64,000 nucleotides of DNA from Spirochaetia bacterium (GCA_965263295.1 OZ253665.1:2176001-2240000), one strand, 5' to 3'. Numbered from the stretch's first letter, positions 1 through 64,000 are shown. Program-made: numbers and translations. The notes: generated by a model not told the origin, from the letters alone.

Positions 1-452
1 TGAGCCAGACGCTGTAATACAGGTCGAGTCTTCTCTATATCCAACTTTGCAGTCTTGCCAATGAAATAAAAATCATCTGTAATAGAAATAATCAGCCCGC
101 GCTGGTCTTGGGTAACGACAACCTGTTCTCGGCGGTTCTCGGTTTTAAATATATTGACAGCTTTTTGCCGTGCCTTATCCAAGCGCCGCAATGGCGTCAC
201 AGATGGCAGTGCCATTACATTGTTACCCAATTCGGCCAATGGACCAGATTCCAGGGTGTTGCCCCCCTGTAGGACCCCCATATTGTTAAGGCTCGCCATA
301 ATCAGTTGCAAGCGTTGGGTCTCTTCAATCGGAGGGTTGACCAGCAAAACAAAAAAGCACAAGAGGAGGGTGACCATGTCACCATAGGTCGCCATCCATT
401 CGGGCAGGCCTTCTTTACACTTATGCTTCTTTTCTGGCATATCGTCAGCCAT
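1..452 (-). CDS. motB: Flagellar stator protein MotB (3' end runs off the window)
   Basis: Not in the ORF track. Manual translation from ATG at 452 (RBS AAGGAG) gives MADDMPEKKHKCKEGLPEWMATYGDMVTLLLCFFVLL, the MotB TM motif with its conserved Asp. Directly downstream of motA. Confidence 0.93.
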   Translation of the reverse strand, partial: MADDMPEKKHKCKEGLPEWMATYGDMVTLLLCFFVLLVNPPIEETQRLQLIMASLNNMGVLQGGNTLESGPLAELGNNVMALPSVTPLRRLDKARQKAVNIFKTENRREQVVVTQDQRGLIISITDDFYFIGKTAKLDIEKTRPVLQRLA

Positions 453-538
453 GAACCGAACTCCTTTGCCAATATAATAATTACCATGCAGCTGCCATAA
501 TACATACTAAGCACTTACAGAGTTATTATTTTTGCAAC

Positions 539-1312
539 TTAATCTCCCAGATTGGACGGTCTCATGCTGGGGGCTAAGAACGAGTAAAGCTTAGTTTCGA
601 GAATCTTGGGATTTTCGCCGCCGGCAATTCCCATAAGACCTTCAACCATAATGTCATATTTCAACATCTCATCAGCATTACGATCTTCCAGCTTATTCTG
701 AAAGGGAATCAACCAAGCATTGGCCAGAACGGAACCATACAGGGTCGTAATTAGAGCCACCGCCATGTTTGGGCCAAGCGAAGCTGCGTCACTCAAGTTA
801 GCCAGCAGGCCAATCAGCCCCAGAAGTGTTCCGATCATCCCAAAAGCCGGACCCAGCGAGGCCCAGCGCTGAAAGAACGCCATGCCGGAGCCGTGTCGCT
901 CTTCCGTCTTACTTTGCTGGGAGTAGAGCATTTTCTTTACAATGGCAGGATCTGTACCATCAACGATCATGCGCATGCCGTTACGCAAAAAAGGCTCGTC
1001 AATATCATTCACGGCATCATCAAGTGACAGGAGTCCTTCTTTGCGAGCGCTCTCGGCGAAACCGACCAACTGGGTAATAGTTACTTCATAATTATTCGGT
1101 TGCAAATTACCGACAATTCTGCAGTATTGCATAAAACTTTTGGTAATAACGTCCAATGGTGAAGCCGTTACCATGGCCGCGAAGGAACCACCGACAACGA
1201 TCAACAAAGATGGAGCGTCGACATATAGAGACATGGAGTTGCCACCGATCAAAATACCGACAACAAGCAGGGCAAAGGTGGAGACCAAACCAGCCAGCGT
1301 AGCTATATCCAT
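539..1312 (-). CDS. motA: Flagellar stator protein MotA/PomA family
   Basis: ARKEGLLSLD, GPAFGMIGTLLGLI and MAVALITTLYG motifs; flagellar context. Confidence 0.96.
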   Translation of the reverse strand: MDIATLAGLVSTFALLVVGILIGGNSMSLYVDAPSLLIVVGGSFAAMVTASPLDVITKSFMQYCRIVGNLQPNNYEVTITQLVGFAESARKEGLLSLDDAVNDIDEPFLRNGMRMIVDGTDPAIVKKMLYSQQSKTEERHGSGMAFFQRWASLGPAFGMIGTLLGLIGLLANLSDAASLGPNMAVALITTLYGSVLANAWLIPFQNKLEDRNADEMLKYDIMVEGLMGIAGGENPKILETKLYSFLAPSMRPSNLGD

Positions 1313-1416
1313 ATAAATCTCCCTTGTGTTTTCTGGAAACGTCAGCGTTATTGTACGAATCTAATCAGCTGTTGCTAGTAGAGCCCCAGTTTTATATTCA
1401 ACAGTAAAATAGTTTC

Positions 1417-1623
1417 TCAAGTTTCATTTTTAAACACGCCAATATTGCGGCGATATAGAATAATCCTCTTAATAACGATTTCCACTGTTTCCATTACCCG
1501 TAAGCGCTTGCCTGAAAGCATTACCAAGGTCGGATTGTGCGCATCGTTTTCAATGTACTCAATCTGATGTGGGTTGATAAAAATCTCCCGCTGTTGGGTT
1601 CCCAGTAAGGTTACTTTTACCAC
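1417..1623 (-). CDS. flbD: Flagellar FlbD (SwrD) family protein
   Basis: 68 aa with FINPHQIEYIE...PTLVMLSGKRLRVMET; lies between flgE and motA as in spirochaetes and Firmicutes. Confidence 0.88.
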   Translation of the reverse strand: MVKVTLLGTQQREIFINPHQIEYIENDAHNPTLVMLSGKRLRVMETVEIVIKRIILYRRNIGVFKNET

Positions 1624-1736
1624 AACCTGCCCCCTTGCATTATCTGGCTAAGCTCCAGACCACGATACGGCAGATCACCCCTCAGCCAGTCCGAGCTGGT
1701 ACGGAGCGCTCAGTACAATCCCACCAATATTAAAGC

Positions 1737-3191
1737 TTAGCGCTTTAAGGTCAGCAACTCCTGAAGAAGCTGGTCGGAAGTCTGAATCGTGCGACTGTTC
1801 GCCTGAAAACCACGCTGTGTGGTAATCATATCGACAAACTCCTGCGCCAGGTCCACATTTGACATTTCAAGGGTGCCAGATGCAATACTTCCCTTACCGG
1901 CGGTCAGGGCTTCTCCGATACGGGCTTCACCAGAGTTCACAGTCTGCATGAAGTTGTTACTGCCGCGCTTCTCCAGTCCCCCCGGATTTGTGAACGTCGC
2001 CATCGCGACTTGCGCCAGAGTCTTGCGGGTGCCATTGTCATAAATACCCGTAACAACACCGCGATTGTCGATTTCATACTGAGTTAAATACCCTAACTTA
2101 TAGCCGTCCTGCCGGACGGCTTTTGAAGATGCCGCAGCACTGTCTTGGGTCAAAGAATCATTAAAATCACCGACATCACCAGCATCAAAGGTAATAAGCT
2201 GGCGTTCCAAGGCTCCTGCCGCATCAGGGTTTGAGTTCTGGACGTCATAAGCTAGCTGTAAACTAAGATTAAAACCGGGGACAGGGTTGCCGTCGGCATC
2301 TACGGCACCTTCAACCACGTTGCCCGCAGCATCCGTAATCTGTTGGATGCCGCCACTATTGTCAAATTGCACGGTGAAAGTATTTCCCGTACCAGCTGCG
2401 GGTACACCCGCCCCGATGGCGATAGCTGTATTTCCGCCATCCGTCACCACACCTTCAGCATCGGTAGTGGGGTCGACATAAGAAGTGACCGTCCAGTTAT
2501 TGGGGATTGGATTGCCGGCACCATCAAGAGAACGGGTAAAGTCCAGGCGCAACGAATGCTCACTGCCAAAACCGTCGTAAACAGTTTTCGTCACAGACCA
2601 GGTGCCTTGTGCCACCTGGTCTGGAGTGGCGTTGGGAGGAACGACAGGAAGGTTCTTATCCAGATTACAGGCCAGGTCTACCTTGGCCGTAGCTTGGGGC
2701 TTCAATTTGCCATACAGAGGGATGGAAATCGAATCGGGAGTCGCCGAAGTATTCAAACGCTCATTTTCATCGGCAGCCCATCCAAGGACACGCATACCGG
2801 AGGCCGGATTGACCAATACTCCGTCGGTGTCAATGCTAAATGCACCGTCTCGGCTGTACATAACCTGGTCGCCCTGCTGCAGCATAAAAAAACCATTGCC
2901 TTTGATGGCCAGGTCCGAAGACAGCCCGGTACCTTCCAGACTACCCTGGGTATGGATGGTGTCAATGGTGGCCACACTCATGCCAATACCAATTTGCTTG
3001 GGGTTAATGCCGCCAATATTTTCGTTGGGTCGCGAAGCGCTGCCCTGGTTTTGATAAATAATATCCTGAAAGTTTACGCGATTCTTTTTAAAGCCATGCG
3101 TATTGACGTTAGCAATATTATTGCCAAGCACATCCATACGCTTCTGGTGATTTTGTAGGCCGGAGACGCCTGAGAATAAAGAACGCATCAT
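1737..3191 (-). CDS. flgE: Flagellar hook protein FlgE
   Basis: Start revised to MMRSLFSGVSGL (ATG 3191, RBS GGAGG). Contains GNNIANVNTHGFK and LEMSNVDLAQEFVDMITTQRGFQANSRTIQTSD. Confidence 0.97.
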   Translation of the reverse strand: MMRSLFSGVSGLQNHQKRMDVLGNNIANVNTHGFKKNRVNFQDIIYQNQGSASRPNENIGGINPKQIGIGMSVATIDTIHTQGSLEGTGLSSDLAIKGNGFFMLQQGDQVMYSRDGAFSIDTDGVLVNPASGMRVLGWAADENERLNTSATPDSISIPLYGKLKPQATAKVDLACNLDKNLPVVPPNATPDQVAQGTWSVTKTVYDGFGSEHSLRLDFTRSLDGAGNPIPNNWTVTSYVDPTTDAEGVVTDGGNTAIAIGAGVPAAGTGNTFTVQFDNSGGIQQITDAAGNVVEGAVDADGNPVPGFNLSLQLAYDVQNSNPDAAGALERQLITFDAGDVGDFNDSLTQDSAAASSKAVRQDGYKLGYLTQYEIDNRGVVTGIYDNGTRKTLAQVAMATFTNPGGLEKRGSNNFMQTVNSGEARIGEALTAGKGSIASGTLEMSNVDLAQEFVDMITTQRGFQANSRTIQTSDQLLQELLTLKR

Positions 3192-3286
3192 ATAGCGGCT
3201 AACCTCCCGTAACTTCCTTGTTACCTTGGTATATAAGTTTTTACATCCTTGTCGCAGAACCCAGAGATTGGGAAACGCTAAGCCTA

Positions 3287-3313
3287 ATTTCGGCGGATAG
3301 GGTATTAGCTTTA
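3287..3313 (-). promoter_or_regulatory. Sigma-28 (FliA) promoter upstream of flgE
   Basis: Minus strand reads TAAA-GCTAATACCCTATCC(15 nt)-GCCGAAAT; consensus is TAAA-N15-GCCGATAA. Confidence 0.7.
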
Positions 3314-3370
3314 GCCTTTTAACACGGTTAGCCGAAAAAAAGGAAACCTGTAGCACAAATGCAATTCCCA

Positions 3371-4822
3371 TTAGTTATCTGCAACGATACCCTCTCTGTG
3401 CCGCCTTTGTAAGGCAAAGTAGTACAGAAATGTAAGCAATAAAATAAAAAATACCCCTACGATGTAGGAAATCTGCCAAGATAGATTGAAACCTATCTGG
3501 GCATTCAGGATATATGTCAGACTCGCATACAATATAAAAATTCCCGGAGCAAGAATCAGCAAGTGTGTCCAAAATAACCGGGCCCCATAATGGCGATGAT
3601 AAACATACGCGGCACCCGTATACAGTGCAATTCCCGCCAAAGTCTGATTGGCCCAGGAGAAATAGCGCCATAGTAGGTTAAAGTCAATAAACAACAGTAA
3701 TAAAGCTACAGCAAATACAGGTATCACAATTACATAGCGATTCCTTACTTTATTCTGGGGTAAATTGAGGTACTCTGCGATAATCAGGCGCAAACTGCGA
3801 AACGCTGTGTCACCCGAACTTACCGGCAGAAAAATCACGCCCAAAACGGCCAAAGACCCCGCAAAGACCCCCAGCTTCATGATGCTTGTTTGCTGCACGA
3901 TATAGGCTGGACCCCCTGTTTCTAAAGCTTCGGCTAGACCTTTATTTCCACCGAACAAGGCCATGGCAGCCGCGGCCCAAATCATAGCAATAATACCCTC
4001 GGCAACCATCATACCATAGAAAATAAATCTCCCATGTTCCTCGTTCTTCATTGTGCGGGCAATCAAAGGTGATTGTGAAGAATGGAAACCAGAAAGCAAG
4101 CCACATGTAACCGTCATAAAAAACATAGGGAATAAAGGCAAATGTCTTGGGTGTATATTCTCAAGGCGAATATTAGGGATTGGATCCCCCGATAGGACCA
4201 TGGAAACCCCTATAAAAAGGGCGCTGCCAAACAAGAAAACAGAAAAAAAAGGATAAATTTTACCTATGATTTTATCGATGGGCAGAATTGTAGCGATAAT
4301 ATAATACATAAAGATTACCGCCACACTGACCCAATACACCCATTTGCTGTCCCCGCCTGAAAAAGTGCTGTCAATCAACATGGCGGGCGTAGTCACAAAT
4401 ACCGTGCCGACAAGTAATAATAATAACATGGAAAAAAAGTGAAAAATATGCTTAGTCGCCGGAGATATCAGATGCGAGGCCAACGCCGGCGCACTGCTGC
4501 CTTGATTGCGAATTGAAGCCATTCCTATTGAATAGTCATGTACCGCACCACCCAATATATTCACTATCGGAATCAGCAAAAACGCAACCGGGCCAAACAG
4601 TCCGCCTAGAATGGGCCCGAAAACGGGCCCTGTGCCAGCAATATTTAACAACTGAATCAACGCATTCCGCTTCTTATTCATAGGTATATTATCAAAACCA
4701 TCTGCGTTTAAATAAGCCGGTGTCTGTGTGCTTTTATTTGGTTGAAAAATCCTTTCTATCAATACGCCATAGGTAAAATACCCTAATATCAGGAACAAGA
4801 TTCCCCCGATAAAGCTGAACAT
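3371..4822 (-). CDS. cstA: Carbon starvation protein A family peptide/pyruvate transporter
   Basis: LIQLLNIAGTGPVFGPILG, TVTCGLLSGFHSSQSP, FYGMMVAEG and SSGDTAFRSLR; many TM helices. Confidence 0.93.
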   Translation of the reverse strand: MFSFIGGILFLILGYFTYGVLIERIFQPNKSTQTPAYLNADGFDNIPMNKKRNALIQLLNIAGTGPVFGPILGGLFGPVAFLLIPIVNILGGAVHDYSIGMASIRNQGSSAPALASHLISPATKHIFHFFSMLLLLLVGTVFVTTPAMLIDSTFSGGDSKWVYWVSVAVIFMYYIIATILPIDKIIGKIYPFFSVFLFGSALFIGVSMVLSGDPIPNIRLENIHPRHLPLFPMFFMTVTCGLLSGFHSSQSPLIARTMKNEEHGRFIFYGMMVAEGIIAMIWAAAAMALFGGNKGLAEALETGGPAYIVQQTSIMKLGVFAGSLAVLGVIFLPVSSGDTAFRSLRLIIAEYLNLPQNKVRNRYVIVIPVFAVALLLLFIDFNLLWRYFSWANQTLAGIALYTGAAYVYHRHYGARLFWTHLLILAPGIFILYASLTYILNAQIGFNLSWQISYIVGVFFILLLTFLYYFALQRRHREGIVADN

Positions 4823-5170
4823 AACAAATCTCCTTAAATAAATATTTAATATAATATTATAAGATTAACACACATTTAGAACTATTTCAAATAAATTCTT
4901 ATCTGTATATCTTATTATTTTTTGATTCTAGAAAGTCTGATCCGCTTGCTTGGGATGCTTATTTGAGATGCTATGGCGAAATTCTGCCCAGGCCGAGGCT
5001 GACACCCGGCCGAAACACCTAATCCATACCATAATCTGTGATATATAATACAACTGGTAACGAATATTATGGCTTAAGTAATTGTAAAAAAAACCAAGAC
5101 CAATGCCTGCCATGATTTAGACATAATGAACGACAATGTCAATTTCCCACCCTTTTCGCGGATTTTTGTA

Positions 5171-5199
5171 TTGACAGATGAAACTTATATAATTAGATT
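5171..5199 (+). promoter_or_regulatory. Sigma-70 promoter of rpmF-acpP-rnc
   Basis: TTGACA-N17-TAGATT. Confidence 0.65.
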
Positions 5200-5232
5200 A
5201 TTCGCCATTCTATCGACTGAGAGGCTATAAGC

Positions 5233-5412
5233 ATGGCAGTGCCAAAACATAAACCTTCCCGATCTCGTTCTCGGCGCCGGCGCTCCGTTAATAATCGCGT
5301 CGCTGCGGTAAACCGCATAGCATGCAGCAACTGTGGAAACAGCAAGCTTTTGCACCGGGTTTGCCCCGCTTGTGGTTACTATCGTGGTCGTCAAGTTGTC
5401 GACGCCGAGTAG
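5233..5412 (+). CDS. rpmF: 50S ribosomal protein L32
   Basis: Below the ORF-track cutoff. Manual translation: MAVPKHKPSRSRSRRRRS...CSNCG...HRVCPACGYYRGRQV (59 aa); RBS GAGG. Confidence 0.96.
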   Translation: MAVPKHKPSRSRSRRRRSVNNRVAAVNRIACSNCGNSKLLHRVCPACGYYRGRQVVDAE

Positions 5413-5469
5413 GACTGTTTTTTATTTTTAGAATTATTCTAATATATTTTACACATAAGGAGTTGTTTC

Positions 5470-5715
5470 ATGAGCAAAGAAGAAATGTACGACAAGTTGA
5501 AAGACCTGGTAGTCGAAAAGCTAGAAGTGGAAGCCAGCAAAGTAACCGAAAGCGCTCGCTTCCGCGAAGATCTTGGGGCTGACAGCCTCGATACTTATGA
5601 ACTGCTATTTGCGATCCAGTCTGAGTTGGACATCCAGATTGAAGATGATAAAGCTGCCAGTTTTGAAACTGTCGGCGATGCTTACAAGTACATCTGCGAA
5701 GTCAAAGGGCTTTAG
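5470..5715 (+). CDS. acpP: Acyl carrier protein (housekeeping)
   Basis: DLGADSLD phosphopantetheine motif; rpmF-acpP-rnc order. Confidence 0.96.
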   Translation: MSKEEMYDKLKDLVVEKLEVEASKVTESARFREDLGADSLDTYELLFAIQSELDIQIEDDKAASFETVGDAYKYICEVKGL

Positions 5716-5737
5716 GCAAGTCACAGCGAGCTCAAGT

Positions 5738-5781
5738 TCAGAAGACAAAAGGCGTGGATTTCCACGCCTTTTGTCTTCTGA
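5738..5781 (+). promoter_or_regulatory. Perfect 21-bp inverted repeat between acpP and rnc (terminator or RNase III site)
   Basis: tcagaagacaaaaggcgtgga-tt-tccacgccttttgtcttctga. Confidence 0.75.
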
Positions 5782-5791
5782 GAAGCAAATA

Positions 5792-6556
5792 ATGATCACA
5801 CAGGATATCCTGCAGGAGCTGGAACGCATCTTTCCGTTTCGCTTTGCACGGCCCGAATTGTATCGACTGGCTTTAACTCATAGTTCCTACGCCAACGAGC
5901 AAAAGGGGGCTGCAAAGGCAGAGCATAACGAGCGTTTGGAACTCCTGGGGGACTCTGTACTGGGCTTATGTATCACAGAACACCTGTTCCATCGTTTTCC
6001 TGAACGCAATGAAGGCCAGCTATCCAAGCTAAAGTCCTACATTGTCAGCGCCGAGTCATTAGCTGCAGCCGCACGCGAACACGGCCTAAGCCAGTTTATC
6101 ATACTCGGTCGGGGCGAAAGCCAGGACGGGGGGCGCCATAAAGATTCTGTACTGGCTAATACAGTCGAAGCCTTGATAGGAGCTTCTTACCTAGACCGAG
6201 GATTGCAGCAAGCGCGCCAACTCGTCTTATTTTTGCTCAACGACCAGCTACAACGCTACCAATATCTTACTTATTCGCCTCAGGATGCCAAGCTCCAGCT
6301 CCAAGAATACGTGCAAAAATATTATAAGAATATGCCGGAGTACCGTACTATAGAGTTATTTGTACCACGCGAAGGTAGAAATAAAGCCAGCTATAAAAAT
6401 GGCCAAGGCCTTCAATCCTGTGGTTTTGAGTCCCGACTTTTCATTAACCAGGAATTTGTCTGTAGCGGGCGTGGCAATAGCAAAAAGCAAGCTGAAAAGC
6501 AGGCAGCAAAGCAGGCCCTGAAAGAAATTCTTGCGGCTGACGATCTGCCGGTCTGA
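5792..6556 (+). CDS. rnc: Ribonuclease III
   Basis: ALTHSSY, HNERLELLGDSVLG, ANTVEALIGA and dsRBD GRGNSKKQAEKQAA. Start revised to ATG 5792. Confidence 0.95.
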   Translation: MITQDILQELERIFPFRFARPELYRLALTHSSYANEQKGAAKAEHNERLELLGDSVLGLCITEHLFHRFPERNEGQLSKLKSYIVSAESLAAAAREHGLSQFIILGRGESQDGGRHKDSVLANTVEALIGASYLDRGLQQARQLVLFLLNDQLQRYQYLTYSPQDAKLQLQEYVQKYYKNMPEYRTIELFVPREGRNKASYKNGQGLQSCGFESRLFINQEFVCSGRGNSKKQAEKQAAKQALKEILAADDLPV

Positions 6557-6814
6557 GTTCTAGCGTTTTACACTCAATGTTGCTGGCAAAATATTTTGCC
6601 GATCTGAATGTGAATAATTGGCGATTAATCAAATCCGGCAAGTCGAATCTAAAAAACTAGTCAAGTTTCCCGCGAAATTTCGCCAAAACCCTAGTCCAAT
6701 AAAAAAACATCTTTTAATATAATCGGCTAGTATATGAAACGATCCTGCAAATTGAGGGACGGAAAGGTATTCATGCGACAACGGAAACCCACAGATACTC
6801 TCCGGCTGAGCCAA

Positions 6815-7927
6815 ATGCGCCCGGCATACAAGGTCAGCTTATCGACAGTTTTGTTATTGGTAAGCTTGATGGCCCCGCAAGCCCAAATGGCAGCACAAAC
6901 CGAGGCAGAACAAGTCCAAACGGACGTTCATTCACCAGACTCACAAAGCAATACAAGCAATGTAGGCGAAAATATTCGGGATGAAAGCCTGATTGTTTTA
7001 CTTAGCTTTGGCCAATCCTCAAAGCCCAGCCTCATATACAGTCTAAACTTTCGCGACTATCCCGGCCTGAGTGCCGCCTTCCTTTACTTGGCGCGCCACG
7101 AGGCCGAGTTGTACCAGAACGTAAGCTACTCTTCGACATACCAGGCATCTTACGGCCATGCTTTTAGCAGCTTGCCTGAGGGCAGCGGCATTTACAGTTT
7201 GCCCAACGCCCCATCCCTTGAACATCCGGCCCCCGGACTGGCTTTTTGGCGCAACGGCAGCATCTTACGCAGTGATATATTGTTTTTAGCGACAGCAGAA
7301 GTGGGCATGCGCGATCAAGGAAACCTAGTCTTTTTTGCCGAACTGCAACAAGATACTGAAAATTTGGCCCCTCTGCACCCCAGACAAGGCTTGCAGTTAT
7401 TCGGAGTAGAAGCCAAGACTCCGGAAGCCCAGGATTTTCTCGCCAGGTTAAGCCGCGATCGAGATGCTTACCTCGCCAGTCTTGACCAACTCTGGCAAGC
7501 CGATTTAAAACGGGACTGGCCAGATGTAAACACTATCATGCAAAGCAACCAAAGCAACCTTGCGGAATGGAAACGAGATGCTTTTGGTTACTACATCCGC
7601 ATGATAGAAGAACGCAAAGGCTCCCTTCCCAAAGTTGGCGAAGATCTGAACATAATCCTTGAGCGCAAGGCCTTTGCGGGACTGAGTGCCCAAAGTCTGC
7701 CCGTAATTGTTAACTTCGGCCGAGACACTCTGCCCATGCCCTTTGCCTACTACGTTGGTAAAACCCCCAAAGGTACCCGCGTAGAGATCATGTGTCCGCC
7801 TTCGGCAACTCGCAGCAAGCTCAGCACCTTAGCTGCTGAATACGGCGGAACCCGTTATCAATGGCTGTTAGATTCTTACAAAGGAACGGACTGGGTCTAC
7901 CTAAGTTTTTCTCTGGAAATTCAATAG
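6815..7927 (+). CDS. Exported protein, probably a degenerate cyclophilin-FKBP fusion (start uncertain)
   Basis: Signal peptide. The N-domain resembles the cyclophilin scaffold (YSLNFRDYPGLSAAFLYLA, SLEHPAPGL). The C-domain resembles FKBP (GYYIRMIEERKGSLPKVGE...PKGTRVEIMCPP). Confidence 0.55.
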   Translation: MRPAYKVSLSTVLLLVSLMAPQAQMAAQTEAEQVQTDVHSPDSQSNTSNVGENIRDESLIVLLSFGQSSKPSLIYSLNFRDYPGLSAAFLYLARHEAELYQNVSYSSTYQASYGHAFSSLPEGSGIYSLPNAPSLEHPAPGLAFWRNGSILRSDILFLATAEVGMRDQGNLVFFAELQQDTENLAPLHPRQGLQLFGVEAKTPEAQDFLARLSRDRDAYLASLDQLWQADLKRDWPDVNTIMQSNQSNLAEWKRDAFGYYIRMIEERKGSLPKVGEDLNIILERKAFAGLSAQSLPVIVNFGRDTLPMPFAYYVGKTPKGTRVEIMCPPSATRSKLSTLAAEYGGTRYQWLLDSYKGTDWVYLSFSLEIQ

Positions 7928-7950
7928 CAACACTCCCTGAGCTTTCGCGT

Positions 7951-9363
7951 TCAATCTTCATCCCCAGACTTTTCAACCAGTAAGTCTGACATCTTGTAAT
8001 CGTGAATCTTGCGATGGAGGGTTTTACGGCCAATCTGCAAGATCTTGGATGCTTGAGTCTTATTCCCTTTAGCATAAGCAATTGTAGCACGGATTGCGGC
8101 TTCTTCAATCTGCATCATGCTCGAACCTAAGGGAATACTAATTTTATCCACATCTTTCTGCTGCTGAAGTTTGGGAGGCAAATCTTCCGGCTGAATTGAC
8201 GATTGCTTACATAGAACCACAGCACTTTCCACAGTATTTTGCAACTCGCGAATATTGCCAGGCCAATAGTAATTGTACATTAATGTCAAAGCCTTAGGGC
8301 TAATCCCCTCAATGTAGGTACGGCGATTTTCCTTAACTGCCTGATCGAGAAAATATGGAATTAGAAACGGCAAATCTTCTTTGCGTTCGCGCAGTGACGG
8401 GATGTGAATATTCACTACATTTAAGCGATAAAAAAGGTCCTCGCGGAAACGGCCCTCGCTCACTTCTTCTTGCAGGTTGCGATTTGTCGCGGCAATGATG
8501 CGAACGTCGACCTCGATAGTCTGTTCGCCTCCAACGCGCTCAAAACTCTTTTGCTGCAGTACACGAAGTAATTTAATTTGCGTCGCTGCATCAATTTCGC
8601 CAATTTCATCTAAGAAAATGCTACCGCCGTCTGCCAACTCGAAACGGCCCTTGCGCCGTTGATTGGCACCGGTGAACGCCCCTTTTTCATGCCCAAACAG
8701 CTCACTTTCCAAGAGCGTCTGACTCAGAGCCGCACAGTGAACTTTTATCAGTTCCTTTTTTCGACGTTCGGAAAAGCGATGCAGCGACTCGGCCACCAAC
8801 TCTTTGCCGACCCCGCTCTCACCAGTAATCAGTACCGAAACGCGCGAATCTGCCACCTGCTCAATCATCTGGTAGACTCGCTGCATTCCAGGGTTCTTGC
8901 TGCTAAACTTAATATTTTTAGATTCGCGCGCGCGCAGGCGTTCAAGCTCCAGACTCAGCTCGCGATTCTGGCGCTTTAATTCACGTGATCCCAAGGCCCG
9001 TTCAACCAGTAATTCCAGGCGATCCAGGTTCACAGGTTTCGTCACAAAGTCATAGGCTCCGGCACGCATAGCCGCCACAGCATTCTCAATAGAGCCATGG
9101 CCAGTTAAAATAATAACTGGAACACTCATATAATCACGTTTGATACGCTCCAACAGTTCTTGACCATTGAGCTTCGGCATGCGCAAATCTATAATTGCCA
9201 GGTCTATATCCTCGGACTGTACCAGGTCCCAGGCCTTCTCTCCGTCCTCTGCCGTAAAAAAGACATAGTCGGGAGAGATACTCGACAAGGCTCTGCACAA
9301 GCCCTTGCAGATATTTGGCTCATCATCCGCTATCAAAATATGAAACGGGGATTGCTTTGCCAC
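7951..9363 (-). CDS. Sigma-54-dependent response regulator, NtrC/Rrp2-like (REC-AAA+-HTH)
   Basis: ILIADDE, DLRMP, GESGVGKE, ELFGHEKGAFTGA, FREDLFYRLNV, WPGNIRELQN and a Fis-type HTH. Confidence 0.93.
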   Translation of the reverse strand: MAKQSPFHILIADDEPNICKGLCRALSSISPDYVFFTAEDGEKAWDLVQSEDIDLAIIDLRMPKLNGQELLERIKRDYMSVPVIILTGHGSIENAVAAMRAGAYDFVTKPVNLDRLELLVERALGSRELKRQNRELSLELERLRARESKNIKFSSKNPGMQRVYQMIEQVADSRVSVLITGESGVGKELVAESLHRFSERRKKELIKVHCAALSQTLLESELFGHEKGAFTGANQRRKGRFELADGGSIFLDEIGEIDAATQIKLLRVLQQKSFERVGGEQTIEVDVRIIAATNRNLQEEVSEGRFREDLFYRLNVVNIHIPSLRERKEDLPFLIPYFLDQAVKENRRTYIEGISPKALTLMYNYYWPGNIRELQNTVESAVVLCKQSSIQPEDLPPKLQQQKDVDKISIPLGSSMMQIEEAAIRATIAYAKGNKTQASKILQIGRKTLHRKIHDYKMSDLLVEKSGDED

Positions 9364-9368
9364 CAGTT

Positions 9369-10298
9369 CTACCCCTCTTTAACCTCATTCTGTCCACGAT
9401 AATAATGTCGCAGCTCAGGCCCAGCCTGCTGCCAAAACAAAAAGAACTTGTGCTGAGAAAAGCCAAAATATTGGGCTAAAAGTTTTGCGATTGGCTTACC
9501 TACATAGCGGTAGTGCCAAGGCTCATAAATATAACCGGTAAATTCTGCTTGCCCTTCTGGGTATGACAGGGAAAACCCATAATCCAGGGCATGGGCAGCC
9601 AGCCAGCGGCCGGCAGCGGTTGTAGCAAAGGACTGGCTAATTGGCGCAAAGTCAATCACCAGACCTAATTGATGCTGAGACTCGCCCGGCTTGGCAGAAT
9701 AGCGATTTGCAGCATTTACGCCATCACGTTCAGCGTAGCGGCGAAACACATCGCGCTGATATCCAAAGGAACGATAGGTCGAACCCAACGGTAGGTTCAC
9801 CCCTTCAGAACGGGCGACGGTGTTCATTGCCAATAAGTCGGCGATAACAATCCTGCGCAATTGCAGGTCTCCACGCGTCAAGTTCAGCGCGGGATAATTC
9901 TCCAGGGCGACCAAGTCTTGCGGCACATAGTCCGCAGGCAAAGCATGACGCTTGTCTACCAAAAGACTCAAGTAGGGCTCGCGGCGTTGCTGCTCCAGAA
10001 CCTGGGCGCTCAGCTGCAGGAATTCGACGGCCTGATCCCGAACACGTCGGCGCTCCTCTATATTTAAATAACGAGCGGTAAAATCGGCAAAATCCTCTGC
10101 AGTAAAATCAAATACGGGTAACAATTTTGCTGGCGGTACTTGACTCTGCTGCCGATCCTGACTTTTGCTTTTACTTTGGGCTTGGACCCGCCGGGCGCAG
10201 GCCTCAACAGCAAAGCCAAACAGGGCCAAAATCACATAAAATACCGTCCAAGTCAAAAATCTGCAGCTTGAGCGATCAGCAGAAAGCAAAAAGTGCAT
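9369..10298 (-). CDS. M15B (VanY-like) D-Ala-D-Ala carboxypeptidase
   Basis: STYRSFGYQ, SAKPGESQHQLGLVID and YEPWHYRYVG; N-terminal anchor. Confidence 0.9.
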   Translation of the reverse strand: MHFLLSADRSSCRFLTWTVFYVILALFGFAVEACARRVQAQSKSKSQDRQQSQVPPAKLLPVFDFTAEDFADFTARYLNIEERRRVRDQAVEFLQLSAQVLEQQRREPYLSLLVDKRHALPADYVPQDLVALENYPALNLTRGDLQLRRIVIADLLAMNTVARSEGVNLPLGSTYRSFGYQRDVFRRYAERDGVNAANRYSAKPGESQHQLGLVIDFAPISQSFATTAAGRWLAAHALDYGFSLSYPEGQAEFTGYIYEPWHYRYVGKPIAKLLAQYFGFSQHKFFLFWQQAGPELRHYYRGQNEVKEG

Positions 10299-10306
10299 CC
10301 CCTCCC

Positions 10307-11665
10307 TCAGTCGTTTTTCATCGAAATCGGCTGGGCCGTAGCTTCAATCACATGACGCCACAGGGTACTGCCTGGGCTGATCGTCTTGCGTTCGGTCACC
10401 GCCGCCGAAATGGGGATATGAACATAAGTACTGTTCCAATAAGAGATTAAGGCTGAAGTCTTACCGGCCATGGCCGCGTGGGCGGCATACGTGCCCAGCC
10501 GAGCACAATACAAGGCATCCGTGGCAATGGGGCGCGCCGCGCGAATCATATAACTTGGATCAATATATTTCAAATTAATATCAATCTGTTCCTGCCTGAA
10601 GAAGGTATTGATACGGTCGCGCAAAAAGGCCCCGATATCTTTGTGTAAAATGTTGCCTCCCTTGTCCTCGCTTCTTGAATTTTTATCAAAAAACTCCTGT
10701 CCGGCACCTTCAGCCAAAACAATTACGGCATGACCTTTTTTATCCAAATGCTTTTGTAAATGAGCCAGAAAGCCATTCGGCCCCTCCAAGTCAAATGGAA
10801 CTTCGGGGATCAACACAAAGTCAGCATCCTGTGAGGCTATCGCCGTGTGGGCCGCAATAAAACCGGAATCGCGGCCCATCAACTTGACCAGTCCGATACC
10901 GTTGGGCGCACTTGAAGCTTCTACCGTCGCCGACTCTACAGCATGGGACGCCAAAGCCACGGCAGTATCAAACCCAAAGGTTTTGTGGACAAACAGGATA
11001 TCATTATCAATAGTTTTCGGCACACCGATAACCGCAATCTTATGCCCCTGCTTCTGTAAATAATCACTGATATCACGGGCTCCTTTAAGTGTGCCATCTC
11101 CGCCAATCACAAACAATATATTAATGTCCAGTTGCTGAATGCGAGCCGCTATTGATGAAATCTCTTTGCCGCCACCTCGTGCAGACCCTAAAAAAGAGCC
11201 GCCGATCTTGTGAATGGTTCTGACCACGTCCGGATTCAGTTGGATCGTCGGGACATCCGGCTGAAAGCCCAGGTAGCCATTGCGAATCCCAATAATATTT
11301 CGCACTTTGTAACAACTCCACAAAGTGTTGACGATAGAGTGAATTATGTCGTTCAGACCGGGGCAGAGGCCGCCACACGTCACGATAGCCGCCGCAGTGT
11401 TATGCGGATCAAAAAAAATCTCCTTGCGAGGGCCAGCCAGCTCCATTGAATGTTCCCGCTCAACTATAATTGGCCGTTCTTCTCCAAGACAGCGGAAACG
11501 GTTAGCCACCGGGACGCGGGTATCAGAAGGATCACGAGTAAACTTTACTTCTTCAATGTCTGCCAAAGCATCGCTATCTTCGCCATGAGCATAGTTCATG
11601 GGCGAGGGAATTCGGCGTTCTCCTAACTCTGCGACCAATAAATTAACATCTTCATCTTCAGGCAT
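10307..11665 (-). CDS. pfkA: ATP-dependent 6-phosphofructokinase (group X type)
   Basis: TCGGLCPGLN, GGDGTLKG (GGDG indicates the ATP type), PKTIDND, LMGRDSGFIA and KYIDPSYMIR. Confidence 0.92.
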   Translation of the reverse strand: MPEDEDVNLLVAELGERRIPSPMNYAHGEDSDALADIEEVKFTRDPSDTRVPVANRFRCLGEERPIIVEREHSMELAGPRKEIFFDPHNTAAAIVTCGGLCPGLNDIIHSIVNTLWSCYKVRNIIGIRNGYLGFQPDVPTIQLNPDVVRTIHKIGGSFLGSARGGGKEISSIAARIQQLDINILFVIGGDGTLKGARDISDYLQKQGHKIAVIGVPKTIDNDILFVHKTFGFDTAVALASHAVESATVEASSAPNGIGLVKLMGRDSGFIAAHTAIASQDADFVLIPEVPFDLEGPNGFLAHLQKHLDKKGHAVIVLAEGAGQEFFDKNSRSEDKGGNILHKDIGAFLRDRINTFFRQEQIDINLKYIDPSYMIRAARPIATDALYCARLGTYAAHAAMAGKTSALISYWNSTYVHIPISAAVTERKTISPGSTLWRHVIEATAQPISMKND

Positions 11666-11713
11666 AAAACCACCTTTACAAAATTTTTTCTAGGGAATCT
11701 AGGTTGAGATTTT

Positions 11714-13063
11714 TTATCCATTCTCATCTATTTTCAAGAGTTTCTCGCGTAATTCGACACCTTCAATCAGCTCTATCGGCCGCGCTTCACTAAAAGACTT
11801 AACCTTGGCGCCAAACGTATCATTAGTGATCAGCATATAACGACTACAGCCCGACAGTTTACCCTGATTGACTATTTCTCGAACCTGTTCCATGGAAACA
11901 GGTTTGTGGACTAAATTAATCCACACGTAATATATACGCTCATCTTGCTTGTTTAAAGACTTAGCGGTCATCACGATGTCATTTCGGTTATAAGTCTCGC
12001 TGACAACCTGTCTTAAACCGGGAATCAAAAGCTGCAATAGCTGACGCAACACCTGGCCGCGCTGTTCATTTTCGCCGTAATAGAGCAGGTTCAAATTATG
12101 ACTGTGTGCCATCTCGCGATAATTACTAAGTAAGGCATTGGCATCTCGATATTTAGAATTTAGCTTGCAAAGCCGCTGCAGCGATTCACAAGCTTCGTGG
12201 AACTTACCCAACTTTACATACGTTTTAGCGCTGTCATATAGTGCCCGATAAGTCAATTCGCCCACAGGGGTCTCCATAGATGGAACTTTCTCAAGATATT
12301 TCAAAGCTTCAGCCGTATTATTTTGACGCAAATACAAGTGAGCTAAAAAACCACAAGCCATGGCACCTACCGCTTCATTTTCGGCGACACGCTCATAGTA
12401 TTTAATCGCTTGTTCAAACTGCTCTGTTTTGTCCAAACAATTTGCCAAAGCAAGCATGAACTCTGGGTCTTCCTTATGTTGGGGCTCCAGAGGCTGCAGT
12501 AAAAGCAAGGCTTCTTTGAAGCGACTCAACTTAGCATAGCACATCCCCAAGAAAAAGTTGTTGTTTTTATCACTTGGATTCAGCTTGTGAGCTTTCGCCA
12601 ACTCAACTACAGCATCTGCTAAGTGACGCTTTTGAAAAATCAAGAGACCTAATGTCGCAGAAAGTTTCTGATCAACAGCACCAGGTAGAGTGCGCCGAGC
12701 CTTCTGTAGGCTGATCAGGGCGTCTTCAAACTTTTCAGTTTGGTATGCCGATAAGCCAAACTCTAGATATACATTAAAACAACCCTCCGGACTTAAGTGA
12801 TCCGACATGTTCGGGCTAGTCAGTAAAATCATCTGAGAGTAGTAGTCAAAGGCCTTCTCGTAGTTTTGTTGTTTGTAGAAGAGTGAAGCGCTAAGACGCA
12901 ATGCTTCAATATCTTTGGGATCACGTTGCAGCTCCTCTAAGGAAGTCTGCAATAACCCATCGTCGGTTTTGAGCCAATCGCGATAGCTGATCTGCCTATA
13001 GATATACACAGTAACTAATAATATTAATATTATAATACCGATAAGCACTATGGTAAAAAACAT
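11714..13063 (-). CDS. Membrane-anchored TPR protein with C-terminal Mrr-like restriction-endonuclease-fold domain
   Basis: N-terminal TM helix and multiple TPRs. The C-terminal MLITNDTF...FSEARPIELIEGVEL resembles the Mrr_cat tail. Confidence 0.75.
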   Translation of the reverse strand: MFFTIVLIGIIILILLVTVYIYRQISYRDWLKTDDGLLQTSLEELQRDPKDIEALRLSASLFYKQQNYEKAFDYYSQMILLTSPNMSDHLSPEGCFNVYLEFGLSAYQTEKFEDALISLQKARRTLPGAVDQKLSATLGLLIFQKRHLADAVVELAKAHKLNPSDKNNNFFLGMCYAKLSRFKEALLLLQPLEPQHKEDPEFMLALANCLDKTEQFEQAIKYYERVAENEAVGAMACGFLAHLYLRQNNTAEALKYLEKVPSMETPVGELTYRALYDSAKTYVKLGKFHEACESLQRLCKLNSKYRDANALLSNYREMAHSHNLNLLYYGENEQRGQVLRQLLQLLIPGLRQVVSETYNRNDIVMTAKSLNKQDERIYYVWINLVHKPVSMEQVREIVNQGKLSGCSRYMLITNDTFGAKVKSFSEARPIELIEGVELREKLLKIDENG

Positions 13064-13684
13064 AAGATTCCTTTAATATCGTCGCGATAGTAAAATTCGG
13101 TCCATTAAGCTTGCTTACATAATTAATCTGTAGAGGCATATTATTACGCTAGAGCTCAACATAATTAATGGCACCATTATTTAGATTAAAATAAAGAAAA
13201 GTCATTACCTCAACCATCCATTTTTTCCTTAATTGCTAGAGGCAGACAATTTTTTCTTAGCGGAGTTCCAGAATAATGCTAAGCCATTTATATAATTTTT
13301 ATCCAGAACAAAACCCATGTAAGAATCATAGAAGCCATTTTGATTATCATATATTTAATTTAATATCAAACCAGTATAAGCCTTCACCCGTCTGAATATA
13401 TCGTCTAACCTTCAATGAATTTTCTCTCAATTATAGCTTTAAATCGTTTCTTTGTAAAGTTTCTAGCTTTTTATAAAAACTTCTCTATCGCGCTTTGATA
13501 TACCAAATTCAGAGCGTTTTGTTCCCCGCTCTCCTTACCTATGACTTTGCTTGCTCCACAGCAGGATTTACCGGCCTCAAAATCTCCTAATTTTGTTAAT
13601 CATTGATCATCTATATAAGCCGACCCTGTTTTTAAATACAAGCAAGCAAATTCTTCTACGGTTCGCGGCTTTCTAACGCTCCAA

Positions 13685-14554
13685 TTAAGCTTCCAAACCA
13701 AAGTGTAAACAGACACCACGCATTTGCAATTCCAGCCCACAGGCCAACAGGCCTAAAGGACGAGGTTTCTCTTTGTCATCGCCTGCCAGCTGAAAATCCG
13801 CAATGCTATGTGTTGGATACGCCCGCTGATAAATGGGATCTCCGGCGATGGCGAAACCTAAAAAACCGAGCTGGGCGCGAAGCTGATGACGGAAGCCCTT
13901 TTGAAGACTGACAGCAAAGTAAGTACCCTCGGCTGCGCTGTGGGCCTCTTCAATACGCGTCGTACATAAAACAGTTTTCTTCCGCCCCCATTTAGGTTCT
14001 GCCGCCAAATCCTGCGGGATGACGCGCACCTCCGCGCCGTTAGGACCATACGAGCGAAAGTAACTGCGGTACTCGCGACATTGCGGCAGTTCGCACTCGC
14101 TCGCCCTACGAGAACTCCAAGCCACATAGTATTTGCGGATCCGCCGCTGTTGCTGCAGTTGCTTTAAATGGCTGTATGCTTCGTTATTTGCAGCTTGCAA
14201 CAATAAACCACCCGTCAAATAGTCGAGGCGCTGGACTAGCCCCCCTTCTGTCGGCAAAGGCTCCCAAGCCTGATTTTGCAACAAAAAAGACTCAATGCTG
14301 GGGCCAGAATTGCGCCCTGCGCCAACACTGTGCCAGCCTGGAGGCTTGAAAACCAGGCGCAGACCTCGCAGCCAAGGCTCTAGCTGATACAACTCTACTC
14401 CATTTTTGCGCAGGCCAGTTAAAAGCTCTTGATATATGTAAGGCTGGATTTTATCCGCCATGTCCAGCCAATGATAGTAAGCCATAAATAACTGACGCAA
14501 AGATTTATATCCGCGGAGCCGAAATTTTTGTTTTCTTTCTTCCGTTGACGCCAT
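13685..14554 (-). CDS. RluA-family pseudouridine synthase (start uncertain)
   Basis: VFKPPG, QRLDYLTGGLLL (catalytic RLD) and GFRHQLRAQLGFLGFAIAGDPIY. Confidence 0.85.
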   Translation of the reverse strand: MASTEERKQKFRLRGYKSLRQLFMAYYHWLDMADKIQPYIYQELLTGLRKNGVELYQLEPWLRGLRLVFKPPGWHSVGAGRNSGPSIESFLLQNQAWEPLPTEGGLVQRLDYLTGGLLLQAANNEAYSHLKQLQQQRRIRKYYVAWSSRRASECELPQCREYRSYFRSYGPNGAEVRVIPQDLAAEPKWGRKKTVLCTTRIEEAHSAAEGTYFAVSLQKGFRHQLRAQLGFLGFAIAGDPIYQRAYPTHSIADFQLAGDDKEKPRPLGLLACGLELQMRGVCLHFGLEA

Positions 14555-14583
14555 CGCGTTGCAGGACAACGCCAGCGGGGGGC

Positions 14584-15738
14584 TCAATTTTGCTGCAGCC
14601 AACGTAGCGCCAAATAGGGGTCCCACATTGCTGCCGTGGCGCTCATCGCCAGCTCCGCACCATCTGTTAGGCGCTCTGTCAAGTCACAAGCCTGCATCAT
14701 GCCGCCGACTCCGACAATGACAAAGTCGTCTTTGCGCTCGTGGCGCAAAGCGGCCAAGTCACGGACGAACTGGCGACCAACCCGCCGAATTGCGCCGCCG
14801 CAAATACCGCTTTTTAAACGGCCTTCACCGGGCAACGCCGGCCGGCCATCCGCGCGGCGCACATTGCTGGGAACGGTATTGATGCCAGCGTAGCCATTTA
14901 CATACGGCCGAGTGGCCTCAACCAAGGCCTGCAGTTTATCGGGGGATTGGTAACCCAGCTTCAACAACAATGGCACGGCCTTTCCAATAGCCGTGCGGAT
15001 TTCCCGCGCTGTGCGCGCCGCATTCTCGGCGTCAGCGTACAGCATGCCGGTAGCGCTACCCCCCAGGTTGGGGCACGAAAAGTTCGCTTCCAACACCTTG
15101 GCGCCCGCATCGCGGGCCATGGCGGCGGTATACGCAAAATCCTGCACCAGGCTGCGACCCCGCCCGCCCTTTCCGGCCCCTTCGGTTCCCATTATGGACA
15201 CGATCAGTAATTGCCCTTCACCGCAGTAAGAATTCGCCCGTTCGACATCCGGCATCCAAACCTCAGGTGCCATGCTCGGCACACCAAAGGAATTCGTAAT
15301 ACTGAGCTGCCCCATTTGCTGCGGGGCCTCTCCGACCAGCAGTTCAGGCAAGCTCTCCCGCGCGAGTAACAGCGCGGGATCAAACTCCGGCGACTGCTGT
15401 GGCATTTCCACATATATGCAGTTGGGCGCTGGATGACAAGCCCGAAAAACGCTGCGAACCGTTTTATATACCGGTACCGAAAATCCAAAGTTCAAGTAAA
15501 ATCGCACCCAATCGGCGTTCAATAATGGCCCAGACGGAATGCCTATAGGGTTTGCCAAGTGAAATCCCAAAAATTCAAAACCATGATTGACGGCATGATC
15601 GACTGAATGGTCAAGATTTTGTCCTAAAGTTATGCGCTCAGGAGTTTGCGGGCCGTCCTCATAGTTTTCCTCATAACTTTTGTCGCAGGCGTAGACTTCT
15701 GTGAATTTCTCAGGAATTTCTGACAATATTTCAGACAT
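14584..15738 (-). CDS. Class 1 dihydroorotate/dihydropyrimidine dehydrogenase-like FMN enzyme
   Basis: NPIGIPSGP, YKT, EANFSCPN, LLKL, GINT, SGICG and VGVGG. Confidence 0.8.
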   Translation of the reverse strand: MSEILSEIPEKFTEVYACDKSYEENYEDGPQTPERITLGQNLDHSVDHAVNHGFEFLGFHLANPIGIPSGPLLNADWVRFYLNFGFSVPVYKTVRSVFRACHPAPNCIYVEMPQQSPEFDPALLLARESLPELLVGEAPQQMGQLSITNSFGVPSMAPEVWMPDVERANSYCGEGQLLIVSIMGTEGAGKGGRGRSLVQDFAYTAAMARDAGAKVLEANFSCPNLGGSATGMLYADAENAARTAREIRTAIGKAVPLLLKLGYQSPDKLQALVEATRPYVNGYAGINTVPSNVRRADGRPALPGEGRLKSGICGGAIRRVGRQFVRDLAALRHERKDDFVIVGVGGMMQACDLTERLTDGAELAMSATAAMWDPYLALRWLQQN

Positions 15739-15835
15739 AATAAATTATTATATTATCTATTACTTGATTTTTTGCAAGGAAATACCTAAGTTTTATCTCA
15801 GGTATTTCAATTTAATATTGGAGCAAGGAGTTTCT

Positions 15836-16534
15836 ATGAACAAATTTATAAGTGCGAGTTTGGTATTCCTCGCCTCTACCTTATTTTCTTGTAATACTTT
15901 AAATCAAAATATTCGCCCCAATTACAAGATAGTGGATCACAAAGGGGTTCTCGCAGGAGTCAAGATTCCTGCCGTCATTAAAGATGCCATGACTGAGCCC
16001 GCGGAAGAGCTTGCGCGAAAATACTTTCCCGAAAGTTATGTTTTTGTCGCCAATCAGAAAGGCCGCGACCTCGACGGCCTGATTACATGGTCCAAGAATT
16101 TCCAAGTTCAGGCTGAAGTGGCCAAGCGCATCCAGACCAGTATCGACTTTGCGGCCAATAACTCTGTCAGCGGCAACAAGGATACACTTGTAACGACTAT
16201 GAACATCGTGACTGAAATAGTGGCCAAGCAAAACATTTCCGGCCTGCAGATGCAGCAAGATTGGTGGATCAAACTACAGTACGAAGATGGCAAAGAGGAA
16301 TATCAGTACCTAGCTGTGTACGCGATCAAGAGATCTTTGCTCGACAAGTTCATGAACGATGCCATTGACCAAGCTGCCGCACAGCAGAACCTGAGCGACG
16401 AAGACAAAGCCACGGTAGCCAAACTAGGCGATGACCTGAGCAATTCAGGCTATGGTTTGGAAGATAGCGAGGGAGAATTTTCCGCGGTGGCCTTTGAATC
16501 CAGTATGGACCCCAGTATGGCTGAAACAAAATAA
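15836..16534 (+). CDS. Lipoprotein of unknown function
   Basis: Start revised to MNKFISASLVFLASTLFSC (RBS AAGGAG); spirochaetal lipobox LFSC. Confidence 0.8.
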   Translation: MNKFISASLVFLASTLFSCNTLNQNIRPNYKIVDHKGVLAGVKIPAVIKDAMTEPAEELARKYFPESYVFVANQKGRDLDGLITWSKNFQVQAEVAKRIQTSIDFAANNSVSGNKDTLVTTMNIVTEIVAKQNISGLQMQQDWWIKLQYEDGKEEYQYLAVYAIKRSLLDKFMNDAIDQAAAQQNLSDEDKATVAKLGDDLSNSGYGLEDSEGEFSAVAFESSMDPSMAETK

Positions 16535-16540
16535 GGAAGA

Positions 16541-17647
16541 ATGATGAACACAAGATTGTGCGGGGCTTTTAAATTTCGCACAGCCAGTCTGCTCAGTGCC
16601 GGCAGCCTGGCGCTGCTTCTTAGCTGTGTTTCAGCCAGCAGCGACTCATCCGCTAGCAATGGCGCTCCCTCCTGGTACACGGACAAAGACAAGAGCTACC
16701 CCAATCGAGACTACCTGGCAGTGAGCGGCAAGGGTAGCACTGAACGCGAAGCAAAGCGCGATGCCGCCGGGGAATTGGCCACCCAATTCAGTGCTAAAAT
16801 TGACTATGATTCCACCGCATCCCTACACTACGCCGAATCTGGCGATAACGCGAGTACTGCGCGCGGGATTGACCAAACTGTGCGCGTACGCAGCGATCAA
16901 GAAATCGCCGGGATAGAATATTCCCAAGCTTTCCGTGCCGGAAGCCAAGTGTATATTGTCGCCTATCTTGAGCGCGAGAAGGTTGGGAAGCTTTATTCCG
17001 AGCGCATTGCCGAGCGCCGCGACAAGATTGCGGAGCTGCGCCGGCGCGCGGCGGCTCTCAACCCCGCAGATAAGAATACTGAAGACCTGCTGGCGGGCTT
17101 TATCCTTTACGACTACAGTGTCGATCAAGCCTTGCGCAATCAGATTTTGCTGGAACAATTACAAATAATTAACAAAGCCATGCACGACCGCGTGGACGCA
17201 ACAATTGACTACGACTCAGTGCAACTGGCCGCGGAGCGCGCCAAATTTGCCAGCCGTCTGTCCTTTGATGTCAATTACAACGAAAAAAACGAATTAGCCT
17301 TCCTGGGTGAAAACATTGCCAGCAAACTGACGCAGCTGGGTTTTCCCCGTAAAAAGAACGGTGATAGCGCTTTACTCGTCGACTTTGAACTGCAGCTTGC
17401 GGACGTCCAGACGAACAACCGCTACCAGAACATTGCCTGGGACCTGCAAATTCGCTTTACACGTATGCAAAATGTCGACGGCAGCGGGGCCCAAACCAGC
17501 CTTCTTGAATTCAGCAAAAGTGGCCGGGAGTCTGGGATTACGCGCTCACGTGCACTTACGACACTCAAACGCCTGCTCAGCGAGGAAATTGAAAATCAAT
17601 TCATGAGTCAGCTCTACGAGCACTTCGCAAAGTTTGCGGGGCTGTAA
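16541..17647 (+). CDS. LPP20-like lipoprotein
   Basis: Lipobox LLSC; APSWY...YLAVSGKG...EAKRDAAGELATQFSAKI pattern of LPP20 domains. Confidence 0.72.
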   Translation: MMNTRLCGAFKFRTASLLSAGSLALLLSCVSASSDSSASNGAPSWYTDKDKSYPNRDYLAVSGKGSTEREAKRDAAGELATQFSAKIDYDSTASLHYAESGDNASTARGIDQTVRVRSDQEIAGIEYSQAFRAGSQVYIVAYLEREKVGKLYSERIAERRDKIAELRRRAAALNPADKNTEDLLAGFILYDYSVDQALRNQILLEQLQIINKAMHDRVDATIDYDSVQLAAERAKFASRLSFDVNYNEKNELAFLGENIASKLTQLGFPRKKNGDSALLVDFELQLADVQTNNRYQNIAWDLQIRFTRMQNVDGSGAQTSLLEFSKSGRESGITRSRALTTLKRLLSEEIENQFMSQLYEHFAKFAGL

Positions 17648-17689
17648 GTCTAAAAAAAATAATAAAAACGAATTTAACGGAGAACTATT

Positions 17690-18973
17690 ATGCCGGTTTC
17701 AGCTGTTGTCGGGGCCAACTGGGGCGACGAGGGCAAAGGGAAATTTGCCGATTTCCTGGCCCAACGCGCGGACTTTGTCGCGCGCTTTCAAGGAGGCCGC
17801 AATGCCGGCCATACCATTATCAACAAATATGGCAAATTTGCCTTGCATTTACTCCCTGCGGGAGTTTTCAACCACAATACAAGCAACGTCTTGGGCCCCT
17901 GCGTCGCGGTAGATGTCGAGTCTCTGCGCGAGGAGCTGGCCGGGCTGGCGCGGCAAAATGTTCCCGAACCCCAGCTGCTGATTTCCGAGCGCGCGCAACT
18001 ATTGTTTTCCTATCACAAGCTGTTTGACACTCTTGAGGAAGAGCGGCGGGCAGCCGCCAATTTTGGTTCCACTCGCTGCGGGATCGCCCCATTCTACAGT
18101 GACATGCATGCCAAAATAGGGTTGCAACTACACGATCTGTTTGACGAAGCGGCCTTGCGAGAACACTTTGGGTTAATCCTGCCACAGAAAAATGCTTTGC
18201 TGCGCGAACTGTATCAGCATCCAGAATTGAAAATGGAGGACTTACTCGACGAAGCTCGATCCGCACGCGATTTTCTGCAGCCCTTTCTCTGCGATACGGG
18301 GGCCCTGCTGCGGCGTGCCCTGAACGAAGGGAAAAACATCCTGGTCGAAGGGCAGCTGGGCAGCCTGCGCGACATTTACCACGGTATTTACCCCTATTCA
18401 ACTTCCTCGTGTCCCTTGGCCAGCTTTGCCCCGGCAGCCCTGGGGCTGCCTCCCCGCGAGCTGAAGACCATTCTGGCCGTAACCAAAGCCTATTCATCTT
18501 GCGTCGGTCAAGGTCCATTCGTCGCGGAACTACATGGAACCCAAGCCGACGAGCTGCGCCGTCGAGGCGGCGGCAGCGGCGAGTATGGCGCGACAACTGG
18601 CCGCCCGCGCCGGGTGGGCTGGTTTGATGCCGTGGCGACACGTTACGGCGTCGAAGTTCAGGGGGCGACCGAGGTCGCCCTGACGAATATTGACGTTTTA
18701 GGTTATTTGGAACAAATTCCGGTCTGCGTCGCCTATCGCGACCCCGAAAGCGGCAAGGAACTGCGGGAATTTCCCAATCAAAGCATGCAGGCGCGCATGC
18801 GCCCCGTATTTAAAGAAGTTCCCGGCTGGAAACAGGAAATCAGTGGCATACGCGAATTTAAACGGCTACCCGAAGCCGCCCGCAACTACGTACTCTTTTT
18901 GGAAGAGCTTTTAAATGTGCGCATATCGCTAATTTCCAATGGCCCCGAACGCGAGCAGGTCATCCAGCGCTAG
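17690..18973 (+). CDS. purA: Adenylosuccinate synthetase
   Basis: GANWGDEGKGK, RFQGGRNAGHT and GEYGATTGRPRRVGWFD. Confidence 0.97.
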   Translation: MPVSAVVGANWGDEGKGKFADFLAQRADFVARFQGGRNAGHTIINKYGKFALHLLPAGVFNHNTSNVLGPCVAVDVESLREELAGLARQNVPEPQLLISERAQLLFSYHKLFDTLEEERRAAANFGSTRCGIAPFYSDMHAKIGLQLHDLFDEAALREHFGLILPQKNALLRELYQHPELKMEDLLDEARSARDFLQPFLCDTGALLRRALNEGKNILVEGQLGSLRDIYHGIYPYSTSSCPLASFAPAALGLPPRELKTILAVTKAYSSCVGQGPFVAELHGTQADELRRRGGGSGEYGATTGRPRRVGWFDAVATRYGVEVQGATEVALTNIDVLGYLEQIPVCVAYRDPESGKELREFPNQSMQARMRPVFKEVPGWKQEISGIREFKRLPEAARNYVLFLEELLNVRISLISNGPEREQVIQR

Positions 18974-19023
18974 GAATCTTCAATTTGAATGCCAGCTCAT
19001 TGAATTTCACAAAATACTTTTAT

Positions 19024-19063
19024 AAAAGAAGAAAGAGCAAGTGCACTTGCTCTTTCTTCTTTT
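19024..19063. terminator. Perfect 40-bp palindrome between convergent purA and tRNA-Leu (bidirectional terminator)
   Basis: aaaagaagaaagagcaagtg|cacttgctctttcttctttt is exactly self-complementary. Confidence 0.75.
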
Positions 19064-19146
19064 GCCTAGAAAAGGACTCGAACCTTCACGGGGTCGCCCC
19101 CACTAGTACCTGAAACTAGCGTGTCTACCGATTCCACCACCTAGGC
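19063..19146 (-). tRNA. tRNA-Leu(CAG)
   Basis: GCCTAGGTGGTGGAATCGGTAGACACG CTAGT-TT-CAG-GT-ACTAG, long variable arm, GGTTCGAGTCC; CCA not encoded. Confidence 0.95.
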
Positions 19147-19162
19147 TCTGCACCAGAGCTGT

Positions 19163-19191
19163 ATTCTAGAGAAGTAAATGCTTTTTGTCAA
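19163..19191 (-). promoter_or_regulatory. Sigma-70 promoter of tRNA-Leu
   Basis: TTGACA-N17-TAGAAT on the minus strand. Confidence 0.8.
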
Positions 19192-19349
19192 GCGGCGGGC
19201 AGCTTCTATATGGGGACCTCGATACTTTTCGACCGGAATATTTGGGCGCATTTTGCCAGCCAAGCCGCAAATTGCATCCAATCGCCGAATCGCAATATTT
19301 TCCGGATTGTCGTATTTTATTGGCGAAACATTTTCAAACGCGCTGCGCT

Positions 19350-20192
19350 TTAAGAGCCGGTCCCTTGATAGCCGCGCAGGGCGCCGCGCCAGAGAAGCGC
19401 GGCGCTCATCAGAAGTGCCGCCCACGAGGCCAGGGCTGTGAGAAGCAAAGCCCAAGAAAAGGAATGCCCGGGCGCGAGGCCTTCGGCAACGAGCGTTGCG
19501 GCGCTTAGCGGAAAAAGGGCGAGAACGATTCCCGCAAGGAGACTGCGTGAAAACGTCGTTCGCAACACCGAAACCGGCAAAAGCCCGAAGGTCGCAATCT
19601 CGCCCGTCGCGCTCATGAAGGCCCCCGTATCGCTCAATGCACGGATTGAAAGCGCGGCCCCGATCAAGATGACGGCGAAGAATGCCGGAGCCGCAATGAC
19701 GAAGCACAAAAACCCAGCTGCGATGGCGGTGGGGAGCGGAATCGGGCCATAGTCAGACGTGTAATCAGGCGTATAATCATAGGCAAGTGCGATAAAATAC
19801 CCGCCGACGACGCAGTCGAGCAGTCGTTCGAAATTGATTTGCCGCATCATGAGTTGCAGGGCCACTGGGACCGGCCGCGCCAGACACAAGGTGAGCCCTC
19901 CCGACCGGGCGAGGCTTCCGGCCGCCCAGAAACTTTCGGTCAACGATTCCACCAGGCCATAGGCGATGCGCAGGACACCGGCGAGAAAAAAGGTCAAAAA
20001 AGGCGTCTCTTGCACCGCCATTCCGGCGGGAAGATTTCGCTCCAGAATCAACCAGGAGACAAGCGCCGAGACGGCAATGGAACATATCGCGCCGACGAGA
20101 TCAAGCCGGTATTGCCGCATCACCTTGAATTGCAGCCTCAGGCTCACGGCAATGTAAGATAATACGGCCCTTTGTTCTCTCGCCCGCCTCAT
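19350..20192 (-). CDS. ABC-2 type exporter permease (DUF990/ABC2_membrane_6-like)
   Basis: Hydrophobic; MRQYRLD and RSGGLTLCLARPV motifs; coupled to a second permease and an ATPase. Confidence 0.75.
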   Translation of the reverse strand: MRRAREQRAVLSYIAVSLRLQFKVMRQYRLDLVGAICSIAVSALVSWLILERNLPAGMAVQETPFLTFFLAGVLRIAYGLVESLTESFWAAGSLARSGGLTLCLARPVPVALQLMMRQINFERLLDCVVGGYFIALAYDYTPDYTSDYGPIPLPTAIAAGFLCFVIAAPAFFAVILIGAALSIRALSDTGAFMSATGEIATFGLLPVSVLRTTFSRSLLAGIVLALFPLSAATLVAEGLAPGHSFSWALLLTALASWAALLMSAALLWRGALRGYQGTGS

Positions 20193-21001
20193 GCCTCAAA
20201 TGTCCTGCCAGCGCGCCGCCTGACGGCTTCGATCGCGAGGACTAACGCCAGCAAGCCGATGCCCCACCAAACAAGCGGCGCGATAAGCCCGGTCAGGGTG
20301 CCCCATGAGATCGGCATGCTTTGGATCGGCTCGCTTTGCGTCAAAAGACGGGCGGGGGCAAAGACGGCCCACGGAAACGGCGTCGCATACGCCGCCGCGC
20401 GAACCGCCGGCGGCAGCACGGGCAACGGAAAAACGATTCCCGAGGCCAGCAGGCAGACGCCGGATTTCAACTCCCCCACGCCATAATGCAGGGGCGAGAT
20501 AAACGCCAGGTAACTCACCGCCATATCAAAGAGGCAGATGACCATCGCACTGAGGAACAGCAGCGGGAATGCCACGGCAAGCCGCATATGCCAAGGTTCA
20601 GGCGCCGGCGCGGAGACGAGCACCGCCGCCAAAACCGAGATGGCGGCCGCCGACAAAATGGATAGCAGACGGTTGCCGAAAAACGAACCGAGGCAACGCC
20701 ACATGACATGCACCGGCATGGCATCGTAAAGTGTGAAAAGGCCCGCCCGAATCGCGCCGGCAAACTGGCCGCCCGGGGTGACCATGCAAGCCAGGAAGAA
20801 AACGTTGGCGACCAAAAAATAGGTCAGCGGGTGGTCGATGCCGGCGTCCGGCTGAAACTCGCCGCCTCGCGAGGCCAGCAGGAACAGCAGAAGAAGGAGC
20901 ACCGAGCGCACGCCATGGCCGGCAAGGTCGCCCGGTTGGGCGATTGAGGAGAGGAATGCGACCCGAGCATATCCCGCCGTAGCTCTTATATGGATCAGCA
21001 T
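20189..21001 (-). CDS. ABC-2 type exporter permease
   Basis: AIRAGLF..YDAMPV and LASGIVFPLPVLP..YATPFPWAVFAP; 4-nt overlap with the next gene. Confidence 0.75.
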   Translation of the reverse strand: MLIHIRATAGYARVAFLSSIAQPGDLAGHGVRSVLLLLLFLLASRGGEFQPDAGIDHPLTYFLVANVFFLACMVTPGGQFAGAIRAGLFTLYDAMPVHVMWRCLGSFFGNRLLSILSAAAISVLAAVLVSAPAPEPWHMRLAVAFPLLFLSAMVICLFDMAVSYLAFISPLHYGVGELKSGVCLLASGIVFPLPVLPPAVRAAAYATPFPWAVFAPARLLTQSEPIQSMPISWGTLTGLIAPLVWWGIGLLALVLAIEAVRRRAGRTFEA

Positions 21002-21014
21002 GATCTGTCACCGC

Positions 21015-22022
21015 TCAACGCGACGCGGTTTCAAGTTGCGCGAGAATGGTTTTGAGGTCTTCTTGCGCGCCAAACTGGACCGAGCGCACCGATGGCGCGG
21101 CCTGCCGCACGCAGTCGAGCACAAGCTCTTTAAGCCCGGGGCGGTCGCCGTCCTGCACGCTCAGGGCGCCATCGTCGCCGCGCCGCGCCTGAAGACCGCT
21201 GGCGCGGAGACAGTCGTGTAGCGCCTCAATGTCTTGTTCCGCGCAACTGACCGTGACGGCGCGAGAAAACCCAGGGAGAGCGGTCAACTCGCGAAACGTG
21301 CCGTCAAAGACGATCCGGCAATCAGAGAGAATCGCAATCTTGCACGTATTTTCGGTCAGGTCGGCCAGATCGTTGGTGGCCTGCACCACGCAGGTTCCCC
21401 AGTCTCTGGCGATGTGGGCCAGGGCGGCGTGATAAGACGTCTTCACCAGCAAATCAAGACCGATGGAACATTCGTCGAGCAGCAGCAGACGCGGGCGGTG
21501 CAGCATGGCCAGGGCGACCTCAATGCGCACGCGCTGCCCCAGGCTGAGGGTTCGGGTCGGCCGCTGCATCAGATCGCCTATGGCAAAACAGGCCTCAAGC
21601 TCTTTGAGAGTGCGCGCGAAGCTCGCGCGTGAGAGGCCGTAGATCGCGCGGTGCAAGCGAAACGTTTCGATCGGCGCCAAGTCCCATTGCAGACGGGAGC
21701 GATTGCCAATCGCCAGGCCGATGTCCGATTGGGTGCCCCGGCTGACGGGAGAGACTGGCTTACCGTGGAGCGCGACCGCCCCCGACTGCGGGGCCATGAC
21801 GCCGGCAAGAATTTTCAATAGCGTCGATTTTCCCGCGCCATTCAGCCCCAGGATCACATTGACCGAATGGGTTGAAAAGGCGAGCGTCACATCCCGCAAG
21901 ACCAGCGCCCCTTGCGCGGCGCGGCCAAAACCGAAGAGGCGCCGCCTCGCGCCATAGCCATGCGTAACGGCGTCAACGCTTACGGCAGAAGCGAATTCAT
22001 CATTTGTCATTTTTATTGTCAA
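21015..22022 (-). CDS. ABC transporter ATP-binding protein
   Basis: Walker A GLNGAGKST, signature LSLGQR, Walker B LLLLDE. Confidence 0.88.
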   Translation of the reverse strand: MTIKMTNDEFASAVSVDAVTHGYGARRRLFGFGRAAQGALVLRDVTLAFSTHSVNVILGLNGAGKSTLLKILAGVMAPQSGAVALHGKPVSPVSRGTQSDIGLAIGNRSRLQWDLAPIETFRLHRAIYGLSRASFARTLKELEACFAIGDLMQRPTRTLSLGQRVRIEVALAMLHRPRLLLLDECSIGLDLLVKTSYHAALAHIARDWGTCVVQATNDLADLTENTCKIAILSDCRIVFDGTFRELTALPGFSRAVTVSCAEQDIEALHDCLRASGLQARRGDDGALSVQDGDRPGLKELVLDCVRQAAPSVRSVQFGAQEDLKTILAQLETASR

Positions 22023-22034
22023 ATATTTGCGGCT

Positions 22035-22064
22035 ATTCTAATTCGGAGCTCTCGACGGTGTCAA
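22035..22064 (-). promoter_or_regulatory. Sigma-70 promoter of the ABC-2 operon
   Basis: TTGACA-N18-TAGAAT on the minus strand, just upstream of the start codon. Confidence 0.6.
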
Positions 22065-22386
22065 GTATTTTTGCCGGAATTTGACCCCGCCCGGAGATTT
22101 GCGTGCCAGTTGGCGACAATATTGTGGCGGCAAAGCAATTTTTTTATGAAAATACCGTTGTTTGTAGGGCCAGGGTGACCACGAAAGGGGAACCACGAAA
22201 GGTCACGAAGACTGCGAAAGGGCACGAAATTTAGGCTGGGGGGCCGCGGGTGGATGACGGGAGGCGCGGTGTTTTAGAATTTTTCGTGTTGTTTTGTATT
22301 TTTTTGTGTTTTTCGTGGTTACTCGGCCAGGGACTCCTGAGAGGGGGGAACGGCGAAAGTATTTTGTAAAAATATTTCTAAAGTAC

Positions 22387-22415
22387 TTGTCAAAAATTAT
22401 TGGGGGCCATATACT
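22387..22415 (+). promoter_or_regulatory. Sigma-70 promoter of the acidic lipoprotein gene
   Basis: TTGTCA-N17-TATACT. Confidence 0.65.
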
Positions 22416-22467
22416 AGACATGTTCTAGGATATTCGTTTGGCAAGCATTTGCCCGTGCCTGCGAACC

Positions 22468-22494
22468 ATTATTATTATTATTATTATTATTATT
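22468..22494 (+). repeat. (ATT)9 microsatellite
   Basis: Nine exact ATT copies read directly. Confidence 0.95.
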
Positions 22495-22561
22495 TTCTAT
22501 TTCATATCGTTTCTCATTTAAAATTTGTAGCCCACATTCTTTTTATAAGGAGGATACAGAT

Positions 22562-24031
22562 ATGTCATCTGGTCTAATTTTTAAACGGCTCTTTGCCGTC
22601 AGCTTCGTGCTTTTATTCCTGTTTGTTTGGGGTTGTGAGGATGATTCATCCGATCTGGACTCCGGGCCAAAAACATTGATAGATTTGGACATGAGGAAAC
22701 TTGAGTCTCCCGAAAAAATTGAGGGTCCCGGTCAATTTGAATTTTTTATTGATTCCTTTATTAAAGACGAACACATCGTCTTGCAAGATAGCGAGCTGGC
22801 CACGGAGCAGCTGGCCGATTTTTGGGCTGACGTGGCCGTGCGCTGGGGTCTGCGCCAGAAAATGGCAAACAGTGAGGCGACAGGTGAGGCCGATGAAGGT
22901 GTGGCAGCTGAAGCAAGCGCCTCTGAAGATTCTCCTGAGACTTCGGGCGAAATTTCCGAAACTTTTTGGCTGCAACGGAGTGCCAATTACAGCGATGCCG
23001 ATGATGTCTCTGAATATAAGATCACGGCCGCAGAGGGTGAAAAACAATTTTTTGTCCTCGATCCTCAAGATTGGAAAGATAATTTGCCCGATCATTTTCC
23101 CGCTGAATGGTCCGATATTTCCGCCGGCGAATTAGAGGTGGTGGTTGAAGCTTTCTTGGCCACCCAGGCTGCCGAAGGGCAATTTACGAGCACGGCCAGC
23201 ATTGATCTGCCTGCGGACTTCCAATTAAGGCAAGAAAATACAGAGGTAGCTTCGGAAGCTTCAACTCCTGCAAATTCACAGCCGACTGAAGATACAATAT
23301 CGACGGAACTTGGTCCGCCTCTGGTTGTTTCCTGGGATGAGGGAAGAACTGATGTAAGCGTTAATCCCGAAGAAGTCGAACGCTTATGGACAAGGGAGCA
23401 GGATGAAACGCTTATCAAGCAATTTGCTGTAACGGTTGATTACGCTGGATCCCCGGCAGAGCTGAAATTTAAGTGGTTTATAAATGATGTAGAGTTGCCG
23501 GATAAGAATGACTCAATAGCAACAATAGAATTGCGCCAAACAGCCCTTGGGTATAAGTCCATAGATCCGGAATCGGGATATCCCTATACTGCTGAAGAGT
23601 TAGCGACGACTGAGCACCGTCGTAAGATAAGTGTCATAGTGTCTGACCCCCAAGGAAATAGTGGCGAGGCAAAACTGTTTGTTGACTTAGATTCCAAACC
23701 TGTTGCATACATTGTAAGTTCTCCTGATAAGTTTAAGATTGGACAGAAGAATGCTCAAGCTGTTCGGGTATTCGTAGCTGATGAAAATGAGGATCCTGTA
23801 TCAATGAAATGGGAGCGAAGTGTAGATGGGGGAGAGAGCTTTCAGGATGTAAACATTGAGATAGAGGCAGAGGTGGGGGCTGTTTCAACGATTTGGATAG
23901 ACCGCACAGGTCGAAAAGTAGGAGACCATCTTATTTACCGCATAACTCCCATCTCAGAAGTACAGTTTGGAAGTCAAATTGAAATTGTGGAAGGAGAACC
24001 TGTCACAACTACTGGTATAGATTTTTATTGA
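22562..24031 (+). CDS. Acidic surface lipoprotein, probable Ig-like beta domains
   Basis: RBS AAGGAGG, lipobox VWGC, Glu/Asp-rich; ELKFKWFIND and VSMKWERSVDGG resemble Ig-like strands. Confidence 0.75.
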   Translation: MSSGLIFKRLFAVSFVLLFLFVWGCEDDSSDLDSGPKTLIDLDMRKLESPEKIEGPGQFEFFIDSFIKDEHIVLQDSELATEQLADFWADVAVRWGLRQKMANSEATGEADEGVAAEASASEDSPETSGEISETFWLQRSANYSDADDVSEYKITAAEGEKQFFVLDPQDWKDNLPDHFPAEWSDISAGELEVVVEAFLATQAAEGQFTSTASIDLPADFQLRQENTEVASEASTPANSQPTEDTISTELGPPLVVSWDEGRTDVSVNPEEVERLWTREQDETLIKQFAVTVDYAGSPAELKFKWFINDVELPDKNDSIATIELRQTALGYKSIDPESGYPYTAEELATTEHRRKISVIVSDPQGNSGEAKLFVDLDSKPVAYIVSSPDKFKIGQKNAQAVRVFVADENEDPVSMKWERSVDGGESFQDVNIEIEAEVGAVSTIWIDRTGRKVGDHLIYRITPISEVQFGSQIEIVEGEPVTTTGIDFY

Positions 24032-24092
24032 TCCACATAAATAAAATCGCGTGCAGTAAAATCATGTTTTATTGCGCATGGTAAATACAATT

Positions 24093-24119
24093 GCCACCTG
24101 CCTGTAACAGGCAGGTGGC
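24093..24119. terminator. 13-bp perfect inverted repeat downstream of the lipoprotein gene
   Basis: gccacctgcctgt-a-acaggcaggtggc. Confidence 0.55.
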
Positions 24120-24681
24120 GGTGTAATTCCTGCTGCTTCGGGAGCCGCTCTCCCTCTGGCAGCCGTCTTGTTTAAATTTTCAACTCCTTGTTTCCGTTTC
24201 AGGATGCGGAATTAGCCGCCAGCGTCTCGGCCTTCTCGTGCGTGGGTGGCAAAAAGGTTTTCTTCTGCGGCAATCCCGGTAGCTGGTCTTTTTTTGAAGC
24301 TCCTCCTGCTGTGAGACATCAAAGGGGGTCTTTTGTATCAGCTTATTTGCAAGGAGTTCTCAAGGGGAGGGTCTAGGGGGCAGGGGGCGATGTTTGCGCC
24401 GTTGTCCCAGAAAAAATATAAGCATAGACCTGGCTTTGGCTCGTCGCAGGATGCTGTATTTTACGCATGATGAGGGGCTCCTCGCACTTTGCGCGGACTA
24501 TCAGATTGTGATCCCGCCCGCGAACTCAGCGTAGGGAGGAATTACGCTGCCGCTTTTCGCATGTATCTGCGTCCGCTGTTGGGTTCGCGGATGCCCAACG
24601 CCTATCGCCTGCGTCAGAATCGCGTGCCCAGCATTTTTCCTTGCCAGAGGCTGTAATAAAAAAAGGTGCGGGTTCTGCTCC

Positions 24682-24969
24682 TTACATATCAAAAACTGGC
24701 TTTAAGTCATTATCCTCTTCAATACGTAACATTCTAATATCTGTCACGCAGTGTTCTAACCATGGAAATTCTTTTGCCATAGCAGCACAAATCAATGTCG
24801 TTGTTACAGCGTTAGTTTGTTCATTCCCGAAGTATACAGAGCCTTGCTGGCGTTCAAATCCTTTAGTTGCCAAGAAACGTTTTATATCGCCATAAGCATT
24901 ATTATGACTTTGCCCTGGATAGTGTTCTTGTAATGCTGCTATTTGCAAATCAAATGTTATTGCATACAT
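24682..24969 (-). CDS. vapD: Virulence-associated protein D (Cas2-like ribonuclease)
   Basis: MYAITFDL...AYGDI..FL...GFERQQGSVY...PWL...VTDIRMLRIEEDNDL; RBS AGGAG. Confidence 0.92.
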   Translation of the reverse strand: MYAITFDLQIAALQEHYPGQSHNNAYGDIKRFLATKGFERQQGSVYFGNEQTNAVTTTLICAAMAKEFPWLEHCVTDIRMLRIEEDNDLKPVFDM

Positions 24970-25252
24970 GAATCTACTCCTATTTCCCCAATTGATTTTC
25001 TTAACTACCGCAAATGCTTCTCACCTGAACGCGTTGTTATACGCATGTTACTTGAGATAGGTTTTCAATCCTTCAAGCAAGAGCTCTAAGATATGGTCGG
25101 CTATTAAGTTTTCTAGGTCTTTACTCTTTTTTTTCCAGACGACGAAAATCCTTAAATTCAAGAGTTATTTCTTTCCATCATTTGATGCTAAAGTTTTTCA
25201 GAAAAATGTACACCCTCTGCATAAAAAATTAAGCTTTTGTGTTGCTATGAGC

Positions 25253-25319
25253 TTGACAGTTGAGGATGAGATCATTAAATTACGCTTCACCCTCCAGCGA
25301 GAGGGGGCGCTCTTTGACA
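25253..25319 (+). promoter_or_regulatory. rRNA promoter with boxB/boxA antitermination-like elements
   Basis: TTGACA-N17-TAAATT (25253-25281), small hairpin ccctc-cagcga-gaggg, boxA-like CGCTCTTTGACA (25308-25319). Confidence 0.7.
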
Positions 25320-25345
25320 GCAAAGCGAAGGATGAGTAATAATAT

Positions 25346-28290
<2,945 letters not shown>

Positions 28291-28343
28291 ATATTATTGC
28301 CCATCCTTGGCGTGATTTGAGCGTTATAGTTTTGTATGATAAT

Positions 28344-28453
28344 GCCGGTGACGATAGCGAAGAGGAAACACCTGAAACCATTCCGAACTCAGTAGTTAAG
28401 CTCTTCAGCGCCGATGGTACTAGCGAGAGCTGGGAGAGTAGGTCGTTGCCGGC
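28344..28453 (+). rRNA. rrf: 5S ribosomal RNA
   Basis: GCCGGTGACGATAGC...CCATTCCGAACTC...GCCGATGGTACT...GGGAGAGTAGGTCGTTGCCGGC. Confidence 0.96.
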
Positions 28454-28479
28454 TTTTTTTGTATTCTAAGGGCAGAGTC

Positions 28480-28519
28480 GCCCTGGGGATATAATTATAT
28501 ATAATTATATCCCCAGGGC
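28480..28519. terminator. Perfect 40-bp palindrome after 5S rRNA
   Basis: gccctggggatataattata|tataattatatccccagggc is exactly self-complementary. Confidence 0.7.
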
Positions 28520-28710
28520 ATAAAAATATTAGATGAAATAGCTGAGTCAGTTATGGACAAACTTTTGTCGCCTCAGGCACAAAGAAAACCCGGCCACCAA
28601 AATCGGAATATCAAGTGGCAAAGAAATGGGGTCTTATGTTCTGGCGGAATTAATGGCTTTTTCGAACCGCTAAAAAATTTTGTTAAATGATAATCCTAGA
28701 ATAATGGGTT

Positions 28711-28941
28711 CTAGATTACTTTTTTGACCAAGCCAGCTTTCAGACAGCGGGTACATATTTTCATGCGTTGGAGCTTGCCATTGTATATCCCTTTGACCTG
28801 CACTAAGTTGGGCTTGAAGGTGCGGGGCACACGCTTAACGACATGCTGGCCGGCACCGCCTTCTTTCTTAGGTAAGCCTTTACGAGGTACAGAATTGCCA
28901 AAAGTAGTACCCTTGTTGCAAATGTCGCAAACTCTTGCCAT
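28711..28941 (-). CDS. rpmB: 50S ribosomal protein L28
   Basis: MARVCDICNK...RTFKPNL...KICTRCLKAG. Start revised using RBS AGGAG spacing. Confidence 0.95.
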   Translation of the reverse strand: MARVCDICNKGTTFGNSVPRKGLPKKEGGAGQHVVKRVPRTFKPNLVQVKGIYNGKLQRMKICTRCLKAGLVKKVI

Positions 28942-29466
28942 TGTCATTCTCCTGGATATTAGAGGATCTCTTATTATAGGGAAACACTTGTAAAAGGGGC
29001 CCCCAAGGGAGGGCACTTTCAACATAGGGGATTCAAGATACTGCAATACTGCTTCTTGTCAATGGCAACCAGCAGTTTTATGGCGTTTTTATATCGTTTA
29101 AATGTGCGAGCCGATTTTTTTGCCAACGTTTTGTTTGGGGTTTGGTGGCGGGCTTTAAATTCGTTCCGAGGTTGAGAAAACACTTACTGCAAATCCTGGT
29201 GTTCGGTCATCTAGAGATTTAGCTATAATTGTGATTGCTCTGGCAATGCTTCGCACTAATTGATGTTTGTCATGATTAAAGTTATCCTGTCTTTCGTGGC
29301 AAGTTTTACGAAGTTGCGAAAAAACGTAGAGGGGGACCTTGGCATAAGTCAGGGATTATTTTGCCGTAGATTAAAGTTTTGTGTTTGAGCTTTGCTGAAA
29401 ATTATATCTGCTTGTATTAAAAATTGATCTTCCTCTTTACAGTTGCGCGGTGCATAGGAGGGAAAT

Positions 29467-29982
29467 ATGAAAGCATATTCAAGGTGCCAGGTCCAAGAGC
29501 GGCACTCTAAGGCTGAAAGCTGGCTACCGGTGGCTTTATTCTTTCTTGTCACGATGGGGATTTGGCAGCCTTTACAGGCCGACGGTGAGGTTAAACACCT
29601 TCGGACCGAGTTGGTACGCAAGGCGGCAAAATACATCGGTACGCCTTATCTATACGGTGGTGTTACTCCAAAAGGCTTTGATTGCAGCGGTTTTATTAAC
29701 TATATTTATGGCCCTCACATTAAAAATCTACCGCGCCGCACCCAGGACTTTGTTCGCTATGGCCGTAAAGTGGCTTTCAATAAATTGAGGCCTGGAGACT
29801 TATTGTTATTCAGTACTATCCCCGGCAGCGCCCAAATTACCCATATTTCTTTATATATAGGCAAGGGATGTGTGATTCACGCTATATCTGATGGGCCTAA
29901 AACGGGTATTCAGATCAGCGATGCGAGCAGAGGCTATTGGAATCAGCGCTTGCGTTATGCTCGTCGCATTCTGCCTGACTAG
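29467..29982 (+). CDS. NlpC/P60 (C40) cell-wall peptidase
   Basis: YIGTPYLYGG..PKGFDCSGF, LPR, PGDLLLF, THISLYIG and IHA. Confidence 0.92.
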   Translation: MKAYSRCQVQERHSKAESWLPVALFFLVTMGIWQPLQADGEVKHLRTELVRKAAKYIGTPYLYGGVTPKGFDCSGFINYIYGPHIKNLPRRTQDFVRYGRKVAFNKLRPGDLLLFSTIPGSAQITHISLYIGKGCVIHAISDGPKTGIQISDASRGYWNQRLRYARRILPD

Positions 29983-30070
29983 TTGGCTTTCAGTTTGCTA
30001 AAACGCGACTGGTCGTGTTTCAGGATTGGCGGTGTTAAGGTTCTTTGGGCGCCCGGATGGGCCGGGGAGC

Positions 30071-31573
30071 TTACTTTTGTGGCCCCATTTGAACAGGGGC
30101 AATACTTTGGGGTTGTGTCACACCATAGAAACTATTGATTACTAGGCTGCCGTCGGTACCAACCTGGCGTTGGCCATAGCTGCCCAGCAGGAAGTTCTCG
30201 CCGCTTTTGCCTTGTTTTTCACCGCTATACAGGGCAAAAGCGGCATACAATGCGGCATACGCCAGAGCGCCGTATTGTAGGGGTACCAATAGCTGGATAT
30301 TGCCGCTAGCTATTAGAGGATCGCTCAGGTCTTTCCAGCCTAGTCCTGCAAGCTTGAGACCCAGGCCGTAGCGCTGGAGCACCTGGGCGCTGCTATAGAG
30401 CAATAGAGGTTCCAGCGCTACGATGCGGCCATTGGCACCAAGATTGATTGCCAGTCGGCGCAGTTCTTCCTGGCTATCAATGCGCAGCGGGTTGAGGAAG
30501 CGTACCGCTTGAATATAGTCGCGATTGCGGCTAATATTGTCACGCATTTGGCGGTAGATTACACGGGTAAATGGTGCTTGACTGGAGCCGAAGAGGACTA
30601 AGGCTGCCGGCTGGTGTCGAGCGGAAGTATTTAAGCGCACTTCTCCTTTTTCATTGTTGCCGCTGCCAGCCGGCGCACTTGTTCCTGTGAGAAACTGAGT
30701 CAAGCTGCGCAGCAAAGCGCCTAAGCTGGTCGGGCGGATATTGAGGTCTACGAAGCCTCGTTTGTCTGTCTCCTGTCGTGTTTGTCTGAGAGCTGCAGGA
30801 GGAACTGGGGCAGATCGTGGTTTGGTCGCAATGTTCAGTCCAGTCTGGTCGGCGTAAGGTAGTGGCGTGCCGCCTCCATCAATAGGATTACCCTGATGAT
30901 CTTGATCCAGCCGCTGGCCGCGGTCGGCATTCTCGCTCAAGATACTGTCTGGGGTACTTCTGGTGTAGGGGTAATTATCAGGGCTTTGCGAATTTTTATA
31001 AGCGCGCAGATGGCGTTCATTCCGCCGGTTTGTCAGAGGGGATTGTGAATGTATGGGCTTACTGGCAAAACCGCAGTAGATGACAAACAGTCCGGCTTGC
31101 CGTGCCTGCCGCAAGCTTTCGTCCATATCTGGCAGCTCGTCACCAAAAAATACTAATACGTCATAGCCTCCTGTGATGATTTGCCGGAATTGTTGTTTCT
31201 TCCAGGCGATATGTGCCAGATAGTTAGTCTTTAAATTTTCGCTACTGGTCCCAAAGCCTGGAGTCTGCCCTTGGCGCAGCTGTTGTTCGCGGCGCAGTGT
31301 TCGTTCGGCCTGGACTCGTTCGCGCCGGCTGAGTTTTGGCTCCGCTGCTTGCCCAAAAATGACAGCGTTGACTTGACTCAATTCATCCATTGCCCGTTGC
31401 AGACCTTCTTTGACATTGCGGTAAGCCGAGGGATGGGCATAGCTGAGTAAGACGGCGACCTGTAAAAATTTCTGGCGCTTCAGGTCTGTCGGGGCGGGAG
31501 TTTTGCAGCTGGTGATTAGCCATATGCTCAGGGCATACAGCGCCAACAGGCGATATTTCGGCAGGCGGAGCAT
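30071..31573 (-). CDS. Lipoprotein with weak similarity to type-I periplasmic sugar-binding proteins
   Basis: Lipobox ITSC; QIITGGYDVLVF...LRQARQAGLFVI and a C-terminal LGSYGQRQVG resemble RbsB/LsrB-type folds interrupted by low-complexity inserts. Confidence 0.55.
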   Translation of the reverse strand: MLRLPKYRLLALYALSIWLITSCKTPAPTDLKRQKFLQVAVLLSYAHPSAYRNVKEGLQRAMDELSQVNAVIFGQAAEPKLSRRERVQAERTLRREQQLRQGQTPGFGTSSENLKTNYLAHIAWKKQQFRQIITGGYDVLVFFGDELPDMDESLRQARQAGLFVIYCGFASKPIHSQSPLTNRRNERHLRAYKNSQSPDNYPYTRSTPDSILSENADRGQRLDQDHQGNPIDGGGTPLPYADQTGLNIATKPRSAPVPPAALRQTRQETDKRGFVDLNIRPTSLGALLRSLTQFLTGTSAPAGSGNNEKGEVRLNTSARHQPAALVLFGSSQAPFTRVIYRQMRDNISRNRDYIQAVRFLNPLRIDSQEELRRLAINLGANGRIVALEPLLLYSSAQVLQRYGLGLKLAGLGWKDLSDPLIASGNIQLLVPLQYGALAYAALYAAFALYSGEKQGKSGENFLLGSYGQRQVGTDGSLVINSFYGVTQPQSIAPVQMGPQK

Positions 31574-31863
31574 AACTGGAGACTAGTATGCCAAAAGTAT
31601 GTCTGGAAGCAATAGCTGTCGTAGGGCAAATTGCTCTGGCCTCCTGCTGCTTCCTTGCGCCTAGGAATATTGAGTTTCTACGACTAAAAAGATACAACGG
31701 GAGGTAATGAAAATCCATGATTGAGAGCCTAAAAAGGATGGGGAAGAAAGAACCAAATGAGACTCGGCATGCGAGCCTGAGCGGCTTATAATCGCACCTT
31801 AAGTGAGCTGCCTGTACCTAGTTTAGGAGGGCAACCCCAATCTATCTGCAAGGAGAATAACGT

Positions 31864-32619
31864 TTGCGACCTTCAAAGCTTTACTATAAGCTTGTTCTAG
31901 GCTATGTTCTAGGGGTGGGAATATTATTGCCAGCCGTCCCGCCGTCCTTACTGGCGGACGACTTGCGCTGGGCCGAGCAGGTATTGGAACCGCCAGAGCA
32001 GGCGCCGGCGGGCCTGCGCAACAACATCTCTCTAGAGATGATCAATGCGTTTGAAGGTCTGCTCCAACCGCGCTTTCAGCATTATTTTCGCGACAGCTTA
32101 GCCTATTATATTCAGCTGCAGTTTGGCACCCATCTAGCTTCGGGCCTGAATTTTACTGAAGAATATCAGGGCCTGTCCTACAAGCGCTTGCAATTAGGAT
32201 TTGAACTGGGGCTGATCAGTTTGTTGTATGCCCGTAACTCTAAAGTTACCAAGGATATCCGGCGTTGGGGTTCGGGCCTGATTGCGGGGTTTGGCTTTCG
32301 TTCCATGCTCAGTAACCTCAGTGGCAGTGTGGAAGAAACTATTTTTGGCCTGGGTTTAATTACAGAACTGGGTTGGCAGCTACAGTCACGCAATTTCTCG
32401 GTTACTATGTATTTGGAACTGCGCATTATGTTGCAAGTCGGCCTGCGGGATTCGGGGGCATTGGCCCGCGATATGCCTATCATCCTCGATCGCGGGCCGC
32501 TCAGTCGGGCTTTACCCAGTATCCCGCTGGTCAACGATAGCCTTGCCAGCCCCTTCGGGCCCAATGTTTTTTATTGTCTTAGCCAGACTTTAAACGTCCG
32601 TGTCAGTTACTACTTCTGA
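31864..32619 (+). CDS. Exported hypothetical protein, possible outer-membrane beta-barrel
   Basis: RBS AAGGAG with TTG start, signal peptide, alternating hydrophobic strands, C-terminal VRVSYYF. Confidence 0.6.
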   Translation: MRPSKLYYKLVLGYVLGVGILLPAVPPSLLADDLRWAEQVLEPPEQAPAGLRNNISLEMINAFEGLLQPRFQHYFRDSLAYYIQLQFGTHLASGLNFTEEYQGLSYKRLQLGFELGLISLLYARNSKVTKDIRRWGSGLIAGFGFRSMLSNLSGSVEETIFGLGLITELGWQLQSRNFSVTMYLELRIMLQVGLRDSGALARDMPIILDRGPLSRALPSIPLVNDSLASPFGPNVFYCLSQTLNVRVSYYF

Positions 32620-33287
32620 GCTGCCGGCGATTCCAGAATATCCTGGGGCCTTGAAACAATGTGGGTGGCCCCGCTAGCTCGTAGCTCTTGTTCGCTACCA
32701 AAGCCGTAGGTCACGCCAATACGGACAGTAAAGCCCAGCTCTCTTCCCGCGCTCATGTCGTAACAGCGGTCGCCGATCATGGCGCTCTGCTCTGGGACAC
32801 AATCGTATTTATGGCAAAGCTCCTGCAGTAAGTCACTCTTTTCGTGGGGGGATTCATCCATGTGGGCTCCAATCAAGTCCGTGAGCAATGAATCATAATT
32901 CAAATATTGCATGATCTTGCGGGCAATTGGCTGCGGTTTTGAAGTGCAAACAAACAGGGTCTTATTCCGTAGCTTCAGTTTTTGCAAAAGCTCTTCAATG
33001 CCGTCGTAGAGGATAAAATCTTTATAATAAATATTTTGGTAAGCCTGCTGAAAGGTGGCGATATAGTTTTGGATTGCGCTTGGCTCCTCGCTGCCGATCA
33101 GGCGGGGAACACTCAGGCCGAGCGGAGGCCCGATGGTCCAGCCGATGCCCTCTTCTGCTAGAATCCTCAGGCCATCCATGTAACGCAATTGCTCCAAACA
33201 GTGCGTGTGGGCACTGAGCAGGCCGGGCTCCGAATTGATGATCGTGCCATCAAGGTCAAAAAAGTAATTCTGTAGGGAATTAAACAT
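32610..33287 (-). CDS. HAD-superfamily hydrolase (Gph/5'-nucleotidase-like)
   Basis: FFDLDGT, IGPPL, CTSKP, MIGDRCYD and GVTYGFG. Confidence 0.9.
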   Translation of the reverse strand: MFNSLQNYFFDLDGTIINSEPGLLSAHTHCLEQLRYMDGLRILAEEGIGWTIGPPLGLSVPRLIGSEEPSAIQNYIATFQQAYQNIYYKDFILYDGIEELLQKLKLRNKTLFVCTSKPQPIARKIMQYLNYDSLLTDLIGAHMDESPHEKSDLLQELCHKYDCVPEQSAMIGDRCYDMSAGRELGFTVRIGVTYGFGSEQELRASGATHIVSRPQDILESPAAQK

Positions 33288-33486
33288 GGGTCCTCCCAGA
33301 CTTCAAATGGCCCAGATTGCGAGGCAAGACTCCAAGTAGAACGGGTTGGAACTCAACCAGGAAAGATCGTTGAACCGTTACTTGAAAATTTATTGGTGGG
33401 TATTCGGTTTTAGAGTTGCCTTGGCGTGAATTCTATAGGTGCTGCTGTCCTTGTACAAGTACTTTGGAATAGTCGGGGCATTTTGC

Positions 33487-33516
33487 TTTGACCTAAGTGG
33501 TCAAAACAGTCATAAT
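33487..33516 (+). promoter_or_regulatory. fabF promoter overlapped by a palindromic operator
   Basis: TTGACC-N17-CATAAT, overlapped by TTTGACC-TAAGT-GGTCAAA (33487-33505). Confidence 0.6.
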
Positions 33517-33614
33517 ATGCGGCTGTTTGCATCCTGTAGCTTAGTGTCAGCCTGATACGTGCCGCCTGACCGAGGGTGCGTACCGTAAATATTGTAGCTT
33601 AAAAAGGTGAACTT

Positions 33615-34877
33615 ATGACTGATAGAAGGGTCGTTGTTACTGGCATTGGTACCATCAATCCGCTGGGCAATGATGTGCCCAGTTTCTGGGCCAACCTGGC
33701 CGAGGGAGAGAGTGGTATTGTCGACTTGCGTCCTATCTATCCGATATTGAGTGACTACAGCGTCAAGATCGGCGGTTATTTTGCCTTGCCAGACGATGCC
33801 CGCAACTATTTTGGGCGTTACGGCAAATGGCTCAAACGCTTAGATGAATTCACTGTGTACATGCAAATCGCTGGGGCCCAGGCCATGAGTGATTCGGGCC
33901 TGGATATGAGCTGCGAAGACCCTTTCCGCGTCGGCTCTCTATTGGGAACGGGCGAGGGCGGTTTGAACAGTCACGAGCGCAACCAAAGCTATCTGCAAAA
34001 GCATGGTATGAGTGCCCTGTCGCCTCTGTATGTGCTCAATGCGATACCGAATACGGCGACCGGCTTTTTTGCTCAGAGCTATGGCCTTTGCGGCCCGAAT
34101 TTTGCCCCTGTATCGGCGTGTGCTACTTCTAATCACAGCATTGGCCTGTCTTGCATGATGATTGAGTCGGGCATGGCGGATGTGATGTTTGCCGGAGGCT
34201 CTGAGTCGAGTTTGAACCCTTCCGGCATAGGTGCCTTTGGTAACTTGGGCGCCCTTTCCACCCAGTTCAACGAGGAACCTCGCCGGGCTAGCCGCCCCTT
34301 CGATATACAGCGCAGCGGCTTTGTCATGAGTAATGGTTCCGCCGTCCTTTGCCTTGAAGAGCTGAACCATGCCAAGAAACGCTGTGCCAAAATCTATGCA
34401 GAGGTTTCGGGATATTGTTTCTCTGCCGATGCCCACGATTTAGTGGCGCCTCACCCCGAGGGCACCAGTACTTCCCATGCGATGAAAAAGGCTTTGGAGA
34501 AGGCGCGTCTGAACCCGGCAGACATTAGTCTGATCAATGCTCACGGCACTTCTACAGCCTTGGGCGACAAGGTCGAGGAAATTGCAATTTACAAAGCATT
34601 GGGCTCGGCGGCGTCAAGCGTTGCAGTGCACAGCACCAAATCGATGACAGGCCATACCATAGGGGCTTCCGGTGCGATTGAGGCCATCGCTGCCCTATTG
34701 GCCCTTGAAAAGGGAATTATTCATCCGAGCATAAACTGCGATGAGCAGGACCCGGATATACGCCTTAATGTCATTACAGAGGCACGGGAGGATATTCCGG
34801 TGGAACATGTGATGTCCAATAACTTTGGCTTTGGTGGCCAGAACGCAGTGGTCATCTTGTCGCGTTTTAGCGCTTAG
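33615..34877 (+). CDS. fabF: 3-oxoacyl-ACP synthase II
   Basis: RRVVVTGIG, SACAT (Cys), INAHGTST, KSMTGH and NNFGFGGQN; Cys-His-His triad intact. Confidence 0.93.
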   Translation: MTDRRVVVTGIGTINPLGNDVPSFWANLAEGESGIVDLRPIYPILSDYSVKIGGYFALPDDARNYFGRYGKWLKRLDEFTVYMQIAGAQAMSDSGLDMSCEDPFRVGSLLGTGEGGLNSHERNQSYLQKHGMSALSPLYVLNAIPNTATGFFAQSYGLCGPNFAPVSACATSNHSIGLSCMMIESGMADVMFAGGSESSLNPSGIGAFGNLGALSTQFNEEPRRASRPFDIQRSGFVMSNGSAVLCLEELNHAKKRCAKIYAEVSGYCFSADAHDLVAPHPEGTSTSHAMKKALEKARLNPADISLINAHGTSTALGDKVEEIAIYKALGSAASSVAVHSTKSMTGHTIGASGAIEAIAALLALEKGIIHPSINCDEQDPDIRLNVITEAREDIPVEHVMSNNFGFGGQNAVVILSRFSA

Positions 34878-35341
34878 TATCAAGCTGTTTGGGCGAAAAC
34901 TGCCGCCATAGCTCCCTCGTCACAGGGCCGGAACTTGCCAATGTCATGGCCTCAAAGTGGTCAGTGAATTTCACAGTGTCATTGGGGCAGCCGCAGTTTA
35001 CGCTTAACTTAAGTAATTTTGTGTGTTATTTGCGTTACGCTAGTCCTTCGCTTTGAGATATCTGGTCGTTGGGGTATTATGGGAACTCTTGGGACCGGTC
35101 TGCCGCAGACCCGCCACAGGTGGGGCTGCCGGCAGGCTGTAGCTGTACGAGCGCAATCGGGGTGGCGTGTTTTTGAGTATTTTGATTGTCAATGTGAAGA
35201 GTATAAGCTTGTGCAGGTTTTTGACAAAGGTGGAACGGCTTTTGTGTGGAAGGGCAGGCCCTGCGGTGGAGCAATTTATGCCTGCTGGGCTCGAGCTTTT
35301 GGGCTCGGCCGATTACCGGTATAAAAAACAGGGGGAATTAT

Positions 35342-36307
35342 ATGAAAAATGATCTAGAATATTCCAGTGCGGGTCTGGCCTTTAAGTTCTGGCCGCCGGC
35401 CTCTTCTCTGGCAATAAAATCAATGCATTCATTGCCTATTGTTGTGTTACACGGTTTGCTGGGATCACACAAGAATTTTGGCCGTTTTGCCCAGTCTTTT
35501 TCGGCTGCGGGCCATCCAGTATTGTGTTTTGACTGCCGCAATCACGGCGCTTCATTCCATTCGGACGATTTTGACTATCCTTTGATGGCCGCAGACCTCG
35601 ACGGCCTGCTGAGCGACCTAGAACGACAACGTTACGGAGGTTTGAGCTGGCGCAGGGTTGTCGTTTTGGGACATAGCATGGGGGGGCGTACCGCCATGAT
35701 GCATGCTTTGTTATACCCTGGGCGAGTGGCTGCCCTGATTTCGGTAGATGTTGTGCCGTCTTTGGAAAATCCAGATATCGGGATCGCTCAAGTTGTGGAG
35801 GCGATGTATCGTATTGAACCACAGCTGGCGAGCTTGGGCCAGCGCAAGGAGGCGGAAGCCTTGCTGCGTCGCGAACTGAAGGCGCGCGGTTCGGACTCGG
35901 AGGCGACTTTACAGTTCCTGTTGTTGTGTAACTTGCAAAGCACGGGGCAACAGGGTGTGAAAGATTACTCTGGTTACCGCTGGGCTTGCAATGCCAACTC
36001 GCTGCGAAAGCACCTGCAGCAAGTTGTCTGTTGGCCCGCAGACTGGCTTGAGCAATACTGGCATAAACAAAACCCGCAAACGGCCGCGGCCGTCCCCGTC
36101 AATCTGCGGCTGCCCCTGTTATTGATAGCCGGAGGACGTTCTCCATATGTGCAGACTGAGGGCTGGGAGCTGCTGTTGCGATATTTCCCCCATTCGAAGG
36201 CGGCCCCCACCGTTCAGAAAGTTATCGAGTCGGCTTACCACTGGCCACATACCCAGACCCCTGAAGAATTCGGGGCTCTGGTAGCCGAATTTTTACGGTC
36301 GCTGTGA
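35342..36307 (+). CDS. Alpha/beta hydrolase, YbfF/ABHD11-like esterase
   Basis: LHGLLGS, DCRNHGAS, GHSMGG and AYHWPH. Confidence 0.88.
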   Translation: MKNDLEYSSAGLAFKFWPPASSLAIKSMHSLPIVVLHGLLGSHKNFGRFAQSFSAAGHPVLCFDCRNHGASFHSDDFDYPLMAADLDGLLSDLERQRYGGLSWRRVVVLGHSMGGRTAMMHALLYPGRVAALISVDVVPSLENPDIGIAQVVEAMYRIEPQLASLGQRKEAEALLRRELKARGSDSEATLQFLLLCNLQSTGQQGVKDYSGYRWACNANSLRKHLQQVVCWPADWLEQYWHKQNPQTAAAVPVNLRLPLLLIAGGRSPYVQTEGWELLLRYFPHSKAAPTVQKVIESAYHWPHTQTPEEFGALVAEFLRSL

Positions 36308-36329
36308 GTTTTCTAATGGAATTAAAATA

Positions 36330-37586
36330 TCACCGAGCCAGGGTGCGGGCTTCAAGATAAAAAGTTGCCGGCCTAGCGTTTGCTTGTGGTAGTTCGCTGG
36401 GCATCTGGTCTGGGTTTTGCTTCTCTGCTCCTGGTTTTGCAATATCATCGGCTATCGTTTTGGGGGATTGGCCAGCTGCCTTTGCCGCCGCCGTGGTGTG
36501 CTTTGGGCCGGCCAAGTCTATAACTCTGATACGGCCAAAGACGGTCAGTGCCTGGTCGGTCGGAACGCTGATCAGGTCTCCAAGCAGTACGAGAACTTGT
36601 CCTTCCAGCACGGTACCGTCGGTGTAGCCGACTAGTAGAGTAAATTGCAGTTGGCCTTTTTTATCGATGCGAATATTTGTGGGCCGACCTCGCCAACTGA
36701 CAAAGCAATTCTGGTAGAGTTGAGGATTGCTGCGCACTTCTTGAAAACTAAAGTTATTCTTCAGGTTGTAGATTTCCACTTGATTGCCCAATAGGCTTTC
36801 AATAATGCGCAACTTGGCTTTTACTTTGTCACTGGCATTGGAGTAGAAAATCTTGTTGATGTCGCGCTGCACCAAGTTGTCGTTGTAGAGATCATAATTT
36901 TTGCGGATCTGGACTGTCAATTGGGTCAATTGTTCTTCGCTAAACTCAAATAGGTGCTGCTTCTTCTCAAATGAGAAGTATTCACTGGCGTCTAAGTCGG
37001 CGAGAGAAATGTTGTCGGCCTGTTCGCGCTGCTCTCGCCAATCCTTGTAGAGTTTTTGTAGCTTTGGGGCGCCGACACTGTAACCCAGCCAGGCACCCCA
37101 GAGCAGCAACAGGAGAAAGATGAGGCGCCACAGTTTACGGCTGATGCGATAACGCAGTACGCCGGGCAGGGCGGGGAGCAGTTTCGCAAATTTAGGACTT
37201 CGAGTGAAGTTGTAGAGTTCTTCAACGTCATTAATGCGGCGGATCTGGTCCAGTCCATAACGCAAGCAGGCGCGGCGGCAGCCAGCATTCTCCAGCTTCA
37301 GCCAGATTGAGATAGCGCGGTAAGTATCGCGCTCTTTAACTGCGAAGCAGGCTTGCATCAGTTGAATTTCTTCGTGGTTAGGTTCATTTTCCAGGCCTCT
37401 TCTTAGATATAGCTGGGCATTTTCTGAATCTCCCGCAGCAAAATAAGAGCGACCAAGTAGATAAAAGTAATCGGCATTATCAATAAATAAAGATATTTTA
37501 GGCTCCAGCAGGTTGATGCAACCGGTTAGCTGTCCCCGTATCAACAGTCTTACAGCTTTGCGCAGGGTTCGGTTTGGGCTGTTCAT
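36330..37586 (-). CDS. TPR-containing single-pass membrane protein
   Basis: TPR (YFYLLGRSYFAAGDSENAQLYL), central TM helix, beta-rich C-terminal region; overlaps the stop of the upstream gene by 4 nt. Confidence 0.75.
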   Translation of the reverse strand: MNSPNRTLRKAVRLLIRGQLTGCINLLEPKISLFIDNADYFYLLGRSYFAAGDSENAQLYLRRGLENEPNHEEIQLMQACFAVKERDTYRAISIWLKLENAGCRRACLRYGLDQIRRINDVEELYNFTRSPKFAKLLPALPGVLRYRISRKLWRLIFLLLLLWGAWLGYSVGAPKLQKLYKDWREQREQADNISLADLDASEYFSFEKKQHLFEFSEEQLTQLTVQIRKNYDLYNDNLVQRDINKIFYSNASDKVKAKLRIIESLLGNQVEIYNLKNNFSFQEVRSNPQLYQNCFVSWRGRPTNIRIDKKGQLQFTLLVGYTDGTVLEGQVLVLLGDLISVPTDQALTVFGRIRVIDLAGPKHTTAAAKAAGQSPKTIADDIAKPGAEKQNPDQMPSELPQANARPATFYLEARTLAR

Positions 37587-40500
37587 TTGTCGATATGATA
37601 TTTATTTTCAAGGTGAGACCAACGTTTTTCGCTATCATTAACGTCCTTCTCATCAAATTTTTTGTATTTTAGATAAGTATCCATATCTTGGATGAAATTT
37701 TTTACATCGCGGTAGGGCTCGCTGTCATTGCCGATTGAAGGTTGTTGAAGGATGCTTTTGGCTGGAACCACAGATGAATCAGAGCCCGGAGCTGTTTGCG
37801 GAGAGTGCTGAATGCCGTCGGGTGTCCTGCGGGCGAGGCCGCCGCCCTGCTGACTGAGCTTCTGACCGTAATTGGGAACTTGGGCCTGTGCTTTGCCGCC
37901 GCCTTGTAGGCTTTGGGTGCCGTCGGGTGTCCTGCGGGCGAGGCCGCCGCCCTGCTGGCTGAGCTGCTGGTCGTAACTAGGAAGCTGGGTTTGTGCTTTG
38001 CCGCCGCCTTGTAGGCTTTGGGTGCCGTCGGGTGTCCTGCGGGCGAGGCCGCCGCCCTGCTGGCTGAGCTGCTGGTCGTAACTAGGAAGCTGGGCCTGTG
38101 CTTTGCCGCCGCCTTGTAGGCTTTGGGTGCCGTCGGGTGTCCTGCGGGCGAGGCCGCCGCCCTGCTGGCTGAGCTGCTGGTCGTAACTAGGAAGCTGGGT
38201 TTGTGCTTTGCCGCCGCCTTGTAGGCTTTGGGTGCCGTCGGGTGTCCTGCGGGCGAGGCCGCCGCCCTGCTGACTGAGCTGCTGGTCGTAACTAGGAAGC
38301 TGGGTTTGTGCTTTGCCGCCGCCTTGTAGGCTTTGGGTGCCGTCGGGTGTCCTGCGGGCGAGGCCGCCGCCCTGCTGACTGAGCTTCTGACCGTAATTGG
38401 GAAGCTGGGTTTGTGCTTTGTCGCCGCCTTGTAGGCTTTGGGTGCCGTCGGGTGTCCTGCGGGCGAGGCCGCCGCCCTGCTGGCTGAGCTGCTGGTCGTA
38501 ACTAGGAAGCTGGGTTTGTGCTTTGCCGCCGCCTTGTCGGCTTTGGGTGCCGTCGGGTGTCCTGCGGGCGAGGCCGCCGCCCTGCTGACTGAGCTTCTGA
38601 CCGTAATTGGGAACTTGGGCCTGTGCTTTGCCGCCGCCTTGTCGGCTTTGGGTGCCGTCGGGTGTCCTGCGGGCGAGGCCGCCGCCCTGCTGGCTGAGCT
38701 GCTGGTCGTAACTAGGAAGCTGGGTTTGTGCTTTGCCGCCGCCTTGTAGGCTTTGGGTGCCGTCGGGTGTCCTGCGGGCGAGGCCGCCGCCCTGCTGGCT
38801 GAGCTGCTGGTCGTAACTAGGAAGCTGGGTTTGTGCTTTGCCGCCGCCTTGTAGGCTTTGGGTGCCGTCGGGTGTCCTGCGGGCGAGGCCGCCGCCCTGC
38901 TGGCTGAGCTTCTGACCGTAATTGGGAACTTGGGCCTGTGCTTTTGGTCCTTTGCCGCCGCCTTGTAGGCTTTGGGTGCCGTCGGGTGTCCTGCGGGCGA
39001 GGCCGCCGCCCTGCTGACTGAGCTTCTGACCGTAACTAGGAAGCTGGGTTTGTGCTTTGCCGCCGCCGTGTAGGCTTTGGGTGTCGTCGGGTGTCCTGCG
39101 GGCGAGGCCGCCGCCCTGCTGACTGAGCTTCTGACCGTAATTGGGAACTTGGGCTTGTGCTTTTGGTCCTTTGCCGCCGCCTTGTAGGCTTTGGGTGCCG
39201 TCGGGTGTCCTGCGGGCGAGGCCGCCGCCCTGCTGACTGAGCTTCTGACCGTAATTGGGAACTTGGGTTTGTGCTTTGCCGCCGCCTTGTAGGCTTTGGG
39301 TGCCGTCGGGTGTCCTGCGGGCGAGGCCGCCGCCCTGCTGACTGAGCTTCTGACCGTAATTGGGAACTTGGGCTTGTGCTTTTGGTCCTTTGCCGCCGCC
39401 TTGTAGGCTTTGGGTGCCGTCGGGTGTCCTGCGGGCGAGGCCGCCGCCCTGCTGACTGAGCTTCTGACCGTAATTGGGAACTTGGGCTTGTGCTTTTGGG
39501 CCTTTGCCGCCGCCGTGTAGGCTTTGGGTGCCGTCGGGTGTCCTGCGGGCGAGGCCGCCGCCCTGCTGACTGAGCTTCTGACCGTAATTGGGAACTTGGG
39601 CTTGTGCTTTGGGGCCTTTGCCGCTGCCTTGTAGGCTTTGGGTGCCGTCGGGGGTTCTGCGGGCGAGGCCACCGCCCTGCTGACTGAGCTTCTGACCGTA
39701 ATTGGGAACTTGGGCTTGTGCTTTTGGGCCTTTGCCGCCGCCGTGTAGGCTTTGGGTGCCGTCGGGTGTCCTGCGGGCGAGGCCGCCGCCCTGCTGGCTG
39801 AGTTTCTGACCGTAATTGGGAACTTGGGCCTGTGCTTTTGGTCCTTTGCCGCCGCCTTGTAGGCTTTGGGTGCCGTCGGGTGTCCTGCGGGCGAGGCCGC
39901 CGCCCTGCTGACTGAGTTTCTGACCGTAATTGGGGATTGGGGTTTGTACCTGGCTACTACGGTCACCGTAGCCCAAATCGGTCGAGGCATGAGGTTGAGG
40001 TTTTTGGATACTCGTTTGGTTGGGCTCTATGCCATAATATGAGGAGGGGATCTCGCTGCTCTCTAGATCAGTGCGGTAACTTTCTACATAACTTTTTCTT
40101 TCTACTGGGGCGATAGTTTGAGGGCGGGTAAACTGTCCGGTGTAATTTCCATCAACGGTGGGATTACGGCCCACGGTTGTACTGCCGTCGGGCATCACAG
40201 GGTTGCCTTTCGGCACGATAGGTTCTTTGCTGGCAGCTTGGGGCGCATAATTTCCATAGGGAGAAGGGCTGGGACTTAGCGCCGAACTAGAGGGCTGATT
40301 TGAATTTTCATTGCGCTTGTATTCAGGCAAGGGGGGACTGCTTTTTTCGGGAAAGCCTTTCAAAGCATTGTAGAGTTCGTTTTCGTTGATTTGAGGACGA
40401 ACGGTATCCGACATTTTATTGCGGGGCTTGCGATTTCTGCTTGTGGAGGGATAGGGGTTTACCAGCTGTACCAGTTGGGCCGAAGCATAGTAATCGTTTT

Positions 40501-42805
40501 GCAGTTTGGGTAGTGAATGCTTCAGCAACTGCGGCAGCGAGAATTTCGATAGTTGGACGACCTGTTTTTGATCCAGCTGGCTTTGAAGTTCATTTTGTGC
40601 GCTTTGCAGTTTCTGCATGGCTTCATTTTGCCGGTCAATTTGGGCACTGACCTGTTGTAAGAGTTCTTTAATTTCCTGTTCTTTGTGGTAAGGATTATAA
40701 GCCAGGCGAGTCTGGTGCAGACTAATATCTTCCTGCCATTGCTCTAATAGGCGAATATTGCTAAATGCCACTTGCAACTGAGAGGCAATAGCTTTTAAAT
40801 CACGATTGTTGGATTCCAGCTTCTGGTCGTTGTGGAATAAACGCTGTTGCAGGAGAGCCTTGAAACCTTGCTGCTGGCCGGCCTGTTCGGCGTAGCCTGA
40901 GAAGTCGATATAGAGTTGTTGCAGGAGCGGCTGGGTATCGACAAGGTTTTGGCGCACAGCTAACAGGGTATTGCTCATCTCGCCATAGAGTGGCGATAGC
41001 GGTGCTTGCAGACGCTGTTGCACCCCATTGCTGTAACGAGCTAGATCGGACAGCTCGTTCATATATGAGGCCAACTGCTGCTGCATCTGGTAGAGAGCAT
41101 TGCCAATGCGTTTGGCCGGCTCGCCGACTTTGCCGTTTTGCCAGTCTTCCCAGGTATCTTCGACGCGCTGTATCAGAGGCGCCCACTGTTCGACAAGGCC
41201 CCTGAGGTCTAGGCGCAGGTCCCGCAGGTTATGGTGGAACTTTATGACTTCCGGTTGCTGGCGTGAGCTTTTGGGCAGCTGAGCCATAATGTTGACTAAG
41301 TAGGTGTTCCAATTATCCAGCTGCCCCGACAAGCGTATTTGCTGGACGCGCCAGGCCTGTAAATCTTCTTCTGGTGAACGCAGCTCTCTGTAGGGGGCGA
41401 GTTGGCGCAGTTTACTTTGTTGAAGTTCTTGGGCGACACCCAGGTTCTCCTCCAAGGCCTGTAATTGGGAAAAGCGTTTACTTTCGCTGTGGTAAAGCAG
41501 ATTTAAAGCTTCGATGTCAATGCTGGGCAGGTAGAGAGTTTCTGCTTGTGGCTTATCGCTGTCCTGGGTCTTTGACTGGGGTTCGGCTTGGACGGTCTGG
41601 GCTGCCTGGTTTGTTTCACTTGTCTGGTCTGCCTGGTCTTCTGTTCTGGCGGCGCTCGCTTGCCGGTGCTCTTCCAACAGTTGGTTGTTGCGACGTTGTT
41701 CTGCTAACAATTGACGCAGTAGCTCGTCGGTCAAGGATTCTTTTGCCGGTGGCACCTCTGGCTGTGTGGGGGCCGGGGCCGGCTCTTCTGCTACCGGTTT
41801 GTCTTGAATCGGTTTAGTTTCGATCGGAGCTGAATTCAGTACCTGGGGGTCATGAAATTCCCGCAGGTTAGTGAAGCTTGGAACGGAATCGAAAGCGAGG
41901 TAGATGACGTAGCTACGCGATTGGCGCGCCGAAAGTGGACGTGCGTCGTAGTAGAGGCCCAATGCCGGGTTGTTGCTGTCGTACAGGTTGTAACCGAAAC
42001 CTTGGCTGTTGAGCTGGAAGCCATAGTTCCAGCCGGCCTCGTGTAGTTTCGTCCAGTTCGCCAAGATGACTCGGTCAGGGCAGGTGGAGCCGCGCACGTT
42101 CAGATAAAAGTAGGCGTTGTAGCTAGTTTGGACAAAATAAGGCACCTGGCTTGTCTCCAGGATAGTTTCGCGAAATACATCGCCGTCGGGCAAGGAAAAC
42201 GCCGGCAAGCCCAGGTTGTTATTGGCAATGTCAAACATATGAAAAAGACCGACGCTTTGGGTAATTGATGCCGAGTTTTCGATAATTATGTTCAATCGGA
42301 TATAACTGGTCAGGCTGGACTCACTGAGGATGCGTACATAATACTTGACGTTGATTTTTTGTGGCAACTTCCAGAACATGGCCCCGCCGTCCGTCAACAG
42401 GGTGAGGCGCTCCGCTTTGTTGGCCAGGTAGCGGGTGCTGCGTCCGAGAGTATAGACGCGGCCATTTAGGGCTATGGCGATGTAGGTACTGCGCGGTTCG
42501 CGATCGTTGATCAGGCGCACTAGGCGGTTTTTGCCGACCTCACGCTTGTAAAGTGAATATGAGCCAGTATTGGGGCTAAATCGGATGATGTAATTATTTT
42601 TTTCAACGACTGGGTTATTCGTTCCCGTCATTGAAACTTGTGCATGTAAAGAGGGGAATATTTCGAGATGGCTTAGCCATAAGAAACATAGATAACTTAG
42701 AGTGGCGGCGGCCAGTCGATGCTTGCTGACTTGCTTTCGCATGGCAATGTGGGCTGGAGTCCAATTTCGCGGGCGTCTATTGGGTATTATGTTTAGAGTG
42801 TCCAA
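37583..42805 (-). CDS. 1740-aa exported protein: beta-rich N-domain, coiled coil, 20 tandem Gln/Gly-rich repeats
   Basis: Uninterrupted ORF with a signal-like N-terminus, a Q/L/E heptad region and the repeat array; coupled to both flanking TPR genes. Confidence 0.85.
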   Translation of the reverse strand: MDTLNIIPNRRPRNWTPAHIAMRKQVSKHRLAAATLSYLCFLWLSHLEIFPSLHAQVSMTGTNNPVVEKNNYIIRFSPNTGSYSLYKREVGKNRLVRLINDREPRSTYIAIALNGRVYTLGRSTRYLANKAERLTLLTDGGAMFWKLPQKINVKYYVRILSESSLTSYIRLNIIIENSASITQSVGLFHMFDIANNNLGLPAFSLPDGDVFRETILETSQVPYFVQTSYNAYFYLNVRGSTCPDRVILANWTKLHEAGWNYGFQLNSQGFGYNLYDSNNPALGLYYDARPLSARQSRSYVIYLAFDSVPSFTNLREFHDPQVLNSAPIETKPIQDKPVAEEPAPAPTQPEVPPAKESLTDELLRQLLAEQRRNNQLLEEHRQASAARTEDQADQTSETNQAAQTVQAEPQSKTQDSDKPQAETLYLPSIDIEALNLLYHSESKRFSQLQALEENLGVAQELQQSKLRQLAPYRELRSPEEDLQAWRVQQIRLSGQLDNWNTYLVNIMAQLPKSSRQQPEVIKFHHNLRDLRLDLRGLVEQWAPLIQRVEDTWEDWQNGKVGEPAKRIGNALYQMQQQLASYMNELSDLARYSNGVQQRLQAPLSPLYGEMSNTLLAVRQNLVDTQPLLQQLYIDFSGYAEQAGQQQGFKALLQQRLFHNDQKLESNNRDLKAIASQLQVAFSNIRLLEQWQEDISLHQTRLAYNPYHKEQEIKELLQQVSAQIDRQNEAMQKLQSAQNELQSQLDQKQVVQLSKFSLPQLLKHSLPKLQNDYYASAQLVQLVNPYPSTSRNRKPRNKMSDTVRPQINENELYNALKGFPEKSSPPLPEYKRNENSNQPSSSALSPSPSPYGNYAPQAASKEPIVPKGNPVMPDGSTTVGRNPTVDGNYTGQFTRPQTIAPVERKSYVESYRTDLESSEIPSSYYGIEPNQTSIQKPQPHASTDLGYGDRSSQVQTPIPNYGQKLSQQGGGLARRTPDGTQSLQGGGKGPKAQAQVPNYGQKLSQQGGGLARRTPDGTQSLHGGGKGPKAQAQVPNYGQKLSQQGGGLARRTPDGTQSLQGSGKGPKAQAQVPNYGQKLSQQGGGLARRTPDGTQSLHGGGKGPKAQAQVPNYGQKLSQQGGGLARRTPDGTQSLQGGGKGPKAQAQVPNYGQKLSQQGGGLARRTPDGTQSLQGGGKAQTQVPNYGQKLSQQGGGLARRTPDGTQSLQGGGKGPKAQAQVPNYGQKLSQQGGGLARRTPDDTQSLHGGGKAQTQLPSYGQKLSQQGGGLARRTPDGTQSLQGGGKGPKAQAQVPNYGQKLSQQGGGLARRTPDGTQSLQGGGKAQTQLPSYDQQLSQQGGGLARRTPDGTQSLQGGGKAQTQLPSYDQQLSQQGGGLARRTPDGTQSRQGGGKAQAQVPNYGQKLSQQGGGLARRTPDGTQSRQGGGKAQTQLPSYDQQLSQQGGGLARRTPDGTQSLQGGDKAQTQLPNYGQKLSQQGGGLARRTPDGTQSLQGGGKAQTQLPSYDQQLSQQGGGLARRTPDGTQSLQGGGKAQTQLPSYDQQLSQQGGGLARRTPDGTQSLQGGGKAQAQLPSYDQQLSQQGGGLARRTPDGTQSLQGGGKAQTQLPSYDQQLSQQGGGLARRTPDGTQSLQGGGKAQAQVPNYGQKLSQQGGGLARRTPDGIQHSPQTAPGSDSSVVPAKSILQQPSIGNDSEPYRDVKNFIQDMDTYLKYKKFDEKDVNDSEKRWSHLENKYHIDK
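37813..39934 (-). repeat. Coding tandem repeat: 20 copies of 105/114-bp units (last copy partial)
   Basis: Unit P[NS]Y[GD]Q[KQ]LSQQGGGLARRTPDGTQSLQGGGK(GPK)AQ[AT]Q[VL]; 7 long, 12 short, 1 partial. Confidence 0.97.
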
Positions 42806-43884
42806 TCGACACCTCGAGAGCGCAAAAAGTCTTCAGCCTGCTTCTTCAGCAGATAGAGGCTGATGACACTGGCTTTGTACTGGGCTATGTTCTGCAAATC
42901 ATGCTGAGAAAAATAGCTGACTACCAGCAGATATACCGTGCGAGCGCCCTCCAGGTAATTGTCGCGTTCTAGGCTGCGTGCAATCCAGTAGTAGGCGTTG
43001 GGCACATAATAGCTGCCCTGGAATTGATAGAGGTAATCGACGAAGATTTCGCGGGCTTTCTGCATATTGCCTAAGGCAAAGTAGTAACGCCCGATCAAGT
43101 AGTAGAGTTCGGCATCGCGTTCATCGGTACTTTCGCGTAGAACATCCTGTTGCAGGCGAAATTGTTTGAGATAGTACGGAATAAATTCAAGGCGCCGTGC
43201 GGCTAGCAAGGACTTCAGCAACCAGTTCAAATAGTATGGATCGTTGACGGCGTCGGCGGTGTAACGGTTTTCCATGATGATTTCGCTGGCCAGCTCATAA
43301 TTACCTTGCTGAAACAGGCGTTTGCCATCGCTAAAGCTGCGGCCGGCCCTAGGCTCCAACTGTATTCCATAGGATTGTTTGATGGCCCCCTGCCGGCGGG
43401 ATCTATCACGGTTTTTTACATGATCGGCAATAGCTGAGTCCCCAGCTTGTATGTCAGTTGAAGACGGATAATTTGCGGACGGCTGGGGTGGTGAGAGTCC
43501 GGGATGTGGTATGGGCTGCCTGGGTGCCGCCACTGTGGGCCGTCTTTGATGGGCTAAGGTTTCTAGGGTACCTTGCAGAGTCTGCTGGAATTGGTTCTCC
43601 CGGCGGATCTGATTTTGAACTTTGCGGACTTGCCCCACTTTATTTTGTTTCCCTTTTTTTGCAGAAAAATAATCCGATATCAACTCCTGTAGATCAGTTT
43701 GCAAGGCCGGCCCTTGGGCGGTGAGGCTGAGATTACAAAGACAGAATAACGATAGACTTAGTAAAAGGGCACAACTGTGGCGCCAGGTGAAAACCAAGGC
43801 TTGCAAACCCGTTCTACCTATTTGTATAACTGGGATTTGCGTGCTTACTGAAGCGCTTAGTCGCCAAAGTGGCGTGGACGACAT
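42793..43884 (-). CDS. Exported TPR protein (CpoB/YbgF-like C-terminus)
   Basis: YYLIGRYYFALG...YLYQFQGSYYVPNAYYWIARSLE...YLLVVSYF. Confidence 0.75.
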   Translation of the reverse strand: MSSTPLWRLSASVSTQIPVIQIGRTGLQALVFTWRHSCALLLSLSLFCLCNLSLTAQGPALQTDLQELISDYFSAKKGKQNKVGQVRKVQNQIRRENQFQQTLQGTLETLAHQRRPTVAAPRQPIPHPGLSPPQPSANYPSSTDIQAGDSAIADHVKNRDRSRRQGAIKQSYGIQLEPRAGRSFSDGKRLFQQGNYELASEIIMENRYTADAVNDPYYLNWLLKSLLAARRLEFIPYYLKQFRLQQDVLRESTDERDAELYYLIGRYYFALGNMQKAREIFVDYLYQFQGSYYVPNAYYWIARSLERDNYLEGARTVYLLVVSYFSQHDLQNIAQYKASVISLYLLKKQAEDFLRSRGVDWTL

Positions 43885-44188
43885 AGATGATTCCCCTCGA
43901 GCTTACAATCCCCCTCTATTGTGCTAATCTTAGAAACAGTCAATATAAAAATAAAGATTTCCTCTGCGTTTTTTTCTTTAGGGTTGAAAAATACAATGTA
44001 GTGTTTACTAGCGAGTTGCTTTGCGGGCTTCATCAGCTTGAATCTCTAATTTGAGTCCCTTTAACACATGAAGAAATTAAACCGTGGAAACGGTATAAAA
44101 ACTATAGCGAAATGGTTTTTTTGTTTCAAAAAGTGCCTTTTGAATGATATCAAGAGGCCTAGGGCCCAGAAAAGAAAGGAGTGCAAGT

Positions 44189-44632
44189 ATGGCATATATT
44201 AATTCGGTTATCATTCAGGGGAATTTGGTGCGTAAACCAGAGTTGCATCAGTTACCGAGTGGGACTTGTGTCGGGAGTTTTACCGTGGCGGTCAACCGCA
44301 GTTATCCAAAGCGCGACGGGAGCTGGCAGAATGATGTCTCGTATTTTGATTGTGAGAGCTGGGCCAATGAAGCGCAACGCTGCGAGGAAGAGCTGGAAAA
44401 GGGTTGTCACGTAAAAGTCGTAGGTCGCTTGCGACAAGACCGTTGGCAGGATAAGGAAGGCCGATCCCACAGTAAGATAAAAATTGTCAGTGAATATTTT
44501 GAGCGGCAGCAGACACAGCGTCAGAGCCATCGTGTTGAATCCTTGCACGCCGAGGCTATTCAGGCCGTGGCAAGTTCACCATCAAATTTAGCTGCAAGCT
44601 CCTCACAATCCGGCTCGGACATTTCATATTAA
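44189..44632 (+). CDS. ssb: Single-stranded DNA-binding protein
   Basis: INSVIIQGNLVRKPEL, AVNR, GRLRQDRWQDKEG and an acidic tail SDISY; RBS AAGGAG. Confidence 0.93.
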   Translation: MAYINSVIIQGNLVRKPELHQLPSGTCVGSFTVAVNRSYPKRDGSWQNDVSYFDCESWANEAQRCEEELEKGCHVKVVGRLRQDRWQDKEGRSHSKIKIVSEYFERQQTQRQSHRVESLHAEAIQAVASSPSNLAASSSQSGSDISY

Positions 44633-44696
44633 TGAAATTGCGATAAAACTTAAAGAGCGAGATTTCAGGGGGCTTAGAGACGCCAGAAAGCAAGGC

Positions 44697-44729
44697 TCTG
44701 CCAGGAAGGCTTTGGGCCTTCCTGGCAGA
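44697..44729. terminator. Hairpin between convergent ssb and nqrE-like genes
   Basis: tctgccaggaaggc-tttgg-gccttcctggcaga followed by a T-run. Confidence 0.65.
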
Positions 44730-44735
44730 TATTTT

Positions 44736-45338
44736 TTAGGAAACAGGAATCATGGCGGTAAAGCCGGTAAAGGCCAAAGCCATGAAACCAATCAGAAAAA
44801 GAGTAATTCCTGGACCGCGCAGGCCAGGTGCCAGCGGAGCCTTGGCAATACGTTTTTGCATGGCTGCTAGCAGGACAATGGCCAACCACCAACCTAAGCC
44901 GCTGCCCAAGGCAAAAGTCATGCTCTGTAGCAAGCTATAGTTGCGCAATACCATGAACAGTACGGCACCCAGGATAGCGCAGTTCACGGTGATCAGTGGC
45001 AAGAAGATGCCAAGGGCCATATACAGTGAAGGCGAGAGGCGATCAATCAGCATCTCAAGCATCTGTACTACGGCAGCGATGAGTGCGATATACACAATGT
45101 AACCTAGGTACTCAATTTCAAAGGGCACAAGGATATAGTTACGTACCAACCAGCTCAAGGTCACGGTGATAACGAGCACTACAGTGACGGCCATACCCAG
45201 ACCCATGGAAGATTTCTGGTCCTTGGAAATGGTGATGAACGAACACATGCCCAGAAAGTTGCTGAGTAGGATGTTGCTGGTAAATACCGAAGCAAACAGC
45301 AGTACCCAGGGGTTGATATTTGGTGCCAGTGCTTCCAT
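44736..45338 (-). CDS. nqrE: NqrE/RnfA family membrane subunit
   Basis: NILLSNFLGMCSF and LGIFLPLITVNCAILG. Start revised to MEALAP (RBS AAGGAGG). Confidence 0.85.
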   Translation of the reverse strand: MEALAPNINPWVLLFASVFTSNILLSNFLGMCSFITISKDQKSSMGLGMAVTVVLVITVTLSWLVRNYILVPFEIEYLGYIVYIALIAAVVQMLEMLIDRLSPSLYMALGIFLPLITVNCAILGAVLFMVLRNYSLLQSMTFALGSGLGWWLAIVLLAAMQKRIAKAPLAPGLRGPGITLFLIGFMALAFTGFTAMIPVS

Positions 45339-45340
45339 GT

Positions 45341-45946
45341 TTATGAGTCCTCCTTGATGTATTTGCCTCGGACAATCCAAATAATGGTACCGAGCAGAAA
45401 AAAAGCGCTGGCCGGCATAGCCATGATGGTCCACTTAGGCATTTGATAAAAACCGGGCACCGGCATATTTAAAAAGGTGCCGAAACCGAATAACTCGCGG
45501 ACGATCGCAATTGCGACCAGAACAGCCATGTAGCCCAAGCCAGAGGTTAGGCCATCCCACAGAGAGAGCAGGACTGGATTGGACAGTGCAAAAGCCTCGG
45601 CGCGACCCATGATAATGCAGTTGGTAATGATCAAACCGACATAGGGGCCCAGGACTTTACTGGCTGCGGGGAAGTAGGCTTTGAGTATCATATCCACGAT
45701 AATTACGTATGTGGCAATGATCAGGGTCTGCACGATCATGCGCACCTTAAACGGGATTAATTCTTTTAGCAGGGATACCGTCAAGTTACTTAGGCCGGTG
45801 ACAAACATTACGCCCACAGTCATGATTAGAGTATTGCCGACATTGTTGGTTACGGCGAGAGTCGAACAAATACCCAGAATCTGCACAAAGATTGGATTTT
45901 GGTACCAAAGGTTGTTTTTCAGTACCGTCAATGGTGAATCGTACAT
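45341..45946 (-). CDS. nqrD: NqrD/RnfE family membrane subunit
   Basis: NPIFVQILGICSTLAVT and VGLIITNCIIMGRAEAFA. Confidence 0.88.
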   Translation of the reverse strand: MYDSPLTVLKNNLWYQNPIFVQILGICSTLAVTNNVGNTLIMTVGVMFVTGLSNLTVSLLKELIPFKVRMIVQTLIIATYVIIVDMILKAYFPAASKVLGPYVGLIITNCIIMGRAEAFALSNPVLLSLWDGLTSGLGYMAVLVAIAIVRELFGFGTFLNMPVPGFYQMPKWTIMAMPASAFFLLGTIIWIVRGKYIKEDS

Positions 45947-45966
45947 AGCAAATGTCTCCTTAACGC

Positions 45967-46554
45967 TTAGTTCTGCTTTAACTCTTTGATAGCATTATTG
46001 ACGATCAAGGCAAAAGATGTTGAAGTTAGAGTCGCTCCAGAAATGGCATCAAATGCGCTGTTGTCGTGATCTGTACTGTAATCACCGCCGGCAGAAGGAG
46101 TCATGGTAATACTGTTGTCGATCTTCTCGCCGCGAAACTGATCTTGGAAAGGCTTCTCGCTAATGCGTCCCCCCAGGCCCGGTGTCTCTTTCTGTTCGAT
46201 GATTGACAGGCCGATAATCTGTGAAACATCTGCATTGACGGCAATGATACCACTTATGCGGTCCCACAGGCCCATCCCTGAAAAACGCAGAACCTTAACG
46301 AGCTCATTGTCCACTTGGGTTTCTTCGAGTGCAGAGGCTTCCGCGGGTAATTTGCCAAACTGTTTTTTATAAGCTTCGACAGGGTCATCGGTAGGATCTA
46401 TGCCGAGGGCCGTCAGCGTCGCTTTGGCCACTTCTTCCTGTTGGTTCAATCGGACTTGCTCTTCGGTGCAGTTGTAAATCCAGGCCAAAACCAGAACCAG
46501 GACAAAGGTCAGGGCAAATGTAAATAATGTACTGTACGCAAAATTTTCTCTCAT
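45967..46554 (-). CDS. nqrC: NqrC/RnfG family FMN-binding subunit
   Basis: GMGLWDRISG, ETPGLGGRI and DAISGATLTS (FMN-Thr). Confidence 0.85.
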   Translation of the reverse strand: MRENFAYSTLFTFALTFVLVLVLAWIYNCTEEQVRLNQQEEVAKATLTALGIDPTDDPVEAYKKQFGKLPAEASALEETQVDNELVKVLRFSGMGLWDRISGIIAVNADVSQIIGLSIIEQKETPGLGGRISEKPFQDQFRGEKIDNSITMTPSAGGDYSTDHDNSAFDAISGATLTSTSFALIVNNAIKELKQN

Positions 46555-46571
46555 CGGGGCTTCCTCCTATT

Positions 46572-47588
46572 TTAAGCTTTTGCTACTGCGGGTGCGGCGG
46601 GTTTCTTCTTTGCGGCTTTTTTCTTGACCGGAGCCATCGCATTGGGAGCATTGGGGAAGAATTCATCAAGGTAGGGAGCAAAGACGTTAGCGACCAAAAT
46701 GCCGAAGCTGGTCCCTTCGGGGAAGGAGGGGGCAAAGTAGCGGACCAGAACTGTTACCACGCCAAAAATCAGGCCGTAGTACCAAAGTGAAGGACGTTTC
46801 TTTGGCGCACTTACCGGGTCTGTGAGCATGAAAACGCAAACAAATAGAAAGCTGCCCGAAAATGTGCCAATGATTGGGTCAATGGCCGGGCTGAGGCTGT
46901 GTACGTTGAGAACTTGAGGGGCAAATAGTATAGAGGGAAGCAAAAAACCAATCAGGCCGCTGAGCATCAGTCTCCAGCTGGCTGTCTTGCTTGCCAGTAA
47001 ATAAATGGCAGCCAAGAGAACTAGAAGAATGGCACCTTCGCCTACAGAGGAGCTGTGGAAGCCTAGTAGCAGATCGACCCACCAGGGATTACCCGCACCC
47101 TTACTGGGGTCTGTCAGACCGCCCAGGTCGGCGCCGGCGCGAATCTGCATCAGGGGCGTGGGACTGGTATTGCCATCAAAATTTAGGCCAAAGCTGCCGG
47201 GCGCAAACCATTGCGAAGTCATGGGACCGGAAAAGATCAAATACATTAGTACCCGGCCGGTGATGGCCGGGTTGAACAGATTTCGGCCAAAGCCACCGAA
47301 GACCATCTTTGCCAGTATTACAGCCAGAATGATGCCGATAGGGACCATCCACAGAGGAAGAGCGGGGGGCATACCCATGGCGTAGAGAACAGAACTGACC
47401 AGTACAGCTTCGGAGACCTTTTTCTTCGAACTTGTGTACTTCAAGTACCAGTATTCCGTGAGCGTTCCGGCAAGAACAGAAACCAGGATAATGGCCAAGC
47501 TGCGCCAGCCATACAGGTAGACGGACCAAAGCGCAATGGGTGCGAGAGCGTACAAGACTTTCCGCATCATTGGCTGTTTTTGAAACAT
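46572..47588 (-). CDS. nqrB: NqrB/RnfD family membrane subunit
   Basis: KMVFGGFGRNLFNPA, DGNTSPTPL, FMLTDPVSAP and PEGTSFGIL. Confidence 0.85.
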   Translation of the reverse strand: MFQKQPMMRKVLYALAPIALWSVYLYGWRSLAIILVSVLAGTLTEYWYLKYTSSKKKVSEAVLVSSVLYAMGMPPALPLWMVPIGIILAVILAKMVFGGFGRNLFNPAITGRVLMYLIFSGPMTSQWFAPGSFGLNFDGNTSPTPLMQIRAGADLGGLTDPSKGAGNPWWVDLLLGFHSSSVGEGAILLVLLAAIYLLASKTASWRLMLSGLIGFLLPSILFAPQVLNVHSLSPAIDPIIGTFSGSFLFVCVFMLTDPVSAPKKRPSLWYYGLIFGVVTVLVRYFAPSFPEGTSFGILVANVFAPYLDEFFPNAPNAMAPVKKKAAKKKPAAPAVAKA

Positions 47589-47749
47589 ATATACAATTCC
47601 TCCTCAATGGAAATATCGGGTTCTTGTCCAATTTAAATTCTGCACTTTATATTACCAATATTCAATATGGCGGACAAGGGATTTAGTCGGAATTCACACG
47701 GTTTACAAAGTTTGACCACGTTTTACCACGGGCCTTTTATGTAAATCGT

Positions 47750-48541
47750 CTAGAAAGTCGCTCTGGTTCTGATGCAGCTGTGCGCATCGTGTTTGTCCAT
47801 CTGTGAGATACCGTAAAGTGGGGATTGCGGGGAATTGCGCAGCCATTCAACAGGCAGGCCGATGACCGTATTTGCGCTGCCAGTGATTTGGGCCACAAGC
47901 TGGCGTCCCTGGTTCTGCAAGCGGTAGCCGCCCGCGGCACCACGCCATTCTTCGGTAGCTATGTATGCGGCGATGTTTGCGGGAGAGAGGCGATGAAATT
48001 GCAGCCGGGTAATTTCACTGTATCGTTGTGGCCACGCAGGCTTAGAGCGATCATGCCAGGCGATGGCTGAACAGACGTATTGTGGCGATGAGCTCAAATA
48101 GTGCAAGAAACAAGAGGCGGCCTGCGGGCTTGTGGGCTTGCCGAGTAGCAGCCATGGACCCCAAGGCTTTGCGCCGGCAGCTTGTAATTCATGTTTGCAC
48201 GGTACTGGCTCTGCGACTTTGCGGTTGCCAGCCAGGCGGGGATTCAAAATGGCTACCAGGGTATCTGCCGCCAGCCACACGCCTTGATCAATTTGCTGGC
48301 GATACTGCGCAAGTGCTGCCGTCAACTTGCCGGCGGCTATGTATTCGACTGCGTAACGTAATTCGGTCTGGGCGGGCAATGTGGTTGACGGGCAGGAAAG
48401 CTGTGGTTTGCCGGCCAAAAGTTGGCGGTCGTTTGGGAGTGCTTCGCTCGTATCTACCGGACAGATTTCCGGCTCCCAGCCAAGTTGCTGCAGCAGCGCC
48501 CGGCGTTGCGGTGAGGCCGAAGCCAGATAAAGCTTTTGCAT
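47750..48541 (-). CDS. maf: Maf family nucleoside-triphosphate pyrophosphatase
   Basis: LYLASASPQRRALL, AADT, LGKP, AGGY and VIGLP. Confidence 0.88.
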   Translation of the reverse strand: MQKLYLASASPQRRALLQQLGWEPEICPVDTSEALPNDRQLLAGKPQLSCPSTTLPAQTELRYAVEYIAAGKLTAALAQYRQQIDQGVWLAADTLVAILNPRLAGNRKVAEPVPCKHELQAAGAKPWGPWLLLGKPTSPQAASCFLHYLSSSPQYVCSAIAWHDRSKPAWPQRYSEITRLQFHRLSPANIAAYIATEEWRGAAGGYRLQNQGRQLVAQITGSANTVIGLPVEWLRNSPQSPLYGISQMDKHDAHSCIRTRATF

Positions 48542-48563
48542 GCTTGGAATCAATCGTTCCAGG

Positions 48564-49790
48564 CTAAAGTCCGGACAAAGCCGAGAATCCTTGTTCAAGG
48601 CCGCGAATCAGATTTTCTGGCTCTTCAAGACCGACGGACAGGCGCAAGAGCCCGTAGCGTATGCCGGCGGCTGCGCGGGCCTCTTCGCTCATATCGACGT
48701 GAGTCATGGTCGAGGGATGGGAAAGCAGGCTGGAAACACCGCCGAAAGAAACGGCAAACGATGCAGCCTTTTGGCCATAGACAAAAGTTTTGAGCTCCCT
48801 ATCCGTGGTGTCGGCCCCTGTCTGCTGGCCGCCCTTGCCGCGCAGCTCAAAGCTAAGCATTCCGCCAAAGCCTGCGAACTGTTGCCGGGCCAGTTGGTGA
48901 CCGGGTTGACTGGGTAGTCCGGGGTAAAATACCTGGTCCACCTGTGGGTGCTTTTCTAGGTACTCGGCCAGTTTTTGCGCACTCTCTTGCTGACGGCGCA
49001 TGCGGAGTGGCAGGGTATGCAGGCCGCGCGTCGCCAGCCAGGCATCAAACGCGGCCGCGCCCAGGCCCATGGTTTTGACCCACCAGTCAAGTTCGTTGTG
49101 CAAGCCCTCCTCGCGGCAGATGATGGCCCCGCCGATCAAGTCTGCGTGGCCATTGATGTACTTTGTCGTCGAGTGCCACACGATATCGGCTCCCAGAGAA
49201 AGGGGCTGGAAATTTACGGGGCTGAGCATGGTGTTGTCTACGGCGACGACGGGAGGGCGGCCCTGTGGGTCTCTCGCCTGCTGTGCCGCCCTCGTCCATG
49301 CGGCGACATCGCAGACACCTAATAGCGGATTGGACGGCGTTTCCAGCAAAACCAGGCGCGGTTTCAGGGCGAGGGCCTCGGTGGCAACTCTTGGGTCTGG
49401 GCTGTTGATGTCACAGTAGTGCCGGCGCAATAGGCCGCGTTCAGCCATTGCGTCGAGGAAGCGTTGGGTGCCACCATAGGCATCGTGTCCGCTGATGACC
49501 CAGTCGCCTGGTTGTACCAGCTGTAAAATCAGATTTAGGGCGGCCATGCCAGAAGCGGATATGATGCCTTTGCCGCAGCCACCCTCCATTTCGGCAAGGG
49601 CCTCGGCCAGGTAGTTGCTGTTGGGGTGAGAAACGCGGGCATACTCGTGCTCGCCCTCCAGGCCGAAGTCGGCCATACGGTAAATAGAGGTGGTATAGAT
49701 AGGTGTGTTCACGGCCTTATAATGGCTTTCGCGATCTACTCCCGCCAGGGCGGCTATGCTGTCGCGGGAGCGCTGCGGCTTTTGCTCCAT
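48564..49790 (-). CDS. metB: Cystathionine gamma-synthase (Cys/Met PLP enzyme)
   Basis: SGMAA, YGGT, ETPSNP, VDNT, HSTTKYINGH and LRLSVGLE. Confidence 0.85.
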   Translation of the reverse strand: MEQKPQRSRDSIAALAGVDRESHYKAVNTPIYTTSIYRMADFGLEGEHEYARVSHPNSNYLAEALAEMEGGCGKGIISASGMAALNLILQLVQPGDWVISGHDAYGGTQRFLDAMAERGLLRRHYCDINSPDPRVATEALALKPRLVLLETPSNPLLGVCDVAAWTRAAQQARDPQGRPPVVAVDNTMLSPVNFQPLSLGADIVWHSTTKYINGHADLIGGAIICREEGLHNELDWWVKTMGLGAAAFDAWLATRGLHTLPLRMRRQQESAQKLAEYLEKHPQVDQVFYPGLPSQPGHQLARQQFAGFGGMLSFELRGKGGQQTGADTTDRELKTFVYGQKAASFAVSFGGVSSLLSHPSTMTHVDMSEEARAAAGIRYGLLRLSVGLEEPENLIRGLEQGFSALSGL

Positions 49791-50031
49791 GGTTAATTCC
49801 TGCCTAACGAGTATTGGATATTTACTGTAGGCAATATAACGGAATAGCCGAGACATTTGAAGCTGCTGCAGTCGACTGGCATGGAGTTACTTTCCAACTT
49901 CAAATTATTTTTTCAAAATAAAGAATGCCTCGCCGCAAATAAGTTCCGTTAAAATTAAGAATTAGAGGAGTTAGATTCGGCAGATATTTGTTGCATTGGA
50001 TTTGTAAAACTGTAAAGAAATACTTGTTTTA

Positions 50032-51312
50032 CTAGCCTGCCGCGCTCAGATTTTTAACTAAACCTTTGGCAATCACATCCTCAATGATATTCAGAGCGCG
50101 GTCAATTGTTTCTGTCTCCAACTGCGAGGACACGGAAATGCGGAAGCGACGCTCGTGTGCCGGCACCGCCGGGTAGTCTACTGGTTGCAGAAACAGGCCC
50201 CGGCGTTGGACCTCGTAGGCCATTTTTAGCAGAGTCTCACCGGAGGAGCCAATAATAATCGGGATGACTTGAGATTCCGTGTGCCCCAGATTCAGATTCA
50301 TGGCCTCCAGGCCCTTGCGGAAGTAGTGGGTGTTCTCCCACAGCTTGTCGCGCAGGCTAGAGTCGCGCGTGGCCACTTCAAGGGCTTTCAGCAAGCCGCC
50401 GACAATCGGCGGCGCAATGGAACAGGAAAAGTTCCACGGGGCCGAATAACCTTTGAGGTAATCAATGAGTTCCTGGTTGGCGCAGATAAAGCCTCCGACG
50501 CCGCCAAATGACTTGCTGAGCGTACCGAAACTGACTCCTATTTTGTCTTCCAGGCCGAAATGTTCGCCGACGCCGCGGCCATTTTTACCAAAAATCAGCG
50601 AAGAGTGGGCCTCGTCCAGAAATAGCCCGGCATTGTAAGTTTCGCACAAAGCGCTGACTTCTGGCAATTTTACCAGGTCACCGTCCATTGAGTATATGCC
50701 TTCAACTAATACTAATGTGCGTTTTGCTTTGTACTTTTCCAATAAGACTTCCAAATTTTTAATGTCGTTATGTGGGAAAAAGACCATCTTGGCGCCGGAG
50801 GAAACCACGCCTTCGACAATGCTGCGGTGGATTTTTTCGTCCATGATGGCAATGTCACCCTTGCGCAATATACCCTGGATTGCCCCGACGTTGCCGCCAA
50901 AACCGCTGGAATATAAAAGGCAGGCTTCTTGCTCCTTAAATTGAGCCAATTTCTCTGCCAGCTGGACGTGTAAGTCGAACGTGCCTGAAAGTAGTGGGGC
51001 GCCAGAGGCACCCATGCCATACTTGTCCAAAGCCTCTTTGCAGGCTTGGATAACTTCAGGATGGGTGGAAAGTCCGAGGTAGTTATATGAAGTCAGGTTA
51101 ATGATGTCGCGCTCTTTGCCGTCAAAGTTGCTGCGCACTCGGCTGTGGGCCTGGGGTGCTCGCAACAATTGCTGTTCAAAAAAACCAAAGGCACTGCGCA
51201 CCTTGGGGTGGTAGAGCCATTGTTTGAAGTCTTCTGGCGGCTGCAATACATTGGGGTTGTCGTTGTAATGGAAATCGGCGAGGCTGAAATTCAGCAACTG
51301 GTCTTCTTTCAT
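50032..51312 (-). CDS. Alpha-oxoamine synthase (SPT/BioF/Kbl family PLP acyltransferase)
   Basis: SYNYLGLS, LLSGT, FPHND, EGIYSMDGD, DEAHS and GTLSKSFG (PLP lysine). Confidence 0.9.
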   Translation of the reverse strand: MKEDQLLNFSLADFHYNDNPNVLQPPEDFKQWLYHPKVRSAFGFFEQQLLRAPQAHSRVRSNFDGKERDIINLTSYNYLGLSTHPEVIQACKEALDKYGMGASGAPLLSGTFDLHVQLAEKLAQFKEQEACLLYSSGFGGNVGAIQGILRKGDIAIMDEKIHRSIVEGVVSSGAKMVFFPHNDIKNLEVLLEKYKAKRTLVLVEGIYSMDGDLVKLPEVSALCETYNAGLFLDEAHSSLIFGKNGRGVGEHFGLEDKIGVSFGTLSKSFGGVGGFICANQELIDYLKGYSAPWNFSCSIAPPIVGGLLKALEVATRDSSLRDKLWENTHYFRKGLEAMNLNLGHTESQVIPIIIGSSGETLLKMAYEVQRRGLFLQPVDYPAVPAHERRFRISVSSQLETETIDRALNIIEDVIAKGLVKNLSAAG

Positions 51313-51621
51313 CGGATATCCTTGACTGTAAAGATTTTATTACAATGCATTAAATTGTTGCCACCCCGGCTCAATCGGTGATTAAAGCCTCATTTGCCCA
51401 AAATTTTGAAGGCTCCAAATCAAGGCTTTAATCGCGGCCCCAATCGTGAAAATGGGCACTTAACATGATATTGGAAAATCGGCGGCAGGGCAAATTAGTT
51501 TTGTCGAATACTTTTCTGACAGAATATTTTGCTTCTTTCGGCGCTGCTCGCGCAGTTGATTTTGAGCTACTTTGTCGCTACATCTTGCCGTGACGGGAAC
51601 AAAAAAGTGGCACAAAGACTT

Positions 51622-51666
51622 GAGTATGCTAGAGCTCCCCCTTTTGGGGGGAGCTCTAGCATACTC
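51622..51666 (-). terminator. 20-bp perfect stem-loop downstream of the second ACP
   Basis: gagtatgctagagctccccc-ttttg-gggggagctctagcatactc. Confidence 0.7.
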
Positions 51667-51713
51667 GCATTATCCTTGTATTCTTTCTTTCCTTGGTCTG
51701 AATCAAGTTCTAC

Positions 51714-51959
51714 TCAAGTGTTGGCTACTTCGACAAATTTGTCCGCGAGTTGATCAATGGTCGTGATATCTGCGAGTTCAGCGCGAGGCACTTTTATCTT
51801 CAATTCACGCATGGCACAGGAAACGACTTCGATAATATCCAGGCTGTTGGCGCCGTAGTCTTTCATGGACTTATTGGGGTCGATATCATTGATATCGACA
51901 TCGTCCAGATTTTCTACAATCTGCTCTTTAATAACGGCAATGACTGCTTCTTTTGTCAT
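51714..51959 (-). CDS. Stand-alone acyl carrier protein, AcpK-like
   Basis: GANSLD motif and LKIKVPRAELA, resembling beta-branching donor ACPs; strong RBS AAAGGAG. Confidence 0.88.
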   Translation of the reverse strand: MTKEAVIAVIKEQIVENLDDVDINDIDPNKSMKDYGANSLDIIEVVSCAMRELKIKVPRAELADITTIDQLADKFVEVANT

Positions 51960-52084
51960 GGCTTACTCCTTTAAAGGTGGGTAAAGGTTGATAAAGTTTG
52001 AATTTCGTTGCGAATATACGTTTAATTTCCCGATTTTTTAATTTGAATGCGATCTGTGGCCAGCAAACAATTGCAAGCCTAATG

Positions 52085-52939
52085 TCAGATGCTTGTAGCT
52101 CCTAATTGCGACTGGGAGGACCCTGGCGGGACTTCCTGATTATTTTGAAAGCTAAAACGGTTCATCAGATTATCCTGAAATGGCAGGCCGTGGTCAACTT
52201 GCAGCAGTTGACCGTTCATGGCATCGAAAAGTCCGGAGCAAAGGGCAAAGAGAACTTTCCCACAATCGTCCGTTTGCAGTTGCAGCTTGGGGTCGACGCC
52301 GTTTTTCTGCGAGAATTCAAAAAATTCGTCTCCAAAAATAAACTCAAAGGACTCGGTTTTTACGGTGCCAAAACGCACAACATTGACGCTGGAGCCCTCT
52401 TTTTGCAGGTGCACGGCCAGGTAGCGACCCAGAAATTCCAACATGGCCTTGGAAGCGGCGACAAAATCGTAGCCGGGATAGTAGTGATCGGGCCCGTCGC
52501 TGGAAACGCCAAGGACATGGCGCGGGTAGTGGCCAAATTGTTTCTTGGACTTTTGGCAGTAATCCACCAGCGGCCAGGAGCTATAATCGAGGGTCTTGTA
52601 GAGTGAGCGTTTCTTGTAGTCATCCAGTTTCTCGGTCTTGAGGGCAAAGCCCACGTTGTTGATGAAGACATCCAGCTTGTCGCAGTGCCGGGCGATTTCA
52701 GCCATGACTGTCGGTGTGTCTTCTTCGCGCGAAACATCGGCCTGAATGAATACCGGGGCCCGGCCTTGCAGTTCTGTGGTGAACTCGCGCGCGATGGCCT
52801 GAGTATCCGCGGAGCCCCATTTGTAGGTCAGGTAGACTTGGGCTCCAGCGCGGGCAAAGTACTTGGCCGCCCCTAGACCAATGCCCTTGGTGCCGCCGGT
52901 AATCAGGACATTCTTGCCCTTCATGTCGATGGAAAACAT
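52085..52939 (-). CDS. SDR oxidoreductase, FabL/FabI-like enoyl-ACP reductase
   Basis: TGGTKGIG, FINN and YPGYDFVAASK (Y-x6-K spacing typical of enoyl reductases). Confidence 0.8.
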   Translation of the reverse strand: MFSIDMKGKNVLITGGTKGIGLGAAKYFARAGAQVYLTYKWGSADTQAIAREFTTELQGRAPVFIQADVSREEDTPTVMAEIARHCDKLDVFINNVGFALKTEKLDDYKKRSLYKTLDYSSWPLVDYCQKSKKQFGHYPRHVLGVSSDGPDHYYPGYDFVAASKAMLEFLGRYLAVHLQKEGSSVNVVRFGTVKTESFEFIFGDEFFEFSQKNGVDPKLQLQTDDCGKVLFALCSGLFDAMNGQLLQVDHGLPFQDNLMNRFSFQNNQEVPPGSSQSQLGATSI

Positions 52940-52955
52940 AATAAGCTCCTAAGAA

Positions 52956-53699
52956 TCAATCCCCTGCGTAAAACTCTTTGATTATGGACTGGGTTTCGGG
53001 CAGGTTGAACGAAATTTTATGCATTAAATCCTCTTGCAGGCGGGCTTCAATGACCAGTTTTTTCTTGACGGCGCCCAGGCTGTGCTTTAACAGGTACAAG
53101 CTTTCCCGCGGCTTTTCCGCCATTTGCGTGGCGATATCCTCGGCTTTGGCCATGATTTCAGCTCTGGGCAGAATGTAATTGATATGCGTGCCGCGATTGG
53201 CGAGCTCTTTGCCTTTAAATCGCTTGCCGGTATACATCATTTCGGCGGCGGTGTAGGGCCCCAACAGTTGGGGCAGCAGGGTCGTGGAGGCCATGCCGGG
53301 AGTGAAACCCATGTTCATGAAGACAGCGCCGTAGCGGCTCTCGCGCGCGGCGAGCACGATGTCGCAGGCGGCACCCATCACCAGGCCTCCGCCCATGGCG
53401 TGGCCTTCCATCGCCGCGACAACCGGGAACGGGGCCCCTACTATCAGGTCGGTGATAATCAGGTCATCGACGGTGACTCGGCCTTCGGTGAGCCCAATCA
53501 GGCTGTCTTTGGCGCCGCCGGCGCAAAAGACCTGGCTCGTACCTTGGATAATGACGATTTTGGGTCGTACAACTTTACACAAATGCTGCCATTTTTCAAT
53601 GAACTCGCGCACAAGGTTTTTTGTGAGGACATTCGGGCCTTTGGCCTCATCCAGGCGAAAGATAAAATATCCCGCGGAGCTTTCAGTCAATTTGATCAT
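52956..53699 (-). CDS. Crotonase-fold enzyme, PksI/ECH2-like decarboxylase
   Basis: FCAGG, AAMEGHAMGGG, FMNMGFTPGM, LPRAE, AEKPRESL and EDLMH match the PksI pattern from memory. Start revised to MIKLTE (247 aa). Confidence 0.85.
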   Translation of the reverse strand: MIKLTESSAGYFIFRLDEAKGPNVLTKNLVREFIEKWQHLCKVVRPKIVIIQGTSQVFCAGGAKDSLIGLTEGRVTVDDLIITDLIVGAPFPVVAAMEGHAMGGGLVMGAACDIVLAARESRYGAVFMNMGFTPGMASTTLLPQLLGPYTAAEMMYTGKRFKGKELANRGTHINYILPRAEIMAKAEDIATQMAEKPRESLYLLKHSLGAVKKKLVIEARLQEDLMHKISFNLPETQSIIKEFYAGD

Positions 53700-53804
53700 G
53701 GCCAGCACTTTACGGAAAATCCGTGGCGGCGACAAGGGCTGAGGCGTTGCCCCGGCGTGCCGGCAGTTCAGGGCGGAGTCACATTGGCGGCCGCTTGAAT
53801 CCAA

Positions 53805-54314
53805 TTAGGATTTACATTTATGGCATTGCCCATTAATGCATTGATTGCATTGCCCATAGAGCACGAGAGTGTGGGATTTTAACGTAAAGCCATGTTCTGT
53901 GGCAATGCGCAGTTGCAGTGCTTCAAGTTCTTCGTTATGAAACTCAAAGTATTGGCCGCACTCGGTGCATATCAAGTGGTCGTGATGCTCGCAGTGGCGG
54001 GACGGTTCAAAGTAACTGGACTGAGTATGGATTCCCGGCGAGCCTTGAGAGCGCAGGTTCAACTCCTGAGCGAAACCGTTATTGCACAGCAACTTCAGAG
54101 TCCGGTATACTGTGGCCTGGCCAATCTGGGGCAGCTCCTTTTTTAGCATATGGTAGAGGCCTTCAGCGGTCAGGTGTTTGTCCTGCTCCATGAAGGTCTG
54201 AAAAATCAAGCGGCGCTGCTTGGTATCGCGCAGCTGGTTCATGCACAAAAAACGATTATATGCCGCGGCAGTTTTATCTTTCATGCGAGCCAGTATATTG
54301 ACATCAATTCTCAT
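53805..54314 (-). CDS. fur: Fur-family metalloregulator (alternative start ATG 54284)
   Basis: HLTAE, GQATVYRTLKLL, HHDHLICTECG and LYGQCNQC. Confidence 0.9.
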   Translation of the reverse strand: MRIDVNILARMKDKTAAAYNRFLCMNQLRDTKQRRLIFQTFMEQDKHLTAEGLYHMLKKELPQIGQATVYRTLKLLCNNGFAQELNLRSQGSPGIHTQSSYFEPSRHCEHHDHLICTECGQYFEFHNEELEALQLRIATEHGFTLKSHTLVLYGQCNQCINGQCHKCKS

Positions 54315-54647
54315 TATCTAGCCCCTAAACAGTTTCTCTGAATAAATTCGCTCTGCGCTCCCGCCTGCCCTCCCCTGAAAGTTTTTTGGGGAAAGCCCTT
54401 TATTATTTTGTGGAGTGGAGACTTTCGTCTCGTGGTCAAGGGTTTTGATTATTTTATCGGCGATTTTTATTGAATATTAAATTATTTTTTATCAGAAATA
54501 TTTTTATCCAATATTTTGGGCTTTTTTATTGACGCAAGAAAAAAAATATCCTTTTCATTCATTTTATTTTCACTTTCGTTCCGATCTTGTTGCAAATTGT
54601 TTTAATTTGCCTGGAATTCCATTTTGGGTCCCTGATAAATTTTGTCA

Positions 54648-54707
54648 ATTTTGCCAGGAAATTCCCAATTTAAAACGATTTTTAAATTGGAAAATTCCTG
54701 GCAAAAT
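54648..54707 (-). terminator. Long imperfect inverted repeat downstream of the porin-like gene
   Basis: attttgccaggaaattcccaatttaaaa-cgat-ttttaaattggaaaattcctggcaaaat (26 of 28 positions pair). Confidence 0.6.
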
Positions 54708-54755
54708 ATGAATATAGTTAAAATGAACTAAATGGAAGCCATTTTAGAAGCTATT

Positions 54756-56279
54756 TTACTTGTTGAACTTGGCCTTGAACGAGGCCTTCAGGCCGAGATT
54801 CATATACACGTCCGTGGAATAATTACTATGGTCAAATTTTCCGTTCTCGTAGGAGCCCCAACCCACACCCTTCTGCTTGAACGGGCGAGGATTTTCAATT
54901 TCCAACGAGGCCCAGATGCTGGCGCTCCTGTCCTTTTTGTTGACCAGGCGCTGCTCCACGCCAAAACCTAGGTAACTGAGCGGAGTTTGGCGCTCAACCT
55001 TTTCCTCGGTTGCATGTATCTTAGAGCCATCATTTTTTAGGTCCTTGTGGTCGGGCTCCCAGAATTCCATGCGCGTGCCGACCCAGGCACTCAGGTAGCG
55101 CTCGCCCATGACCGAACGCAGGGCGTCCGTCGAAACTTTGACGCCGATACCGCGGAAGGCTGTGTTGTCGACATAGCTCCTTTTTCCTTTGTGACCAGAG
55201 GCATCGGTAAAGTTGTCGTTTTCGCGCGTATCGCCGCCCATGTCGATACCCAGGCTGACCAGGTTGTAGCCTTCGTCCGGATCCTTCAGGCCGAATAGCA
55301 TGCCGGCGGACCACATGATCTTGGGATTTGCGTAGGCATTGGGCTGGCTGTTGCTGAGCCCCTGAACGCCAAGGTTGAACATGATGGGCGTAATATCCAG
55401 CGCGGCAAAGCCCAGGTCCAGGCTGGCCGTGTAGGCCAGGGAAAGGCCAAACTGGTCAAAATCCTGCGGCTCATAATCTCCGTCACTTGTGGTACCCACT
55501 TGTGGATTTGGTTCTTTAGCTTTGCCACTGATGCCGGCCGCCTTTTCATTGTTGGTCAGGTCTGCCTTGTAGCCAATGGAGGCACTGATATTGTGCATGC
55601 CAAACTCTTTTTCAAACAGCAGGGCCGCCCCCATGTCGTAGACTTTGTTCGGCTCATTTTTGCTGCCGATGGGTTTCTGAAAGTCGTGCAGGCTCATGCC
55701 CAGGCGCACGGTCAGCATGTCCAGTATCTTCATGTCCAGCTGCATATTCGGAACGACATACTTGAGGACTCCGGCCTGTGTGCCGCAGTCGTATTCCATT
55801 TTAAAGTCACCGCTAATGTCAGCAGCCCATTCGTCCTGCCCGGCGTCCTGACCGTTGCTCAGCTCGACGTCAAAAATGCCGCCCTGCAGGTACAGGTCAA
55901 ATTTTTCCTGATCCAGCCCCATCATGGCGTCGAGAATATGCATATAGACATACGACTCACCCAGTATAACGGCGGCATGCGATTGCCCTTTGTCTTTTTT
56001 ATAGTCGCCGGCGTAGCCCTCAATGCCGACCTTGACACCGACCAGGTTGTCGTAGTCAGCGTTTACCACGCTGGAGAACCTATCCTTTTGGGCAACGACC
56101 GCATTGCCTTCTTCCGCTTCCTCGCCACCCAGGTAAAACCTCCCCTTCAATTCGCCCTTGGGTTCAATGCTAAGTGAAAGCTTGCCGCCTTCTTGTTCGT
56201 CGGTCTGTGCCACAAGGTTGGGCATAGCCAACAAGCCGATAAACAACAATATTAAATTGTTCTTTATTAAATTCTTCAT
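54756..56279 (-). CDS. Exported beta-strand-rich protein, probable outer-membrane porin or major sheath protein
   Basis: Start MKNLIKNNL (RBS GGAGGA), signal peptide, many amphipathic strands, C-terminal YMNLGLKASFKAKF. Confidence 0.7.
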   Translation of the reverse strand: MKNLIKNNLILLFIGLLAMPNLVAQTDEQEGGKLSLSIEPKGELKGRFYLGGEEAEEGNAVVAQKDRFSSVVNADYDNLVGVKVGIEGYAGDYKKDKGQSHAAVILGESYVYMHILDAMMGLDQEKFDLYLQGGIFDVELSNGQDAGQDEWAADISGDFKMEYDCGTQAGVLKYVVPNMQLDMKILDMLTVRLGMSLHDFQKPIGSKNEPNKVYDMGAALLFEKEFGMHNISASIGYKADLTNNEKAAGISGKAKEPNPQVGTTSDGDYEPQDFDQFGLSLAYTASLDLGFAALDITPIMFNLGVQGLSNSQPNAYANPKIMWSAGMLFGLKDPDEGYNLVSLGIDMGGDTRENDNFTDASGHKGKRSYVDNTAFRGIGVKVSTDALRSVMGERYLSAWVGTRMEFWEPDHKDLKNDGSKIHATEEKVERQTPLSYLGFGVEQRLVNKKDRSASIWASLEIENPRPFKQKGVGWGSYENGKFDHSNYSTDVYMNLGLKASFKAKFNK

Positions 56280-56505
56280 TTTTTGTCCTCCTAAAGAAGA
56301 AATTTTTTGAATTACCAGCAGAAGTAAATCTCTTTGCTCCGGGAAAAGCAAAATGAACTACTTCCACATCCTAATACATATAAAAAGAATTAATATAAAA
56401 TTCAAGGCATAATCATAAAAAATTTAGGAAAATTATTCACTAAAACGTTATTTACCTTCCTTCAAAATTTTAAAACTTTATTTATATATTTAAAATAGCA
56501 GGCTC

Positions 56506-56597
56506 CAAGATCAATCAAGGTTAATCAAGATCAATAAAGATCAATAAAGATCAATCAAGATCAATCAAGATCAATCAAGATCAATCAAGGTCAATAA
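56506..56597. repeat. Tandem decamer array (TCAATCAAGA), about 9 copies
   Basis: Read directly; variants TCAATAAAGA and TCAATCAAGG. Confidence 0.93.
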
Positions 56598-56919
56598 TGG
56601 ATAGACGGAATAAATACTAACTACAAATTGTTTGGGAATTTAGCCCCAATGTGGGCGATCTGCGCCGGGTTGCGGTGATTTTTTTAATATTTGACATAAA
56701 TTGGACATAACTTGATCTTTTCCATATTTATGGGTGCAACACCATCTGCTGGATTCGTTCACAGACCGCGAGGCTCCGTACAATGAGCCTCTGCTTTTTT
56801 GTCGACTTGACCACGGCCGTATAATTGGGCTTTAATTAGTCCTGAATTGGTTCCGAATCTGCCCCGCCGCGCAAGCTGCGCTTCGGGCTGGCCCGTTGCA
56901 AAAGATAAATAAAATTTTA

Positions 56920-57489
56920 TTAGGTAAAATCATAGAAGTCACGGATCAACGGGATTTTTCTCTCAAAGCCGCTATATTCATGGCTGCCGCCCTCTTCTAT
57001 ATCGATAAGCGATCCCGAAAATTTGTTTTGCGCCTCTTGATAGTCTAAAAGTTCGTCACCCGTTTGTAAAAGTAATAAAAATTTGCCGCGGCCTTGTATA
57101 TTCTGTATATCGCACGCAAAATCTTTTAGACAGTCCCGGTACTCATCCGTGAAATAATAAATAGAATCATCAAAGAAATTTTTGTTCTCTCCCGTAAACC
57201 TTTGTAACGTTTTGCATGGATCAAGCGCCGGATTGATCAGTACTGCCTTCAAATTGTATTTATTGGCCAGGTAAATTGAGTAATAGCCGCCCAGGGAGCT
57301 GCCCACCAGTGTTATTTCGTAGGCATCTTTTAACAATTCTATGCTGTCTTCCAAAAGCCTCATCGCCAGTTTAGGATTGGCGTGCAAAGTGGGGGCGAAA
57401 GTGTATTTAAATTTTTGTTTTAATATATTTGCTTTTTTTGAGAAACAACTGCTGCCGAATCCATGCACATAAAATATTAGTTTTTTCAC
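56920..57489 (-). CDS. YqiA/YcfP (UPF0227) esterase
   Basis: YVHGFGSS, GSSLGGY, LINPA, GDELLDY and GGSH. Start revised to GTG 57489 (189 aa). Confidence 0.88.
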   Translation of the reverse strand: MKKLIFYVHGFGSSCFSKKANILKQKFKYTFAPTLHANPKLAMRLLEDSIELLKDAYEITLVGSSLGGYYSIYLANKYNLKAVLINPALDPCKTLQRFTGENKNFFDDSIYYFTDEYRDCLKDFACDIQNIQGRGKFLLLLQTGDELLDYQEAQNKFSGSLIDIEEGGSHEYSGFERKIPLIRDFYDFT

Positions 57490-57524
57490 AGCCACATTTT
57501 CACAACCACAGTCTGTGCCGCGCC

Positions 57525-57580
57525 AAAATTGAGTCCCCAGCTCCCGGCGGCTTGCCGCCCGGAGTTGGAGACTCAATTTT
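57525..57580 (-). terminator. Long hairpin downstream of the GH38 gene
   Basis: aaaattgagtccccagctcccggcggc-tt-gccgcccggagttggagactcaatttt. Confidence 0.6.
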
Positions 57581-57658
57581 GGGTCTTCCTGGGTCTTCCT
57601 GGGTCTTCCTGGGTCTTCCTGGGTCTTCCTGGGTCTTCCTGGGCCTTCTTGGGCCTTG
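57581..57658. repeat. Tandem decamer array (GGGTCTTCCT)6 plus 2 degenerate copies
   Basis: Read directly. Confidence 0.95.
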
Positions 57659-57694
57659 GTGCCTGAGCTTTTCTGAGCTCTTAGGCAGGCGGGC

Positions 57695-60600
57695 CTAGCG
57701 CCGGATCCTGAAGCTGCGCAGGGCAAAAGGGGAAAACAGCAGTTCCGTGCCATTTTCCAGAGGCTCGCCAAGCTCGTGCCACTCCATCAGATCGCATTCT
57801 TGCAGCGGGCTGTTTTGCAGGTGTGGGGCCAGGTGCAGCCGGACCCGGCTGTGCTTGCCGGCCCGCTCGACGAGGCGCACAATGATATCCGCCGACTTTT
57901 CGGCCTGTTTAACGACTTCCAGCGTGACGTTCTCCCCGGTAATTTTGATCGGCGGGACAAGCTCCAGCGACTGGCCGGCAAAGGCCAGCACGCCGGCATT
58001 AAACAGGGCGGCCTCCGCCTGAATCGTCGGCATGGCCTCCTGTAATGTGCCACTGTGCGGCAAAAAGGCGTAGCGAAACTCGTGTGTTCCGTCGCCGCGG
58101 GATTGGTCGGCGCTGCGGGATTGATCGGCATCGGGGTCGGGCAAGGTGGGCGAACGCAGTAAATTAAGGTCCATCCAGTTGCCCAGAATCTTGTGGCCGT
58201 ACTTGCTGTCGTTGAGCAGGCTGACGCCGTAGTCGTGGTCGCTTAGGTCGGCATAACGCTGGCCGAGGACTTCAAATTGGGCCATGTCCCAGCTGGTATT
58301 GCGGTGGGTGGGGCGTTCGAGGTAGCCGTAGTGAATGTCGTAGCTGGCCTTTTTGCTGCGCAGCTCCGGCTCAAAACTGACGCGCAACATGCGGTGTTTC
58401 TCGCGCCAGTCGACTTGCTGGAAAAAATCCAGGCGCTTGCTGTGCGCCTCCAGGCTCACGCGTTGGCTCATGCTGGAGCGCTCGCCGATCTTGTAGCGGA
58501 ATTGCAGGCTCTGCTGCAGGGAAGAGCCGCCGCCGCAAGATGCTTCGCAGGCATGGATTTCTTCGAGCCGCTCGGCTTCGTAATTGAGATCGATGTCCCA
58601 GGCGTCCCAGTCGCGGGGCCAATCCTGGTAGAGCGAGAAGCGGTTGCCCAGGCCGTCGGACGCCAGGATTTCGCGCTGTTCTCGTTTGTCAAAGGCCGCA
58701 GTCAGCTGGCCTTTTTCATTAAATGTGTAGCGCACCAGATCATTTTCCAGGCTCAGGTCCTTGCCTTGCAGTGCGGAGTCCGCCCGCTGCTCCGCGCCGT
58801 TGTGCAAGACGGCGATGGCCTGCGCCTCGAGACGCAGCAGCGCCAGGCCGGCCTCGGCTCCGAGGATCGCGACGTCGGCCTGGCCTTCGGCCACCCTGGC
58901 GCCGCGCCAGCCTTCGGGGAGTGGCACCAGGGCCTGCACCGGCAGGCTGTAGGGATTGACCAGGCTCAGCGCCGCCGCATCCTGTTTTTGCGCGTGGCGC
59001 CAGGCCTCGATGAGGCGCTCACAGAGCGCGAGGCCGGCAGCGTGCTTCTGGTGCGTCCCCTCACTCCCGTGGTAGACTTCGTGAATGCTGGAGCCGGGAA
59101 TGATGTCGTGGAACTGGTGAAGCAAGAGCATTTTCCAGGTCTGCTCAAGCTCCGCTGTCGGGTAGGCGAGCCTGGAATCCAGGCTGTAGAGATATTCGAC
59201 GACCCGCAGCTGTTGTTCCAGACGGCGATTGCCCGCTTTGACCTTGGCGTGAGTCGTCAGGGTGCCGCGATGCAGCTCCAAGTAAAGTTCGCCGGACCAG
59301 CTCGCCAGCTCGCCGCGCCGGGCTTCCAGGCGCTGAAAGAATTGGTCGGCCCGGCCGAATTGCAACTGTGGGCAGCCTTCTGCGCCGGCGCCGCCGTCGG
59401 CTCCAAAGCTTAGCCCGCGCTCCAGTTGCTCTTCATCGGGGCCGCCGCCGCCGTCGCCAATGCCAAACAAGGTCATGAATTCATCTAGGAAATGGCCTTC
59501 TTTAAATTGGTTTTGGGCCGCTCTGAGGCCGTTTGCGCTCAGGACGCTGTTGTATGTGGCCTCGGGCGGGAAGTGGGTCAATACCTCGCTGCCGTCGATG
59601 CCTTGCCAGAGAAAAGTGTGGTGGGGGAAGTCGTTGTACTGGCTCCACGAAAGTTTTTGCGTCAGAAAGTACTTGATGCCGGCGCGTTGCAGCAGTTGCG
59701 GCAAGTTTGCGCTGTAGCCAAAGACGTCGGGCAGCCACAGGTTTTCGACATCGACGCCAAACTCGTCGCGGAAAAAGTTCTTGCCGTGTATAATCTGCCG
59801 GACGAGGGACTCGCCACTGGGGATATTGGCATCGGCCTCGACCCACATGCCGCCCTGAACTTCCCAGCGCCCGTCCTTTACCCGTTGCTGGATTTGCCGG
59901 TACAGCCCTGGGTAGTGTTCTTTGACAAATTGATAGTGCTGCGCCTGCGAGGCGCCAAATATATAGCCGGGGTAATGCTCCATCAGTTTCAGCTGGTTGG
60001 CAAAGGTGCGGGCGCACTTGCGCACCGACTCTTTGAGCGGCCAGAGCCAGGCCGTGTCGATATGGGCGTGGCCGACGGCGATGGTTTTGGGCTCTGAGGG
60101 TGCGTTGCCCTGGCGCAGGGCATCCCGCAAGATTTTGTGGGCGGAGGCGAGATTGCCGCGTTGATAGGCATGGCGCGACAGGGACTGGTCCAGGGCATAG
60201 ATCAGGCGCCGGGCGCGGGGTGCGACAGCAGAGCTTTGACCTGTGCCAGAGCCGAGCAATTTTTTGGCAATTTGGCTAGCCGTTTGCACATCGAGCAGAA
60301 ACTGCCACAGAGCGCGGTCAAACAAGATAATGCGGGCGCAATTGACGCGGCCGATGTGTTCGCCGTAATAACGCGGCATGCCCTGGCGCGGATCGTCTTC
60401 GCGCTCCAGGCCAAAGAGGGTGTTGGCGGCGGCCTCAAGCCACAGTTCCAGCTTGCCGCCTTCGAGCAGCTTCTCTGCGCGCGGAACCAAAGAGCGTTGA
60501 AAGCCACCGCGGAGCACTGAGCCCTCGGAAATCCCCTGCAGCGGTTCACCTTCTTTGCTGAAAACCAGCCCCTCTCCGTTGAAGTTGAGTTGTAGGGCAA

Positions 60601-60892
60601 TTTCGGCGCCGAGTTCTGTGCCCTTGGCGCGCCACGCGTCCAGCTCCGCGCCGAGGTCTGCCTTCAGGGAGAACCAAGCGCTTTCCCAGACGAGATCCGC
60701 AGAGCGCCCCCACTCCGCCCCCTCTTGAATTGGCGCAAAGTTGAGGCGGTCCTTTTCGGCAAACTTTAGATGTTCCGTGCATTTTGCATATTGCAGGTCC
60801 AGTGCCTTGGATTCGATAACGAGCTGCTGGTAGAGGCGTTCACAGGCCTTTTGGGCGCGTCCAAGGACTTGTTGAAACTGTCGATCAAACAT
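57695..60892 (-). CDS. Alpha-mannosidase, glycoside hydrolase family 38
   Basis: GHAHIDTAWLWP, GGMWVE, WLPDVFGYS, GDGGGG, GELYLELHRG and HQFHDIIPG. Confidence 0.95.
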   Translation of the reverse strand: MFDRQFQQVLGRAQKACERLYQQLVIESKALDLQYAKCTEHLKFAEKDRLNFAPIQEGAEWGRSADLVWESAWFSLKADLGAELDAWRAKGTELGAEIALQLNFNGEGLVFSKEGEPLQGISEGSVLRGGFQRSLVPRAEKLLEGGKLELWLEAAANTLFGLEREDDPRQGMPRYYGEHIGRVNCARIILFDRALWQFLLDVQTASQIAKKLLGSGTGQSSAVAPRARRLIYALDQSLSRHAYQRGNLASAHKILRDALRQGNAPSEPKTIAVGHAHIDTAWLWPLKESVRKCARTFANQLKLMEHYPGYIFGASQAQHYQFVKEHYPGLYRQIQQRVKDGRWEVQGGMWVEADANIPSGESLVRQIIHGKNFFRDEFGVDVENLWLPDVFGYSANLPQLLQRAGIKYFLTQKLSWSQYNDFPHHTFLWQGIDGSEVLTHFPPEATYNSVLSANGLRAAQNQFKEGHFLDEFMTLFGIGDGGGGPDEEQLERGLSFGADGGAGAEGCPQLQFGRADQFFQRLEARRGELASWSGELYLELHRGTLTTHAKVKAGNRRLEQQLRVVEYLYSLDSRLAYPTAELEQTWKMLLLHQFHDIIPGSSIHEVYHGSEGTHQKHAAGLALCERLIEAWRHAQKQDAAALSLVNPYSLPVQALVPLPEGWRGARVAEGQADVAILGAEAGLALLRLEAQAIAVLHNGAEQRADSALQGKDLSLENDLVRYTFNEKGQLTAAFDKREQREILASDGLGNRFSLYQDWPRDWDAWDIDLNYEAERLEEIHACEASCGGGSSLQQSLQFRYKIGERSSMSQRVSLEAHSKRLDFFQQVDWREKHRMLRVSFEPELRSKKASYDIHYGYLERPTHRNTSWDMAQFEVLGQRYADLSDHDYGVSLLNDSKYGHKILGNWMDLNLLRSPTLPDPDADQSRSADQSRGDGTHEFRYAFLPHSGTLQEAMPTIQAEAALFNAGVLAFAGQSLELVPPIKITGENVTLEVVKQAEKSADIIVRLVERAGKHSRVRLHLAPHLQNSPLQECDLMEWHELGEPLENGTELLFSPFALRSFRIRR

Positions 60893-60967
60893 TTTGACTC
60901 CTAATTATTTGAGCTTTGCTGGGGATTATTGGGCAAAAAATGGCCACTCTGCAAAAGTTGTACGAGA

Positions 60968-62437
60968 TCATTTTGTTGGCTGTGCTGCCGACTTCCATTG
61001 ATTGTATGCCGTATTAATTTTGGCGACGACTTCATACCAGCCTATTTCGCGCAGCTTGCTGCGGAATTTGTCCAGCGTCTCATCTACGGGCACGCTGCCA
61101 GAACTCAATATGGGGCCGAATTCGGCCAACGCCGCAGTCGCCATGGCAATCTCTGTGCGGTAGTCCTCGGTATTGATAACGAAGTTCAGCGCGGGAGAAC
61201 TCTCTGCTGCTTCGTTAAATCGCAGCAGGGCTTCGCGGGCGTCCGGGCGCTCATTTTCCATCAGATACAGCGGCATGAGGCTGCCCAAAGTAAAGTTGGA
61301 CATGTTGTAATCCCTGGCCTTGTCGGTCTTGCGGACCACATTTTCGCCTGTCTTCTGATAATGAACGCCCTCAATGCCGAAGCCGACGAGATTGCGCACG
61401 ACTGGATCGGTGTTGAGCACTTCGATAAAAGACATGGCATCTTCGGCGCGCGTCGAAATACTGGGTATGCTGAGCATGGCTCCCTTTGCGGTGTTGTAGG
61501 CCAGGGTCGGGGGGGCGTCCAGAGGGGCCGCGACGATTTCCAATCCCCATCGTTCGGCATAGATTTCTCCCGCTCCCGGAAAGCCGCTGTAGTGACGCAA
61601 AAACCAGTCTTTATTTCCATCGGCCTTGTAGCTTTCGGTTGCCTTGACCACGGCGGCATCCGAGGGGGTATAGCCCTTCTGGTACCAGTCGCGCATGATC
61701 TTCAGCTGGGCGATGTATTCGCTCATTTCCGGCAGCACCTGAAAGCCTTTTTCCGCTTCGGCAAACGAAAGGGCAATCGGGACATTGTCCGTGAATGGAT
61801 AGTCGGCCCGTATCCGGCTAAACCCTTCTCCAACGTAAAAATATTTGTTTGTCCCCGCCTCTTGGCTCCGGGCGAGCAGCGGCGTCAGGCTGGCCACGTC
61901 TGTGATACTGGAGACTTCGAGGCCGAGCTGTTCAAAAATTTTTCTGGGAAAGGCCGCGTAGAGCTGAAAAGCCATGTCCTTGTAATTGGGCACGGAGTAG
62001 AGCTTGGAGCCGACTCGCGCCGCCGTCCAAAATTTCTCAGGAATTGAGGCTTTCAACTTCGGCGTCTGTTCCAGTAGCCCGTCGAGCTCGCGCAGGTAGC
62101 CACTGGTTGCGTTGTTAAAGAAGTTTGCCGTCCACGACGCGGTAAAAATGATATCTGAGTATTCTCCCGAAGTCAGCATTAAAGACATCTTGCTGTTGTA
62201 GTCGCCCCAGTCAAAGCTATCGTAGCGCACGCTGTAATTCTTGCCGATCTCTTGGAGGTATTGATTCACTTGCGCGAACACCAGCTCCGTGTCCGGCGCT
62301 GGGGCCCCGATGCCATACCACAGTAGGGCACTGGACTGGTTCTCATCCCGGCCGCATGAGCAGAGCAAGGCCGCGAGGGCCAATGCGGCCAGAATTTTTG
62401 TATGCTTGTCTTTGAAAGGCTGTGCAAAAAAGGTCAT
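60968..62437 (-). CDS. Carbohydrate ABC transporter substrate-binding lipoprotein (DUF3502-type)
   Basis: Lipobox LCSC; DWGDY..KMSL.L.SGE..D and GFGIEGVHY; C-terminal helical tail. Confidence 0.88.
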   Translation of the reverse strand: MTFFAQPFKDKHTKILAALALAALLCSCGRDENQSSALLWYGIGAPAPDTELVFAQVNQYLQEIGKNYSVRYDSFDWGDYNSKMSLMLTSGEYSDIIFTASWTANFFNNATSGYLRELDGLLEQTPKLKASIPEKFWTAARVGSKLYSVPNYKDMAFQLYAAFPRKIFEQLGLEVSSITDVASLTPLLARSQEAGTNKYFYVGEGFSRIRADYPFTDNVPIALSFAEAEKGFQVLPEMSEYIAQLKIMRDWYQKGYTPSDAAVVKATESYKADGNKDWFLRHYSGFPGAGEIYAERWGLEIVAAPLDAPPTLAYNTAKGAMLSIPSISTRAEDAMSFIEVLNTDPVVRNLVGFGIEGVHYQKTGENVVRKTDKARDYNMSNFTLGSLMPLYLMENERPDAREALLRFNEAAESSPALNFVINTEDYRTEIAMATAALAEFGPILSSGSVPVDETLDKFRSKLREIGWYEVVAKINTAYNQWKSAAQPTK

Positions 62438-62530
62438 GCAGAAGTTCTCCTTTGTGTCATTTTTGTGTCACTTGGACTGGATGGCTGTGAAAAAGGCAAA
62501 AGCATATTTTGCACGTCTGTTGTCTTTTAA

Positions 62531-64000
62531 TCACTGCCCTGCCAATCTCCATTGATTATATGCGGTATTTATTTTGGCGACGGTTTCATACCAGCCTATT
62601 TCGCGCAGTTTCCCGCGGAATCTTTCAAGGGTCTCGTCTACCGGCACGCTGCCGGCGCGCAATATGTATTTAAATTCCGCCATTGTTGCCCTGGCCATCG
62701 CAATTTCTGTGCGGTATTCCTCTGGATTGACGATGAAGCTTAGCGCGGGAGAGACTTCTGCCTCTGCGTTAAATTGCAGCAGGGCTGCGCGGGCGTCCGG
62801 GCGCTCATTTTCCAGCAGGTAGAGCGGCAGGAGGCTGCCCAAGGCGAAGTTGGGCATCTGGTAACCTTTGGCTTTATCGGTCTTGCGGATGACATTTTCG
62901 CCTGTCTTTTGATAATGCACGCCCTCAATGCCAAAGCCGACGAGATTGCGCACGGTCGGATCGGTGTTGAGCACTTCGATGAAGGACATGGCATCTTCGG
63001 CGCGCGTCGAAATACTGGGTATGCTGAGCATGCCGCCATTGGCCGTGCTGTGCGTCAGGATTGGCGGGGCATCCAGAGGGGCGGAGACCAATTCCTGGCC
63101 CCACAAGTCGGCCAAGGCGGTCTCGGCTCCCGGAAAACCGATGTAATCGTGCAGGAACCAATTCCTGTACGACGATGATTTATAGCCTTCCCCCTCTTTC
63201 ACCACGGCGGCATCCGCAGGGATATAGCCTTTCTGGTTCCATTCGCGCATGATTTTCAGCTGAGCGATATATTCGCTCATGTCCGGCAGCACCTGAAAGC
63301 CCTTTTGCGCTTCGGCAAATGAAAGGGCGACCGGGGTATCCTGCCCGAAAAGATAGTCGGCCCGTATTTTGTCAAAACCTTGGCCGAGATCCACGTAGCC
63401 AGTGCGCTGTGGCTCCAGCTCCCGGCATCTGGCGAGCAGCGGCGTCAGGCTGGCGAGGTCGGTGATATTTGATGCGCTGAGGCCGAGTCGTTCAAAAACT
63501 TCGCGGGGGAAGGCCACATAACGCTGGTAAACCATATCCTTGTAATTGGGTATGGAGTAGAGCCTGGAGCCGACCCGCACCGCCTCCCAGAATTTTTCAG
63601 GTATTGAGGCTTTCAGCTTCGGCGCCTGTTCGAGTAGCCCGTCGAGCTCGCGCAGGTAGCCACTGGTCGCGTTGTTAAAGAAATTTGCCGCCCACGATGC
63701 GGTAAAAATAATGTCCGCGCGTTCCCCTGAAGTCAGTATCAGAGACATTTTGTCATTGTAGTCACCCCAGTCGAAACTGTCGTATCGCACACTGTAAGTT
63801 TTGCCGAGCTCGCGCAGGTATTGATTCACTTGCGCAAATACCAGCTCCGTGTCCGGCTGTTTGGGACCGATTCCATACCACAACAATGCATCGTTCTGGC
63901 CGTTGTTTGGGGCGCACGAGCCGAAGAGGCAGGCGGCTATGAGAACACATGCGGCGAGGATTGCCGCACGCTTGTTTTTAGGGAGCCGATAGCCATTTGC
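62531..64000 (-). CDS. Paralogous ABC substrate-binding lipoprotein (start lies beyond the window)
   Basis: The frame stays open to the window edge: ANGYRLPKNKRAAILAACVLIAACLFGSCAPNNG (lipobox FGSC). Highly similar to 60968-62437. Confidence 0.88.
   Translation of the reverse strand, partial: ANGYRLPKNKRAAILAACVLIAACLFGSCAPNNGQNDALLWYGIGPKQPDTELVFAQVNQYLRELGKTYSVRYDSFDWGDYNDKMSLILTSGERADIIFTASWAANFFNNATSGYLRELDGLLEQAPKLKASIPEKFWEAVRVGSRLYSIPNYKDMVYQRYVAFPREVFERLGLSASNITDLASLTPLLARCRELEPQRTGYVDLGQGFDKIRADYLFGQDTPVALSFAEAQKGFQVLPDMSEYIAQLKIMREWNQKGYIPADAAVVKEGEGYKSSSYRNWFLHDYIGFPGAETALADLWGQELVSAPLDAPPILTHSTANGGMLSIPSISTRAEDAMSFIEVLNTDPTVRNLVGFGIEGVHYQKTGENVIRKTDKAKGYQMPNFALGSLLPLYLLENERPDARAALLQFNAEAEVSPALSFIVNPEEYRTEIAMARATMAEFKYILRAGSVPVDETLERFRGKLREIGWYETVAKINTAYNQWRLAGQ

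Follow-up and report, generated by a model that had tools for sequence, protein, structure and literature searches.

A set of 11-12 genes, part of which lies in the stretch of Spirochaetia bacterium DNA analyzed here (64,000 nucleotides, termed the window), likely encodes a private fatty-acid synthase in which methyl branching of the polyketide type feeds ceramide-type enzymes. Judging from sequence comparisons, we put the probability that the product is a branched sphingolipid-like lipid, whatever the position of the branch, at roughly 70%. That it would be an iso-terminal branched membrane lipid of this kind is a more tentative proposal, to which we give somewhat less than even odds. In the literature, beta-branching cassettes are accessories to modular polyketide synthases, and the cassette found here is apparently wired instead to discrete fatty-acid and ceramide-type enzymes. 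A sequence-only reading of the window had proposed a beta-branching route that lacks a modular synthase and ends in an alpha-oxoamine synthase (AOS), and this proposal is supported by a PksI-type ECH2, by genes for HMG synthase (HMGS) and ECH1 in the genome, and by conserved linkage. The same reading had pictured a stand-alone cluster, which it is not, because the window genes form a fragment of the larger pathway.

The five co-oriented genes recognized in the window are all present as open reading frames on the minus strand. Four of them constitute one pathway group: a crotonase of 247 amino acids that is assigned as a PksI/CurF-type 3-methylglutaconyl-ACP decarboxylase (ECH2; 52956-53699), a FabI/FabL-like short-chain dehydrogenase assigned as an enoyl-ACP reductase (ER; 52085-52939), a dedicated ACP, probably of the AcpK/CurB or donor-ACP type (51714-51959), and an AOS from an uncharacterized clade (50032-51312). 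The crotonase reading frame as listed begins at a TTG at 53804, and homologs align from the ATG at 53699. The fifth gene, for a fur-family regulator (PF01475; 53805-54314), is a bystander that neighbors the others in this genome only, since its ortholog is far from ECH2 or oriented opposite to it in all three same-genus genomes (G001, G002, and G003). Metal control by Fur, which had been suggested for the pathway, was rejected because this linkage is not conserved and the window holds no match to the Fur-box consensus at three or fewer mismatches, a consensus from which the site of a spirochaete Fur-family protein may differ. A 20-bp terminator-like hairpin with a U-rich tail (51621-51667, minus strand; z -10.9) lies 3' of the ACP gene and separates it from the AOS gene, which makes co-transcription doubtful. 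This hairpin occurs once in the genome, is not a repeated element, and found no counterpart at the same-genus loci used for comparison.

The crotonase passes the PksI model NF005496 (252.6 against a cut-off of 215), and in the PDB it is matched best by PksI (E 1e-41) and the CurF ECH2 (1e-38), with the nearest generic hydratase at 1e-22. The sequence-only reading had listed a grouping with generic hydratases among its refuting outcomes, and these matches run counter to it. The C-terminal histidine noticed earlier, His227, occurs in all 10 sequences of the alignment, at the position of His230, the catalytic residue of PksI (PMC7501309). Likewise, the Y-x6-K signature of the reductase (Y157-x6-K164) is invariant in 12 of 12 aligned sequences. 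Its best families are FabL and FabI, with every score below cut-off, and its gene comes after that of ECH2 in the intact operons of relatives. The ACP, which carries a GANSLD motif, is indeed distinct from the housekeeping protein encoded at 5470-5715 (28% identity). Of the family models, AcpK (NF005502) comes nearest, with a score of 53.5 that falls below a cut-off of 79 also missed by the thiomarinol cassette ACP (73.6), and in the PDB the window protein matches CurB best. Identity to the E. coli B AcpR is 19%.

The partners that had been expected outside the window, HMGS, ECH1, and a PksF-like ketosynthase (KS), are all intact elsewhere in the same genome. HMGS (C1:531526) and ECH1 lie together at C1:530697-532770. 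Both score below NCBIfam cut-offs; the HMGS residues E81, C113, and H243 are invariant, and ECH1 has PksH as its best PDB match and a catalytic Glu that aligns with that of PksH. A second group joins a ceramide-synthase-like acyltransferase (YghO/bCerS-like; C1:1099298) to an acyltransferase (AT; C1:1100556), the PksF-related KS (C1:1101537), and a ketoreductase (KR), and a dehydratase (DH; C1:1463895) lies apart from the other pieces. The PksF-related KS scores below the cut-off of NF005490 (304 versus 445) and forms a clade that is sister to the cassette KS0s. It keeps the Cys178-His319-His356 triad in 5 of 5 and in 7 of 7 sequences, reading GGACASG where the Cys-to-Ser change of KS0 gives GGASASG. 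A second FabF-type ketosynthase in the window, FabF2 (33615-34877, plus strand), has orthologs that border the intact operon of other spirochaetes. They adjoin it in 16 retrieved loci and form one clade apart from housekeeping FabF (SH-aLRT 99); FabF2 probably belongs to the conserved set and is likely the elongating KS.

Two familiar settings for an HMGS were considered and set aside. A partner modular polyketide synthase is not indicated, as the modular-KS domain PF16197 exceeds its cut-off in none of eight carrier genomes, this one included. No such synthase was found in the genome or in the window, and the genome's KS matches number just three, all of them discrete, and its ACP matches two. 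A role in the mevalonate pathway was rejected because HMG-CoA reductase is lacking in seven of the eight carriers, again including this genome.

Comparison with relatives shows that the genes are conserved together. Seven retrieved loci (L040, L041, L046, L050, L177, L178, and L184), two of them from single-contig genomes, share an intact 11-gene order: bCerS-like, AT, KS, KR, HMGS, ECH1, ECH2, ER, ACP, AOS, and DH. Reordered versions occur in Myxococcota and Eremiobacterota. In a survey of 151 genomes of the class, whose query profiles came from four of the 18 HMGS matches and whose members include non-independent kin, the HMGS clade was found in 18 genomes and the AOS clade in 19. The former never occurs without the latter (18/18; within about 5 kb in 13), and the contig of the one additional AOS carrier ends inside ECH1. 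The operon is split into five pieces in the genome studied here, and the three same-genus genomes all keep ECH2, HMGS, KS, DH, AOS, and the bCerS-like gene in shuffled pieces. Values of pN/pS for the pathway genes range from 0.06 to 0.32, versus 0.10 to 0.25 for housekeeping fab genes, estimates that are rough because synonymous sites are near saturation. By this measure, the genes appear to be under housekeeping-level constraint after their scattering.

These distributions bear on the improbable alternative that the branching enzymes serve membrane lipids in general (housekeeping fatty acid synthesis, glycerolipids, and the capnine pathway) by providing isovaleryl as a primer and that the AOS is co-located and takes any acyl-ACP. 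In its favor, no 2-oxoacid dehydrogenase E1 was found in this genome (92.6% complete by markers), which does carry two tandem FabH-like genes and a CapA/CapB-like capnine pair separate from the AOS. Moreover, in G001 and G003 the genes for AOS and ACP are not side by side, and the hairpin stands between them here. However, the constant company of the HMGS and AOS clades argues against a general primer, as does the operon's own KR, DH, AT, and KS, which would be superfluous for a mere primer route. Furthermore, the ACP gene still adjoins the AOS gene in all five genomes where HMGS was not found, and the ACP is likely the chain carrier for the AOS as well.

Of the PLP and substrate residues expected of an Spt, the AOS retains H162, D233, H236, T264, K267, and R391. 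In an unrooted tree with 13 references and no CqsA sequence, it groups with Spt and CapB, split from Kbl, HemA, and BioF at 100/97, and is sister to the Spt references rather than nested among them. We take it as a probable sister lineage of Spt. None of three Spt models is passed (313.5/640, 268.4/500, and 231.6/670, score/cut-off), and the E. coli B Spt, used as a control, does pass (599/500). The best PDB match by sequence and by fold is the S. multivorum Spt, yet Foldseek run on the AlphaFold model (68-row alignment, pLDDT 95.5) rates Spt (4.5e-40) and Kbl-type enzymes (1e-38) almost alike. Several pocket positions are peculiar to the clade: Tyr76 (for an Asn listed among conserved residues in PMC9304779, the source of our residue list), Pro106 (for Arg), and Asp379. 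Because of these changes, the amino acid used may not be serine. By contrast, Cys297, found in 24 of 24 clade members, is a small residue like the Ala of Spt at this position, where SulA has Lys281. A SulA/CapB identity was rejected, as Lys281 is missing and a separate SulA/CapB-like gene (C1:2385931) has the Lys.

The highest NCBIfam scores of the AOS do come from BioF/Kbl-type models (335.5, 327.5, and 326.6, each below cut-off), and gene order in the genus is heavily shuffled. It could therefore be proposed that the enzyme is simply BioF or Kbl, or that rearrangement has merely brought relic genes into one place. We regard this as very improbable. The curated BioF and Kbl models are not passed (326.6/426 and 327.5/460), the tree places the AOS apart from both, and the genome has a separate Kbl that passes its cut-offs (638.7/460) along with a separate BioF-like gene, whose neighbors read from sequence as bioC/bioD-like. 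In addition, every frame is intact and constrained.

The sequence-only reading had left the product as either a branched lipid or an amino-ketone signal, and the evidence favors the lipid. A diffusible signal or small secondary metabolite resembling CAI-1 or LAI-1, with no membrane lipid, would fit a branching cassette of a type known from secondary metabolism, an AOS pocket unlike that of Spt, and the patchy spread of the AOS clade (19/151). It would also fit a decayed fragment on a Serratia plasmid and the apparent lack of CerR in the genus: the E. coli B query found none in this genome, and among three same-genus genomes gave weak partial matches in G002 alone. Against these points stand the scores of the AOS, which reaches only 194.6 with the CqsA-type model (cut-off 428) and matches CqsA distantly (E 2e-31, versus 4e-76 for Spt), so that an identity as a CqsA/LqsA autoinducer synthase was rejected. 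A bCerS-like gene, moreover, is present in 19 of 21 carriers (not found in G034 and G061); across 384 columns, its product shares 30% identity (E 3e-45) with YghO of E. coli B, which PMC9386255 names as the N-acyltransferase homolog. Operon neighbors in relatives include CerR-like epimerases (L040, L183, L184, and L185; 28-29% identity to the E. coli B protein), a CDP-alcohol phosphatidyltransferase, and glycosyltransferases. Together with the constraint noted above, these features make a signal improbable.

For the favored iso-branched lipid, we envision a series of steps that would all run on the one dedicated ACP. Malonyl groups would be loaded by the AT, and the PksF-related KS would decarboxylate malonyl-ACP to acetyl-ACP and condense it to acetoacetyl-ACP. 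HMGS would then join acetyl-ACP and acetoacetyl-ACP to form HMG-ACP, from which dehydration by ECH1, decarboxylation by ECH2, and reduction by the window reductase would yield isovaleryl-ACP. FabF2, KR, DH, and the reductase would extend this primer to an iso-branched long acyl-ACP, and from this chain and a small amino acid, serine being the most likely, the AOS would form a 3-keto long-chain base by condensation, which the YghO/bCerS-like enzyme would N-acylate. Keto reduction would fall to the CerR-like enzyme where present; in this genus, another reductase may act, or the lipid may stay 3-keto. There are precedents for parts of this scheme: a dedicated ACP is preferred by Spt (PMC9386255), CurD has an acetoacetate acceptor and takes acetoacetyl-donor-ACP as a surrogate (PMC11522927), and the myxobacterial AIB route performs the same four-step chemistry on CoA (PMC5389471). 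Two further points count against the scheme: E1 dehydrogenases are present in four carriers from other families, so that replacement of a missing BKD cannot fully explain the branching route, and the bCerS-like enzyme could serve the capnine pair instead.

A different order of events, within the same pathway and lipid class, is unlikely but deserves more weight than the alternatives above. HMGS could act late, branching a long beta-ketoacyl-ACP just before the AOS so that a 3-methyl acyl chain gives a 5-methyl long-chain base, or repeatedly, taking turns with reductive cycles, so that an isoprenoid-like chain with several methyl branches results. Long acceptors are known to be used by HMGSs of polyketide pathways (PMC11522927), and the best PDB match of this HMGS is VirC (8s81, 223 bits), but CurD (216 bits) and myxobacterial MvaS (200 bits) nearly equal it. 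The Myxococcota operons carry two ER paralogs. HMGS-free relatives (L122, L054, and L055) combine an adenylation-ACP-KS fusion with KR, ER, ACP, AOS, and DH, an arrangement suited to lengthening a preformed fatty acid just before the AOS, but an adenylation enzyme that could load such a chain is missing from the spirochaete operon. Acetoacetyl is the ancestral HMGS acceptor (PMC11522927), and with only one ACP, the selectivity of the enzyme must come from chain length, which also speaks against late or repeated action.

An improbable extension of the repeated form is that primary lipid metabolism makes isoprenoid-like chains by a route that is complete in itself and bound to ACP. A single AcpK-type ACP would serve as donor and acceptor, the Cys-keeping sister of KS0 would decarboxylate and condense, and the amino acid attached to the polymethyl long-chain base might be one other than serine. 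If true, this would define a new sphingoid lipid class common to spirochaetes and myxobacteria, and it might be the lipid-metabolic form that gave rise to the beta-branching cassettes of polyketide synthesis.

The predicted iso-branched pathway resembles several known systems without coinciding with any. Like the HMGS (HCS) cassettes of modular synthases (bacillaene AcpK/PksF/PksG/PksH/PksI, curacin CurB/C/D/E/F, and the thiomarinol cassette on pTML1), it has a putative donor-type ACP, a PksF-related KS, HMGS, ECH1, and ECH2 with catalytic residues; unlike them, it has no module-bound acceptor ACP, retains the KS cysteine that is Ser in KS0, and is joined to discrete AT, KR, DH, ER, a second KS, the AOS, and an N-acyltransferase. 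The ceramide pathway Spt-AcpR-AasR-bCerS(aca)-CerR(epi) of Caulobacter and E. coli B (PMC9386255, PMC11087976) shares an AOS beside a dedicated ACP, a YghO/bCerS homolog, and, in several relatives, the CerR-like epimerase. It differs in that the ACP here is AcpK-like rather than AcpR-like, de novo synthesis of the chain apparently takes the place of loading by AasR, the AOS falls short of Spt cut-offs, and CerR is not found in this genus. The Myxococcus xanthus AIB route (MvaS, LiuC, AibA/B, and AibC; PMC5389471) has the chemistry predicted here, in which HMG formation, dehydration, decarboxylation, and reduction provide the isovaleryl thioester that starts iso-branched chains, but is CoA-bound where the present route would be ACP-bound. 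Here, moreover, the decarboxylase is a PksI-type crotonase and not AibA/B, the reductase is an SDR, and the route is coupled to an AOS. The capnine/sulfonolipid synthase SulA/CapB (PMC9304779) is an AOS that condenses a long acyl-ACP with an amino acid, as predicted here, and differs at Lys281.

Searches of the open-access literature yielded no description of this gene set or of sphingolipids from spirochaetes or Nannocystis, and the main text of PMC11334938 does not contain "Spiroch"; the predicted lipid is apparently not previously described. Its confirmation would establish a new acetate-based, carrier-protein-bound way to branched lipid chains and a sphingolipid-like lipid in about one-eighth of the sampled genomes of this class. 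It would also open a large, unassigned AOS clade and a Cys-keeping relative of KS0 to assay as small soluble proteins. A version of the operon is carried by the named strains Nannocystis pusilla Na p29 and N. radixulma NCELM, and therefore the lipid can be sought directly.

All five minus-strand open reading frames that had been described at 50032-54318 from the sequence alone could be confirmed, namely fur (PF01475), a crotonase, an SDR, an ACP, and an alpha-oxoamine synthase (AOS). The assignment of the crotonase to the PksI type was also upheld: it passes model NF005496 (252.6 versus a cut-off of 215), and its closest solved relatives are PksI and CurF ECH2, with generic hydratases far behind. 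All 10 aligned sequences share His227 of this ECH2, which lines up with PksI His230, shown in PMC7501309 to be the catalytic residue; PksI Lys80, found dispensable in the same study, is not retained. The SDR, our candidate enoyl reductase (ER), carries the motif Y157-x6-K164 in all 12 aligned sequences and is closest to FabL/FabI models, at scores below their cut-offs. The ACP most resembles the AcpK model, whose cut-off of 79 it misses at 53.5, and CurB.

The sequence-only reading had called for a genome-wide search for PksG, PksH, and PksF homologues, and all three partners (HMGS, ECH1, and a PksF-related KS) were found in the source genome, a single contig (C1) of 2.41 Mb that is 92.6% complete by markers and of which the window spans C1:2176001-2240000. 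Profile searches placed a lone HMG-synthase gene next to another crotonase gene at C1:530697-532770. The best PDB matches are VirC, CurD, MvaS, and PksG for HMGS and PksH for ECH1; catalytic residues are kept in both, and each scores below its own NCBIfam cut-off. The KS at C1:1101537, one of three discrete KS genes in the genome, scores best on the PksF model, at 304 against a cut-off of 445, and is flanked by AT and KR genes, with a bCerS-like gene upstream. The 405-aa product of the latter is 30% identical over 384 columns (E 3e-45) to YghO of E. coli B, which is listed as the homologue of the Caulobacter ceramide N-acyltransferase (PMC9386255). A hotdog dehydratase (DH) of the same gene set lies at C1:1463895 and an Sfp-type PPTase homologue at C1:1641412. 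The genome yielded two ACP matches in total, no modular-KS domain above cut-off, and neither an HMG-CoA reductase nor a 2-oxoacid dehydrogenase E1. A housekeeping fab cluster at C1:378844-384978 contains, as labeled by sequence reading, a FabV-like reductase and a tandem pair of FabH-like genes.

In relatives the gene set is conserved jointly, as a single operon. The complete order bCerS-like, AT, KS, KR, HMGS, ECH1, ECH2, ER, ACP, AOS, DH occurs in seven fetched loci (L040, L041, L046, L050, L177, L178, and L184), and three more (L039, L047, and L048) carry the ten genes from AT through DH. A convergent FabF paralogue stands beside the operon in 16 fetched loci, and the window fabF at 33615-34877 (FabF2) groups with this operon-flanking clade (SH-aLRT 99; quick tree, 32 rows), apart from housekeeping FabF. 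Neighbors in some loci include PPTases, a CDP-alcohol phosphatidyltransferase, glycosyltransferases, and CerR-like epimerases, the last 28-29% identical to the E. coli B protein. Of 151 genomes surveyed in the class, 18 carried the HMGS clade and 19 the AOS clade; all 18 HMGS carriers also had the AOS, and 13 of the pairs lie within about 5 kb. These counts include four HMGS genomes from which the query profiles were built, and related genomes among them are not independent. In G140, which has the additional AOS, the contig breaks off within ECH1. The bCerS-like gene was recovered in 19 of 21 carriers and missed in G061 and in G034, where the contig ends after AT.

Within the genus of the source genome, this linkage has been lost. 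The operon is split into five pieces in the source genome and differently shuffled in three same-genus genomes (G001, G002, and G003), with the AOS separated from the ACP in both G001 and G003 and, in G001, ECH2 also separated from ER. ECH2, HMGS, KS, DH, AOS, and the bCerS-like gene are nevertheless all retained in the three without internal stops, which argues for one working pathway despite the scattering. Rough pN/pS values, with synonymous sites near saturation, are 0.06-0.32 for ten genes (excluding the bCerS-like gene and FabF2; KR compared with G002 only, AOS with G001 and G002) versus 0.10-0.25 for housekeeping fabF/G/Z. A second family (G061 and G083) shows a separate, independent break-up of the operon. 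Traces of the old linkage can still be seen in DH, which lies 9 kb from ECH2 in G002 (C1:2467435) and, in G003 (C5:1299335-1304747), roughly 4 kb from FabF2.

The same comparison does not support the proposed link to Fur and metal control: distances of 1.1 Mb in G001 and 1.4 Mb in G003 separate the fur orthologue from ECH2, and in G002 the two are 13 kb apart on opposite strands. No Fur box was matched in the window at up to three mismatches, using a consensus from which the spirochaete site may differ. Promoter-like sites are predicted upstream of fur and within it, and an imperfect inverted repeat of 60 bases upstream of fur (54648-54707) overlaps a promoter-like site. The ACP gene is followed by a 20-bp hairpin that has a U-rich tail, and the AOS may therefore be placed on a transcript of its own.

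The AOS passes no curated AOS model, and the genome encodes three others: a Kbl that passes its own cut-offs, a BioF-like protein (339, below 426), and a SulA/CapB-like protein. A careful, unrooted tree of 56 rows (38 hand-picked from 80 loci, five cluster AOSs including that of the window, and 13 references) places the window AOS inside a 43-row clade (100/99). Its sister group consists of the Spt of E. coli B, a Bacteroidota Spt that passes NF047600, an Spt-like protein, and the CapB-like protein (94/82), and the whole assemblage stands apart from Kbl, HemA, and BioF (100/97), with several references on long branches. Grouping with BioF or Kbl, the outcome that would have spoken against the sequence-only reading, was not observed in this tree. 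PLP residues are retained; Cys297 occupies the position of an Ala in Spt and of Lys281 in SulA (PMC9304779), and Tyr76, Pro106, and Asp379 are specific to the clade. For a structure model with a pLDDT of 95.5, S. multivorum Spt was the first match and Kbl-type enzymes were almost equal. On present evidence, the AOS would work like an Spt, though it is not filed as one, and our guess for its amino acid is serine. In many Verrucomicrobiota belonging to the wider clade, the AOS gene lies close to a bCerS-like gene (L061, L066-L071, L074-L080, and others); these sister loci, a large Spt-like group, are without the ACP and the branching genes.

The SulA/CapB-like AOS and an adjoining cysteate-synthase-like gene lie on the minus strand at C1:2385931-2388884 (L014:7932-10885). 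The former matches cysteate-C-fatty acyltransferase (E 5e-94), keeps the Lys281 equivalent, and is present in G001-G003 at 80-82% identity; the latter scores 321 against a cut-off of 325. This pair predicts capnine-type sulfonolipids in a spirochaete.

Among the best 80 of 589 loci in a GTDB scan of AOS relatives, the closest named ones are Spirochaetota records, and reordered HMGS-bearing versions occur in Nannocystis (L057, L059, and L063), other Myxococcales, one delta-proteobacterial record, and one Eremiobacterota record. Five Bradymonadales/Myxococcales records retain the ACP and AOS, three of them also KR, ER, and DH, and two the bCerS-like gene; HMGS was not found in these five genomes, whose completeness is not given. 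In one such layout (L122:4601-11787; also L054 and L055), KR, ER, ACP, AOS, and DH accompany an AMP-binding/ACP/KS fusion. This variant could serve the pathway as a natural control without branching, and the joint retention of ACP and AOS where HMGS was not found suggests that the ACP carries the chain for the AOS itself and is more than an acetyl donor.

For the branched sphingolipid-like product as a whole, our estimate is roughly 0.7. We prefer its iso-terminal version, to which we give slightly less than even odds, because the set holds the enzymes for complete reduction as well as for branching, predicted to share one ACP, it includes no loading enzyme for ready-made chains, the KS is predicted to be able to form acetoacetyl-ACP, and CurD is described as taking acetoacetyl on a donor ACP (PMC11522927). 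The M. xanthus AIB route uses similar chemistry, there bound to CoA (PMC5389471). Against the iso-terminal version, the HMGS-free variant points toward late modification, E1 dehydrogenases are present in other carriers, CerR was not found in this genus, and the bCerS-like enzyme may serve the capnine pair as well.

In one account, a PKS beta-branching cassette is defined by a KS0 that is unable to condense, together with a modular acceptor (PMC11522927). The PksF-related KS forms the sister lineage of Ser-type KS0s from three cassettes carried on plasmids, that of thiomarinol among them, but unlike these it keeps Cys-His-His (5/5 and 7/7 aligned sequences). With neither a KS0 nor a modular acceptor found, the gene set is a relative of the PKS cassette, not a member. 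Each enzyme type is already known and their combination seems new; no description of this gene set was found in the open-access papers searched.

Two tandem ER paralogues occur in L057, L058, L064, and L065 (Myxococcota and related) and may divide branched and straight enoyl-ACP between them. On Serratia fonticola plasmid pSF001 (CP013914.1; L187), a fragment of the gene set lies next to a transposase and holds AT, ACP (49% identical), DH, KR, HMGS, and KS as two pieces, which indicates that the set is able to travel on plasmids. Two other minus-strand genes of the window also drew attention. One (37583-42805) encodes a 1740-aa protein with near-identical, Gly/Gln-rich repeats of about 33-36 aa, many of them in its C-terminal half. 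The other (54756-56351) encodes a 531-aa protein with a signal-peptide-like start, a C-terminal Phe, and no Pfam or NCBIfam match, which is possibly an outer-membrane protein.
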